From positions 33,165,075 to 33,229,074 of the forward strand of contig NC_090376.1 of NCBI RefSeq assembly GCF_036365525.1: a stretch of 64,000 nt of DNA. The letters are read 5' to 3'. This document shows positions 1 through 64,000 of this stretch, piece by piece (position 1 is the stretch's first letter; each line of letters begins with the position of its first letter). The notes below the pieces were generated by a model that searched no databases, was not told the origin of the DNA, and saw nothing but the letters and a program-made list of their open reading frames with translations. Made by a program: the position numbers and the translations under genes. Source of the stretch: Heterodontus francisci. Lineage: Eukaryota.

Positions 1-178
1 CCAAACAATTAAGGTGAATGAGGCAGGCTCATACGGTGATGGGGGCAGAGGTGGAGAAGCTGGCGCCAGCTAATGCCACGGCAGGTGTTGGCAGCATATT
101 TAAAGGCCTACCAGTCCTGCATTCAATGAATGATCTGTAACTGGAAGGATTTCTTCAGGGGAGAAAGGCTGCAGAACA

Positions 179-1964
179 ATGGCAGAAGGAAGACCCCGGG
201 TGGCCTCATGCTTTAGTGATGCCTCGCTCCAGGTTCTCTTATTTGCTGCCAGGGAAAGGTGGGCTATATTATTCCTTAGGGATGAGAGGAGGAGAGCTAG
301 GCACCTGACCAAGCAAGCCTGGCTGCAGATTGCGAAGGAGGTCAGCAGCTGTGGGGTCACCCCAAGGACCTGGATTCAGTGCTACAAGCAGCTCAATGAC
401 CTCATCCGGGCAGCAAAGGTGAGTACCTAATAAACCATTGACATCCTGGACCTTGCATTTGTCCGAGAAGGAGGGTGTGTTGGGTGGAGAGGGAGTGCTC
501 ACCCAGGCATTGGCAAAGGGTCAGGCCATACAGACAAGCTGCTTGAGGCATGGCGAAATGGCACTAAGAGGCGGCCTTTTGTCATTGGAGACCCTCATAA
601 AGTCCCTGGAAAGGGGCCGCATACAGGAGGTATCTGTGTGCCCCCATTATTACCCACTGGACTATCACTAGCATATGTCTTGGGCTTGCCCTGCTGGATG
701 ACCAACAACATTCATCTTTTGCCTGCAGGTGAAGATAGCATACAAACTCAGACAGCGAGCCAAGACCGGTGGTGGACTGATAATTCTTCATATCCTGAGA
801 CCGATGGAGGAGGAGACCACGGACCGCAGTATGGACAGTGCGTTGTTGATGGAGAGACAGGGGCACCTTCCCAAGACAGTGAGCAAGGTCACCATGGGGC
901 ACAAGGGTGCATCTGCAGTGATGGAGCTGGTGCCTACAGAAATCTCTAACATTGAGGTGTTTGCTATGTCGGAAGCCGAAGTCTTGGACTCTTCAATGTC
1001 TCTGTTCTTTCATGCAGATCATGTGGAGCATTCAGAGAGAGCCTCTGAGACTATGGGACAGACTGCAACCTCTGAGGAGGAGGAAAGAGCCTCAGAGGAT
1101 GCATCGTCACCTCAAACCCCTGCACCCTCCACCAGCACACATACTCTCACGCTGGAGGGTATGTGCTCACTGTTAAATTTGGGCACACAACCTGGTGAAC
1201 ACAGCACTGACATGCCTGAGCATCTGACGGAGGCTGTGACAGCCCAGGCCTCTGACAGTTGGAGGACTGTGAAAGGCCAGGCCCATGCTGAGCCCCAGGC
1301 TCCTGATTTGCCTATGATGTCGCCAGCATCACAAGAAATGCTTTTGCTGCAGCGAGAGGCCAAGCAACATCTGGCAGAGACGCTAGAGGCTATGTGTGCT
1401 GAAGCACGGACAATGGAGCAGTCCATCCAGGCCTTGGGTGCTGCACTTCCTCGATTGGAAGCTCTCCTGGAGAACCAAATCCAGCAGAGCACTCAATGTC
1501 TGCAGGATATTCGTGCAGACCTGCATGCCTTTGCCTTGACCATGAGTGCAAGGCAGTAGTGGTGAGGTGAGAGGGGAAACAGGGGACCTGGAGTAACCGC
1601 CAGATCCTTCACCCTCTCAGGTCAGCAGGGAGGCAGAGGTCTGCCTTGATAGGGAGGAGAGTGGCTGCCCACAGCAGCTGGGGGTTCCTCTCAGGGTGCT
1701 CCTGATGCGGGCAGCAGTTCCTCTGCACCTCTGCCAGTGATGCCAGATCTATCTTCATCCCTGATGACAGGGGGTGATACTGCTTCTGTGCAGGAGGCCC
1801 TCAGCATGCCAGGGCCCTCCAGGCTAAAGGCATCCAGAGGACGACCGCCAAGATCACCCGTAGCCAAGGGGCAGCAAGGTCGGCAGCCTGCCTCCACTTC
1901 AGCTGACAGTGCAGGGGGAGCACCACATAGCAGTGCACACAAAATAATAAAGAAGAGCACATAG
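179..1964 (+). pseudogene. Harbinger Myb/SANT-like DNA-binding protein gene, spliced (exon 1 179-418, exon 2 from 729)
   Basis: Exon 1 ends AWLQIAKEVSS..PRTWIQCYKQLNDLIRAAK|gtgagt (80 codons, phase 0); acceptor ttttgcctgcag at 728 joins VKIAYKLRQRAKTGGG (KTGGG motif); stop at 1559, with a degenerate C-terminal part in ORF 1737-1964. Confidence 0.8.
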
Positions 1965-2319
1965 AAGTATGGGGGATTCACAGGTGAATGTGTAATGTTA
2001 TTAGAAATGGTTGCACTTGGTGTCATGATAATAAATATATTGTTATATTGCACAAGATCTCCTTCCTCTTATTTTTGGCCTTTGGTGCTTCATTTCAACC
2101 CTTCCTCTGCCAAGGGGCTTGAGCGAGGGTCAGGCGGTGAGGGGTCAACTCTGGAGCTTTGCCTGCTGAGCTCTGCACACCTGGGCGCTGATTGAATGCT
2201 TCCTGAAGGAAGGAAGGCAACAACAGGATGGCATAAAGGTCAGTCGTTATTGGCGAACCTACAACTGGCAGTAAAGATCAAAGGAAACGCGAATGTATGA
2301 GGGCATCTCGAGCCTCCCT

Positions 2320-3660
2320 TGCATGTATCTCATAGCGTCTCTCCTGGTGTCCCTCCGGTCCTTCATCTGGCGATGCTTGGCCAACTTCCTCCTCCACATC
2401 CTCATCATCCGAGGAGGCAGTACACGCTTCGTTATCCTCATTATAATAAAAGCAAAATACTGCGGATGCTGGAAATCTGAAACAAAAACAAGAAATGCTG
2501 GAATCACTCAGCAGGTCTGGCAGCATCTGTGGAAAGAGAAGCAGAGTTAACGTTTTGGGTCAGTGACCCTTCTTCGTTATCCTCATTGTTCAACACCTCC
2601 CCCCTCTGTAGAGCCAGTGTACAGCAGACTGCCACAATATGTGAGACCCTCACCGGGGCATACTGAAGGGCTCCACAGGACTGATCCAGGCACCTGAATC
2701 TCACCTTGAGCAGACCAATGGCCTGCTCAATGATCGCTCGCATTGTCCCCTGGCAGGTGTTGTACCTTTCCTTTGTATCTATGTGTGGGTTCCTTACAGG
2801 CATCAGGAGCCAAGTCCTCAGTGGGTAGCCCTTGTCTCCAAAGATCCATGAGGGAGACGGGAAAAGCTCTGGTACATTGGACTGCCTTAAAATGTAGGCA
2901 TTGTGGCAACCTCCCCGGAAGCGTGCACAGACCTGCAGGCTCTGTTTACGATGGTTTCAGACAGGTTGTCCACTGAGGGAGTGGAAGCCCTTCCTGTTGA
3001 TGAAGGCTGCTGGCTAGTGCTCAGGAACCTTGATGGCCCCTGCACCTGGGGGAATCCAGCAATGGCCCCGATCCTAATGGACCTCTCAGCTTTAGAGTTG
3101 GGATCAGTGTAGAAGAGCACATAGTTGCCGGCCCTCTTGAAAATGGCATTAGTGAACTCTGTGATGCACTGATGGGCTGCAGACTGTGAGATCCCACATA
3201 TATCCCCATTGGATCCATGGCACGATCCAGAGGTGTAAAAATTTAGGGCCACGGTGACCTTCAGTACCACTGGCATTGGATTTCCACCAAGTCCCCTGGG
3301 GTACAGCTCATCCTGCATCCCAGGGTATAGGTCAGTGACGGTCTCCCTGGAGAGGCAATGTCATCATTGGCACTTCTTGGACATCTGTAGGGAGTTGATC
3401 TTTGACCGGCAAACCCTCTCGGAGGATAGCTTCTTCTGCATGGAAGAGGCTGCTGACTTTCCCCTCTGCACCCTTCTCCACTGTCTGGAGGCTGATGCTG
3501 ACCCTCCTTTGAGCTCACAGGTTGTTGCTGTGCCACAGCTTGTGCCTGGACTTCCCTCCCACTCTGTTGCACCTCCTCTTCAATGGGGGCCCCAAAGCCT
3601 GTGATAGGTGGCCTCTCCCTGAGTTCAAGGCCTTCACTGCCAACGGTTCACCCCACTCAT
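2320..3660 (-). pseudogene. HARBI1-like DDE transposase, frameshifted
   Basis: Translated segments PVVLKVTVALNFYTSGS..GDICGISQSAAH..AGFPQVQG and RAIIEQAIGLLKVRFRCLD..GALQYAP..IVAVCCTL are typical Harbinger transposase motifs; ends approximate. Confidence 0.85.
2443..2571 (-). mobile_element. Short Penelope-like 3' fragment inserted in the transposase, with broken hammerhead motif
   Basis: Flanked by direct repeat cttcgttatcctcatt (2427-2442, 2572-2587); homologous to 34233-34340 and 43873-43960. Confidence 0.75.
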
Positions 3661-4779
3661 TCCCCTCACTTGTCACCTCTGATGAGGTGGCACTTGCCCG
3701 TTGCCTGTCCTGGTATGGCACCCCCACAGTGCTGGCACCTTTGCCCCACTCCTCAGACGATGCCCTCCCATCTCCACCCAGCCTGGAAGTTGATCCTGCC
3801 TTTCCTGGAGGCCTCCCTTTGAAGCCAGCAATGAGCTCCCACCTCCATGTCGCCTTCATTGGAACATAGGAGCATTCATCAACCATGAAGCCTCATGATT
3901 CCCAAGCGCCGTTATTAAAATTTGAAACTAAGAATAAAATCACTGTCAATAGGCCTCTTAACTACCTTAATTATCTGCCACATGATGTCTGCTCTCTGCC
4001 ATTCAGGTTTGGTCCCAGCCATAAAATCAGGAAGGGATGTCATGGCGTCAGACATCCTGTATCCTGTCCCAATTTAATGTTACCCCACCGCCGCACCACC
4101 CCACCCCCCCCCCCCACCCCCGCACCGCCCCCAGTCAACTCCATTCCCTTTCTCATTCCCAAAGTCTGCCCACTGTGTAACCCTTGTGCTGTTTGGATAG
4201 AAGGAATCCAAGGATAAAAAGGCTCTTAGTTGCCCTTTTAATTCACTCAATTTCATTCCAACCAGACCCAATGGGGTTCCTCACCAGACTCGGAACCTGG
4301 CACGGGAAAGCTGGAAAAGGATGGGATAACATCGGGAACCCCATCCAAAGTCACTTTACCATCCCATATGCACTGGTTCCTGCCTCAACTCAGCTGGGAA
4401 ATTTCTGTCCAACGTCTCCCCTCATTCATCCTATCAACATATATCACCTCACACTTTCTGGGTTGAATTTCATCTGCCACGAGTCTGCCCATTCCAACAG
4501 ACTTTTATGTCATTTATTACTAGTTCATTATTGTTTTCTGCACTTTCAAGTTTCATGTCATCTGCAAATTTTGAAATTGTTCCCTGTATCCTCATATCAT
4601 TAAAGTATATCAAAAACAGCCCTGGTCCTAGTATTGAACCTTAGACAACTCCACTCCAGTCTGAAAAACAGCCATTCATTACAACTCTCTGTTTACTATC
4701 CCTTAGCCAATTTTGTAGCCAATTTTTTTATGTTGCTGCCCCTTTTATCCCATGGGCTTCAATCTTGCTAACAAGCCTG

Positions 4780-5625
4780 TGCTACGACCAGGTGAGAAGG
4801 AGGTCCAAGGTTCCCTTTCAGCCTTCACCTGGTCTTAGTTAACAGGATTTTATTTTGTAACACACTGTTTTGAGCTCCCCCTTGGTGAATCCTTATTTAC
4901 CACTTTCCAATTATAAGGCAAAGAAACCAGCACAAACCAGGCTTTCTTAGGTTTAAAGAGGAAAGGTAAAATCTTATTAAACTTAAACTAAAAACTCTAA
5001 TTCGGTTAACGCTCACGGATACACACCATGCCCCACGCTAGCATGCATACGCGATACGCACATGCAAATAGAGACAGAAAAGAGCAGAAGAAAAATAGAG
5101 TGGAAAGGTTTGAGGCAATATCTGAAGAGTTTTTGTTACGGGTCTTTGAGCTCACTGTAGAGTCCTTGTTTGAAGGCGGATCTTGCTTCTCATTGGGGCC
5201 CAGTATTCTTCTTAAACCTTGTTCACTGTAGGAGACTTTTCTCTCTTGGAGTTCATGTGTCTTCAGTCGGTTTTGGAGTTCCGTGAGAAAGAGATGGGAG
5301 CAGACAGGAGAGGCTGTGGCGAGCCAGCCAGGAGAGGTCTTTTCAATCCAAGAGCAAAGAGCTTTCTATCAGTTCAAACACTGTCTCTACAATTTAAAAC
5401 TCTCAGTTCAAACTCTGCAACAGCCTGTAGGCTATGTGACTAACTGGTCTGACCACGTCTGTTTGTGGATTGTATTGGAGCAGCTCCTTTGTCTACAAGC
5501 TCCTTTGTCCACTGTCGGTTAATACGCAAAAATGTCTTTCCAGCCAGGGGCCTGGCAACCCCTTGTCACAGGCCTTCTCTCCTGCCCAGCAATAATTTGA
5601 AATTTAACGTCCATGTGGCAAAATT
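4780..5625 (-). mobile_element. Solo LTR (family A), one end eroded
   Basis: tgctacgaccaggtgagaagg.. is homologous to the 53053 LTR start and to the reverse complement of the 35174 and 39107 ends; shared cacgctagcatgc box. Confidence 0.7.
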
Positions 5626-5780
5626 ATAAATACATCAACTGCACTGCCCTCATCCACCCTCTCTGTTACGTTATCAAAAAACTCAATCAAGTTAGTCAAA
5701 CACAACTTGCCCATCCAACCTAGCGCTCCTTTATTAGTCCATGCTTGTCCAAGTGGCTGTTAATTTTCACCCAGATTATT

Positions 5781-6602
5781 GGGCAGAAATTTATTCCGTG
5801 ATGGGATCCCAGCAGCGGGCCGGAAGATGTGCGGAGAACCCACCTTGGGCCTCTGTCGGACCCCCATTGCTAATCCATAGCAGGCGGCCTATGAACTGCC
5901 TGCCATCAGGGACGCTGTCCCTTTAAGGTATGAGCTCCCGCCTCCAAAGTTGCTGGCCAATCAGAGGGCCACTGCTAGTATTGCAGGAGGCCCTACAATA
6001 CCGAGGATTGGAGGAGGCCACTGGAGAAGTAAGTGGAGTTGGGGTCTCTGGGGCATCCCCCCACCCTAGATTGCCCCAATGGGAGGGACAGCTCCCCCCA
6101 CCGACCCCACTAGGAGGCTTCTTCAACAAAATTGAAGTGGAGGTGGGAAGAAGCCCTTAAGTAAACATTAATTGGCCACTTTTTTTTAGATTAGAGATAC
6201 AGCACTGAAACAGGCCCTTCGGCCCACCGAGTCTGTGCCGACCATCAACCACCCAGTTATATAATCCTACACTAATCCCATATTCCTACCAAACATCCCC
6301 ACCTGACCCTAATTTCCCTACCACCTACCTATACTAGTGACAATTTATAAAGGCCAATTTACCTACCAACCTGCAAGTCTTTTGGCTTGTGGGAGGAAAC
6401 CGGAGCACCCGGAGAAAACCCACGCAGACACAGGGAGAACTTGCAAACTCCACACAGGCAGTGCCCAGTACACTTAACGACCTCAATTGCCCTGGGGCAG
6501 GAAGACCGCTCTTGGACAAAATGACAGGGGGCCCGGACGACATCAGAAATGATGCCCTCCTGCCTCTTTGCCCATTTCCAAGGGCAGAACAAAATTCTGC
6601 CC
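5781..6602. mobile_element. Harbinger-type MITE
   Basis: TIRs gggcagaaattt / aaaattctgccc; 3-bp TSD ATT (5778-5780, 6603-6605). Confidence 0.85.
6181..6469 (-). mobile_element. HE1-type V-SINE, 5'-truncated, nested in the MITE
   Basis: V-domain (ccgggtgctccggtttcctccc) and CR1-like tail; near-identical to 32835-33190. Confidence 0.9.
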
Positions 6603-7429
6603 ATTGTCTCTAAAAGCTTCCCCACCACTGAAGTTAAACTGACTGGCCAGTTATTGCCAAGTTTATCCTCCTGTCCCTTGGGCCCACCTCTGTATTTAAG
6701 GAGGATGGAAGATTGTGGCCAGCATCTCTGCAAAATCTACCATTTCAAACATTTTTCTGTGGTAATTTTCCTGAATAAAGCAATTTATGTTCCCATGTTA
6801 AAATAATTATTTACAACATGTTACATGTGCGATGAATTGAACTTTAAATGTCAAATTTTAAACTGGCTCATTAATCTAATAATACATTCTGAATGGTTAT
6901 AACAGTTTAATTCAAGTGCTTCAGAAATTTTTGGCATATAAGCCAGTATATTTTGGCACATATTGATTGGAGTTCTTTGCATATACATTGCTGACGACTA
7001 TTACATTTAATGCTGTTTCCTTCACACAATAGTGAAAACTGATAGCCCTAAACCCATTTAACACAGCAATACATAAAAATCAATATTAAAGTAATACTTC
7101 ATCATTTAAGCAATGGAGCTGAATCAAACTATTGCATCATCTTTAAAGATTATAATCACCTTTTAATTTATTTTTAATCTTTTTTCCTCACGTGTCAATG
7201 CATCATTCGCCTCATTTGGTTCATTGCTGCTGAGGGTGAATTCAAATTCTTATTTCACACTGATGAATTATTTTTTGGTAATTATTTGGCAATCACCTCA
7301 CTATTAATTCAGGGTTGACTTTTTCAGTTTGATATTGCTGTTTCATATATTTTAATTTGTTAAATGCATCTTTTATTAAATGTGTAACTCAGGTATTATA
7401 TCAAAGTGAATTGCAAGACTGGGATCATT

Positions 7430-7840
7430 TTTTATATTTATTCATGGGATGTGGGTGTTGCTGGCAAGGCCAGCATTTATTGCCCATCCTAGTTGCCCTT
7501 GAGAAGGTGATAGTGAGCCACCTTCTTGAAGCATTGCAGTCCATCATTGTGGGTTTGGTACTCTTGAATAGCTTGCTAGGCCGATTCAGAGGACAGTTAA
7601 GAGTCAACCACATTGCTGTGGGTCTGGCGTCACATATAGGCCAGACTGGGTAAGAATAGCAAGCTTCTTCCTGATAGGGCATCAGTGAACGAGTTGAATT
7701 TTTACAACAATCTGGTAGTTTCATGGTCACCATTACAGATACTAGCTGTTTTGTTCCAAATTTATTTAATCAATTGAATTTAAATTCTCCAACTGCCATG
7801 GTGGGATTTGAACTCAAGTCCCCAGATTGTTAGTCCAGGC
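7430..7840 (-). mobile_element. tRNA-derived SINE with CR1-like 3' tail
   Basis: B-box-like gagttcaaatccc on - strand; tail gggcaataaatgctggccttgccagc shared with LINE copies ending near 9800 and 12100. Confidence 0.7.
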
Positions 7841-8104
7841 CTGTCCACCTAAAATGTCTGGATGCAGGTTTGCACTGTTTCTGAACCAGTGTAAATGCAG
7901 GAAATTTTCCTTTAATCTCTTTTGGATAGGGGGCGTGAGTAATGCTAATGAGAAATGGAGGGCCTGGACAAAGGGCTGGTTGAACTGAAGCAAAACAGCG
8001 TGGAAATTCAGAAATATTTTAAGGAGTGTAAGTGACTTACACCTGTTCTTAAGCTACAACTGAATTTCCTCAATCCCTTACAGTGATATTCTTAATTTAA
8101 TCAA

Positions 8105-8475
8105 AGACAGATTAATTGGTCATTCATCATATTGTTGCTTGTGGAACCTCTCAATGCACAAATCAAGCTGTCGTGTTTACCTACATAACAGCAGTGAGTA
8201 CACCTCAAAAAGTAATGCATTGGCTTTGAGACATTCCGAGGACATATTCTGGTGCTATATAAATTTGATTGTTTTTCCTAAATGAAAAGAAAAAGAAGGA
8301 AGATTTGTAGAGTGAGGAGGGGAGCAGTAATTATTTTCTTTCTAAACAAATGATCTGTAATAGATCACATGACACTATTCAAAGAAGGGCAGGCATTTTC
8401 ACATATTGGCCAATATTAATTTCTTAAAAACATCACCAAACAGATTATCTGGTCAATTAACTCATTACTGTCATA
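8105..8475 (+). mobile_element. Remnants of Deu-domain SINE
   Basis: Similar to the 59385-59826 copy (acagattatctggtc.., acataacagcagtga..). Confidence 0.55.
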
Positions 8476-8534
8476 AAATTAAATAAGTCAAATCAAATAG
8501 GATAAATTCCCTATGCATTTTACCAGTTGAGAAT

Positions 8535-9070
8535 ATTATTGCACATCTGGAGCAACAAATACGGTATACAAATTGAAAGAAGTACAGATACATTGCTGTT
8601 TCACTTGGAAAGTGTATGGGGCCTTGGACGGTGGGAAGAGAGGAGGTAAACGGGCAGGTGTTGCATCTCCTGCACTAGCATGGAAAGGTGTTGTGGGAAA
8701 GGGCTGGGGTTTTGGAAATGATTGAGGAGTGGACCAGGGTGTCACGGAGGGAGCAGTCCCTTCAGAATGCTGAAAGGGCAGGGGAGGAGATGTTGTGTTT
8801 GGTGGTGGTATCATGTTGGAGATGGCAGAAATAGCAGAAGATGATCAGTTGAATACAGAGGCTGGTGGTATGGAAGATGAGAACAAGGTTCCCCTATCAT
8901 AGTATTGGGGGTAAGTCAAAGTGATGAGAGCAGAACTGTGGGGAATGGATGAACATGGTCGAGGGCCATGTCAACCATGGCTGTGAAAGAGAATCGTTTG
9001 TTGAGAAAAAGGGAAGACATATCAGAAGTACTGGCATGGAAGGTTGCATCATTAGAACAGATGCATTGAT
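8535..9070 (-). mobile_element. Penelope-like element fragment (RT thumb to start of GIY-YIG)
   Basis: Translation TFQVKQQCICTSFNL(V)Y resembles the PLE linker preceding GIY-YIG; degenerate. Confidence 0.6.
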
Positions 9071-9077
9071 GAATGGA

Positions 9078-9806
9078 GATGGAGAATCTAACCACCTTCC
9101 TTTGACGTTCAACAGCATTACCATCGCCGAAACCTCCACCATCAACATCCTGGGAGTTAACATTGACGAAAACTGAACTGGATCAGCCATATAAATGCCG
9201 TGGCTACAAGAGCAGGTCGAAGGCTGGGAATTCTATGGCAAGTAACTTACCTCCTGACTCCCCAAGACTGTCCACCATCTCCAAGGCACAAGTCAGGAGT
9301 GTGATGGAATTCTGTCCACTTGCCTGGATGAATGCAGCTCCAACAACACTGAAAAAGCTCAACACTATCCAGGACAAAGCAGCCCACTTGAACAGCACCC
9401 CATCCATCATCTCAAACATCCACTCTGTCCACCACCACCGCACAGTGGCTACAGGGGTATACCATTTACAGGATACACTGCAGCTACTCGCCAACTCTCC
9501 TTCAACAGCAGCTTCAAAACCTGCAACCTCTACACCTAGAAGACCAAGGGCAGCAGATGCCTGGGAACAACACAATCTGTAAGTTCCCCTCCAAGTCACA
9601 CACCATCCTGACTTGGAGCTATATCGCCGTTCCTTCACTGCCATAGGGTCAAAATCCTGGAACTCCCTCCCTGGGTGTATCTACACCATATGGACTGCTG
9701 TGGTTCAAGAAGGCAGCTCACCACCACCTCTTCAAGGGCAATTAGGGCTGGGCAATAAATGCTGGCCTAGCCAGCAACACTGACATCCTAAGAACGAATT
9801 AATAAA
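9078..9806 (+). mobile_element. CR1-superfamily LINE (family B), 3' fragment
   Basis: KAQVRSVMEFCPLAWMNAAPTTLKKLNTIQDKA RT C-terminus; shared 3' tail. Confidence 0.85.
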
Positions 9807-10984
9807 ACTCTAAAGCCCTTGAATTGTCTTCATTTGTATTTGGTTGGTTGAAATCTCCAGCTAAAATAACTTCCCTGTCCTCACATGCCTTTGTTATCTC
9901 TTCCAAAAGCAAATATTTCTGTTTCTTGTGTTGGCCTGGAGTTATGTCGTGTTAGATTGGATTTTTCACATTAGAGATTTTTATCCAGAGTAATTCTCTG
10001 TGTAGTTTATTCATTCACTATGTTATTTATCTTGCAGCTGTCTCTGACCTATATGACTACACCAAATTCTTTTGTCCCTTCTATCTTATCGAAGTTAATT
10101 CAGAATGTGTAGATTCTGGGAAGCAGTTCTTACCCTCCACAAACTCATTGTGCAAAAGTATTAAAGAAACATATGCCAGAACAGCCAATAACCTGGCCTA
10201 AAAACATCCTGGCAGCCTTGAAACGATTCAACAAGACTCATTTGGAAGGAGGTGAGAATCCTTTTAAATAATGGTTGTGAAAGTTGCTGTCGACTGTTCC
10301 TGCCAGTACTTGGTTTGCGAGTTAAGGAAGTGATCTTTCATGTGGACACGGATGCCAATTTAACAAAAGGAGTGGGATGATTCAGGGTAGGACCCTTTTT
10401 ATCATATTTAAGTGATGCCTGTACATTGCAGGCTGCTGCCATGGACATCTATTGAGCAGAAATGTGACATTAAACATCCTTCTGGTGCTCCTTTAGCGCA
10501 GAAGTCATGCTGCTGTATTTGACTTCATCAGACCCATTTTGGACCCTGAGAATGTGCAAGTTGCATTGGAGTTTATCCCTTGCTGTATCCCAGCTTCGTT
10601 GCCGTGTTTTCGGGATGGTGTTGTGAAGGCAAAAGACTGCATCTTCCCCAAACAGGACCATCATTGTAAGGAGAAGGAGCTAGAGGCAGGATCTTGGAAT
10701 GTCAGAGTTTTCACATTCTGGACCTTCACTGGGATCTGGTGTATAATTGACCAATGTCCACATAGTCAGACCAGGCATACCTGCGTGCCCGCAGATTTTT
10801 GGGCCTACTTTGTTATATGACACCCCTATGTGAAACACCTCATTACAGCCTTGGTCCAAATATGGACCAAGATGAGATCAGCCATGATTGTACTAAATGG
10901 CGGAGCAGGCTCGAGGGGCAGAATTGCCTGCTCCTGCTCCTAGTTCTTATGATCTTATGTTCTAAAAGTGCTGAATTCTAGAGA

Positions 10985-12113
10985 CAAGATTAGAGTGACT
11001 GCCCTTGACCTCAAGGCAGCATTTGACCAAGTGCAGCATCAAGCAACCCTCGTAAAATTGAAGTCAATGGGAATCGGGGGAAAACTGTCCGCTGGTTGGA
11101 ATCATACATAGCACAAAAAAAGATGGTTGTGGTTGTTGGAGGCCAATCATCTCAGCTCCAGGACATCACTGCAGGAGTTCCTCCAGGTAGTGTCCTCGAC
11201 CCAACCAACTTCAGCTCCTTCATCAATGACCTTCCTTCACTCATAAGGTCAGAAGTAGGAATGTTCACTGATGATTGCACAATGTTCAGCACCATTCGTG
11301 ACTCCTCAGATACTGAAGCAGTCTGTGCTCACATGCAGCAAACCTTGGACAACATTCAGGCTTGGGTTGATAAGTGGCAAGTAATATTCATGCCACACAA
11401 GTGCCAGGCAATGAACATCTCCAGAACAGAATCTAACCATCTTCCCTTGACATTCAACAGCATTACTATCACTGAATCAACATCCTGGGGGTTACCATTG
11501 ACTAGAAACTGAACTGGACCAGCCATATAACTACTGTGGCTACAAGAGCAGATCAAAGGCTGAGAATTCTGTGACAAGTAACTCACCTCCTGACTCTCCA
11601 GAGCCTGTTCACCATCTACAAGGTGCATGTCAGGAGTGTGATGGAATACTCTCCACTTGCCTGGATGGGTGCAGCTTCAACAACACTCAAGAAGCTCGAC
11701 ACCATCCAGGACAAAGCAGCCTGCTTGATTGGCACCCCATCCATCACCTTAATCATCCACTGTCTCCACCGCTGGTGCACAGCAGCAGCAGTGAGTACCA
11801 TCTACAAGCTGTACAGCAGAACTCGCCAAGTCTCATTCAACAGCACCTTCCAAACCCCGAACCTCTACCAGCTAGAAGGACAAGAGCAGCAGGCACACGG
11901 CAACACCACCACCTGCAAGTTCCCCTCCAAGCCACACACCATCCTGACTTGGAACTATATTGCCGTTCCTTCATTGTCGTTGGGTCAAATTCTGGAACTA
12001 CCTTCCTAACAACAATGTAGGTGGCTCACCACCACCTTCTCAAGGGCAATTAGATTTGGGCAACAAGTGCTGGCCTTGCCAGTGATGCCCACAACCCATG
12101 AAAGTATAAAAAA
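10985..12113 (+). mobile_element. CR1-superfamily LINE (family B), 3' fragment
   Basis: GVPPGSVLDPTNFSSFINDLP..MFTDD RT motifs (ORF 11096-11512) and 3' tail. Confidence 0.9.
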
Positions 12114-13361
12114 TACACAATGAAGTATTATTGATCCTTTCGTCAGTGGAATTTTAGCACCAAAGTGTAAAGATGATATTGCGGTCAACCTATTTATTAT
12201 TAACATACATACTGTTCCAATTAAAAATATCAAGCTTATTTTGTCTCCTCTGGTTTACTCTGAATGGCCTGTGATTCTGCCCCATGTCTATACATTTTCA
12301 GAAGAGCGGTTTGGTTGATGTAATATGATAGAAACTATGTCTGTGTTTTGAAAGTTTTGAAGGACTTTCCATCCTGAAAGAGTTGAAAGACATTTGATTG
12401 GGGTCCAACTGATGGGTGACAGCTTTTATTTGGGTGTCTTAAAGGACTAATGTGCATATGTCTGGGAAGCTGACTGCTGCTATTGTGGAGGGAGATCTAT
12501 TTCTTATTTGGAGGGAATGTTCTATTTGTTTGTAAAAGATGAAGCTGATGAGAGATTCAGCTGAGTGTGTCCTTTTGAAGCCCAACCAACTCCTGCTCTT
12601 TAGCACCCCCTATTGTTTCCCAATGGCAGGAACATTTCACAGTTCCGCACAACGGAAGATAAAGATTGAATATTTTAACCCTTCATCATTTAAACTAAAA
12701 GATGCAGAATTGCTCTTTTCGACAATAAGTTTTAATGTTTAAGTCACCTTAATAAATTTAATACCAGCTACCCATTGAATCCTGAGTACCTGGGAAGTTG
12801 GAAAAGTGGGAATAAGTATTAGCAGTCGCACAATAAGTGAAAAAGGATGAGGACAGACAATAATGTGAAAAGAGTGCACTTTTACTGCTTGCTGCTCTAT
12901 TTTTCTCCCTTTCACTCCTGAAGAAGTTCACTGTGCATGGGCATGCTTCCATAGGTGGCCACTGGTACTTTACCAACATGCCCAATCTTCATATAAACCT
13001 AGATGCCAAGGGGGCCAAAATGGTCTGCACCCCAGTAACACCTAAAATGAACCAGAATACCATTTTACAATTGTTTTCCTTTTCCTTTAAACCAGGCTGT
13101 CAATTCACTATGAGCCTGTTTTGTACTACCATTGTAGACCAATTTCACCCCCTCCTAAGTGTTGGCAGACTATTCAGCAAAGGAGGGCCTCACAACCAAG
13201 CCAAATTGATTGCTCGTCTGACATCCACATATATATTTCTTTGAGCAGCAGACAAAGGGTAGTTATCTGGAGCAGGAACATTGCCTGATTTTTCCCTCTT
13301 TTACCTTGATGTCATCGCCACTGGCTTCGAGCAGTCAGTAGCAGGCATGCTAATGAACCCT

Positions 13362-15328
13362 GGGAGTTAAAATTGCTTTTCCTCACTCCCCATCCCACAA
13401 TCCTTCCCTGCATTAAAATCGAGTTGTAAGAGCTGAGTGAGGGCAAGTTCATTTGGCAGAGCAAACCAATCAATAGCCTGCATCCAGACGCCCCGACCAA
13501 TTATGGAAGGAGGGCAGGATGATGTGTCTATTCTTTCAAAGGAAGGATTTCGAATTAATGGGACCAGGGCATGTACCAGAAAATCTCATCAGCACTTAGA
13601 CATTTGAGGTTGCAGCACCACAGGAATGGAGAGGAGACCTAGGAAGACTGCTCTCGGGTTTCTCACTCTTACCCGGAAGTCCTGCTAAGGGATCTGAGTG
13701 GCTGCAGTGAGGTGAGCTCTCCCAAGGACGTGAGAAAGAGAACAACCTCTCCAAACAAGCACACCTGGATGGAAGTGACTGAGGAAGTCAGCAGCAGGAG
13801 TGTGGTCCCTCCAGCCTGGAGACAGTGCACCTCAGGAGGGCACGACAGGTGAGTGGCATAACACTTTCAGGGGCCAAGCGCCACCCTCTGACTTGCCCAG
13901 CATTCTCCTGCACAGCACTCCTCAGACCAACGCTTCTTGCTGCTCCACTCATTCCTCTCCCTGCAGGAACCTCATATCCCCATCTGAGCAGCCACACTCA
14001 CACTCACCCTCAGCTAATAGCCATGCCTCACAGTGACCCACCACAAATGGTGTCCTTCCCTCCTCTCCACACAAGCTGTTACCAGCACTCACATTTCTCT
14101 GCATTCTCTCCTTGCGGGAGAAGAGAGCACATAACTTGGCGAGAAACAAAGACTTGGGGTTGGCGGGGCGGGTATGGCCCTCTCGTGACAGGCTCTTTGT
14201 CAGCCACTGGAAATGCATTCCCACCTGGCCCATTGGAAAGGGGCTCTTGTTCCAGGAGGCTGTAGATGTCAGTAATGACCTGCCATGAGAGCCTGAGCCT
14301 CCTCAGGCACTGGTGCTCAGACATGTCAGGAGAGCTGATACTCTGCCTGTCGACCCTGTGTCGGGGGCTCGCCTCCTTCCAATAGATCTTGGTGTCCATC
14401 CCTTCTGCCTTCTGAAGGGGCATGTGACTGAGGAGAGGGCAGCTGGTGTTGTGTTGGTGTTGTTCCTGCCGCTGCTGGAACAGTTGACGGTGGTGTGGTC
14501 TCTGCTCTTGTCCCTCATCAGAGGTGAAAGGTAGAGCTGCATAAGTTACAGGGAGAAGGCTGGCAGCAGGGACGTGCAGTTGAATGTGAATGAAGTGCCT
14601 TCCAAGAAGTTGACAATTGCCTGTCAATCAGTAATTACACTCTCTCAGAGAAGAAGTGCTTTGAACAGCAGTCTTGCAATGCCCATGGCCAGAGGTCTTC
14701 AGTGTAACTGATTGAAACCTTCCCAGCTTGTCAGTTTCACTGAAGAACCTTTTCCCGCTGTGCTCTTGCCTCAGTGACCCTGGCAAGTTGCTGACAGATT
14801 GGGAGGCAGGTTCTATGGATGGGAAATCCAGGATTCAGGGGTCAAGGACTTTATAATTGGCTTCTCAACAACCTTAACAAGCTCTTAATGACTTACCTGA
14901 CAGATCCAAAGGGGTTCCCTGCTCACCTTCAATGCCAGCCCAGGGAAAGCCGGTAGAGGGTGGGATCACGTTGGGAAGCCCACCCAATGTAACTTTCAGG
15001 GACTTTCCCACCCCACTCGCACCAACCCCCCAAACCTGTTGTGATATTGCTTTAACTGCTTGAGTACTAGTTAACATACTGCTCAATATGTAAATAGTTT
15101 TGAATACATCATCAGAGGAAATGATGCAAGCCAACATGATACAGTAGTTGGAGCAGTGTTAGTCAACAGTCAGCATGTATATCCGAGAAATCTTCTATAA
15201 TTCTGTATCCTGTACTAAAGAACCCTTCATTCAACTTACCATTCATCCTCAGAGTGTTTGGTACATTTATGTTGAGAGCCCAATAACACAGCAGAACCTG
15301 CCTCCGATGGCCTGGGAAAATTCTGCCT
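13362..15328. mobile_element. Internally deleted Harbinger transposon
   Basis: Myb exon-1 remnant with gtgagt donor (~13620-13850, +); transposase N-terminus MSEHQCLRRLRLS..PGGNAFPVA on - (~14190-14500); TIR-like end ggaaaattctgcc; left end approximate. Confidence 0.65.
15037..15293 (+). mobile_element. Gypsy solo LTR (family B)
   Basis: TGTTGTG...CACAGCA termini; TSD aaacc/gaacc; homologous to the LTR of the Gypsy at 33750-35411. Confidence 0.8.
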
Positions 15329-15677
15329 CATGTAGTTAAGCTGCTAATGTAACTTATCAAACTAAAATTGTATAGCATATCACTGCTGGCAGAGCTTCTA
15401 GCTTCTCACTTAACTCGGATCACCCTACTCTCTTGGGAATTGGCTTAATAATTGGCTTATTAATCTGGAATTGTGGCCGAAATTTTTTGTTAGGTGGGAG
15501 GCCCCGCCAACCTGCTGAATTTTTTTCACTCCCCGGGCCCTTCATTGGTCTTGCGTGGGACTTACACGTCCTTGAGGCAGGAAGTCCTGTCTAATGGAGC
15601 TGCCAGCCAATCAACGGGCCGGCAGCTCTTAGTCGCAGCAGCTCCACTGGGAGTGGTGGCCACAGCTGGGACTACAT

Positions 15678-18600
15678 TTTCTTCTTCTTTGGCCTCCTTG
15701 TCTCGAGAGACAATAAGGAAGTGCCTGGAGGTGGTCAGTGGTTTGTGAAGCAGCTCCTGGAGTGGCTATAAAGGCCAATTCTAGAGTGACAGACTCTTCC
15801 ACAGGTGCTGCAGATAAAATTGGTTGTCAGGGCTGTTACACAGTTGGCTCTCCCCTTGCGCTTCTGTCTTTTTTCCTGCCAACAGCTAAGTTTCTTCGAC
15901 TCGCCACTCTTTAGCCCAGCCTTTATGGCTGCCCGCCAGCTCTGGCGATCACTGGCAACTGACTCCCACGACTTGTGATCAATGTCACAGGAATTCATGT
16001 CGCATTTGCAGACATCTTTAAAGCAGAAACATGGACGGCCGGTGGGTCTGATACCAGTGACGAGCTCACTGTACAATATGTCCTTGGGGATCCTGCCATC
16101 TTCCATGTGGCTCACATGGCAAAGCCATCTCAAGCGCCACTGACTCAGTAGGGTGTATATGCTAGGGATGTTGGCCGCCTCGAGGACTTCTGCAGTGGAG
16201 ATATGGTCCTGCCACCTGATGCCAAGGATTCTCTGGAGGCAGCGAAGATGGAATGAATTGAGACGTCGCTCTTGGCTGACATACGTTGTCCAGGCCTCGC
16301 TGCCATAGAGCAAGGTACTGAGGACACAGGCTTGATACACTCGGACTTTTGTGTTCCGTATCAGTGCGCCATTTTCCCACACTCTCTTGGCCAGTCTGGA
16401 CATAGCAGCAGACGCATTTCCCGTGCGCTTGTTGATTTCTGCATCGAGAGACAGGTTACTGGTAATAGTTGAGCCCAGGTAGGTGAACTCTTGAACCACT
16501 TCCAGAGTGTGGTCGCCGATATTGATGGATGGAGCATTTCTGACGTCCTGTCCCATGATGTTCGTTTTCTTGAGGCTGATGGTTAGGCCAAATTCGTTGC
16601 AGGCAGCCACAATCCTGTCGATAAGTCTTTGCAGACTCTCTTCTGTGTGGGATGTTAATGCAGCATCGAGGAGTTCCCCAATGAGGACCTTCCATACTTT
16701 GGTCTTCGCTCTTAGGCGGGCAAGGTTGAACAACCTGTCATCTGATCTTGTGTGGAGGAAAATTCCTTCTTCTGAAGACTTGAACGCATGTGAAAGCAGC
16801 AGGGAGAAGAAGATCCCAAACAGTCTAGGTGCGAGAACACAGCCCTGTTTCACGCCACTCAGGATAGGAAAGGGGTCTGTTGAGGCACCACCAAGCTGAA
16901 TTCTGCCTTTCATATGGCCTGGAATGAGGTGATGATACTTAGTAGCTGGTGAACATCCGACCTTTGCTAGTAGTTTGAAGAGACCACGTCTGCTGACGAG
17001 ATCAAAGGCTTTGGTGAGATCTATGAAAGCAACGTAGAGGGGCATCTGTTGTTCGCGACATTTCTCCTGTACCTGACGAAGGGAGAACAGCATGTCAATG
17101 GTGGATCTCTCTGCTCGAAGCCACACTGTGCCTCAGGGGAGACACGCTCAGCCGGCTTCTGGAGTCTGTTTAAAACGACTCGAGCGAAGACTTTCCCCAC
17201 AATGCTGAGCAGGGAGATTCCATGGTAGTTGTTGCAGTCACCACGATCACCCTTGTTCTTATAGAGGGTGATGATATTGGCATCATGCATGTCCTGTGGT
17301 ACTGCTCCCTCATCCCAGTACAGGCAAAGCAGTTCATGGAGTGCTGAGAGTATAGCAGGCTTGGCACTCTTGATTATTTCAGGGGTAATGCCGTCCTTCC
17401 CAGGGGCTTTCCCACTGGCTAGAGAATCAATGGCATCACTGAGTTCCGATTTTGTTGGCTGTACGTCCAGCTCATCCATGACTGGCAGAGACTGGGCTGC
17501 ATTGAGGGCGGTCTCAGTGACAACATTTTCCCTGGAGTACAGTTCTAGGTAGTGCTCCATCCAGCGGTCCATTTGCTTGCATTGGTCAGTGATTGTGTCC
17601 CCTGATTTAGAATTGAGGGGGGCGATCTTACTGATGGTTGGCCCAAAAGCTCTCTTACTGCCATCATACATTCCTCTGATGTTTCCAGCGTCGGAGGCCA
17701 GCTGAATACGACTCCTTAGGTGTTGCCAGTAGTCATTTGCGCTGCGCCTGGCTGTTCTTTGTGCAGCGCTTCTGGCTGCTTTAAGTGCTACGGATGTTAA
17801 CTCGCTGGGGGCTTTCTTGTAGTTCAACAGTGCAATGCGCTTAGCGGCTATGACAGGTTCCAGCTCTTCAAAGTGAGATTGAAACCAGTCTGCATTCTGC
17901 TTCTCACGTTTGCCAAAGGTGGTCATTGCTGAGTCATAGATGGCGTTTCTGATGTGGGCCCACTTGGTCTCTGCATCCCCTGCAGGAGTGTTTTGAAGGA
18001 CTTTTTCAAGTGAATTTAGAAACTTATGCAACAGCTGTGGATAAGACATTTTGTTAGTGTTGATGCGCGGGCGGCCCTTCTGCTTGGAGTGATGCAGCTC
18101 CTTTGGTTTGAGTGTAACCTTGCTGCACACCAGGGAGTGGTCGGTGTTGCAATCTGCACTGTGGAAGCTGCGTGTGAGTTGAACACTGTTTATAGAGGCT
18201 CGCCTTGTGACGATGAGATCCAGCTGGTGCCAACGACGTGATCTTGGGTGCCTTCAAGAAGCCTGGTGACAGGGTTTAGTATGAAAGAACGAGCTGGTGA
18301 TGCAGAGGTTGTGGTAGGTGCACAACTCCAGCAGTCTCTGTCCATTCTCATTCATCCTTCCAATGCCATAGTGCCCAAGGCAGAAGGGCCATGAGTCATG
18401 GTCGGCCCCAACCCTGTCCCCCAGCAGGAACAAATGTTGAGTATTGGGAAAGCTACTAATGATATGGAGTTCCTCGTAGAACTGGTCTTTAACTTCAGGC
18501 GGGGAGCAGAATGTCGGAGCATAGATGCTGAGTAGGTGTACTGGACCAGAGGCGGTCAGCAGTTGGATGGACAGTATGCATTCCGAGCCATTTGAAGGTG

Positions 18601-19427
18601 GCTCTATCATGCTGAACAAAGAGTTTCTGATGGCGAAGCCCACTCCATGCTGTCTTGGCTCTACAGGATCCCTACCCAGCCAGAAGAAGGTGTAGTCTTG
18701 CTCTCTTTGAGATCCGCTTGCAGGGAGGCGTGTCTCCTGAAGTCCTGCAATGTCTACATTGAGTCTACTGAGCTTGTTGTTAATGATGGCGGTCTTCCGA
18801 GAATCGTTGATTTGTGTAAGGTCTTCCAACAGGCCAGGACACATAGTTCTGACGTTCCAGCTTGCAAAACGAAGGGCTGGTACCTTCTTTCATTTTTTTG
18901 TTGTGCTGTTTGGTGCGGTGTTACAGTCCACTTGTCAGGCAATGACCCTGAGCCTTGATTGAAGCAGGTGGACTGTGGCGGGACAGAACCTTACTGACTG
19001 GGGACTGCCCGGTTTGAGGCGGGCGGTAGCTGTCCAGTGAGATACGATGACCTCTCCCGCCGACAAAGGCAACCCGTGGCGCCCAATCTCTATGCCAGTT
19101 GAGCTGGAATTATAACCCGTAACTGCTGCCTTCCGTGTTGTTTTGGTCACTGTGAGGCGACTATGGAGTGACCTCTCCATGGCGCATGCCTGGGTAGATG
19201 TATGGAGGTTGTGAGTTGCCCAAGCGTCAAAACCCCCCTCTCGGCCTTCCTGGTGGGGTCCAAAGGAGTGCAGAGCACGACGTTTGACACCGGTATGGCT
19301 GCAGGAACTGCCCGAAACATGCCAAAGGTGACAAATGACTGCCTTCGGGGTTTCGCTCCGGATTTTCTGTTAGGGTTTACTCCCTTAGCCCTGGCCTCAC
19401 CTGAAACGCCCACAAGGCAGTGGGATT
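15678..19427 (-). mobile_element. Full-length RTE-clade LINE
   Basis: Single APE-RT frame in three pieces, 5' UTR of about 540 bp, (GAA)n 3' tail. Confidence 0.95.
15735..18885 (-). pseudogene. RTE APE endonuclease/reverse transcriptase, frameshifted
   Basis: ASWNVRTM, LQETR, SIYAPT (APE); DLTKAFD, GVKQGCVLAP, FTYLGS (RT); C-terminal CSTCGRVCHSRIGLYSH zinc finger; FADD motif reduced to ELL-DAAL. Confidence 0.95.
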
Positions 19428-19479
19428 ATTAGCTCCTATCCCTGAGCAGGGGCCCTAACATATAAGCTGGGTGATTTCA

Positions 19480-19935
19480 TGGAGGGAGAGGAAAGGGGGG
19501 ATGGGGTGCGGGGGGTAGGGGGTGCGGTGGATGCCGGGGGGATGAGGTGGGGGGAAAGGGGTGCAAGGGGGGAGGGGCTGGGGGAAGGGGATGTGTAAGG
19601 GGGAGCTGGGAAGGGGTGCAGGAGAAGGGGGTGCGAGGGGAAGATGATGTGAGGGCTAAGGGGGGGAACTGGGAAGGGGGTGTGAGGGGTGGGGGGAAGG
19701 GGGTGGGGGAAGGGGGTGCGAGGGGGTGAGCTGGGAGGAGGGTGTTGGGGGGGTGGGGGAAGGGGGGGTGTGGGGGGGGGAGCTGGGAAGGGGGTGCGGG
19801 GGAGGGGTTGAGGGGTTGAGGGGAAGGGGGTGCGGGGGGTGAGCTGGGAAGGGGGTGCGGGGGGGGAAGGGAGAAGTGGGGTGAGCTGGGAAGTGGATGA
19901 TCGGGGGGAAGGTGGTGCAAGGGGGGAAGGGGAGA
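19480..19935. repeat. G-rich degenerate tandem repeat (unit about GGGGTGAGCTGGGAAGGGGGTGCG)
   Basis: Repeated gagctgggaagggg and ggggtgcg motifs with extreme G skew. Confidence 0.85.
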
Positions 19936-19959
19936 GGCGTTCGGCGGAGGTCGCGACCC

Positions 19960-20063
19960 TGGCGAATGGGCCAGCCCAGAGCCTGCACGGCCTCCTCGAT
20001 GTCGGCATCCTCCAGGCTGATGCTACGCTCGTGGTCGCCATCCAGCTCACGGTGGAGCTTCTT
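19960..20063 (-). pseudogene. CpG-rich coding-like fragment of an unidentified host gene
   Basis: KKLHRELDGDHERSISLEDADIEEAVQALGWPIRQG with strongly GC3-biased codons, unlike the surrounding TE sequence. Confidence 0.55.
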
Positions 20064-20296
20064 TACATACAGCCACTGCAAGCACGGTGAAGGAAGGCCC
20101 CAGAAGACAGGTAAGTTTTTAGGGCCTCATCAGAGACAATCGGCCAGGCCCCGGCAAGGCAAGGGGGGGCCGGTAATGGCGGGCACGGGGAGTGTTGTGC
20201 ATTGGGGGCAGTTGGGCTTCAGAGGCAACCCTCCATGGGGCATAGGGTGCCCAATCAGGAGGGCCCTCCCAGCCCACAAGATGGCCGCCAAGATGT

Positions 20297-21193
20297 CGTA
20301 TTTCCATGTACGTGAATGACACAAAATTAAGTGGGAAAGTATGTCGTGAGGAAGATGCAAAGTGGCTTCAAGGGGATTTGGACAGACTTAGTGAGTGGGC
20401 AAGAATGTGGCATATGGAAGAAAATGTGGAAAAATGTGAGGTTATCCACTTTGGTAGGAGGAATAGATGTGCAGAGTATTTCTTAAATGGTAAGAGATTA
20501 GAAAGTGGAGATGTACAAAGGGACCTGGGTGTCCTTGTCAATAAGTCACTGAAAGCTAACATGCAGGTGCAGCAAGCAATTAGGAAGGCTAATAGTATGT
20601 TAGCCTTTATCGTAAGAAGATTTGAGTACAGGAGTAGTGAAGTCTTGCTTCAATTGTATAGATCCTTGGTTAGACTGTACTTGGAGTACTGTGTGCAGTT
20701 TTGGTCCCCTTACCTTAGGAAGGATATTATTGCTATCGAGGGAGTGCAACAAAAATTCACTGGACTTGTTCCCGGGATGGCAGGACTGTCCTCTGAAGAC
20801 AGATTGGGGAAATTGGGCCTGTATTCTCGAGAATTTTGAAGAGTGAGAGGTGATTTCATTGAAACCTACAAAATACTTAAAGGGATGGACAGGGTCAGTG
20901 CAGCTTTTTTCCCTGGTTGGGGAGTCTAGAACCAATTTCAAAATAAGGGGGAAGCCACTTAAGACAGAGATGAGGAGAAATTTCTTTACTCAGAGGGTTG
21001 TGAATCTTTGGAATTCTCTACCCTAGAGGGCTGTGGAAGCTCAGTCATTGAGTATGTTTAAAGCAGAGATTGACAGATTTCTAAATGAGGATAGTGTGGG
21101 AAAAAGGCATTGAAGTGGATAATCAGCCCTGATCATATTGAATGGCAGGGCAGGCTCGATGGGCTGAAGGGCCTACTCCTGCTCCTATGTTCC
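20297..21193 (+). mobile_element. CR1 LINE 3' fragment
   Basis: DTKLSG..LQGDLDRL..KCEVIHFG..RDLGV..LEYCVQFWSP; tail gggcctactcctgctcctatgttcct. Confidence 0.92.
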
Positions 21194-21799
21194 TTTCACA
21201 CCACAAGGTTAACAGGAGTTTTATGTCATTGAAGAGAGAACATAAAGACCAAAGTGTTCTTTGTTGCTCCTCAGTCCTATCTCTATGACCAGTATCAAAA
21301 CTAATGTTGGTATCAACCAGATACTGATCCAAATCAACAATTCCAAATTCTGTACTTCAGAAAACATCTTGTTTTGTGCTGAACCACTATAATTTTAAGG
21401 TAAGCAGATTTAAAAGATTTTTCTTTCTTTTTAAAGCTTTTCTCAAATCGAGATCAAAGTGAATTCAGGAACAGCTGGAGGCACGAAGATGGGCATGGTG
21501 AAGGGGCATTAATTAACAGAAGCTGAAAAAGGCATCACACTTCTGATGTTACAAATGTAACATTTATTTATGAAGTTATACACATTTTGTGTGCCTGTAT
21601 GTCTTGGGCATTTTATCCACATTTACCTGAAAGTCTTTGTTAATGTCTTTGCCTTGCACAACAAATATCTTTGTGATATTTCATAAGTAAAAATGTTTTG
21701 AGGTAATATAGTTACTGTACTTTATGTACACTTGTTTGATTAACAGAATGCGGAGTTCACCCATCTCCAGAACTCCGCTATGATGTCTCAAACAGCAAA

Positions 21800-22110
21800 C
21801 GCATACATTTGTAATGCACTGTTAATATAGAAAACATGCCATGGTCGACAAAAGAGGAGTGGGGAAATAAAATGGATAAAAGGGATAAATGAGCAAATGC
21901 TAAGCCATGGTGAGAAAGTTAGGAAAGGTGGCAAAAGCTTGGTTGAAAAGATGGGCTTTGAAAAGGTTTTTAAAGGTTGAGAGAGAAGTGCTGGGACAGA
22001 GGGGTTTAGGAAAGGAATTCTAGAGAAACAGGGAGGGCTTTGCCGCAAAAGGTGGACTGCACAGGGGAGGGAATGGATAAAAGGACCCAATCAGAAGGCC
22101 AAAAAGTGTG
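21800..22110 (-). mobile_element. L2-like LINE 3' end remnant
   Basis: Minus strand reads RIPF..LKTFSKPIFSTK followed by a tail resembling L2 ends; degenerate. Confidence 0.5.
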
Positions 22111-22735
22111 GGAGGGGATTTGCAGTTGAGTGTTATGACCACACTGCGAAGGAGGCTGGTGGCCATATTCCTGGGCCATGCTGAATGGGCCTCCCAATGC
22201 TGGAACCCCGCCACCATTCCTAATTGGATAGGGCTCCCGGATGCTGATTCTTAATTGGCCACCACCTGAGAGATTGAGACCAACATCCTGCGTTGGTTTC
22301 TTCTGGGTTCTCGACCCGGAACTGCGACCCACCGAGCCAAATTCAGCCCAGGGTGTCTCTGTCCCTCTGGAGAAACACCTCCATTCTGTTGCACCTTGTG
22401 CCAGACAGAAGAGAAGAACAACTATACCTCTCCAAACCTTCTCACCCCTCCAACATTGTGTCCCCAAGAGAGAAAGCATTGTAGCAATATGTGGAACATG
22501 GGTTTGGAGAACCGATACAATGTGCCACGACGCTCACCCGGGCAGGACATTATTAGAGCAAAGGCTTTTTGTTCATAGTAATTATACTCCTTTCAAGCAG
22601 TACAGACAACTTCTTGTTAAACCAATTCAAAATGTTGCCAGAAAACATACAAAGAACAAAGAACAAAGAACAGTACAGCACAGGAACGGGCCATTCGGCC
22701 CTCCAAGCCTGCGCCGATCTTGATGCCTGCCTAAA

Positions 22736-25520
22736 CTAACACCTTCTGCACTTCTGGGGCCCATATCCCTCTATTCCCTTCATATTCATATATTTGTCAA
22801 GATGTCTCTTAAACATCGCTATCGTATCTGCTTCCATCACCTCCCCTGGCAAGTTCCAGGCACTCACCACCCTCTGTGTAAAAAACTTGCCTCCCACATC
22901 CCCTCTAAACTTTGCCCCTCTCACCTTAAACCAATGTCCCCTAGTAACTGACTCTTCCACCCTGGGAAAAAGCTTCTGACTATCCACTCTGTCCATGCCG
23001 CTCATAACTTTGTAAACCTCTATCATGTCGCCCTTTCACCTCTGTCGTTCCAGTGAAAACAATCCGAATTTTTCCAACCTCTCCTCAAAGCTAATGCCCT
23101 CCATCCCAGGCAACATCCTGGTAAACCTCCTTTGTACCCTCTCCAAAGCCTCCACGTCCTTCTGGTAGTGTGGTGACCAGAATTGCATGCAATATTCTAA
23201 GTGTGGCCTAACTAAGGTTCTGTACAGCTGCAACATGACTTGCCAATTTTTATACTCTATGCCCCGACCGATGAAGGCAAGCATGCCGTATGCCTTCTTG
23301 ACTACCTTATCCACCTGCGTTGCCACTTTCAGTGACCTGTGGACCTGTACGCCCAGATCTCTCTGCCTGTCAATACTCCTAAGGGTTCTGCCATTTACTA
23401 TATACCTCCCACCTGCATTAGACCTTCCAAAATGCATTACCTCACATTTTTCCGGATTAAACTCCATCTGCCATTTCTCCGCCCAAGTCTCCAACCGATC
23501 TATATCCTGCTGTATCCTCTGACAATCCTCATTATCATCCGCAACTCCACCAACCTTTGTGTCATCCGCAAACTTACTAATCAGACCAGCTACATTTTCC
23601 TCCAAATCATTTCTATATACTACAAAGAGCAAAGGTCCCAGCACTGATCCCTGCGGAACACCACTGGTCACATCTCTCCATTCAGAAAAACACCCATCCA
23701 CTGATACCCTCTGTCTTCTATGACCGTGCCAGTTCTGTATCCATCTTGCCAGCTCACCTCTGATCCCGTGTGACTTCACCTTTTGCACCAGTCTGCCATG
23801 CGGGACCTTGTCAAAGGCTTTACTAAAGTCCATATAGATAACATCCACTGCCCTTCCTTCATCAATCATCTTCGTCACTTCCTCAAAAAACTCAATCAAA
23901 TTAGTAAGGCACGACCTCCCCTTCACAAAACCATGCTGCCTCTCGCTAATAAGTTTGTTTCTTTCCAAATGGGAGTAAATCCTGTCCCGAATAATCCTCT
24001 CTAATAGTTTCCCTACCACTGACGTAAGGCTCACCAGCCTATAATTTCCTGGATTATCCTTGCCACCCTTCTTAAACAAAGGAACAACATTGGCTATTCT
24101 CCAGTCTTCTGGGACCTCACCTGTAGCCAATGAGGATGCAAACATTTCTGTCAAGGCCCCAGCAATTTCTTCCCTTGCCTCCCTCAGTATTCTAAGGTAG
24201 ATCCCATCAGGCCCTGGGGACTTATCTACCTTAATGCTTTGCAAGACACCCAACACCTCTTCCTTTTTGATAATGAGATGACTGAGACTATCTGCACTCC
24301 CTTCCCTCGGCTCATCATCCACCAAGTCCTTCTCTTTGGTGAATACTGATGCAAAGTACTCATTTAGCACCTCGTCCATTTCCTCTGGCTTCACACATCG
24401 ATTCCCATCTCTGTCCTTGAGTGGGCCAACCCTTTCCCTGGTTACCCTCTTGCTCTTTATATATGTATAAAAAGCCTTGGGATTTTCCTTAATCCTGTTT
24501 GCCAATGACTTTTCATGACCCTTTTTAGCCCTCCTAACTCCTTGCTTAAGTTCCTTCCTACTGTCTTTATATTCCTCAAGTGCTTCATCTGTTCCTAGCC
24601 TTCCAGCCCTTACAAATGCTTCCTTTTTCTTTGACTAGGCTCACAATATCCCGTGTTATCCAAGCTTCCCGAAACTTGCCAAACTTGTCTTTCTTCCTCA
24701 CAGGAACATGCTGGTCCTGGATTCTAATCAGCTGACGTTTGAAAGACTCCCACATGTCAGATGTTGATTTACTCTCAAACAGCCGGCCCCAATCTAAATT
24801 CTTCTGTTCCTGCCTAATATTGTTATAATTAGCCTTCCCCCAATTTAGCACCTTCACCTGAGGACTACTCTTATCCTTATCCACAAGTACCTTAAGACTT
24901 ATGGAATTATGGTCACTACTCCGAAATGCTTCCCCACTGAAACTTCGACCACTTGGCCGGGCTCATTCCCCAATACCAGGTCCAGAATGGCCCCATCCCT
25001 AGTTGGACTATCTACATACTGTTTCAAGAAGCCCTCCTGGATGCTCCTCATAAATTCTGCCCCATCCAAGCCCCTAGCACTAAGTGAGTCCCAGTCAATA
25101 TTGGGGAAGTTAAAATCACCCACCACCACAACCCTGTTACCTTTACATCTTTCCAAAATCTGTCTACATATCTGCTCCTCGACCTCCCGCTGGCTGTTGG
25201 GAGGCCTGTAGTGAACCCTTCCTATTCCTGACCTCCACCCATATTGCCTCGCTGCATGACCCCTCTGAGGTGTCCTCTCTCAGTACAGCTGTGATATTCT
25301 CCTTAACCAGTAATGCAACTCCCCCACCCCTTTTACATCCCCCTCTATCCTGCCTGAAGCTTCTAAAGCCTGGAACATTTAGCTGTCAATCCTTACCTTC
25401 CCTCAACCAAGTCTCTGTAATAGCAACAACATCATATTTCCAAGTACTAATCCAAGCTTTAAGTTCATCTGCCTTACCTGTTATACTTCTCGCATTGAAA
25501 CAAATGCACTTCAGACCACC
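22736..25520 (-). pseudogene. CR1 ORF2 (APE + RT); longest open part 23036-24505
   Basis: VVGDFNFP, LDLVL, KSPGPDG, NYRLVSLTS, DFSKAFDKVPH, GVPQGSVLGP, KFADDTK; several frameshifts. Confidence 0.93.
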
Positions 25521-25649
25521 AGTCCCGCTGTGCTCAGCAACATTTCCCTGCCTGCTCTTCCTCTTAGTCCTACTGGCCTTATTTACAATGTCCTCCTCAT
25601 TTATTTCACTAGCTGTCCTACTGCTCTGGTTCCCACCCCCCCTGCCACA

Positions 25650-26158
25650 CTAGTTTAAACTCTCCCGAGTGACGCTAGCAAACCTTGCAGCCAGGATATT
25701 AGTGCCCTTCCAGTTTAGATGCAACCCGTCCTTATTGTACAGGTCCCATCTGTCCCTGAAGAGAGCCCAATGGTCCAGATATCTGAAACCCTCCCTTCTA
25801 CACCAGCTGCTCAGCCACGTGTTTAGCTGCACTATCTTCCTATTTCGAGCTTCACTGGCACGTGGCACAGGGAGTAATCCAGAGATTACAACCCTCGAGG
25901 TCCTGTTTTTTTAACTTACTACCTAACTCCCTAAACTCCCCCTGCAGGACCTCATCACTCTTCCTGTCTATGTCATTGGTACCGATGTGTACCACAACCT
26001 CTGGCTGTTCACCCTCCCCCTTCAGAATGCCCCCTGTCCGTTCAGAGACATCCTTGACCCTGGCACCAGGTAGGCAACATACCATCCTGGAGTCTCTCTC
26101 ACGTCCACAGAAGCGCCTATCTGTGCCCCTGACTATAGAGTCCCCTATAACTATTGCT
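25650..26158 (-). pseudogene. CR1 ORF1 SGNH esterase domain
   Basis: IVIGDSIVR, CLPGA, HIGTND and DGLHLN blocks; one frameshift. Confidence 0.88.
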
Positions 26159-27654
26159 TTTAGTTTTTTGAGTACAGTAACATTAGCTGTAGTGACAACA
26201 CGGGTGATGTTTAGAGCAGATATTTTCCATTATTCCTCTAGGTGAGATGCAGTCAACTTCCAACCTGCTTCATAAAAGAAAATTACAGCAGCTCAAAAAT
26301 TTCATTGTCAGTAAAGAAATGATATGTAAGTTGAAGCGTGAGAGTTGAATTTTTGTCTTCATACAGGATCAAACTTTTCTCGTTGCAATTAGAGTTCTAA
26401 AAAAAGCTTCTTTTCCCACAGCCACCTCAGTAATTCACTCACATCCAGTGATTAAACACTCCTTGAATAAAACTTTCCAACTTTAATTAAAACTTTCTTG
26501 CCAGATGACAGGATAGCCTCATTTTATACGACAGCGCTGTTTCTGGTGCTCATTTAGTGCAGACTTTTATACAATCTAATGTTGTATTGATTAAAACAAC
26601 AGCCAGCAGATCACAGGCTTCACACCAATGTGACATCTCTGTCAGTATAGTGTAAACATGGCCCTGGTGTGACACCGGAGCTTATCTTTGATCAGCAATG
26701 CGTTTCTGCAGACAACAAGAGAGGTCAGTGCTGTGCAAGGACTTAACCACCCTGCCATCTTTTTGCACAGTTCGGTTCTAAGCTCTGAGGCAGGCAGTTT
26801 ATTTGAATTGCAATTGAGCCAGACCTTACACAATAACATTGCGCTTAATTACCAATCAAGAATGAAATGCACTTTCTGGGGCTTCTCTATTTCATGTTTT
26901 TAACCTTTTCCTTAAATCATTTTTATTTTTCATTTAATGTGCACATATCAGTCATGTACAAGCTCATGATAAGGGAGCGCATGCAATTCTTGAGGCAAAA
27001 ATATGAAAAATATCAGCAAAACATGAACGGCTGTGGTCGTCACACATGTTGACACAGGCAATTGTGTTAATTACCTTCTTGGCCTGTTTTTTTTGGTGTA
27101 TGACCAGTTCTCATTACATACTTGGTCCATCATCTGACTGCAGAAGGTAACTGCTACCGGAGGCTCTATTCTCACCGGACTTGCGAGAGCAGATGCACTC
27201 TCTGAGATCCTGTTCTGGTTACAAAGGCTTATTCATTATTTCCTCTTCAGAATCAGGTAAAGCTCCACTTCAAAGGCACTGGCTCCAAACCTTCAAATTA
27301 AGGTTTATTGCAGTTTGCATGGATGACAGTTCTGGTGTTTCTTGAAAGGCCCTGGCTTAAACACAGGGATCTGAATATTTTATTAAAAAATTACTTAGAG
27401 TTACATGATCCTACTTTTTTGAGTATTTATTTCAATAGTTAAAATTTACCATTTGGGCAAAAGAGGGCCTGTGCCTGATTTTAATAAAATGTATCTACAA
27501 TTATGAATTAAATGGTCAATCTTGTACGTACTGGTTAAAAGTGTAATTCAATGGCAGACATATAGATAAGAGAGCTGAATGATGAGAGGAAGTGTTTGTG
27601 TGTTCAGTGACGACCCTTCAACACTGAAAACTGCCAAACTGCATGTACTACTTG

Positions 27655-29862
27655 AGTCATAGAGTCATAGAGTTATACAGCACAGAAACAGGCCCTTCGG
27701 CTCATCGTGTCTGTGCTGGCTATCGAGCACCTAACTATTCTAATCCCATTTTCCAGCACTTGGCCCGTAGCCTCGTATTCCATGGCATTTCAAGTGCTCA
27801 TCTAAATACTTCTTAAATGTTGTGAGGGTTCCTGCCTCTACCACTTCTTCAGGCAATATGTTCCAGATTCCAACTACCCTCGGGGTGAAAAATGTTTTCC
27901 TCAAATCCCCTCTAAACCTCCTGCCCCTTACCTTAAATCTATGCCCCCTGGTTATTGACCCCTCCACTAGGGGAAAAAGTTCCTTTCTATCTAACCTATC
28001 AATGCCCCTCATAATTTTGTATACCTTAATCATATCTCCCCTCAGCCTTCTCTGCTCTAAGGAAAACAACCCTAGCCATTTCAGTCTCTCTTCAAAGCTG
28101 AAATGCTCCAGCCCAGGAAACATCCTGGTGAATCTCCTCTGCACCCTCTCCAGTGCAATCACATCCTTCCTATAGTGTGGTGCCCAGAACTGTAGACAGT
28201 ACTCCAGCTGTGGCCTAACTAGCATTTCATACAGCTCCATAATAACCTCCCTGCACTTACATTCTATGCCTCGGCTAATAAAGGCAAGTATTCCATATGC
28301 CTTCCTAACCACCTTATCTAACTGTGCTGCTGCCTTCAGTGATCGATGGACAAGTACACCAAGGTCCCTCTGACCCTCTGTACTTCCTAGGGTCCTATTA
28401 TCCATTGTATATTCCCTTGCCATGTTAGTCCTCCCAAAATGCATCACCTCACACTTCTCAGGATTAAATTCCATTTGTCACAGCTCCGCCCATCTTTCCA
28501 GCCCATTTATATTGTCCTGTAATCTAAGGCTTTCCTCCTCACTATTTACGACACCACCAATTTTTGTCTCATCTGCGAACTTATTGATCATACCTCCTGT
28601 ATTCACGTCTAAATCATTAATGTACACTACAAACAGCAAGGGTCCCAGCAACAATCCCTACGGTACACCACTGGCTTCCACTTGCAAAAACAACCCTCAA
28701 CCATCACCCTCTGCCTCCTGCACTAAGCCTATTTTGGATCCAAATTGCCAAATTGCCCTGGATCCCTTGGGCTCTTACCTTCTTAACCAATCTCCCATGC
28801 GGGACCTTATCAAAAGCCTTACTGAAGTCCATGTAGACTACATCAACTGCTTTACCCTCATCTACACACCGAGTCACCACCTCAAAAAATTCAATCAAGT
28901 TAGCTAGACACGATCTCCCCCTGACAAAGCCATGCTGACTATCCCTGATTAATCCCTGCCTCTCCAAGTGGAGATTAATCCTGTCCCTCAGAATATTTTT
29001 CCAACCACTGATGTTAGACTCACTGGCCTGTAATTACCTGGTTTATCCCTGCTACCCTTCTTGAATAATGGTACCACATTCACTGTCCTCCAATCCTCTG
29101 GTACCTCTCCTGTGGCTAGAGAGGATTTGAAAATTTGTGTCAGAGCTCCTGCTATCTCCTCCCTTGCCTCACATAACAGCCTGGGATACATCTCATCTGG
29201 GCCTGGGGATTTATCCACTTTTAAGACTGCTAAAACAGCTAATACTTCCTCCCTTTCAATGCTAATATGTTCAAGTATATCGCAATCCTCCTCCCTGATC
29301 TCTGCACCTACATCGTCCTTCTCCAGAGTGAACACAGATGAAAAGTAATCATCTAAACCTCATCTATGTCCTCCGGCTCCACACACAGATTGCCACTTTG
29401 GTCCCTAATGGGCCCTACTCTTACCCTGGTTGTCCTCTTGCCCTTAATATACTTACAAAACGCCTTAGTATTTTCCTTTATCTTGCCTGCCAGTGTTTTT
29501 TCATGCCCCCTCTTCACTCTCCTAATTTTATTTTTTAAGTACCCCCCTACACTTTCTTTACTCCTCTTCTTATGCCTCCGCTGTTTTCAGCCCTCTGAAT
29601 CTGCCATTAGATTCCTTTTTTTTTCTAATCCAATCCTCTATATCCTTTGATATCCAGGGTTCCCTGGACGTTGGTCCTACCCTTCACCTTAACAGGTACA
29701 TGCTGGCTAAGGATTTCCTCTTTGAATGACTCTCACTGGTCTGATGTAGAGTTTCCTACAAGTAGCTGCTCCAGTCCACTTTAGCCAGATCCTGTTTTAT
29801 CATCTTAAAATTGGCCTTCCCCCAATTCAGTACCTTTATTTCCAGTCCATCTTTGTCCTTTA
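27655..29862 (-). mobile_element. CR1 LINE, 5'-truncated
   Basis: RT motifs in ORFs 27740-28474, 28704-28967 and 28988-29335; (CTATGACT)n tail. Confidence 0.93.
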
Positions 29863-29904
29863 TACTTGAATGCATAATATTTTACTTCCTACACATGGAG
29901 AGTT

Positions 29905-30706
29905 GCACAGTGGTAATGTTATTGGTTTAGTAATTCAGAGGGCTGGCCTAAAGTTCTGGAGACCTGAGTTCACATCCCACCACAGCAGCTGCGGGAATTT
30001 AAATTCAATTAATAAATCTAGAATAAAGTGTTAATCTCATTTCTAATGATCATGAAACTACCAGATTTTTGTAAAAACCCATCTAGTTCACTAATATCCT
30101 TCAGGCGAGGAAATCTGCCATCCTGACCTGGCCTAAATGTGACTTTAGACCCACAGCCATGTGGTTGACCCTTAACTGCCTTCTGAAATGGCCTAGCAAG
30201 CCACTCAGTTGTATCAAGTTGCTACAGGGGGGAAAAAAGCACTATGGGTGTGCCTACACCACATGGACTGCAGCAGTTAGAGTCAAAGAGAGATACAGCA
30301 CTGAAGCAGGCCCTTTGGCCCAATGAGTCCATGCTGACCATCAACCATCCATTTATACTAATCCTACATTAATCCCATTTTCCCTCTCACATCCCCACCT
30401 TCCCTCAATTCTCCTACCACCACTTGGAGCAATTTTTACAATGGCCAATTTATCTATCAACCTGCAAGTCTTTGGCATGTGGGAGAAAACCGGAGCACCC
30501 GGAGGAAACCCACGCGGTCACAGGGAGAACTTGCAAACTCCGCACAGGCAGTACCCAGAACCAAACCCGGGTCGCTGGAGCTGTGAGGCTAGCCACTGCG
30601 CCACTGTGCCACCCCAGTTCAAGAAGATGGCTCACCACCACCCTCTCATGAGCAATTCATGCTGGCCTTGCCAGTGATGCTCAAATCCCAAGAATGAATT
30701 TTTTTT
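29905..30706 (+). mobile_element. tRNA-derived SINE with CR1-like tail, interrupted by HE1
   Basis: tggtaatgt..gagttcacatccc head, aaaaacccatctagttcactaat core, shared tail. Confidence 0.7.
30279..30614 (-). mobile_element. HE1-type V-SINE
   Basis: tRNA head, V-domain, TSD CAGTT (30274-30278, 30615-30619). Confidence 0.9.
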
Positions 30707-32339
30707 AAATGACCTTATATTCTAAGTTTGTAGCACTAGAGTTGCAGGCTGTAACTATAAGTAATACTTAGAAATGTTGTTGCTTGCGCTGCCTCCCCAT
30801 TATCCTGATAGCTGCCCTCTCTCAATTGCCTACCCTCTGATCTTTCCCCTTTCCTGATTGCTCACCTACTAGTCTCCCAGTTTCCCTTCCTTTCATCTCC
30901 TGATTTCCCCACTTCCCCCACCCACTTCACCCAAGAATTACCCGACCAACTGGAACCAAATTCAAATGTCCTTTGCTGGGATGCTGTTCGGAGACGCCCA
31001 GCATCTCAAATGAGGCCTGAGGCCCAGTATTGAACAAGCCTCAGATAGGCCCAGTACAGTGGTTGTTCACTGTGCAGTGTTCACACAGGCAGGCTAGTAC
31101 AATCCAATGTCTAGGCCACGTTATCAGAAGCATTTCTTCATTAAAAACTTTACAAAAAAAGAAGTCCGCCTACAGCAACTGTAACTGTTCCTGCCATTCT
31201 GTTTTATTTATATTTTAGGGAAAAGTTTTATGCTCCTCAATGTGAACAGTATCAGCATTGGGGAAACAGCAATTTCATATTTTGAATATCTACTGTCAGG
31301 ATAAACCAATCTCAAGTCAGTGTTTATGGGCCAGATGCAGAAGAAATTAATTTCAATTCTGCTTCAACAAGCTTTTAGTAGAGCATTCCTTACTGCAACA
31401 GAGCCACCCATACAGCCTTCTAAGATTCAGCTTTCTACAGTTTCTCTACTTTTCATCACGTCAGTCCCAGTGTGATGTTTTCAGTACCTGCTCAAACTTG
31501 AATGTGGAGACTTAAGTGAAAACACCTCCAACAAGTGTTTTTGCATCAAGGTTTCTTCCTGATGACTGAACTCTATCTCCAGCTCAGGTAGAAGTTGATG
31601 AAGTTGATAAGGCTGTTTAAAAAAACATGGAGGATCATTGACTTTATAAATGGGGGCAATGTTTCCCAAATACTTTAGGCATTAAAGATCCTCCCAATTG
31701 GTCAAGTTGAAGCCATAAGCTGAAATGCCAGTTTATTCCAGGTTTAGCACAAGATGTATCTTGGGAAAAGAGCTTAAGCTCGCACGACGTATGGCCACCT
31801 GGAAGATTGGCCACTTAAATTTCCTGCTGATGTTCATTAAGGAGCTGCACGGGATTTTGGTGGCGAGCACTTCACTTAACGCCATCTCGCAACGGCGATC
31901 ATCTGATTGGGAGCAAACTGGTCATTGCTGAGGATTTCCAACGCTACTTGATGGTATATCATCTTTTACTGTTCATTTGCTCGTGGAAATTTGAAGACGA
32001 TTTTTGAAACACATCAGGAGACTTTTAGGACATTTTGTCAAGGCTTCACCAACATTTATTCCAGGGGACGGTTGAATAAATCAGTGACAGCAGAAATGTG
32101 GCCAGAAATTCTCTTGAGGACATCCCATAAAAAGAGTGAGTGCTGCGCTACTCTACCTTATTGGACACCCTATAGGAGTCACCAGAGGAAAAGGAGTGTT
32201 TGGTCATCTTGCTAGGTGTCTCCCCTGGGCTGCAGGAGGAATGGGAGCAGGACATGACGCCAGGGAGAGCAGCACCAGAGCTGCTGCCGGATAGAGAGAC
32301 AGGAAGGGCAGGAGGATGAGGTAGACTCCACCTCACACC

Positions 32340-33425
32340 TCACCCTACCACCCCTCCTCCTCCAAGTTTAGTAGGAATAGGGCTGAGGGAGCAGGAGGTG
32401 GGTCTCATGGACAAGATGAGCTCAGAGAGTGCATGAGGGGAGATAGGAGAGGACCTAGAGAAAGATGCAAGTTCAGGGCTAGGGCAGGTGGAAACTTTAG
32501 AGGAAGTTTGGCCTGGTGGGTTTGTAGAAAAGAGGGACATGGTAGAGGCAACTGATCTTGATCTTCGTGACAAAGAAGTCCATGATCTTCCCACACTTAT
32601 TGTTGGGGGTGAGGGTGGAGGGGACAGAGAAGAAGAGTTTAAGAGGACAGTTTGCAGTAGAGAAAAGAAGCCAGCGCTTATCTTTGCATTTTGAGATGAT
32701 CCTGGAATAGTGAGCAGTTTCAGCAGACAAGAGTAGGACCCAATAGTGTTTTATGTGGTCCAGCCAGATCTGGCAGTGGATGGATAAACCAATTATCCAT
32801 CATATCCTTTGAAATATGCGTCCCTTGGACTTAAGGGCGGCACAGTGGCGCAGTGGTTAGCACCGCAGCCTCACAGCTGCAGGGACCCGGGTTCAATTCC
32901 GGGTACTGCCTGTGTGGAGTTTGCAAGTTCTCCCTGTGTCTGCGTGGGTTTTCTCCGGGTGCTCCGGTTTCCTCCCACAAGCCAAAAGACTTGCAGGTTG
33001 ATAGGTAAATTGGCCATTATAAATTGTCACTAGTATAGGTAGGTGGTAGGGAAATATAGGGACAGGTGGGGATGTTTGGTAGTAATATGGGATTAGTGTA
33101 GGATTAGTATAAATGGGTGGTTGATGTTCGGCACAGACTCGGTGGGCCGAAGGGCCTGTTTCAGTGCTGTATCTCTAATCTAAAAAAAAAGATGAGAACT
33201 GTACTAGGGAAATGGCCAGGGTGAGAGAGAATAATGATTTTATTGGGGACTAGGGCATCAAAGTTGGAGGTGAGGGTATAGTTGAACAAATCAGTGGCAA
33301 CAGCAATGTGGTGAACGGAGGACCAAAGGCTAGACAGTTGGGATTTTAAAAGTGCAATTGTAAGTGAACTGGGGAATGCTTTACTCCAGGGAAGATACAG
33401 GAGGAAATAGGAAATAAGGCTGGCT
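32340..33425 (-). mobile_element. L2-like LINE fragment interrupted by HE1
   Basis: HYSRII..LLFSTAN..LK..DFFVTKI resembles the L2 APE-RT linker. Confidence 0.55.
32835..33190 (+). mobile_element. HE1-type V-SINE, full length
   Basis: A box tggcgcagtgg, B box ggttcaattcc, V-domain, tail gggccgaagggcctgtttcagtgctgta matching the CR1 3' end. Confidence 0.95.
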
Positions 33426-33429
33426 GGAG

Positions 33430-33677
33430 GATCGATAACCAGAAAACATAGCTTTAAGATGATTGGCAAAAGAACCAGAGATGAAATGAGGAGTATTTTT
33501 TTTTATGCAGCGAGTTGTTACGATCTGGGATGCATTGTCTGGAAAGGTGGTGGCAGGTTATTGGTGGTAGGTGGAAATGAGGAGTAATCAGTTCAGCCAT
33601 GAACTTATTGAATGGCTGAGCAGGCTCAAGTGGCCTACTCCTGCTCCTAATTCGTATGCTTGTATGCTCGTATGTTC
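33430..33677 (+). mobile_element. CR1 3' tail
   Basis: ggcctactcctgctcctaattcgtatg tail as at 21170-21193. Confidence 0.7.
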
Positions 33678-33765
33678 ATAATTTTCGAAGGAGCTCCTCA
33701 TCAAACATTTCTCGTTTACAAACTTAACTTTGAATTTCATCATATTATGTGTTGTGTTACTGGCT

Positions 33766-35174
33766 TGTGATGGAAATCACACCTGCCAAATGGAAGCATA
33801 TTACTTTTGTCATATGGAAAACTATTTGAACTTTTACGGGACATTGAACATAACTTGTTTACAAAGACCACAGAGCTGAACGGCTGAAAACATGGTTGCA
33901 CATTTGCATTCTGAAAGACAGTTGCATAAAGAAACAATGGGAGTACTCCCTGATTCAGTTAGCCAGATGGATTTTGTCAATAGTGATGATCAAAAGATAT
34001 TGAGAGTCATTGCCTGTGTAAGAGCCAGCACTCAACTCCCCCACCAAGTGTGTCGAGTAAGCTTTGAAGAATCAACAACTGTTGCAGGAGATGCTGTTTC
34101 AAACAAAGAGCTGGTCATATGACTAACCTTCTGGCCAACCTGGGAATTGATTGAACTGTGCCTCACAGATAGCTTTGGGCAGACTGCAATTTTGAAGACC
34201 AAAGAGAAGCAGGATCTCTCTCTCTCTCTCTCTAATATAAAAACAAGAAATGCTGGACCCACTCAGCAGGTCTGGCAGCATCTGTGGAAAGAGAAGCAGA
34301 GTTAATGTTTCGGGTGAGTGACCCTTCTTCAGAACTAGCAAATATTAGAAATGTCAAAGGTTGTAAGCAAGTGAGGCGGGGGTGGGGCAAGAGATAACAA
34401 AGGAGAAGGTGTAGATTGGACAAGGGCACCTAGCTGACCAAAATGTCATGGAGCAAAGGCAAACAATATGTTAATGGTATGTTGAAAGACAAAGCATTAG
34501 TACAGATAAGGTGTTAACGGACTGAAGATTGAACAGCAGCAAGTACAAACAGTGAAAAAAACAGTGGGTAAGCAAACTGAACAAACCAAGATGAAATGAA
34601 ATAAACAAAAAAAAATGTTAAAAAGAAAAAAAGAAAAAATAACTAAAAATAAAAGTAAAAGTCTCTCTCTCATGCAACATCCCAGGGACCCACAGAAGCA
34701 ACTTAAGCCTCAAGACTGAGGACCCCTTATCAGCCTTCAGGTACCAGTGAAACAAGTTTGAAAGTGTGCACTAGGCCCCAACGAGAACTGCAAGACTTAA
34801 CTCCAATCAAGGTCTTCACATCCAAACCAAAAACAGTAAATGAATTACTACTCCACACCATCCCCCTTTAATTCTTTCTCCTCCTCTGTGTCTATTTGTG
34901 TGTGTGTTTATCACGTACGCATGCTAGCGTGGTTTCGTCGCATATTTTAGTAATATTAACTGAGTTAGAGTCTTAAGGTTAATAAACTTACATCTTTCTT
35001 GTTTAAACCTAAGAAGACTGTCTGGTTCGAATACAATTACAATTAGAAAGCAGTGAGCAAGGACTCACTGAGGTGAAGCTAAAACACTGTTTTTAAAAGT
35101 TAAACCCTGTTACAGCCAAACTGGAAAAGGGGTGAGAGGAGAGCCTGAGACCCCTTCTTCACCCAGTCGCAAAA
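33766..35174 (+). mobile_element. Solo LTR (family A) inserted in the Gypsy 3' LTR
   Basis: TG start; 4-bp TSD GGCT (33762-33765, 35175-35178); AATAAA at 34981. Confidence 0.85.
34233..34660 (-). mobile_element. Penelope-like 3' fragment with hammerhead motif (34300-34336), inserted in a (CT)n tract
   Basis: Minus strand AGTT CTGAAGA A GGGT-CACTC-ACCC GAAAC ATT AACT. Confidence 0.75.
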
Positions 35175-36310
35175 GGCTCTTAAAACAAATGTACCAAATA
35201 CTATAACAATGTTTGGTAAACTAAATGAAGGGTTCTTTATTAAAGAATACAGGATTTTTGCAGAGCTCTTCAATACACGTGCTACCTGCTGACGAACACT
35301 GATTCAACAACTGTATCACATGTTCACTTGCATCACTTCCTGTGATGATGTATACTAGGTTATTTGCATATTTAGCAGTACGTGAACTAGTATTAAAGCA
35401 GTATCACAACATTCCCCTTTCCTTAAATAGAAAAATTAAATTGAGCTTTTTCATAATTGGATAGGTTAATTGTGAACAGCATTCATACTTGTATGGACTC
35501 TCATATTAATTATTCAAGTGTCTCTGGAACGTACAAGTGGTCTGCTGACTTGACCTGATCTGGCAACAGTGAAACTTTGCTGAGATTTGGAATTGTCAAT
35601 TCTTTTCTCTTGATTCACAGATCTAGACTGACAATTATCTTGTACTTGAGTGCTATATGTGTCATTTTCCTTAACTTCACTCTCAGGACTTGAATGTGAA
35701 TGGGTTCTTGATGCTACAGGAATGTTAGGTATGATGCTGTTTGATAACTTTCCCAGCTGACATCTATTCCTCCTCAACATCGCTCCATTCGGAGTGGTTA
35801 GCTCCCATGACCATGGCTTAGTACAGATCTTTGACACTTCCGCAGGGAACCATGTCTTCTCTTGCAGGTGGATAACTCTGACCTTCTGTCCGATCTGCAG
35901 AGGAGGCAACTCCACACCTGCATGATTGTCATAGGTGATTTTCATTTTCTCTTGTCCTGCCAATAATTTATCTTGGACAGATGAGGATCTGATCAAATAT
36001 TGTCCTGAGTTGCCTTCCGAACATGATCTCTACTTGGGATGGTAATCCCGCATCTAGTGGTGTTGCTCGTAGGTGCAATGTTGTTATTTAAATGACTTGA
36101 TTAGTATCCTTACATTTCAATATTAGTGACTTTACTGTTCACACCATCCTTTTGGCTAGTCCATTTGACCTTGGATAGTGTGGAGATGACATAATGTGAT
36201 TTACAGCCCACTTCGTGCACATGTCTTGAAATGGCTTACTGGTGTACTGTGAACCGTTTTCCAACACTATCTCCTCCGGTGAACCAAAAAGACTGAAAAT
36301 TACTCTCATC

Positions 36311-36970
36311 GGGCTGGAATTTATAAAAACAGTGGCGGCCCACCCGCGTGAGCCGCACATCGCAGAGTCGCCATGATATTAAGCACAGCAGCTCATTTAA
36401 ATAGCCCGGGTGGACCCCCCCCCCCACACCCCAGCGATGATGTGGAGGGGGCAGGCTGTCCATCCCTGGCAATGGCATTAGTTACCTGCGCGCAGGCATT
36501 GGCACCATTTTTAAAGGACTTCAAGCCCTAACATTCAATTTAAACATTTAAATGTAAATTTAATTTAAAAATTTAAATCTATTTAAATTGTCCCTCTCCC
36601 ACCCACACCCTCAAAAACCAGAAAATTAATTACTTGCCCTCTCCCCCCCCCAAACAAAACACTTACCCTGCCCACTCCCTGTCCCCCACCCCTGCACTGT
36701 GAAACTTACCTGCTCCACCTCCCCCACCAGTGTTCCACCTCAGTTCCCTGGAAGGGGATCCAAAGGCACGAGAGTGCCAGCCACCTGCACGAAGATGGCA
36801 GCAGGACTGACAACGGGAGCGTAATGGCGAGGGGGGTGGGGGGTGGCGGGGGCGCCACGAAGCCTCACCGCCACTGGCATTATCAGGCCTGGCCTCTTCT
36901 GGAGGCATTTTCTGCCCCTCCCCCACTCCATCACTACCCCCGATGCCAGGGGGTCTGTAAAATACAGCCC
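36311..36970. mobile_element. Harbinger-type MITE in the Gypsy integrase
   Basis: TIRs gggctggaattt / aaaatacagccc; 3-bp TSD ATC. Confidence 0.85.
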
Positions 36971-37200
36971 ATCGTGTTTGCTATGGGTGCACTTAATGTA
37001 ACCCTCAGTTAGTGAATGATAGGAAATTTGGAGAAGTAGTCAGTAATATGCAAGAAGTCATCACCTCTGACAGTAAAAATGTTAGTAGCTATTCTTGAAC
37101 ATGATGTAATGGAACATCATGAGGATGAAATGGCTCTCTGTGTTGACTCAGCTGATGCTTGTATCATGTATTGCATGTCCTCACAGCTCATTCTATCTTG

Positions 37201-37519
37201 TTTATTTTATTTCTTTAGAGATACAGCACTGAAACAGGCCTTTCAGCCCACCGAGTCTGTGCCAATGAACAACCACCCAATTATACAAACCCTACAGTAA
37301 TCCCATATTCCCTACCACCTACCTACACTAGGGGCAATTTACAACAGCCAATTTACCTATCACCTGCAAGTCTTTGGCTGTGGGAGGAAACCGGAGCACC
37401 CAGTGAAAACCCACGCGGTCACAGAGAGAACTTGCAAACTCCGCACAGGCAGTACCCAGAATTTAACCCGGGCCCTGGAGCTGTGAGGCTGCGGTGCTAA
37501 CCACTGCGCCACTGTGCCG
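37201..37519 (-). mobile_element. HE1-type V-SINE
   Basis: Same head, V-domain and tail as 32835-33190. Confidence 0.9.
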
Positions 37520-38087
37520 TGATTGATCACTGGCCAATAAACTCTCTCACTTGCAAGTTGTTTTGATCTTTCAATGCCCATGTGACCTTGATGTAATTGG
37601 GTAAGGATAGCCAATATCTCAATACCTGTCTTTCCTTGAAAATGACCATTTGATATCCCCAATTTGTCACAATATAGCAAAAAGATTGTGAGGTCTGTGA
37701 GAACATCTTGCATTGTACCTGTCCATCCAGTGATATGCTGCCATAATGCCCTAAGGACAGGATTTCTGGAAGTCTCTCTTTGGAGCTCTATGCATTTGTT
37801 CTGTCCAAATTGCTTTAGGTCAATGTTGTACATATCTAGTTCCACATCTACTTCGTCCAATTGGACATCCTCCAGTAAGTCTTGTCTTCTTTTGGTTGGG
37901 CAGCCTCCTCAATATGTCACACATAATCATGAGGTTTCCAGGTTTATATTGGACTTCACAATCATACATCCCTGTATTTTGATCAGTAGTCTTGGGAGTT
38001 GTGACGGCGCGCTGGTGAGTAGTTTTTGCCAAATAATTGCTATTGGCTTGTGATCAGTCTCAACAACAAAGTGTTTGCCAAGTAGGT

Positions 38088-39107
38088 TGTCAAGAAAATC
38101 CTATATGCCACATGAGAAATATTAATTTCATGGGTTTGAAATTTATCTTAGACTTTTAATGAGAAATATCCTACAAGTTAACTTTAAAAAACAACTAGCA
38201 GCCAAGATGACCACTGCCATTTACATGTGAAATACCAGGAGATTGAACTGGGGACAAAAAGTCTAACAAGAAGCCCAGCCAGAACAATTCTTTGGCTAAC
38301 TGAGTAGATTAGCCAGATCATCCTTGTTAGCGGGACATCGCAAACTATTTCAGCATTCATAAATGGAACCGTACCTCCGGGGGTAAGTCCTGACAACTCC
38401 ACCTGAGAAAGGTTTTGTGTTTTAGAATTGGGACCTCATTAAAAACAAAGGGGATTGAGAGAACCATGTGACTGTCTATCAATCTCAGAAGAAACTGGGA
38501 GTTGTTAGACAAAGAGACAAGCAGTAACAGAGTGGGCTGCAGCTGAAAGCTGTGTGCTTCCCTTTCTCTCTCTCTCTCCCCAGTTGAAAACCATCGGTAA
38601 CTGGGGGACCCTCCAAGCCTACTGACTGTGACAGCCAATGACAAGAGGAAGAGAACCAACTGCAATTCTACCTTCAAGCAACAGTGAGCAAAGCAGGCCA
38701 ACCAAAATGCACTTTGACCAACGAGGACTTCAAGAATACAGCTTCAGCCGAGGACTACTGGATCATCCACTGTGTATTTAAATTCCATTTATTCTGGACT
38801 TTAATCCAACCACCAAATCTAATTTTTCCTCTGTAATCTATTTGTGTGTGTGTAATTCTCGTGTGAATGTGTAGTGTTTTGTTTTAGTATTTTTAAATCG
38901 GGTTAGAGTGTTAAGCTTACCTCTTTCTTGTTTAAATTTAAGAAGACCTGTCCAATTGGTTCTTTCATGATCACAGTAAAGGTAAAACGTAAAACACTCA
39001 GAGGTGGTAAGCACAACTACTGTTTAAAAGGAATAAACCCTATTGCGGTCAAATGAGAGGAAGAGCGCAAGGCGAGCCTGAGACCCCCTCCTCACTTGGC
39101 TGTAACA
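38088..39107 (+). mobile_element. Solo LTR (family A) in Gypsy RNase H
   Basis: TGT...ACA termini; TSD AGGT/AGCT; removing it restores FHVYLLGKHFVVETDHKP. Confidence 0.85.
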
Positions 39108-39989
39108 AGCTACACATGGAATCTGGTAATACTGAACACTAATGCCAATGTTTCTCGTTCTATGTTTAATAGTTCTCCTGAGTGGGTGACAAACTTTTAG
39201 AACCAAACGTAATTAATCTACCTTCCTGTAACAGACATGCTCCAAAACCCTCTTGTGATGCATCAACTTTGTGTGTAGTTTCCTTGGGTTATAGTATTGT
39301 AAACATTCTTCAGCAGAAAGTGACTTTTAATGAATTTGTGTTCTGATGATTTCACGCCACAAGAATGGCACATCTTTCTTGAAAAGTTCACGTAGTGATG
39401 AGGCTTTCCCTAAGAAATTTGAGATATATGGTGCTAAGAAGTTAAACTGACTCAAAGCCTCAACTTTACTGGGATATGGTCATATTCCAGTGTCAGAATA
39501 GATTGAACTGAAAAAATTAATATGGCTCACATTGATAGCACATTTTTTGCTATTATGCATGAGACCTTCTCTTCTAGCAGTCTCCATTAGAATGTGAGGA
39601 TACTTGTCATGCTCTTCCCATGACTGCTATGTCATCAGCAATGCAAACACAACCAGGATAATGTGATCCATATGTTGTAGGACCATGTTTTGATTCACTG
39701 CCAGACCGAATGATAACTCTGGAAAGTAATACCTCCCAAAAGGTGTTCTGAATGTTGTTGGTTCCTGTGAATCTTTGGAAAGATGTACTGACCAATATCT
39801 ATGTTTCACACCCAACTTTGAGAAGAACTTGGCTCCAGCAAACCTTGGTGTTACACTAATGTATTTTGTTGAATGATCCATTTATTCCTACTCTTTTTTC
39901 TGTCTGTTAACCATTCTTCATTCCATGCTATTACCCAATCCTATGAGCCCTAATCTTCTGCGACAACCTATTGTACGGCACCTTATTGC

Positions 39990-40450
39990 CTTCTTGGATG
40001 CGCAAAAAGCCAGAATTGGAGGAGTGCAGAAATTTTAAAGGACTGTTGGTCTAGACAAGGTTACAGAAATATGAAGGTGTGAGATCATATAGGGATTTGA
40101 AAATAAGGATGTTAAAATCAAGGTGGTGTTAGACCAGAAGGCATTAGTCCGAGTTATGGATGAGCTCAAGTTTACAGGTGGTGCAAGGTGTAAGGTTTGC
40201 CAGGAGAACACTGGAATAGTCATGTCTAGAGGTGTCAAAGGCATGGAAAGGGTTTCAGCAGCAGTTGAGCTGAGCCAGGAGAGGAGTCAAGAGATGGTAT
40301 GGAAGTGGAAGTAAGTGATCATGGTGATGGAGAGGATGTGGGGTGGTGAGCTCAGCTCAGTGTCAAATAAGATGCCAAAGTTGAGAACAGTCTTGATCAT
40401 GGAGAGGCTTGGAGTTGGCGGCTTGGGAACAAAATAGGTGCCAAGGACCA
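39990..40450 (-). mobile_element. L2-like LINE RT fragments
   Basis: PLTPLD.. and KSLYDLTPSYFCNL-like degenerate RT C-terminus. Confidence 0.5.
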
Positions 40451-40459
40451 AAGGCAATG

Positions 40460-42372
40460 GCCACAAAATTGGGCTTCATAACGCTGGTAGTTCTGGCACT
40501 ATGGGAGGTGGTTCAGGGAAAAATAGTGGAAGGGTCCGCTCCCAATCACTTCTGGCATGGCCCGAGCCGATTGCCATGTTACAAAGGATGATAGCGCATG
40601 AGTCCTGTGTGTGTGCCGGAAGTATACAGAGTGGGCAGATGGTGATGTCAGTAATGTAATGTTGTAATCTGATTTGATGCCTAAGCTGCCATTTTGGACC
40701 TTGCCATTCCTGTTAATGCCCTCACAATGTGTGTTCAGCTGAACGAGGGACACCCCACCCCCACCCCTCGACCAGTGCTATTTGAAGTACCTCAACTTTC
40801 AGGTGAGGTACTTTTGACTACACTGTTGTTGCAAGCATTGACAAAGGTTCATTGATTCATAAGGATGTGGTGCTGTAACTTTGGAAGGACTTGTGTGGTT
40901 TTCAAAGGCCTCTGAGCATAAAACTTGCTGCCAGACACGGGGGCTATAAATGGCAGTTCCTTTGGGCTGCAGCATCACAGAGTGATGGAGCAGAGGCAGC
41001 TTGGAGAGGAAGGAGGAGGAGGAGGGCTGTCAGCATGAGGTCTTAACCACCTAGGGTCTTCATGAAGAACTTCTCCTACCATGATCTCAGCCAGTCCCAC
41101 TCCAGGACTTGAGCACAAAAATCAAGACTGACATTCTTGTGCAGTATTGAGGGAGTGCTGCACTGCTGGAGGTGTAACCTTTCAGATGAGAAGTTAAACT
41201 GAGGCCCAGTTTGCCCCCTCAGGTGGATGTAAAAGATGCCATGGCACTATTTTGCAGGAGCAGGGGAGTTATCCCTGGTATTCTGGCCAATGTTCATCCC
41301 TCAATCCATATCACAGAAGCTACACGGTGGTGTAGTGGTATTGTCACTGGACTAATAACCCAGAAACCAGGGTATTGCTCTTCGGACATGGGTTCGAATC
41401 CCACCATGGCAGAAGGTGGAATTTGAATTCAATTAATAAAATCTGGAATTAAACTGTAGTCTAACGATGGCTAACGATGGCCGTGAAACCATTGTCGATT
41501 GTTGTAAAAACCCATCTGGTTCACTAATGTCCTCTAGGGAAGGAAATCTGCCTTCTCCAAGGGGCTGAGGACATACACCCAAGCCTGTTCCCCCACTCTG
41601 GTTCATTGATGCTTCCTTCTGTTATGGGCCACCCTGTCCTGTAAGAGAGTGGGAAGAGTATCAGTGTGTGTGTTGCAATGTGTTTGGGTGATGTGACTAT
41701 CATAGCTGAATAGCCAGATGTATGTGCAAGGTGTGAGGCTTTCAGTAGTGGTAGGAGGGTGAGGTGCAGCTTATGAATATGAAGCATAATTCCAGATTGC
41801 AAGAGATTATTGATGGGTGAAGGAGGGGCTGTGTCACATTGAACAATGTATAGGATATGGCATTTGAAGGTATATTCACTGACTTTGACAACTCATGTGA
41901 GGTTATTGAACTTCTTCCAGCACTGTATCCAGGTCATCAGGGCCACATCCCTGGCATTGACCTTCATGGCTATCTGCTCACATTCTCTTGAGTGTATGTT
42001 TGGAGGGCCCGTTGCCACTGTGCAGATAGATGATCACTCTCCTCCTTTCCATCGCCTCTCCATTGCTTTGGAGAGCCTAGGATCCCTCTCTTTGACCTGT
42101 TGTGCCATTACTACAGTTTCTTCCAGCTCTTAAACTGTTTGCCAGTCAGTTGAATGAGCTGCCTCAGCCAGAATGTACATCTGTAAAAAGTGCAGGCTGA
42201 CATTACGTAGTACGGGCTAACTTTAATTGCTGACCTCACATGAAATTGGGCCTCCTCTGAGTGTGCAGCCTCTTTGCAGTACCTTCAGTGCCTGCTTTAT
42301 TTCCACAGGCATGAGCTAATCTTGCATCGCAAATGCTGCACCCATTTTCAGACCTTATTGAATTTTCAGCAC
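40460..42372. mobile_element. Internally deleted Harbinger remnant with nested SINEs
   Basis: Myb exon-1 remnant on - (TWIQCWKKFNNLT, gtcagt donor, ~41875-42070); transposase 5' remnant on + (~40930-41090). Confidence 0.6.
41093..41553 (+). mobile_element. Deu-domain SINE fragment (41093-41315) followed by tRNA-derived SINE 5' half (41326-41553)
   Basis: ggatgtaaaagatgccatggcactattt core; ggtggtgtagtgg..gggttcgaatccc A/B boxes. Confidence 0.7.
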
Positions 42373-43434
42373 AATGTCTTCCCAATAGTTAATTGGAGAA
42401 ATGTTTTGCTCATCCAACACTGGATGTCAGACAAGCAGCTTGACAAATCAGAACAAGTTTCATTTTTAATTCAGTCGTACTGCAAGGGCAATAAGGGATG
42501 GCCTTGCCAGTGATGCTCATCCCAGGAATAAGGAAAAAAAACTTGACATAAGCCAACATTATCTGACATACATCTGCAGCATAAGTCCAGTACAGTTAGT
42601 GATTACTGTTACATTTTGCACAGTCTGAAAATAATGTGATAAAAATCCATTAGTTTTGCAGCTAAGCATTTTTTTCACAGATGCAACATTACGTGATTCT
42701 GTTGAGTGCGTTTTTACTTACTGACCCACTGAGAGTGTGGCGAGGAGTGGGGTGGGGATCACCAACATGCCGGGTACCTGGAAGTTTTAATTTCACAACA
42801 TGAAACCTCTGGCCCTGACAGGTTTACCACCTGAAATTCAGCCAGGTTTGACTTCCAGTTGGGCAGAGAGCACTCCTGAGGAGGCCACAGGACCAGGCAT
42901 GTCCGATCCTCAACCCTGGGGTGGGGGTTCTGACCCCAGGTGGGGTCTGAAAGCATAGTCGGGGTGTGAGGGTCCGATTCCAAAGGGGGTTTCTTATCCC
43001 AAGGGGTGTCTGATTCCCAACCCCAGGAATGTGGGCTCGATCCCTGTCTCTGGATAGTGGATGAGTGGGGGTGGTGTACAGTCGTGGTGGCGATGGCTGT
43101 TGTATGGAGAGGGAGCGGGGTTAATGGTAGGGGAGTTGATGAGCCAGGGAAAAGCACTCCTGTTTCACTTGGCCCACATGGAGTGCTGTGAAGGTGTTTA
43201 CCTTCTCCCTGAAGCTGTCCTCACCTCGCTGTACCTGCTGGGTTTCCCAAGCGCCGGGACGCCCTGTTAGGCCACAGTTAAACCTGCAAAGCAAATTAAA
43301 TCTGAGGCGTCCAGCTTCTAACTTATTTAAATTGGCAACAAACCTCCTGGGAATGGGATGGCTGCCAGTAGTGAGAACTCAGAAAACTACCTCCTTGATC
43401 TTTTCTTTTCTTACTCTGCACTCATGAGTGTTTT

Positions 43435-43812
43435 TGAAAAATTCTTTCATGGGATGTGGATGTTGCCTGCAAGACCAGCATTTGTTGCCCATTCCTAACT
43501 GCCCTTGACCTGAGCAGCTTGCTAGGCCATTTCAGAGGGCAGTTAAGAGTCAACCACATTGCTGTGGGGCTGGAGTCACATGTAGGGACAGCACATTTCC
43601 TTCCCTAAAGGACTTGTGAACCAAATGGGTTTTTACGACAGTTGATGATAGTTTCATGGCACCATTGCTGAGACTAGCCTTCAATTCCAGATTTTAAATA
43701 ATTGAATTTAAATTCCACCAGCTGCCGAGGTGGGATTTGAACCCATGTCCCCAGGGCATTAGCCCAGGCCTCTGGATTACTAGTCCAGTGACATTACCAC
43801 TACTCCACCGTC
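43435..43812 (-). mobile_element. tRNA-derived SINE with CR1-like tail
   Basis: Same family as 7430-7840 and 29905-30706. Confidence 0.8.
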
Positions 43813-43872
43813 TTCCCCCTTAATGTTGTGGGGATGGAATCTAACAGTGGACATGGGGATCTAAATTTATTA

Positions 43873-43960
43873 CAAAAACAAAAAGTGGTGGAAATACTCA
43901 GCAGCATCTGTGGAGACAAATGCAAAGTTAACGTTTCAGGTCTGTGACCTTTCATCAGAA
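43873..43960 (-). mobile_element. 88-bp Penelope-derived insertion
   Basis: 12-bp direct repeat ctaaatttatta at 43861-43872 and 43961-43972; homologous to 2443-2571. Confidence 0.8.
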
Positions 43961-43962
43961 CT
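43926..43962 (-). ncRNA. Minimal type I hammerhead ribozyme motif
   Basis: AGTT CTGATGA A AGGTC-ACA-GACCT GAAAC GTT AACT: intact core, 5-bp stem II, 4-bp stem I, palindromic AACGTT stem III. Confidence 0.75.
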
Positions 43963-44237
43963 AAATTTATTATTGTGTTCATTATATGGGTCTAAAATGT
44001 TATCAGTTTAGCAATGCAGAGACCCATGTCTGATAAATGTGGAAATTCAAACCACTAGATTGTTTGGGACCTTTTTTTTTGGCAGCCCTGACAATTGCCT
44101 GAAATGAGCACAGGCCATTTAAGTATTGGAATGAGGCTCCAGCTCTTAATTCAGCCCCAGTTTCCTAAATTCGGAGCTCCAACTGGCATCTCTGGGTATT
44201 GAGCAGCCTGAACAACGGTCCTTAAAGGGAACATAGG

Positions 44238-44511
44238 TGTTGTATGATTGCCTTTAAGAGTGATGTCCCTTTAAGATTTTCGTATGTTAATGAACCAAGT
44301 ACCACGATGCAGTTATGTGACTCGAAGCTTGAATCTCTCTGCTACTGTAACACCTAGAAGCAGGTTCTGTAAATAGTTAGTTCTGTACTGTATATACTTA
44401 GCTGTTAATAAACCTGTTTGAAATCTTCAACCAACTGGACTCCACGCATTTCATTTATGTCGTATCAGACATCACAAAAATAATTCATTATGGTGGCAGC
44501 TCCTCATTAAA
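44238..44511 (+). repeat. 5' LTR
   Basis: Direct repeat of 47297-47572, roughly 85-90% identical by eye; TG start; AATAAA near 44407. Confidence 0.95.
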
Positions 44512-44529
44512 TGGTGGCAGCTGCGGTGA
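44512..44529 (+). promoter_or_regulatory. Primer-binding site, probably tRNA-Leu
   Basis: tggtggcagc(tg)cggtga immediately after the LTR, close to the complement of a tRNA-Leu 3' end (TGGTGGCAGCGGTGG). Confidence 0.7.
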
Positions 44530-45229
44530 GAAGACACAATCTAAACTTGAAGACCACAGGTAAAACAGCTCTGAAAAGACCTTTCCCACAGCTAAGAGAG
44601 AGAAAGTTAAAAAAACTGGCTCAAACAGTAAAAAAAAAACTTACCCAAGCTGTAGAAGACAGAGCACAGAATGGCAAGCTGCAAATAAGTCAGGTGAATC
44701 GTTGTGCCAACAGTTGAGGGATACTGCCTTAAAAAAAGCTCTGAAAAGCTTAAAAATTGATTTTTTTTCAATGCCTCTGTTTAAAAACAAACTGGGAAGA
44801 CCCGACTCCTCTCCCAGGCTGATTAAAGTTGGTGCCATTACAGGAGGCGCCTGACAGCAAAAAGCATGGCAAAGCTCCATTCACGTAGCTTGCAGCTAAA
44901 GCTTAAAAAAATCATTAAATTACTTTAACATGAAGAGCTTTCATTCATGCAGTCAAAGTTTAAAAAACCCATAAAACCACTCAAGTGTGAAGAATTGCCT
45001 ATTGAACGGCTGTATCAATAAACTCTAGCAGAGGGAAAAACACATGAAATGCCTAGTGCAGCGACAGACAGAGTGCTGGAAGTTAGATAAACAGACAAGC
45101 ACTGCCACACACCTGCTCCTGTCAGACAAAGCAGCCAGTCTAGATAAGAGTTTTTTAAAAAAGGGAATACAGTACAGAGTCATAGAGCAAGTCTTAAAGC
45201 AAGTTTTAAAGCAAAAGAACAGCAGGAAG

Positions 45230-46510
45230 ATGAATACCAAATTTCCCAGCATGAACTAGAAGGCCATAGATATCCTATCCGAGTTCCAATTTTTCAAACA
45301 GAAAACGCAGTTATGCTTCACCGACCAAGAGATTACAGAACCAGAAAAACAGGCTGTAAAAATAATGATAGCAATTGGAAATGAGGGTTTATACAGAATC
45401 AATACCTCAGGCATATTTGAAGAGGACCAGAAAGATCCCACAAAGATATGAAAAGTGCTGGAAGATCAGCTCCAATTTAAGAGTAAATTTTAGAATTCAC
45501 CAGCTGGAATTGATGTCCTGCAGGCAACAGCTGCAGGAATCAATAGACCAGTTCATCAGTAGATTCTGTAACGAGGGCAACGAATGCGATTTTTCAGAAG
45601 CTGAGCTGTCAGACTGAATAATGGAGTTGGTGATTTTCTCATCATCCATTGAAGTGTTTCAGAAGGACCTCTTGGGGAAAAAGAAAGGTCACAGCATTGA
45701 TGCACTGCTAGAAGATGGCAGCAATTATGAAGCCATTGTAACTGGACAACAACAACAATGAGAACTAGGTGCAGCCAACAGTATTGGCATGATAACCAGG
45801 TCGAAGAGAGCGAGCAAGCTATGTGGGAAGTGTGGTTGGTCCAATTCACTGCGAAGTTGTCCTGCATTTTAGACGTGTGCAAGGCGTGCAGCGTAAAAGG
45901 ACACTGGGCCCACCTATGCAAGAAATCTGGCTCCAAAGTCGCAGCCAGAAGTCATAGTGGGGCACAGACAAACAGACGACTGGTTCAGCAACAGAGCAAC
46001 AGCAGCAAGGACAGCTCCAGAGACCTGCGTAAACGCAAGCCAATACACAAAGTCCACAGTGAAACAGACCTGAGACAAGACTCTGAGAGAAGCAATTCTC
46101 AGCCAAAAGACGAACAGGCGTTCCACATTGTGAACCGGACATGCCATGTTGATGAAAGCAAACAACTGGAAGCTTTCACCATTATTAACATCATGTGTCC
46201 AAAGAGAGCTGGCAAACATACACTTGGAGTTAAGATAGACACTGGCGCTAGTGCAAATATCCTACCAGTTCGAATCCTGAAGGACATGTACCGGAGTCAT
46301 TGGAAATCAATGATACAACCGACAACTTTCAAGTGATCTGAACACAATGGGTCACCCATTCCGTACAGTGGAACACTAACATTACAATGCAGCTATGGCA
46401 AGTCGGCATGGAAACCACAAATATTCTATCCAGTAGACACAAGCGGACCAGCAGTGGCAGGACTACCAGCGTGTAAGGACCTCGATATTGTCACTATTCA
46501 CAAGGTCACC
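45230..46510 (+). pseudogene. gag-pro: Gypsy gag and aspartic protease, with stops and frameshifts
   Basis: QQLQESIDQFISR..CDF capsid-like segment, CKACSVKGHWAHLC CCHC knuckle, VKIDTGASANIL active site, GPAVAGLPACKDL protease C-terminus. Confidence 0.9.
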
Positions 46511-47145
46511 CAATACAGCAGAAGAGACCAAGGGTAGCTGCATTGCCACACCAAGAGAATAAAGATCCAAACTCAGATGGTGAAAGTTCTCTACCAACAG
46601 GCAGTGTTTCTTCATGCTCCAGTGGTTCAGAAGACAAAATTGATGTTGGCACTACTGAGAAGCAAAGGCTGGCAGTGGGGAGCATTGTCAAGGGGAAATC
46701 TCCAAGGACCATAATCCACTCGTAGACTCTGGCCAGCATCAAATGGTGCAGTCTGGAAACCCAGCAATGGCACAACTATGCCACGGCTTTACGTCTGCTA
46801 TCCAGAGAACCGCCAGCACCACAACAAGCTGGAAAGGACAGGTACCGCCATGAAGCCAAGTACTCCTCCCCCAAAATGTCCTCGACCTTGAGCCCAAGAC
46901 CTTCAGGTGCAGAGGATGAGGAGAGGCGAAGGGCATGCAGTGCCTTGAAGAGGAAGACGAGGATTGAGTTGAAGCATTGTCTGTTGATTCTTCGAGATGA
47001 GGTGCTGGAACTTTCCAAGAATGACAAGGCCTCAGAAGTGATCATCATACAGAGTATGTTAGCAGGCTGAAGGCAGAACAACACAAACAATGCAGAGAGG
47101 GAGACACTTCAGAAAAAAACAGCAACAGCTTAGATGCAAATTCTC
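46510..47145 (+). pseudogene. myc: Captured C-terminal half of a Myc-family transcription factor (MBIIIb, MBIV, bHLH-ZIP), decayed
   Basis: One frame reads SSGSEDKIDVGTTEK (MBIIIb), IKWCSLETQQWHNYA (MBIV), SPRPSGAEDEERRRACSALKRKTRIELKHCLLILRDEVLELSKNDKASEVII (basic-HLH); after small indels TEYVSRLKAEQHK..AERETLQKKQQQLRCK (helix 2 and zipper); internal TAG at 46723. Confidence 0.9.
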
Positions 47146-47282
47146 CGGCACACCACCAAAACAATCGATGGACTTTTAAGCTTTTGCACATGTAAAGTTC
47201 ATAATCTCTATCCATGTGTAAATAATTTTGATATCTAATTTTATGTATTTTTTTTTACTTTTAGCATACGAGATTTATCCTT

Positions 47283-47296
47283 GGAAAGAAAGGGGA
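47283..47296 (+). promoter_or_regulatory. Polypurine tract
   Basis: ggaaagaaagggga directly before the 3' LTR. Confidence 0.9.
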
Positions 47297-47572
47297 TATT
47301 GTTTGATTGCCTTTAAGAGTGATGTCCCTTTAGGATCTTAGTATGCTAGTGAACCAAGTATCAGGAGGCAGTTATGAGACTCGAAGCCTGAATCTCTCTG
47401 CTACTGTAACACCTAGAGGCAGGTTCTGTAAATAGTTAGCTCTGTACTGTATATACTTGTTAATTGTTCATAAACCTGTTTGAGATCTTCAAAAAACTGG
47501 ACTCCACGCATCTTATTTATGTTGCATCAGACAACATAAGAACTCATTATATGGTGGCAGTTCCTCATTACA
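47297..47572 (+). repeat. 3' LTR
   Basis: Direct repeat of the 5' LTR; ends in CA followed by the TSD. Confidence 0.95.
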
Positions 47573-48499
47573 ATAGGCTCAAAAAAAGCCCAAATAATTG
47601 GAATCCTTTTTTGTGTTTTGTGGAGTTGGAAGGAGCTCCTGCTGTCACAACAGAACAACTGTGGCTCACTAATGGCCAGCCCTCACCCTCTTCTTGATCA
47701 CACCCCCCACCCTAGTCCCCCTGCTCTGCACCCAACCCTGTTACCGAACCTATCACTAAACCTTGGCCCCATATTCACATGGCCCCAAACCAGGCAAAGT
47801 GCATTAGGGTGCTTCATTGGTGCCTACTGCTTGCTTGATTTGTTTTGATGAGGTACAAGGGCAAGTTTACTTTAGACCTCGCACCTCTCCATTCTAGTGC
47901 ACCAAATTTGCTAGAATTCATATACAAAGGAACATAAAATCCAAAGTGAGAACAGGCACTTCAGCCGATCAAGCTCACAACTTCCAAAATCTGTGTATAA
48001 CTATTCTATCATGGACATATCTACTTATTTGATATTCTTTTCGCATTGAAACACATAGAATCTGCATCACTCATAAATAGTTATGAAGTTTCTCTGATTA
48101 TGGGACAAGCTGCAAGATTGCACCAGACTTGCTTTAAAAGTCTATTCTTTAAAATGCCATCTGCTACAAGGAAGTGCCACTTGAGGCCTGCAAATATGCA
48201 GAACATTCCTGTCCCTTCTGCCAGCACTAGATCCCGCTATGCAAATTCCATAGAGAGGAACACCCACTAATCCCAGATCTGGGCAGTGGTCAGTGAAGGA
48301 GGGCAGGAAAATCTGCACTTTAGTCCTTGGCCTGAGGACACATTCACAGACAGGTTTGGTTTATACTGGTTCAACATTTGTCCTGCTCCACTTTTCTCCA
48401 GTACGGTGTGGCAGATCCTTCAACCACTCCCCCGAAACTCTGCATTCATATTTGCCTTGAGTCAATGGGAAGGTCTGCTGGAGGCTGTGTTGTAATGAA

Positions 48500-49380
48500 G
48501 GTTTATCACTCAATATAATATCCAAATCTTGAATAAGCTCCCTCCATATTTGGAGAGAGACAAATTGTTTTGTGAGAATAGGCTGTTTCTGGTACTTGAC
48601 ATATTTTTTAGATCTGTTCTGGGATAATTTGTTTTGGGCTTTACAATGCTTCTGACCCTCAGGGTCAAATGTTTAAATATTTCCAGATAAGCCCACTGCA
48701 GTGCTCTGGGAATCAACTTTCTGATCCTTTTCTTCACCAGACTTTTCACTTTCTTAAAGCTTTTTCTAGTGCTCAATGTTTCACCTCCTAATCATAGTGA
48801 GGTGGCCAACAAACATATCCTGATTTATTCCTCTCGGGATGACTTCATCCAGAGATTTAAAAGATGGAGTATAGAACGTGTGGGTTTGAACTTATTTTCC
48901 AACCAGTGGAACAGGATAACTGAGGGACAGAAAAAACAGATGGGAAGGCATTTTGTAGAATCTCTGCCAATTCACTATTTTCCTACCTGTCTTTTAGGCC
49001 AGTCCAAAGTGCTGTTGCACAAAATGTTTCCATGGCCAATGCCATGCAAATTACTTTTGAATTGGTGCCCAGCTTGCCTGTATCAAATGGAAATGAAAGG
49101 TCATTGTACTTTTGGTCATTCTTTATCACAAGCAGTTGATTTCCACCCTTGATTTGCCTTTTAATTCACGTTTACTTTTAGCTTGATGTTCTTTGCCTAA
49201 GGCAGTCATGTCTTCTTCCCTCTATACCCGCTTGACTAGTTTCTAGGGCCTCATGTAGCTTCCTCTCTGTCCTTTCCCTTTGTCAGTCTAAAATTCCTCC
49301 CTCAAAAGAATGTCGCCTTTATCTGATGTCATGATTGATCCTTGATCTCCTTCCCTTCTTTCCTGGCATGTACTCTTCAA
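48500..49380 (-). mobile_element. Highly decayed CR1 RT fragment
   Basis: Remnants of VPQ.SV..P, DF.KAF and QHGF motifs on the minus strand. Confidence 0.5.
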
Positions 49381-52300
49381 TTATGACTTTTATTCATTTA
49401 ATTCTGTTGCGTATCTTCAACAATTTTTGTTCTGTCTTGTGTGCATAATTTTTATTTCGTGCTTGTTTCTCAATTTATTGTTACAATAGAAAATATATAT
49501 ATAAAAAATCTTTTCATAGTGGAGTTGAGAATGGTGTAAATAATGGCCTTTGACTGCTACATAAATAAAAAAATGTGCATGCATTTAGGAATCAGAATCA
49601 ACACAATATCTGACATATATTAAGGCCAATATCCCTTAACGCAGTGCCCAGGGAACACATTGGCATAGAAATTCACATGAGCCTGCCTGCTGGAGCAAAG
49701 TGAGTTCAGGAATCTCTGTAATGGGACAAATAGACCTGAGGCCCACCTGACATTGGGCTTGTATCTGAGCTGACACACATCCCCAAGAAGATCACTAGCA
49801 AAGACTTTTTAGATTTTGGGCCACCACTTCTCTGGTGGTGGCCCTGTGATAGGAGAGGGAAGGGTGGTGAGGGAGGAGTGGAAAAGTGGGTGCAATTGGC
49901 AGAGTTGGTAGGAGTGACCAAGGATCAGGATCGAGGCAGTAACTAGGAGTGGAGTCGAGGCATTTCTGAAATAAAGATATTTTTTATTAATTCTTTCAAG
50001 TTACCAGGGTGTGCTGTGCAAAAAATTTATATATTTGTTGCTCTTTTTCTTGTTATGCAGAGTTGAACAAATAATGCGTAGCAATGTATAGCTTAGTAAC
50101 AAGTGTGACTTCAAACATTTTTGCTATATTTGAGAGAACAATGTTCCTTGTAAGACGGAAAAAATGCTTTCATTACTTGTTAGACTAACAGTTTCTAGAA
50201 AGTTTTTCACAAAAATTGACAAGTATGCAACAAATACAGAATTATTCAAGGTGGAAGCAATCTGTCTTCATCTGGTAGCCCCTTTCTCTCCTCAATATGT
50301 GTGGAAAATTGTTAAAGCGTTGATGATGTTATTGGCAAGTGTTGTGTTCTGCACAGTCTGGAAAGTGACAGATCTTTTCTGACTGTCCATATGTTTCAAT
50401 GATAAATGATGGGGAAATATCTACCATCCACAGGACAGACCTGAGACATTGATATGTGGATGAAACCCAATACTAGGTTGACGATAGTCTTCAATCTGAT
50501 AGAGTAGGGATTAGTCACAGCACATTCCTGCCCAGTCTTCCCTAAAATTCAAATTAACACATTGTTTGCTGTGAGCAGGAAAGAAACTGACTTGAAGCCA
50601 AGGGAGTACTTTATGCTTTCTATAGATTAGTAGCAGTGATCAAATAATACTGTTAAAACATCATTCATTCATTGATGAATGATCTGTGCAACATTTACTT
50701 AAATGTAGATTTTGCTGTTTTTTCTTCTTCTAAGGCTGTCAGTTGGTAAATAGCAAAGTTGTGATGGACAATCTCCTATTTGTTTCCGATACCTCATTGT
50801 ATATAGCTTTCATTCACATTGATTTAACACTCTTGACATTTGTCTCGTGGAGTCATTTGTGACAAAAGTCATTCATTTAAGTAGCAGCACATTTGTAACA
50901 CTTGTGCGCTAATTATTGAATGTTGTCAAGTCCAGGCTCACTTTATAGGGCACATTCCACCTTTACTTTGAAGGTTATAAATTGTGTTAAAGGGAATAAT
51001 AAAAAGCTAATGCTGCCAATGCAAGTAGTTTGAAGCTTGTAATGATCGTATCAAAGGAGCTTTACCTTAATTTTCATTTAAAAATATTATTGTGACTAAC
51101 AAAGTTCAGAAATGCCCACCAAAGACCTACAAAATTAATGGGATCAGGAGAAGTTCCTTCAATAGTGGGTGCCCAGACCTTGAAAGACATATGTGAGAGA
51201 AGAAAATTGGCCAGATGTTGCCAGTCTGGGGGAGAGGCGTGCTACCACACACAGTTGTAACAATGCTATTAATATTCCCTCAACTCCCTTTGTAAGTGAG
51301 TCATAATATTTCCAGATAAAGTCTTTGTTATTCAAGGGTCCAGGCCATATCGGATGACGGGCCTTTATGACTACATTCACTGAGCTTATGGTTTTCTCCT
51401 CCTACCCCAATATGTTCAGGTGGGGAGGGATGTGTGAATTCCAGGTTTGTTTGGGGTGGTTGGAGGCTGATCCACCCACAAGGCTGAACAGAAATTCTTA
51501 TGCAAGACTAGTGTCTGGTGTCTTGGGTCTGGGGTTAAATTTTATTATTTATGGGACACTCCCACTACTGTTAGGGCAGGTTCTACATGCCTGAATGAAT
51601 CAGGCATCCAGTACAGCCAGGCGGCAGAAGTAGGGCCTGCCACATTTGGAAAGTGGCCTGCTTAGTAAAGGGTCGATTCTTTGCAGCTCAAAGCTACTTC
51701 AGTTTCCTCCTCCCCCAACTAGAGAACGTCGCAGCTGCATTGAAACTGTCCCCCACACACTTTATTCAAATATTATCATATTGGGAATTTCAACAGGGTC
51801 AAGCAGGCTTAGCACTAGTGGACAGAAGCCCTGCCCCATTATGGTTGTTGTGATGGGGTGAATTGTGGATTTTCTGGGCCTACCACTTTTCCTAAGGACA
51901 ATGACAAGCAACAGGAGAGGGCCCTTCACTTTTTCAGATTGACTGGTTTTTCAAAAGTGTTGTCCTTACTAATGGAATCTATATGCCCATATCGGTTTGT
52001 TAAACCAATAAAATTGCAGTTATAACAGGAAGAGCTTCCATTCCATCAAAATGCAGGTTGTATGTGAACATCTGATGCCATGATTCATTTATTTTTTGCT
52101 ATTCTACAACGCCACTATTATTTTATGGTATTTCTGCCATAGGTGGATTGGCCTTGGGTAACCCGTGCCAGGAGTAGGAACAAACATAGAAACATAAAAA
52201 CAGGAGTCAGCCATTCAGCTCCTCAAGACTGTTCCACCATTGAAGCATTGAATCATGGCTGATTGTAACTTTTAGATATCGAGTTAATCGTCCATTATAC

Positions 52301-53052
52301 GGCATGCCCGATTTTCCTACCAAAGGAAAATTGAGACATGTATAACAGATAGCTGATCCAATACCATCCATCTTACACTATTGTTCAAAGTTAAAATTAA
52401 ACCTCGCTCTCCAGATCAGAACAGATCTAGCAGCTCAGAACTGGGCATCTATGAGGTGCTATGGGTTATTAGCAGCAGTAGAATTGTATTCAACTACAGT
52501 CTAACTCATGGCCTGGCATATCCATCACTCTACCATTACCATTTAGCCAGGGGACCAACCCTGACGAGCTCAATGAGCAGTGCAAGAGAGCATGCCAGGA
52601 GCAGCACCAGGCATACTTAAAAGTGAGGAGCCAATCTTGTGAAGCTACAACACATGACTACTTGCATGGTAAACAGTGGAAGCAGCATGCGGTAGAGCTA
52701 AGCAATCCCACAACCAACAGATCAGATCAAAACTCTGTAGTCCTGTCACATCCAGTCATGAATGGCGATGGATGATTAAACAACTAATGGAAAGAGGAGG
52801 CTCCACAAATATCCCAATCCTCAGTGATGGGGGAGCCCAGCACATCAACGCAAAAGACAAGGCTGAAGCATTTGCAACTATCTTTAGCCAGAAATGCTGA
52901 GTGGATGATTCATCTTGGCCTCCTCCTCAGCCCCCCAGCATCACAGATGCCAGTCTTCAGCCAGTTCAATTCACTCCACATGATATCAAATGGCTGAAGC
53001 CACTGGATTCTGCCAAGGCTATGGGCCCTGACAACATCCAGGCTGTAGTACT

Positions 53053-54287
53053 TGTTATGACCAGGTGAGGAAGGGGTCTAGGGCTCCTCTCTCAGCCATT
53101 TCCTGGTTTGGCCGTAACAGGGTTTAACTTTTAAAACACAGTATTTTCAGCTTCCCCTCAGTGAGTCCTTGCTCACTGATCTCTAATTGTTCTTTTCTTT
53201 CTTTTTCTTTTAGGCCTCCTTATCTCGAGAGACAATGGATACGCGCCTGGAGGTGGTCAGTGGTTTGTGAAGCAGCGCCTGGAGTGGCTATAAAGGCCAA
53301 TTCTGGAGTGACAGGCTCTTCCACAGGTGCTGCAGAGAAATTTGTTTGTTGGGGCTGTTGCACAGTTGGCTCTCCCCTTGCGCCTCTGTCTTTTTTCCTG
53401 CCAACTACTAAATCTCTTCGACTCGCCACAATTTAGCCCTGTCTTTATGGCTGCCCGCCAGCTCTGGCGAATGCTGGCAACTGACTCCCACGACTTGTGA
53501 TCAATGTCACACGATTTCATGTCGCGTTTGCAGACGTCTTTATAACGGAGACATGGACGGCCGGTGGGTCTGATACCAGTGGCGAGCTCGTTGTACAATG
53601 TGTCTTTGGGGATCCTGCCATCTTCCATGCGGCTCACATGGCCAAGCCATCTCAAGCGCCGCTGACTCAGTAGTGTGTATAAGCTGGGGGTGTTGGCCGC
53701 TTCAAGGACTTCTGTGTTGGAGATATAGTCCTGCCACCTGATGCCAAGTATTCTCCGAAGGCAGCGAAGATGGAATGAAGATGGATTGTAATTGTGAAGA
53801 AATTAACCAGACAGGTTTTCTCAGATTTAAACAAGAAAGGTGTAAGTTTATTAACCTTAAAATTCTAATTCAGTTAAAACTACTAAAAATACATGACCCG
53901 ACCATGCCAGCAGGTTAGTCATGTGACTAGCTTTTTGCTTGAGACAGCCTCGCCTGTGAGGTTTGTGGATTCATCACAACTTACCAGACACTCTCAGTGG
54001 CCGGGGGGGTGCAGGGGCAGGCGGGCGGGGGTGGAATGGTGGCTGTTACACATTCAATGACGCTTAATGTCTCTTCATCATCACTATTGACAAAACCCAC
54101 CTGGCTAATTGAATATGTTGTCTCTCCATGCCACTGTCTTTTAGAATGCAAATCTGCAGCCATGTTTTCAGCACTGTTCTGTAGTCTTTTTAAACAAGTT
54201 ATTTCAATATCCAGTAACAGTTCAAAAATAATGTTCCATCTGATGAAATTAATATGTTTCATTTTGGCAGGTGTGGTTTCCGTCACG
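53053..54287 (-). mobile_element. Solo LTR (family A) containing an RTE fragment
   Basis: TSD TACT (53049-53052, 54288-54291); ends match the reverse complement of 33766-35174. Confidence 0.8.
53191..53788 (-). mobile_element. RTE LINE 3' fragment
   Basis: Near-identical to 15690-16258; TSD TAATTGT (53184-53190, 53789-53795). Confidence 0.92.
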
Positions 54288-55661
54288 TACTGAAGAGTTG
54301 TGCTGCAGAACTAGCCGCACCCCTAGCCACGCTGTTCCAGTACAGCTACACCACTGGCTTCTAACCAGCAATGTGGAAAATTGCTCAGGTATGTTCTATC
54401 CACAAAATGTAGGACAACCCCATCTGGTCTATTACCCCTTCATCAGCCTACTCGTAATAATCAGCAATGTGACAGAAAGCGTTATTGACAGTTCTATCAA
54501 ATGGCACTTACTTAGCAATATCCCACTCACCGATGCTCAGTTTGGGTTCTGCCAGGGCCAGTCAGCTCCTGACCTCATTACAGCCTTGGTCCAAACATGG
54601 ACAAACATGGACAAAAAGGTGACTGCCCTTGACATCAGACAGCATTTGACTGAGTGTGGCAAGAAGCTCTGGGAATCAGGGGGAAAACTCATCACTGGCT
54701 GGAGTCATACCTCGCACAAAGGAGGATTGTTGTGGTTGTTGGAGGTCAATCATCTCAGCCGCAGGACATCATTGCTGGAGTTCCAGCCATCTTCAGTTGC
54801 TTCGTCAATGGCCTTCCTTCAATCATAAGGTCAGATGTGTGAATGCTTGCTGATTGCACAGCATTCAGTTCCATTCATAACTCCCCAGATACTGAAGCAG
54901 TGTGTGCCCGCATGCAGCAAGACTTGGACAATATTCAGTCTTGGGCTGATAAGTGGCAAGTAATAATCACACCACACAAGTGTCAGGCAATGACCATCTC
55001 CAACAAGAGAAAATCTAACCATCTCCCCTTGACATTCAAGAACATTACCATTGCTAAATCCCCCCACCATCAACATTCTGGGGCCACCATTGATCAGAAA
55101 CTTAACTGGACTAGCCATATGAATACTGTGGCTACAAGAGCAGGTCAGAGGCTGGAAATTCTCCAGAGATAACTCTCCTCCTGACTCCCTAAAGCCTGTC
55201 CAACATCTACAAGGCACAAGTCAGGAGTGTGATGGAATACTCTGCACTTGCCTGGATGAGTGCAGCTCCAACAACACTCAAGAAGTTTGACACCATCCAG
55301 GACAAAGCAGCTCACTTGATTGGTACCCCATCCACCACCTTCAACATTCACTCCCTCCACCACTGGTGCACAGTGGCAGCAGTGTGTACCATCTACAATA
55401 TCCTTTCAGCAACTGGCCAAGCCTCCTTTGACAGCGCCTTTCAAACCCATGCCCTCTACCACCTAAAAGGAATAAGGGCAGAGATGCATGGGAACGCCAG
55501 TAGTTTTCCCTCCAAGCCACATACCATTCTGACTTGGAACTATATTACCGTTCCTCCACTGTTGCTGAGTCAAAATACTGAAACTCCCTCACTAACTGCA
55601 CTGTGTCTTCCTACGCTGTGATGTCCTTGGGACTGGAGTGATATTTAGCCAAGTTTCGTCT

Positions 55662-55980
55662 GGGGTGGCACAGTGGTGCAGTGGTTAGCACCGCAGCCTC
55701 ACAGCTCCAGCGACCCGGGTTCAATTCTGGGTGCTGCCTGTGTGAAATTTGCAAGTTCTCCCTGTGTCTGTGTGGGTTTCCTCCGGGTGCTCCGGTTTCT
55801 TCCCACATGCCAAAGACTTGCAGGTTGGTAGGTTAATTGGCCATTATAAATTGCCCCTAGTATAGGTAGGTGATAGGGATATGGGATTAGTGTAGGATTA
55901 GTATAAATGGGTGGTTGATGTTTGGCACAGACTCGGTGGGCCGAAGGGCCTGTTTCAGTGCTGTATCTCTAAACTAAATA
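55662..55980 (+). mobile_element. HE1-type V-SINE
   Basis: Same head, V-domain and tail as 32835-33190. Confidence 0.93.
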
Positions 55981-56104
55981 ATTCAGTGAGCAGTCAGGGC
56001 AGGGTCACGGAAACTCTCTTCAATAGAATTGCAGAGCTCATCAACTTTGGCATTGCACCCAGCCTCAGAGGGAGAGAACCAGAGAGTTCTACCACAGTGG
56101 GATA

Positions 56105-56500
56105 AGGGGTCAGCCATTTAGGGCAGAGATGAGAAATTTTTTCACTTAGAAGGTTGTGAATCTTTGGAATTCTGTGCCCCAGATTGCTGTGAATACTTAG
56201 TCGGTGATTATATTCAAGGCAGGGATCGATAGATTTTTGGAAACTTGAGGAATATGGGGATAGGGCAGGAAAGTGGAGTTGAGGTAGAAGATCAGCCAGG
56301 ATCTTACTGAATAGTGGAGCAAGCTCGAGGGGCCAAGTGGCCTACGCCTGCTCCTCTTTCTTATGTTCTTATTACTGAATTCCCCCAGGAGCAGTGTTGC
56401 CAAAGATGACACTTCTTTGGCATTGAAGGCATCAGCAATACAACCTTTCACATTCGTGAACAGGAAGGGCTTCCATTCATTAAACTTTCATATTGTCTGC
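56105..56500 (+). mobile_element. CR1 3' tail (56105-56370) followed by a Harbinger transposase fragment (56385-56500)
   Basis: CR1 tail motif, then FVNRKGFHSLNFHIVC. Confidence 0.65.
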
Positions 56501-56949
56501 TGTGTTATGCTACTGCTGCTGATTTTGAAGAAAATGATTTGGCTGTTTTAATATGAACGTAACCATTTTATATATATTCAGATCAACAACAAAAAAAATG
56601 CATCAAAAGTAACCTGCAGCACAAAAGAGCAACCCTCTGCACACAATTGGGCAGAACAAATTGTCCTTCTGGTCCACACATTTTATGTGAGCGGCAAGCC
56701 CAATTACAAAATGGTGTGAGAGTAAAATAGTAATTTTTCCAGTATAGACTGGGTGAGATTGCAGGATGTCCAATCCCTGCACGCTTCAGCTGTGCCCATG
56801 TGGGAATGATCCCCACATGTGTGCTATTTTCCCCATGGCAGATTGCTGGGCTCCTCAGTGTTTGGAGAAACTGGCTCCAAATTAAAACGGAGCAGCTGGA
56901 CTCTGATACTCAGATATTACTTGATCAGATCATTTCTTGCTGTATATCG

Positions 56950-58112
56950 TGCAAACTTATGAACGGGCCTAAGGCCATCATTTTCCACACTGGAAAGTGC
57001 CCAGTCTAATTCAAATTACCCTGAAAGGGTAATGTATCCCAAAACTTTGAACAACAGGTGAAGCTAGCTGTTTCACGCTGCTATTATGCAGTCGCAACTC
57101 ATGTGGTGTTCGCCACTAACAGGATGCTGACATCAAGCCAAAAAGACATCCTGCCCATTACACAAATGAATAATGTGATATATGAATTTCAATGCCAGTG
57201 TAATGTAGACAATGCAGAAGGTTCTGATACAGACTATTAATTCTCTGAACAAGAACTGCTGCACCAGGGGTCGATGGTGAGCAAGCCTTCTGATAGTGTA
57301 AGTGACTACTGCAGCTATAGTGAGAAGCCCAGAATATTTTAAATGTATATGTACTTGAAGAAAAATGAATGTGATAAATGTTATTGTTTGATTTTAATTT
57401 CAACTATAAGCAGGTTTAAGAAAAAAATACATTTCTCATCCTGGTATTTTGCTTTTATAGGCCATACGTCCCAAAGACTGGCAGATCGTATCAAACAACA
57501 TGTCCCCTTCTGCTGTTCGCAATGGGCAAGGTACAGGCCGTACCCAACCATCCCATGCTAACAAAACTCAAAACACAGTGTCCAACATCAGTTGCGATTC
57601 CGCGATTGGACAAAATTTGCTAAACAATCCTCAATGTGCTAATAATTATGCTGACAACCAATTAAAAATTGTCAGTAGGGCTTGCAGTGTGGCACATTGT
57701 GTGTACTGGAAGCTACATATATTAATATATAGGACACTTTTGTTTGCGGACAGAAAGAACATGTACAGACATTGTGCTTGTTTCAGCTAAGCAAAATAAG
57801 TAACAGCCATTCACTGGTTCATTCCTGGGCAATGCCTTGACCAATCAGAGTCAAGCTCTCTGGTTTAAATTTCAAACAAAGCTTGGCAGTAAACTGTCAG
57901 TCACCGTAAACTGGTGCATTCTCCATGGCAACTCCTCTACCAATCAGAGTTCACTTGCCAACCAATCAGTACTCTCTTCTCATACAGTATAAAGTTGTTG
58001 TTTTCCCTTACATTGGTATTCTTGTGGATTGTTCTGATGAGTGCAAGACAAAAAGCTTTGACACCATGTCTCTATTTTCAGCAATACTCAAGTTCTGTGC
58101 TACCAAACGACG
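56950..58112 (+). mobile_element. Penelope-like element 3' part: GIY-YIG endonuclease and degenerate hammerhead (58030-58063)
   Basis: NVIYEFQCQC..IGHTSQRLADRIKQHVP..SAIGQNL..KIVSRA; tgtt CTGATGA gt-gcaag-ac aAAA agct tt gaca. Confidence 0.85.
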
Positions 58113-58849
58113 ATTATACTTTAATTATCAGATGTAACAAAGATGGGTCTCATGACTCCTCTGAGTAGTCCTTTCAGCATGTATAGTCCCAAATTACAGA
58201 CACACAGTTCTTCAAAACCCTGAACTTCCTCAGGTCAGTCTCCAGATCCTGTCTTCCAAGATGCAGCCACAATTACCAACTGACAACATGATCGCTTTAA
58301 TCCCAAACTCCACAGGTACAGTCTTCACCAAAAGAAAAAGGGCATACTTCTCCAGAACCTTTTCAGTTCTCCTCAAAACAGGCTTGACAGCATGGATTCC
58401 CAGTGTCACCAGTATCCGTGCCCTTCAGGAACAACCCTGTGCAGTATATGGCTGGGACTGGTTAATCAGTTCATCTGAATAACAGAAACCGCTCCTAGAT
58501 CCAGTCTTCAATTTCAATTAGGCTGTAAAACAAAACCTTCCTGCTGTCTCAGCTTGGATGGCACTATCTCAGCCTTTTATCTGGTCCCAACTAGTTTTAG
58601 TTACCTCAGTAACGTGAAGTATTTGTTTAAAAAAAAGACACAATCTTTTGTGACCAGGGTCAATGCACCTGCCAGAGCATTCAACAAGCCATCTGTTCAG
58701 ATCAGAGTTTGCACCCAATTTCCCATGGTTCCTGCAGACCGCAGATTCCATCACCATGTTAAAGAGGCTATGACGTTATTCAAAGAAAAGCAAAGAGTTC
58801 TCCCAATGTCCTGCCAACATTGACCCTCAAACATCTGTCAATAACTTTC

Positions 58850-59247
58850 CCATTTGATCAGCACTCCATTCACAACCTTAAATATTCACTCCCTCTACCA
58901 CCAATGCAGTAGCAGCAATGTCTACCATCTACAAGATGCACTGCAGCAACTCACCAAGGCTCCGTTAACAGTACCTTCCAAACCCACTACCTCTACCATT
59001 TAGAAGGACGAGGGCAGCAGATGCATGGGAATGCCAACACCTGCAAGTTCTCCTCCAATCCACACACCATCCTGGCTTGGAACTATATTGCTGTTCCTTC
59101 ACTTTGCTGGGTGAAAAACCAGGAACTCCCCTCCTAACAGTACTGTGGGTGTACCTTCACTATTTGCCATTGAAGGCTGCTCATCACCACCTTCTCAAGG
59201 ACAATTAGGGATGGGCAGTGACGCTCACATTCCATGAATGAATAAAT
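58850..59247 (+). mobile_element. CR1-superfamily LINE (family B) 3' end
   Basis: Homologous to 9390-9806. Confidence 0.8.
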
Positions 59248-59384
59248 TACAAACATAATGGTCACTGCATTTCAAATGTAATTCATTATATAGGAAGTGC
59301 CTTGAGTTGTTCTGAGAGATGTGATAAGATGCTATCTATTTAATTAAAGTGCTTTCTTCCAGATCGTGGAGGATTACTTACAGT

Positions 59385-59826
59385 GTCAGGTAGTAGCACT
59401 CTTGTCTTTGAGTTACAAGGTTCTAGTCCCACTCTAGGGTTTGAGTACAAAAAAAATCAACGCTGATACTCTACAGGGTAATACTGAAGAAGCACTGTGC
59501 TGTCTTTTGGATAAGGCATTAAACTGAGGCCCCATCTGCTTGTTCGGATGGATATAAAAGATCCCATGGCACTATTTCACAGAAGAGCAGGGGAGTTATC
59601 CCCAGTGTCCTGGCCAATATTTATCCCTCAATCAACATCACAAAAACAGATTATCCAGTCATTATCACATTGCTGTTTTTGGGAGTTTGCTGTGTGCATA
59701 CTGGCTGCTGTGTTTCCCACATTACAACAGTGACTACACTTCAAAAACTTCAAATTGGCCATAAAGTGTTTGGAGACATCCGGTGGTTGTGAAAGGCACT
59801 ATATAAATGCAAATCTTTCTTTTTTC
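59385..59826 (+). mobile_element. Deu-domain SINE (SacSINE1-like)
   Basis: gatataaaagatcccatggcactattt..gaagagcaggggag..cctggccaatattta core and ctatataaatgcaa tail. Confidence 0.75.
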
Positions 59827-61019
59827 TTTTTTACTTACATAGATAAAGCAAAACAGTCTTGGCAACTCTGTGTGTGGCTGTAACCAAGAACCCATGACAT
59901 AGCACTTAGTGTTACAGCTGAGTGAATTGTAAGCAGTATTACACTGAAATACTCATTACTGTAATGCAGTAATCCTACAAAATCCTCTTCTGAAAAGTTT
60001 AAAGACAGTGAACTTTAGGAATAGGAACTAAAGTGTATTAAACATTTGTTTCCTATCAATAACAATTAGTATGCATTGTATTTCTTTTCTATTAGAATGG
60101 TATTGAGTTATGGTAACAATCTCCACATAGATTTTTAAGATACTGCAGTTGATTTGTTGAACATTAGCAAGATTCCAATACATGTCAAGAACATAAAGGT
60201 TTTGTGAGGGATTAAATTATTCAGTGACATCGCTCACCCATGAGTTTTTGATGAAAGTTCAAGACTCACTGAATTCTTTCCAATTACATTATATAAACTG
60301 AATTCTGGCAATGGACTGAATACACCACGCACAATAGGTATGAGAATTGATTTTTTTTAGTGGATTACTAGTAACTTAGGTTCTTGAGAACAGTCTTGAG
60401 ACGCTCATGTAATTCCAAGCAGTTCATTCATGCAGAAAGGCACTGAGAGATTACTCTTTTAGAAAGTACATATATAGCTCCTCAGATTGATATAAGCTTC
60501 TCAAAATCATCTACAATATTGTTTCTTTGGTAAAAATGTTCCTGATGATGACATTAGCTTTTAGAAAATCGTTACAAAGTTTTTGTATTGATGTCTCAAG
60601 TACCTGAATTCTCCACAAATAGATTCCTTCATTTAACAATATCAATGCAAAGGAGGGATGAACAATTTAGGGTATGGGATTAAATAAAATGGAGCAGAAT
60701 AAAAGATTTGAGTGTGTTTGCTAGCCAAATACTGAATACTTGCTGTTTCCCCCATGGTGCTGGACAGGGGGAGTTAAAGAAAAGCCTTTCACAACCTCAA
60801 GATCTACTAAAGCATTTTACAGCCAATGAAGCACTTTTGAGTTGTTGCCCCCGTTGTAATGTAGGAAACCTGACACACGGTAAGATCTCACAAACAGCAA
60901 TGCGATAAAGACCAGACAATTCTGAGAGTTAGTTCATCTATTTGCCTTCCCTTTCACCCCATCTGTTCTTGCTCACTTGTGCTTGATGCATTATCCAGTG
61001 CGCACGGCGAAATTTCACT

Positions 61020-64000
61020 GGGAGCAAAATTGGATTGCATTGCCCAATTAACCAGTGCCCATTCCTTCTGGTGCAAGCAAACTTTGTGCTGCCTCCTCAT
61101 TTAAATGATTGTAGCATGCAGACTAGCACTAAATGCGTTGTTGAGTGGCCGCACTCCTCAGTAGGAAGCCAAGTTATTGCAAATCTAGCACCACTTAAAG
61201 CCAGCCTGCACCTTTTAAATGCAGGGTGCATTCTGGCTGGAACAGGTGCTGGAAGGGACTGGGGGAAAGTGTCTGACTCGCAAGAAGAGCAGCTAATAGC
61301 GCAACGGAGGAAAGAGTGTGCTCCAGAGCTCTCAGATGCCGCACTAGTGGCCTTACTGCAGGAGGTGGAGAGGAGGAGAGAGGTTCTCTATTCACAGGGG
61401 ACCAGGAGGCCCTCCAGACGGACTCTGTGAAGGCAGCAAGAATAGATAGCTGTTGCAGGCTATGTCAGTAGTCTGGCTCTGAGGACCTGGATACAGTGCT
61501 GCAAGAAGTTCAATGACCTCACATGAGTGATCAACGTCAGTGAAAGCATCTTCAAATACCATATCATACCAACTGAACCATTAGCCTCAGACAGTGCTCA
61601 ATTCACCCAGCCCTGTCACTCACCTACCAACAATCTCTATGAATCACAACACATACCTCACATTCATAGTTTCACCTCACCCACAAGTACTTATCAGTGC
61701 TGCAAGCCTCACATCCACATCTCAGAGCTTGCACACACTACCAGCTATTCAACCATGATAGCTCAATTACCCAAACACATCACACCACATTCACTGACAT
61801 ACTTCCCTCTCTCATGCATGACCAGGTGGCGCATAACGGGAGGCAGCAGCACCTAGCAGCCAGGTGACAGACAAGGTTGGATGTCCTTAACCCCATGGAG
61901 GAGATGGTGGCTCCCATATTGATGTGGCCATCGCTGAGGCTGTGGCCAACAGCAGGGCTGAAATAATCAAAGATGACAATATGCACATACCAAATCCTCC
62001 TTCTCACATCTCACTCTCCTCTCATCTCACAATCTTTCCTGATTTACAAGTTTCAGATGGTGTAAACAAGCATCTCTTGCTTTCCACTCCTTCCTTCATC
62101 ACAATCCTAACCTCATGCCTTTCTCCTTTCAGATACCCAAAAACTGCCACCTGGCCTGGCAGTTGTGGCAGAGAAAGCAGTGGAAGAGCAGGAAGACAGC
62201 AATGAAGAAGAAACATGATCACTCTTCCTCACACCTGCAGCCAGCAGCTCAGATCCTGACACTGTGCATACTTTAAAGGATAGCTTAGAGATGGAATCTG
62301 CATGTGGAGAGTCACTGAACACAAGTGACCTGCTGCCAGGGCAGCAGACAAGGGTAGCACAGATGGATGGTGAGGTGACACCTGCAGAGGACTCAGATGA
62401 GGACTTTGATAGGGGTGGCTGACAGAAGAAGATGATGGGTATGTACATCAAAATGCTTGGCCCAATGACAGGCCTGCCAGAAAGCTTGTGGTCAGAGTCA
62501 AGGAGCATGGAGGAGTCCGGCACCAACTTAGCACAATACTCTGCGCAAAGCCTGGAGCTCATGCTCTCCAGTGCGGTAGTGGTGGCCAGCTCCATGAGAT
62601 CACACAGACCCATCCGTAATGCAGCTGATGTCTGATGTCTCACCTTCCATTGCAACACAAGCAGCAATCACTCAACATTTGGATGCTGCAGTGGAAGCTC
62701 AGACTGAAGTTATGCAAGCTCAGTTTGCTGCCAAGCAAGTCAGACTGCTTGCATGCAAACGCAGACTGCTGTTGTCATAGCTGCAGATACCAGTATATAA
62801 AGGGGCTTGCAGGTTCTAAAGAAGTCCCGCAGTCTGTCCTCTAATACATTGCTAGGATTGCTGACACATCACCCCATGGGAATGTCTGAGTATGAACCTG
62901 CTGTCCTCTCTTAGGTTGACATTTGTTCTCCCTACTTTGCCACTCTGCCAGTGCCCTTGCTGTTACCTGTCAGCCAGCTAGCCCAGACTGCTGCTGCCAA
63001 TGCTGAGATAATCAGTCCGTGGCTGGGCCTTCCAGACCTAGAGCTGCTTCAGGTCATCTCGCAATACCATCTGCAGTCGTCCCACTGAAAGCCAGCAACC
63101 TCCACCAGCCATGCTGAAGCCACTGGGGCAGTTCTGTGTAGAAGCACTAAGATAGATAAAGGCAAATGAAAGGCAGACACCAAGGGAATGCAAAAGGGTC
63201 ATTAATTGACGATGGAATATTGGATGGTTTGATTTACAAATTTGGATGGTAATGTTTGTTTTGTGGCAGCTTTTATTTTTGCAGTGAGGCCAAGAGGACA
63301 TTGTGACAGTCAGTAACAGAGGGAAGGTAAGGTGAGAGATTGTTGATGAATGGGGAATTTGGATTGTGTTCACTGGTACTGCAGTCAGATGATAATGGAC
63401 AGCCCAATCAGAAAGGCAATGTGTTACAATACTCCCTTCCTTCCTCCTCTGCCTCTTCCTCCTGCTCTGCTGTTTGCCAGATCCTGATGGCAAAGGTTGT
63501 GCCCTCATAATGGTGAGGCTCTGCAGCATGCAGCAGACCATGACAAATCCTAACACTGACTCTGCTAATACTACATGGTTCCTCCAGAATGGTTGAGGCA
63601 GTGGATGTGTTCCGATAATTACATTTTGCACAACAGCGATGTTTTCGTTATATGCATTCTACCCACGTGTGTGTGGGGTGCACATCAGAGTCATCAGCTG
63701 TGTGATCAGTGGATATGCCATGTCGCCCAGCAACCACCCTCTGGTTTGCATGATGGCTCAAATGCGGATGGTGTAGTGGACTGCCACAAAATGAAGGCAT
63801 CATGACCCCTGCCAGGATACCGGGCATTGACCTGTCTCATATCCTGTGTATGGTCACACACCAGCTCACTCTGCCTGCTTCTCTCTGACAAGAGAGAATG
63901 AAATGTATTCAGCTGTCTTGAAATACAGAGCCTCAGTGACCTACCTCCCTTAGGCAACAGTGGATGGCAAACAGGGAGATGTTGCAAATATCACCTGCTC
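61020..64000. mobile_element. Decayed Harbinger transposon running off the window end
   Basis: Myb exon 1 APELSDAALVALLQEVERRREVLY..RTWIQCCKKFNDL|gtcagt on +; transposase VNARYPGRGHDAFIL..LGDMAYP on - (63380-64000). Confidence 0.8.

Follow-up and report, generated by a model that had tools for sequence, protein, structure and literature searches.

A Ty3/Gypsy-type retrotransposon family in the horn shark that carries a fragment of mych in place of pol

What is a myc gene doing between two long terminal repeats (LTRs) in a shark genome, and is it the accident of one locus or the cargo of a family? The question is raised by a 64,000-nucleotide stretch of Heterodontus francisci DNA (GCF_036365525.1 NC_090376.1:33165075-33229074; hereafter the window), in which a first-pass annotation described a Gypsy retrotransposon with myc in the place of pol. 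We find that 44238–47572 is one member, now decayed, of a Ty3/Gypsy-type family of non-autonomous elements in the Heterodontus francisci genome. The annotated order – LTR, primer-binding site (PBS), gag, protease, Myc, polypurine tract and LTR, within a perfect ATAGG target-site duplication – is read directly from the sequence, and alignment agrees with it. The features of the window copy are as follows:

44233–44237, + strand: target-site duplication ATAGG, left (sequence and copy alignment)
44238–44511, + strand: 5' LTR, 274 nt (self-alignment/BLAST)
44512–44530, + strand: PBS, with 10 nt complementary to the 3' end of tRNA-Leu (with CCA)
45230–46000, + strand: gag, broken by stops and frameshifts (tblastn with P0123)
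~45822–45949, + strand: zinc knuckles in gag (Pfam zf-CCHC_3, below cut-off, E 5e-4)
46170–46545, + strand: aspartic protease and linker towards reverse transcriptase (RT) (alignment to P0123)
46545–46546, + strand: site of a ~65-nt deletion (copy comparison)
46546–47142, + strand: captured intron-less mych, here host residues ~156–358 (alignment to host Mych)
47143–47179, + strand: short unattributed stretch, then the last codons of the parent's integrase (comparison with pol-bearing copies)
47283–47296, + strand: polypurine tract (sequence; same in other copies)
47297–47572, + strand: 3' LTR, ending in CA (self-alignment/BLAST)
47573–47577, + strand: target-site duplication ATAGG, right (sequence and copy alignment)

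The element has the hallmarks of the Ty3/Gypsy type, with two TG...CA LTRs, a tRNA PBS, a polypurine tract and a 5-bp target duplication. A Gypsy Gag-PR-RT polyprotein (P0123) matches its gag and protease at 28–32% identity (E 1e-39), and no RT, RNase H or integrase was found inside the element. The protease, which gave no Pfam match, has its DTG at 46238–46246 and a stop at 46334–46336; the protease/linker region is 80% identical in DNA to a pol-bearing copy (L043). Beyond the 10-nt match, the PBS has a 2-nt bulge and then pairs further with tRNA-Leu, and ARAGORN called Leu in two of the four PBS-matching host loci scanned and no tRNA in the other two. The final ~20 nt of the 5' LTR form an extension – a PBS-like piece and a repeat of the LTR end – common to three copies (the window copy, L010 and L021). 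With LTRs 87% identical by BLAST (p = 0.108, K2P 0.118 over 249 columns) and its stops and frameshifts, this copy is as old and inactivated as it had been taken to be.

The Myc part is likewise damaged, by a stop at 46723–46725 and three frameshifting indels. Within it the position of the host exon 2/exon 3 joint falls at 46630/46631, and in the basic region the His position reads Cys (46936–46938) and the Glu position Lys (46948–46950). No Pfam match was obtained for this decayed stretch. Its identity as Myc is nonetheless secure: translated with X at the stop, it matches Heterodontus francisci Mych at 72% identity (E 1e-63), and it matches human Myc bHLH structures at E 1.8e-6.

The host genome (6.0 Gb) encodes Heterodontus francisci Mych exactly (residues 2–183 and 183–366 at 100%, contig C16), in two exons that yield the stored Mych protein and are separated by a GT-AG intron of ~1,707 nt. 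In a tree of residues 133–358, built from 32 protein rows that include only 2 Mycn and 1 Mycl, all Mych proteins stand apart from Myc, Mycn and Mycl (100/100). Six element-derived rows join H. francisci Mych (97/94); Mych from five further sharks and from three rays falls outside this group. This grouping places the capture on the horn-shark lineage and, by tree position, the captured cargo is the mych paralogue of the Myc family, as the first-pass annotation had guessed.

How far does the element extend beyond the window? A 26-mer from host mych exon 3, allowed up to three mismatches, has 1,641 matches in the genome, one of them the host gene, and its reversed control has none. Since this 26-mer recovers 58 of 63 aligned copies, there should be ~1,800 or more mych-bearing copies; the candidate numbers of our first look (5,389; 3,257; 2,913; 2,899) are not copy numbers, and pattern counts are used here instead. 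A DNA search with the protease–mych region, as had been proposed, found mych at all 40 scored places, at 78–85% identity (the window itself included, at 100%). Host Mych residues 2–132, among 80 candidates, match the host gene and one paralogue only, so the copies are not ordinary gene duplicates. The copies studied below are top similarity-search matches, 63 of at least 1,640 rather than a random sample, and three of 40 added copies (L051, L054, L064) were left out because their alignments were short.

Flanking sequence was available for 21 copies. Both LTRs are present in 13 of these, with K2P distances of 0.10–0.20 (median 0.13, or LTR pairs ~13% apart). Outer ends could be read by eye in 11 of the 21; target duplications are exact in three and agree at 4 of 5 positions in five, all of them different, and the remaining three agree at 3 of 5 or fewer. 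Distinct 5-bp duplications among the readable copies support the proposal that the chimera integrated as a unit; the proposal of a multi-copy, helper-dependent family is upheld as well. Contigs from two other organisms span gag, protease, mych and LTR; in organism B, one of the two, they contain joints from the protease linker into mych. The family therefore predates at least one species split.

Six proteins that carry the label myc-like or N-myc-like in the horn-shark annotation (P0003, P0009–P0012, P0022) look like element copies, and would create a false expansion of the myc family. Among the best 150 of 305 matches in a search of 1.84 billion representatives, we found no gag–mych-type fusion other than P0011 and P0022; 16 matches of odd length, considered as further fusions, each proved to be a plain Myc or a plain Gypsy protein. 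Within the top 120 of 1,377 Mych homologues, Heterodontus alone has shortened extra proteins. These searches were made at the protein level, at which decayed copies in other sharks would go undetected.

We turned to the origin of the chimera. The host mych intron is missing from all 21 flank-fetched copies and from 62 of 63 aligned copies, and the template was therefore spliced mRNA. When the 44 residues around the P0011 junction were used as a query, matches fell into two classes, one continuing through into mych and one stopping at the switch point. The five that run through the junction all carry mych, and the five selected for stopping at the switch point all lack it and run on into pol. 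Two of the pol-bearing stretches (L042 and L043) encode RVT_1, RT_RNaseH, Integrase_H2C2 and rve in Gypsy order and have gag-PR, tail and LTR in common with the mych element at 72–83% identity; no 5' LTR was recognisable within either fetched stretch. A 26-mer from the RT region of this parent has 1,325 genome matches. In L042, L043 and L045, the end of integrase is ~180 nt from the 3' LTR, which leaves no room for env. A 134-aa piece of the parent RT gave mixed matches among solved structures ('Enzymatic polyprotein', Pr125Pol, Ty3 RT). The parent may be a Gypsy element of a Mag-like clade.

Parent and chimera together reveal both switch points. On the left, just 5' of the RT domain, parent and mych have the 7-mer GGATGCA in common at mych residue 121, and its codon phase is the same in both. 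The right switch follows mych residue 358: ~8 unattributed nt come next and then the last integrase codons, with no microhomology. Gag runs into protease in a single frame in L016, L020, L010 and L022, as does protease into mych in L012, L014, L017, L021 and L025, which makes it probable that the active element produced a single Gag-PR-Mych polyprotein. Read from these alignments, a Gypsy-type element evidently recombined with spliced mych mRNA in the horn-shark lineage, and mych residues 121–358 evidently replaced RT–RNase H–integrase, in frame with gag-protease.

We propose a single capture followed by mass amplification as a non-autonomous element, and regard the existence and origin of the family as near certain. 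The recombination would have been an RT template switch onto co-packaged mych mRNA. Having retained LTRs, PBS and polypurine tract, the chimera integrated at well over 1,600 places, with RT and integrase presumably supplied in trans by the pol-bearing parent, whose ~1,300 or more copies are similarly aged. The shorter, pol-less element would have spread because its cis signals were intact.

Another route to the same structure would be a LINE-made processed mych copy that landed in a Gypsy element, with pol deleted later and the product amplified. The genome is rich in LINE remains, and there are the unattributed bases at the right junction; however, we found no poly(A), 3' UTR or inner target duplication of the mych insert, the insert starts and stops within coding sequence of mych, pol has been replaced and not interrupted, and the left switch has microhomology. 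We consider this route very unlikely. A one-off insertion or an assembly artefact at the window locus is refuted by over 1,600 dispersed copies and by the linker–mych joints of the organism B contigs, and retains practically no probability.

The family that arose by capture was not uniform. A second, derived junction form, with its fusion at residue 133, has lost what lay between two 9-nt repeats, of which one sits in the Gypsy linker and the other in mych. Patterns for the two forms have 227 and 281 matches genome-wide (controls 0) and recover 3/4 and 15/37 test copies, so the first-pass annotation's fallback, that the junction might be unique to this locus, falls. Mych stays in frame with gag-protease in either left junction form (P0011, P0003). 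The two forms cluster on the copy DNA tree, with 5 changes against 18.7 when shuffled (supports are weak), and element tails come in two lengths among copies. The window copy is of the short-junction kind, and a deletion seen in it took ~65 nt more, among them the Gypsy–mych junction and mych residues ~133–155. Copies share switch points, as in secondary retroposition. The chimera went on evolving while it was mobile, with tail and LTR end altered in other lineages.

When did this happen? Over the captured mych, copies are 84–90% identical to the host gene, and the best non-host match to exon 3 reaches 92% (40 were scored out of 2,899 candidates). Copy trees are star-like, with terminal branches (median 0.096) that far exceed internal ones – a shape that points to a burst soon after capture and subsequent decay. 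Changes private to single copies are neutral (N/S 1.05–1.10), one of 59 copies is free of both stop and frameshift over the captured part, and the longest open frame is 451 aa (150 scored). A young or protected copy was considered and rejected on the 92% best match, the single intact copy and the length of that frame. A shared inactivating stop in the masters was also rejected, as each stop is either private or sits at a CGA/Gln codon, in no more than 4 of 21 copies. In the protein tree, the host branch after capture measures 0.041 and the stem before capture 0.046. Combined with heterodontiform fossils from 180 Ma (PMC7614348), these branches suggest – very roughly, and as a crude estimate – a capture ~50–130 Ma. 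All copies seen have decayed neutrally since they spread, over tens of millions of years.

We next asked whether the Mych piece could have worked. The Myc box I and box II motifs, which we take to be residues 42–49 and 101–104 of Mych (P0002), lie upstream of the captured part and are present in no junction form; the element thus had no transactivation domain and could not transactivate. The TRRAP-binding tryptophan has been placed in Myc box II (PMC7226237). In Myc, His359, Glu363 and Arg367 are the base-reading triad, and replacing the Glu abolishes DNA binding (PMC7226237, PMC6337544). The Mych equivalents are His286, Glu290 and Arg294. Glu290 is invariant in 26/26 cellular Myc proteins and is not in a CpG, and it has been lost in 50 of 57 copies; all seven that retain it have the long, older junction, and none of 36 scored short-junction copies does. 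A shared change affects the His286 codon in 33 of 58 copies, and Arg294 is mostly retained. Lys248 is retained in 24 of 60 copies; it is likely part of a nuclear localisation signal (NLS), which we presume from the likeness of PKRAR to the c-Myc signal. Because the changes at Glu290, His286 and Lys248 are shared among copies, they arose while the family spread.

Do these losses depart from chance? Shared element-side changes fall on residues conserved at 90% or more at 6 of 15 positions (45/190 expected), showing no depletion (P 0.11). Five element-side positions have changed in roughly half of the copies or in more, and three of them are Lys248, His286 and Glu290; chance would produce this enrichment with a probability of ~0.001 for a set of 10 DNA-contact and NLS residues and of ~0.06 for all 40 highly conserved residues, both sets chosen after the fact. 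Zipper and helix positions 303, 317 and 354 have also changed in sub-lineages. The dN/dS of the mych part, a measure that the first-pass annotation had suggested, is 0.87 (0.70–1.04), but an RT/RNase H control, functional in the masters of necessity, looks likewise neutral at 0.95 (0.81–1.12), and dN/dS thus cannot decide function. For gag/PR, three references gave 0.83 (0.68–0.97), 0.96 and 0.98. An earlier indication of purifying selection on mych (N/S 0.71–0.73, 26 copies) gave way, with 63 copies and stratified mutation types, to values of 0.87–0.93 with intervals that span 1. An N/S of 0.23 for changes common to most copies was set aside because it mixes in host-lineage changes (8 host, 9 element, 3 unclear).

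We think it probable that the Mych piece was a passenger and not an oncogene, because it never had a transactivation domain and because residues for DNA reading and nuclear import were lost in lineages that spread. Two observations sit against this. All fusion forms are in frame, which would be expected had translation into Mych mattered, though repeats in the same phase give that without selection; and shared element-side changes hit two of the three base-reading residues, more than chance expects (P ~0.017, post hoc). Brief selection in master copies may lie beyond the reach of the dN/dS test.

On the same origin, the piece may instead have been made and have mattered. A Myc able to dimerise with Max and to bind E-boxes, but lacking transactivation, would be a dominant negative in the germ cells in which the element replicates, and selection would then act to disarm a toxic fragment: lineages losing Glu290, then His286, and the NLS lysine would be less toxic and would out-replicate others. 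The confinement of Glu290 to seven long-form copies (0/36 short-form), the presence of Lys248, His286 and Glu290 among the five most-changed element-side positions and the in-frame state of every fusion form are all in keeping with such selection. Yet a single event on a single prolific lineage may lie behind each change, so that the effective sample is a few mutations; a frameshift or deletion would be an easier way to disarm the fragment, and neither has swept; and the zipper and helix changes (303, 317, 354) fit plain relaxation. We consider selection of this kind unlikely, and it seems to us equally doubtful that the element, expressing the module within its polyprotein, was shaped by an effect on the Myc/Max network, with most of the 1,600+ copies stemming from successive lineages that gave up E-box reading and nuclear import. 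If true, the copies would be a fossil record, in a vertebrate germline, of selection on a captured proto-oncogene in a selfish element. The opposite effect, in which captured myc drove host-cell proliferation as in MC29 and so aided spread, would suit a layout in which gag-(pro)-myc replaces pol in frame, a mych form no less abundant than its parent (1,641 matches to 1,325) and the finding that zebrafish mych promotes cell survival (PMC2323570, PMC3958507). It is largely refuted, however, by the lack of Myc box I/II in any form and the loss of the E-box Glu in 50/57 copies; no env or infectious route was seen, and non-autonomous LTR elements are said to out-proliferate their parents anyway (PMC5131818). 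We regard it as highly improbable. The likeness to MC29 to which the locus had first been compared therefore holds for layout and fails for function, with no box I/II and the DNA-reading His/Glu lost in most copies.

MC29 and FeLV-myc are helper-dependent viruses that carry spliced myc in place of replication genes and make a Gag-Myc fusion. They are infectious, tumour-selected retroviruses that retain the transactivation domain and DNA binding, and to our knowledge tumour retroviruses with captured myc never entered the germline. Like them, the mych element is replication-defective, with a host gene replacing replication genes in frame with gag. Unlike them, it is a germline, env-less, Gypsy-type element without a transactivation domain, and its cargo is mych, not c-myc; in place of an env-bearing retroviral helper it has a parent without room for env, and in place of active oncogene domains a fragment with no box I/II and with Glu290 in 7/57 copies. 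Id-type dominant negatives resemble the mych piece in anatomy alone, and so does Omomyc, a bHLH-zipper without a transactivation domain (PMC6337544).

Closer relatives are found among LTR-mediated retrocopies, reported in fly and mosquito, in zebrafish and chicken, and in mouse and human (Tan et al. 2016, PMC5131818). In these as in the mych element, a portion of a host mRNA has taken the place of internal ORFs between the LTRs, and further rounds follow as a non-autonomous element (PMC5131818). Their switches occur at microsimilarities (median 6 bp), with bases occasionally added de novo (PMC5131818); the mych element has 7 nt of microhomology at its left switch and ~8 unattributed nt at its right. 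Such loci are present in one or a few copies, whereas the mych element exceeds 1,600 copies and has sub-lineages; its cargo, fused in frame to gag-protease, is a proto-oncogene paralogue, and the species of that survey include no shark (PMC5131818). Maize Bs1 is also an LTR element with captured exonic sequence, secondary retroposition and shared switch points, but it is from a plant, has 1–5 copies and holds pieces of three genes (PMC5131818). The HERV-K/FAM8A1 chimera likewise joins a vertebrate germline LTR element to a host mRNA caught at microhomology, but it is a single untranscribed processed pseudogene and not an amplified family (PMC5131818).

The first-pass annotation knew of no such chimera described for a vertebrate Gypsy element. 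The capture of host mRNA by LTR elements is on record in vertebrates (PMC5131818), but we found no report of this cargo or of this scale. In the literature searched, with Repbase, Dfam and most subscription journals outside its range, no shark LTR family that carries myc came to light, and 10.64898/2026.07.01.735963 makes no mention of myc; a repeat library may hold the family unnoticed. The capture mechanism, LTR-mediated retroposition, is known, and the cargo and scale appear to be new.

Host-gene capture by animal LTR elements has been known from few-copy loci; here a Myc-family fragment is present in more than 1,600 germline copies. Parent, first chimera and derivatives are all preserved, which allows a direct reading of where the switches occurred and in what order later changes followed. 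The copies, up to 92% identical to living mych, may supply antisense or piRNA matches to it, and the family as a whole is a natural test of the fate of a proto-oncogene fragment inside a selfish element.

Both LTRs of the mych element carry about 20 extra nt at their ends (44490-44511 and 47550-47572), as do those of two other genomic copies (L010 and L021). This extension combines a PBS-like piece with a repeated LTR end, and could have arisen through a slip during primer removal or strand transfer that was later inherited. We also identified a tandem array in the host genome (G000:C34:18727275-18998384; period about 3,050 bp) whose units all share one tRNA 3'-end motif; the first of them is tRNA-Leu(TAG).

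The left flank of the element (43380-44100) contains short repeats present in very high copy, and summed contig depth there reached the thousands in all four sequencing runs. In run X11, from a different organism (organism B), a single contig with a depth of about 1,700-2,000 spans the knuckle-protease region (45915-46457) without mych. This contig may represent an abundant relative of the pol-bearing parent, or a transcript that contains the knuckle-protease piece.

The window also contains a second Gypsy-type remnant (37363-39857, minus strand), unrelated to the mych element and with no DNA match to it, and reverse transcriptase (RT) frames at three loci, spanning 161-532 aa. Because an endonuclease domain precedes one of these frames, their sequences probably represent LINE remains.

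39657-39857, minus strand: RT match (57%) of the second Gypsy-type remnant to the Gypsy polyprotein P0123
within 37363-37908, minus strand: Integrase_H2C2 domain of the same remnant
11027-11512, plus strand: RT frame(s), probable LINE remains
15735-18889, minus strand: RT frame(s), probable LINE remains
23036-24634, minus strand: RT frame(s), probable LINE remains

Of the 33 long frames in the window, 22 were scanned, and none of these was recognised as a host gene.

Elsewhere in the genome, L030 (G000:C5:179848588-179851962) is a second cellular Myc-family gene, with 41-53% identity to Mych. Named matches to the element's Gypsy linker include sea-urchin elements (P0203 and P0217; 42-47% over about 75 aa). 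In the horn shark, six proteins annotated as myc-like or N-myc-like (P0003, P0009-P0012 and P0022) contain Gypsy linker sequence at their start or the element's tail at their end, and one of them, P0011, has a 100% match at G000:C3:105720299.

Follow-up and report, generated by a model that had tools for sequence, protein, structure and literature searches.

An intronless mych segment replacing the pol core of an old Ty3/Gypsy element in the shark Heterodontus francisci: a likely LTR-mediated retrocopy

The stretch of Heterodontus francisci DNA considered here (64,000 nucleotides, hereafter the window; assembly GCF_036365525.1, contig NC_090376.1, forward-strand positions 33,165,075 to 33,229,074) contains a Ty3/Gypsy LTR element in which a piece of a myc-family gene lies downstream of the protease linker (Table 1). 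LTRs, primer-binding site (PBS), polypurine tract (PPT), a short target-site duplication (TSD), a CCHC gag and an aspartic protease are all present, and the gag-protease relatives of the element are Gypsy-type polyproteins. The 5' and 3' LTRs match at 241 of 278 aligned columns (K2P 0.124), by which measure the myc-carrying element is old. Its PBS is presumably of the tRNA-Leu type, and this trait, together with the 5-bp TSD, may suggest the Mag clade of Ty3/Gypsy. The first ten PBS bases recur in both LTRs (44491-44500 and 47552-47561), about 21 nt before the 3' end, apparently as a duplication of the LTR end and the PBS start in the founder. An Rfam search found nothing inside the element and one sub-threshold tRNA-like match outside it (43729-43808); this stretch and a similar one at 32839-32911 are probably SINE heads.

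Table 1. Features of the mych-carrying element and its borders, in window positions
Feature	Position	Strand	Remarks
Left target-site duplication, ATAGG, 5 bp	44233..44237	.	same as 47573-47577
Whole carrier, Ty3/Gypsy LTR element	44238-47572	+	3335 bp; LTRs, 5-bp TSD, PBS, PPT, gag-protease
5' LTR, 274 nt	44238..44511	+	
Primer-binding site	44512..44532	+	TGG-starting word immediately 3' of LTR end
Decayed gag	45230..46180	+	several stops and frameshifts; tblastn of full-length relatives, several frames
CCHC zinc knuckle in gag	about 45878-45919	+	Pfam zf-CCHC_3, E 4.6e-4, below curated cut-off
Aspartic protease and protease-RT linker	46181..46545	+	DTG 46238-46246; stop 46334-46336
Secondary deletion point, frame changes	46545..46546	+	versus sister copy P0008
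Captured mych exon 2 end	46546..46630	+	28 codons and 1 base; 21/28 identical to P0002 156-183
Exon 2/exon 3 junction, phase 1, intron absent	46630..46631	+	ungapped alignment; site from zebrafish mych morpholino
Captured mych exon 3, acidic box to bHLH-zipper	46631..47143	+	ends 8 codons before parent's stop
Lys at E-box-reading glutamate position of basic region	46948..46950	+	
Probable integrase last codons and stop	47144..47179	+	3' switch at about 47143/47144
AT-rich spacer, probably element's own 3' non-coding region	47180..47282	+	
Polypurine tract	47283..47296	+	
3' LTR, 276 nt, CA at end	47297..47572	+	
Right target-site duplication, ATAGG, 5 bp	47573..47577	.	

A search for relatives among cluster representatives gave 474 proteins at E up to 0.001, the best 150 of which were used. 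In these relatives the protease linker runs on into reverse transcriptase (RT) at the equivalent of 46181..46545, and the pol order PR-RT-RH-IN is seen in P0153 (RT, RNase H and integrase) and in P0138 (RT before integrase); four long relatives that were scanned yielded RT in every case and integrase in two, in Gypsy order. The myc-carrying element itself keeps only the two ends of pol. No match to RT, RNase H or the integrase core, domains which the relatives carry, was found within 44238-47572, and none of 10 relatives matched the element downstream of the protease linker in tblastn. Compared with six full-length relatives, the loss amounts to ~750-890 codons of pol, and between 47179 and the PPT there is no room for env.

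The window frame 46510-47049, with X at its one stop, retrieved six matches (1311 candidates of 316-2000 residues), all of them shark proteins, the top one being mych of H. francisci itself (P0002, annotated as 'myelocytomatosis oncogene homolog'; 72% identical, E 1.5e-63). E against the window is 4.7e-71 for this mych, and shark N-myc (8.6e-17) and coelacanth c-myc (3.6e-12) score far less well; the parent is therefore mych, the fourth vertebrate myc paralogue, and not c-, N- or L-myc. In a 19-row tree, whose rows do not include L-myc, the window copy and six further copies described below group with Heterodontus mych (93/94, unstarred), and the clade formed by the copies themselves is weak (73/66). 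The end branches of the copies (0.11-0.27, versus 0.031 for parental mych) are long, as expected for decay, and H. francisci itself has an intact parent gene. A Pfam search of the window's myc frame gave neither a Myc nor an HLH family at E up to 1; the identity of the frame comes from the protein searches and alignments. In another mych examined, that of Scyliorhinus torazame (P0004), 21 residues immediately ahead of the basic region are duplicated in tandem, which may be an assembly artefact.

The captured segment spans the boundary between exons 2 and 3 with no intron in between. On alignment with P0002 by tblastn the junction is crossed ungapped, with 21/28 identities in the exon 2 part (46546-46629) and 22/31 in the first exon 3 part (46630-46722), and the frame 46546-47049 translates across it as PHQENKDPNSDGESSLPTGSVSSCSSGS-EDKIDV. 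For the exon 2 part, none of 100000 shuffles reached 21 identities (best 13), and the next best among 127828 six-frame windows had 9/28. A sequence-only reading of this DNA had quoted a contiguous run of bases at this place, with Ser-rich coding sequence upstream; the bases lie where it put them, G|A at 46630/46631, the contiguity of the exons holds on alignment, and the contrary case which it had named, homology beginning only at exon 3, is excluded by the exon 2 part.

The intron site was taken from zebrafish mych and not from Heterodontus DNA. The zebrafish splice-donor morpholino described in PMC2323570 pairs with the S-D-S codons and a G, followed by GTGAGT, and the intron concerned is intron 2, for which PMC3958507 gives products of 162 bp when spliced and 396 bp when unspliced. 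The phase-1 position is the same in the zebrafish (S-D-S and G) and in the window (S-G-S and G), so that the placing of a phase-1 intron at the boundary of SDS and the acidic run, as given in the sequence-only reading, agrees with the morpholino site. Of 106 full-length cellular proteins, 95 have SDS ahead of the acidic run (111 of 114 proteins were parsed, including five short ones). In 5 of these 111 parsed predictions, one of them from the chimaera Callorhinchus, Myc homology begins exactly at EEEIDVV; the residues before it are F/L/S/C/V-rich and intron-like, and in 5/5 the last of them would fit a YAG phase-1 acceptor, which is indirect evidence of an intron.

The window copy is dead: a stop (46723-46725) and, from about 47050 to about 47120, three frameshifts break its myc part, and gag-protease has further breaks of this sort. 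At the position of the E-box-reading glutamate, set by alignment to c-Myc chains, lysine is found in 7/7 copies and glutamate in 112/112 parsed cellular Myc proteins (2 unparsed). This glutamate is described as the most critical one for E-box binding (PMC3113581). The capture begins at about mych residue 121, past the Myc box II word DCMW at 101, and Myc boxes I-II were found in none of the 7 copies examined. A mych cargo that starts past Myc box II and in none of the 7 copies has the E-box glutamate is unlikely to act as a transforming Myc.

Six H. francisci database proteins (P0003, P0008, P0009, P0010, P0011 and P0013) are sister copies of the window element. They lie on contigs of 214.6 (two copies), 137.2, 98.4, 142.0 and 227.1 Mb, the parent gene on one of 103.5 Mb; the analysis covered the sister copies as predicted proteins. 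Five of the six start with the protease linker or the RT start, in frame with mych, and the start of P0009 is read as linker in another frame. The pol-linker or RT start and mych share one frame in P0003, P0008, P0010 and P0011; the window copy is frameshifted. The lysine common to 7/7 copies points to one founder, and the six further copies suggest renewed transposition of the chimera. Deletions differ among P0003/P0009, P0011, P0013 and the window copy, and the exon junction is wholly missing from P0013. P0003 and P0009 both seem to have lost what lay between two occurrences of an IE/IES word, one in the pol linker and the other in mych; since the two are on contigs of different length, this suggests that a deleted sub-lineage also transposed. 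When an autonomous partner was sought with residues 1-72 of P0008 among 9 candidates of 164-524 residues, two proteins matched, both of them chimeric copies. In the annotation all six sister proteins count as protein-coding 'myc-like' or 'N-myc-like' genes, and they are really mych-derived chimeras; taken at face value they would inflate shark myc counts and distort myc trees.

The sister copies also preserve what the window copy has lost. In the relatives, RT starts with the pattern G-x-F-x-G...HLKEDAxP followed by xIDPPRK. In P0008, P0010 and P0011 this pattern runs up to DTFP, GAFT or DALP and is then succeeded by mych sequence of the VSSPL type, for which the parent has DAVP-VSSPL at 121-129. 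Thus DAxP of pol and DAVP of mych (121-124) have D, A and P in common within four residues, an overlap seen as amino acids only, in sister copies only and against distant relatives. Three of four residues are shared in 2087 of 2409594 random in-frame pairs (0.0009), a chance that holds if the true partner was of the DAxP type, as the closest relatives of the element are; among the 36 of 150 relatives in which the pattern was parsed, 14 have DAxP and 22 do not. In the window copy the original 5' joint is lost, on comparison with P0008, through a later deletion: the RT start and the first ~35 captured mych codons are gone, and at 46545/46546 the linker is followed directly by mych residue 156. 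Alignment of the interval 46510-47160, which the sequence-only reading had proposed as a way to locate the breakpoints, would therefore mislead at the 5' edge.

At the other end, the last residues with mych homology are KF (47138-47143), 8 codons ahead of the stop in the parent; SGTPPKQSMDF-stop follows in the window and SDTPPKRYMDT in P0009. On scoring against integrase ends (11 C-terminal words, which 11 of the 19 long relatives supplied), no background 7-mer out of 92160 beat the P0009 word, and 125 of 92160 scored as high as the window word. The window tail's stop also aligns with the integrase stop of an element of the same clade, a pol-bearing one at about 35.4-39.9 kb, in which integrase stop, spacer, PPT and LTR start are collinear with the tail (0/1000 shuffles as good with PPT and LTR start included, 15/1000 without them; the spacer by itself, at 161/1000, is not significant). 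On these comparisons the tail after mych is probably the element's own end. As P0011 ends in KFSK and the parent in SK, the tail 47144-47282 could also be taken for mych 3' UTR; the comparisons of integrase ends and of collinearity make this the less likely origin, with some probability left for the spacer 47180..47282.

That second Gypsy element (about 35400-39860, minus strand) is itself decayed. It holds pieces of RT, RNase H and integrase, with a PPT near 35412-35424 and an LTR start near 35411, and its 5' part seems lost or buried under insertions. As a direct partner of the myc-carrying element it was ruled out, the two having no blastn match.

The sequence-only reading had further noted neither poly(A) nor a separate TSD around the myc segment, and both absences are borne out. 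From the end of the myc segment to the 3' LTR, A runs reach a length of 4 at most. There is no credible TSD, the longest direct repeat across the edges (46547/47149) being 7 nt and ruled out because it begins inside mych codons; in the window copy this test is weak, as its 5' edge is the later deletion and not the capture point. Features of a LINE-made processed pseudogene are likewise missing: the segment has neither an mRNA 3' end with poly(A) nor a LINE-type TSD in a continuous target, pol being discontinuous by ~750-890 codons.

We regard the structure as likely to be an LTR-mediated retrocopy of mych, made by template switching of a Ty3/Gypsy RT. In the Heterodontus lineage the RT would have switched from element RNA to host mych RNA and back, leaving the element RNA in the last integrase codons and rejoining it at the very start of RT, possibly with the help of nucleotide microhomology at the switch points. 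In this way ~750-890 pol codons would have been swapped for ~238 mych codons (residues about 121-358), in frame with gag-protease. The product, retaining LTRs, PBS and PPT, could then have been mobilised in trans as a non-autonomous element, with further internal deletions arising later in different lineages before decay set in. Double template switching is the best reading because the mych piece replaces the pol core, has both ends inside coding sequence and overlaps with pol at the joint. Similar events are on record among LTR retrocopies, where microsimilarity occurs at 25 of 29 Drosophila junctions, element ORFs are replaced and the products spread non-autonomously, according to PMC5131818. 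Of the earlier proposal, RT template switching on co-packaged mRNA, two parts find support, the RNA step and the non-LINE route. Spliced mRNA carried within the same particle is the most likely template, the maturity of that mRNA and its co-packaging being presumptive.

Intron loss in itself is not proof of the capture of mature mRNA, because a re-transposing element would have a sense-strand intron spliced out in the next round. The argument that a missing intron speaks against DNA-level capture does not hold either, since later re-transposition removes the intron whatever the first step was. An unlikely possibility is therefore a two-step transduction after the classical model of oncogene capture, in which the element was first joined to genomic mych, by insertion in or near exon 2 with a deletion or through a read-through or unspliced RNA template, and splicing of the chimeric transcript then removed the intron; the 3' joint would have been made during reverse transcription. 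Such a course explains the intron loss equally well, as the chimera went through RNA again, and DNA deletions are also marked by short homologies. Capture by way of a chimeric viral-cellular transcript is described in PMC4299795, and PMC3186009, where v-myc of avian MC29 is named as well, reports for c-erbB and c-myb both read-through transcripts and spliced gag fusions. However, the 5' joint falls at mych residues 121-124, in the middle of the probable exon 2 (which ends at residue 184), where a splice joint is unlikely, and an extra, rare germ-line intermediate would be needed at the mych locus, whose gene (P0002) is intact. Gypsy particles moreover assemble in the cytoplasm, where spliced mRNA dominates. 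It is the overlapping joint in mid-exon and the extra intermediate that weaken the two-step course, not the missing intron.

A copy of mych processed by LINE machinery, inserted into the Gypsy element or recombined with it from elsewhere, and stripped by later deletions of its poly(A), 3' UTR, one TSD and the pol core, is improbable. LINE RT genes are present in the window, and a preprint on a VGP set (10.64898/2026.06.26.734816) describes cartilaginous fishes as rich in retrocopies (14,081), tied to non-LTR content. The family is prone to deletions, given the differences among P0003/P0009, P0011, P0013 and the window copy, and in an element of this age (LTR K2P 0.124) a tail could have decayed. 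Nevertheless LINE priming starts at the mRNA 3' end, whereas mych here stops 8 codons early, passes into an integrase-like end and is followed by no poly(A), so that a LINE-made insertion is unlikely. Replacement of pol on both sides would demand two or more additional events, and the 5' overlap (0.0009) is not expected from insertion. The longest A run is 4. Hardly credible is a case in which no intron was lost, Heterodontus mych itself being without intron 2 or the stretch before the junction being an exon-like intron end: although the bases before the junction form a pyrimidine-rich run and CAG, much like a splice acceptor, the upstream stretch encodes 21/28 parental exon-2 residues, zebrafish mych has the intron, and the 5/111 cellular predictions starting at EEEIDVV, 5/5 YAG-compatible, indirectly speak for such an intron.

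Four of seven features of LTR-mediated retrocopies are observed in the template-switch product that we favour: it is intronless, it has both LTRs, an ORF is replaced and LINE hallmarks are absent. As in the cases of Tan et al. 2016 (PMC5131818), a partial, intronless host coding sequence replaces part of an element ORF between LTRs, in sense and in frame, with no poly(A) or TSD of its own. Two further features of those cases, short similarity at the switch and non-autonomous spread, are suggested for the shark element by the amino-acid overlap in sister copies and by the six sister proteins with their common lysine. Compared with the cases described there, the shark element is old and decayed, comes from a cartilaginous fish outside the six taxa of that study, carries a myc-family cargo and has at least seven copies with several nested deletion lineages. 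Host mRNA pieces inside LTR elements are also known from FAM8A1 in HERV-K, with microsimilarity at the fusion points, and from maize Bs1 (both as cited in PMC5131818); these differ from the shark element in carrier and cargo. Crocodilian endogenous retroviruses, with KIT-ligand in CrocERV29 and nectin3 in CrocERV31 (PMC4299795), similarly captured growth-related host genes, are present in several copies and reside in a slowly evolving vertebrate lineage. According to the same source, however, they are retroviruses that keep pol, with cargo ORFs intact under purifying selection. The shark carrier, in contrast, is Gypsy-type, has lost pol and holds a decaying cargo.

The v-myc of avian MC29 has a Gag-Myc structure, and the resemblance lies in a myc-family coding sequence fused in frame behind gag, at the expense of pol and with its intron missing. 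The shark carrier differs in being a retrotransposon with no env seen, and its mych cargo in starting after Myc box II and lacking the E-box glutamate in 7/7 copies. The element is thus not a v-myc: its carrier is Gypsy, and it has neither Myc boxes I-II nor the E-box glutamate.

The mechanism is already known and it is the cargo that is notable, a non-retroviral LTR element having taken a proto-oncogene-family sequence in frame, as MC29 did. The nested deletions among the copies record several rounds of copying and make this an unusually readable case. With the Heterodontus assembly being public, both switch points could be read to the base, and a one-step and a two-step origin would become testable for an old vertebrate event. 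No earlier report of a mych-carrying family in sharks was found in the literature covered, outside which lie most subscription journals and repeat libraries. The main text of the VGP retrocopy preprint (10.64898/2026.06.26.734816) mentions neither myc nor Heterodontus, though its supplements may list such copies.

Considering its composition (no Myc boxes I-II, lysine for the E-box glutamate, an intact HLH-zipper), a released Mych piece could pair with Max. It is improbable, though conceivable, that an in-frame Gag-protease-Mych fusion was translated in the active period of the family and that the product acted in the shark germ line as a Max-pairing, E-box-blind dominant-negative Myc, aiding the spread of the element. 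If this were true, the family would parallel v-myc in a retrotransposon, with the opposite sign, and selection rather than chance would account for the glutamate change in the founder.

Some other sequences in the window may be recorded here. Two minus-strand LINE-type ORFs with RT lie at 15735-18889 (also with endonuclease) and at 23036-24634, with many LINE and SINE fragments around them. A stop-free frame of 285 codons at 702-1559 has a weak, sub-threshold match to DUF6801 (E 2.3e-4), and the stretch 19486-19924 is a G-rich low-complexity tract made up of imperfect repeats.
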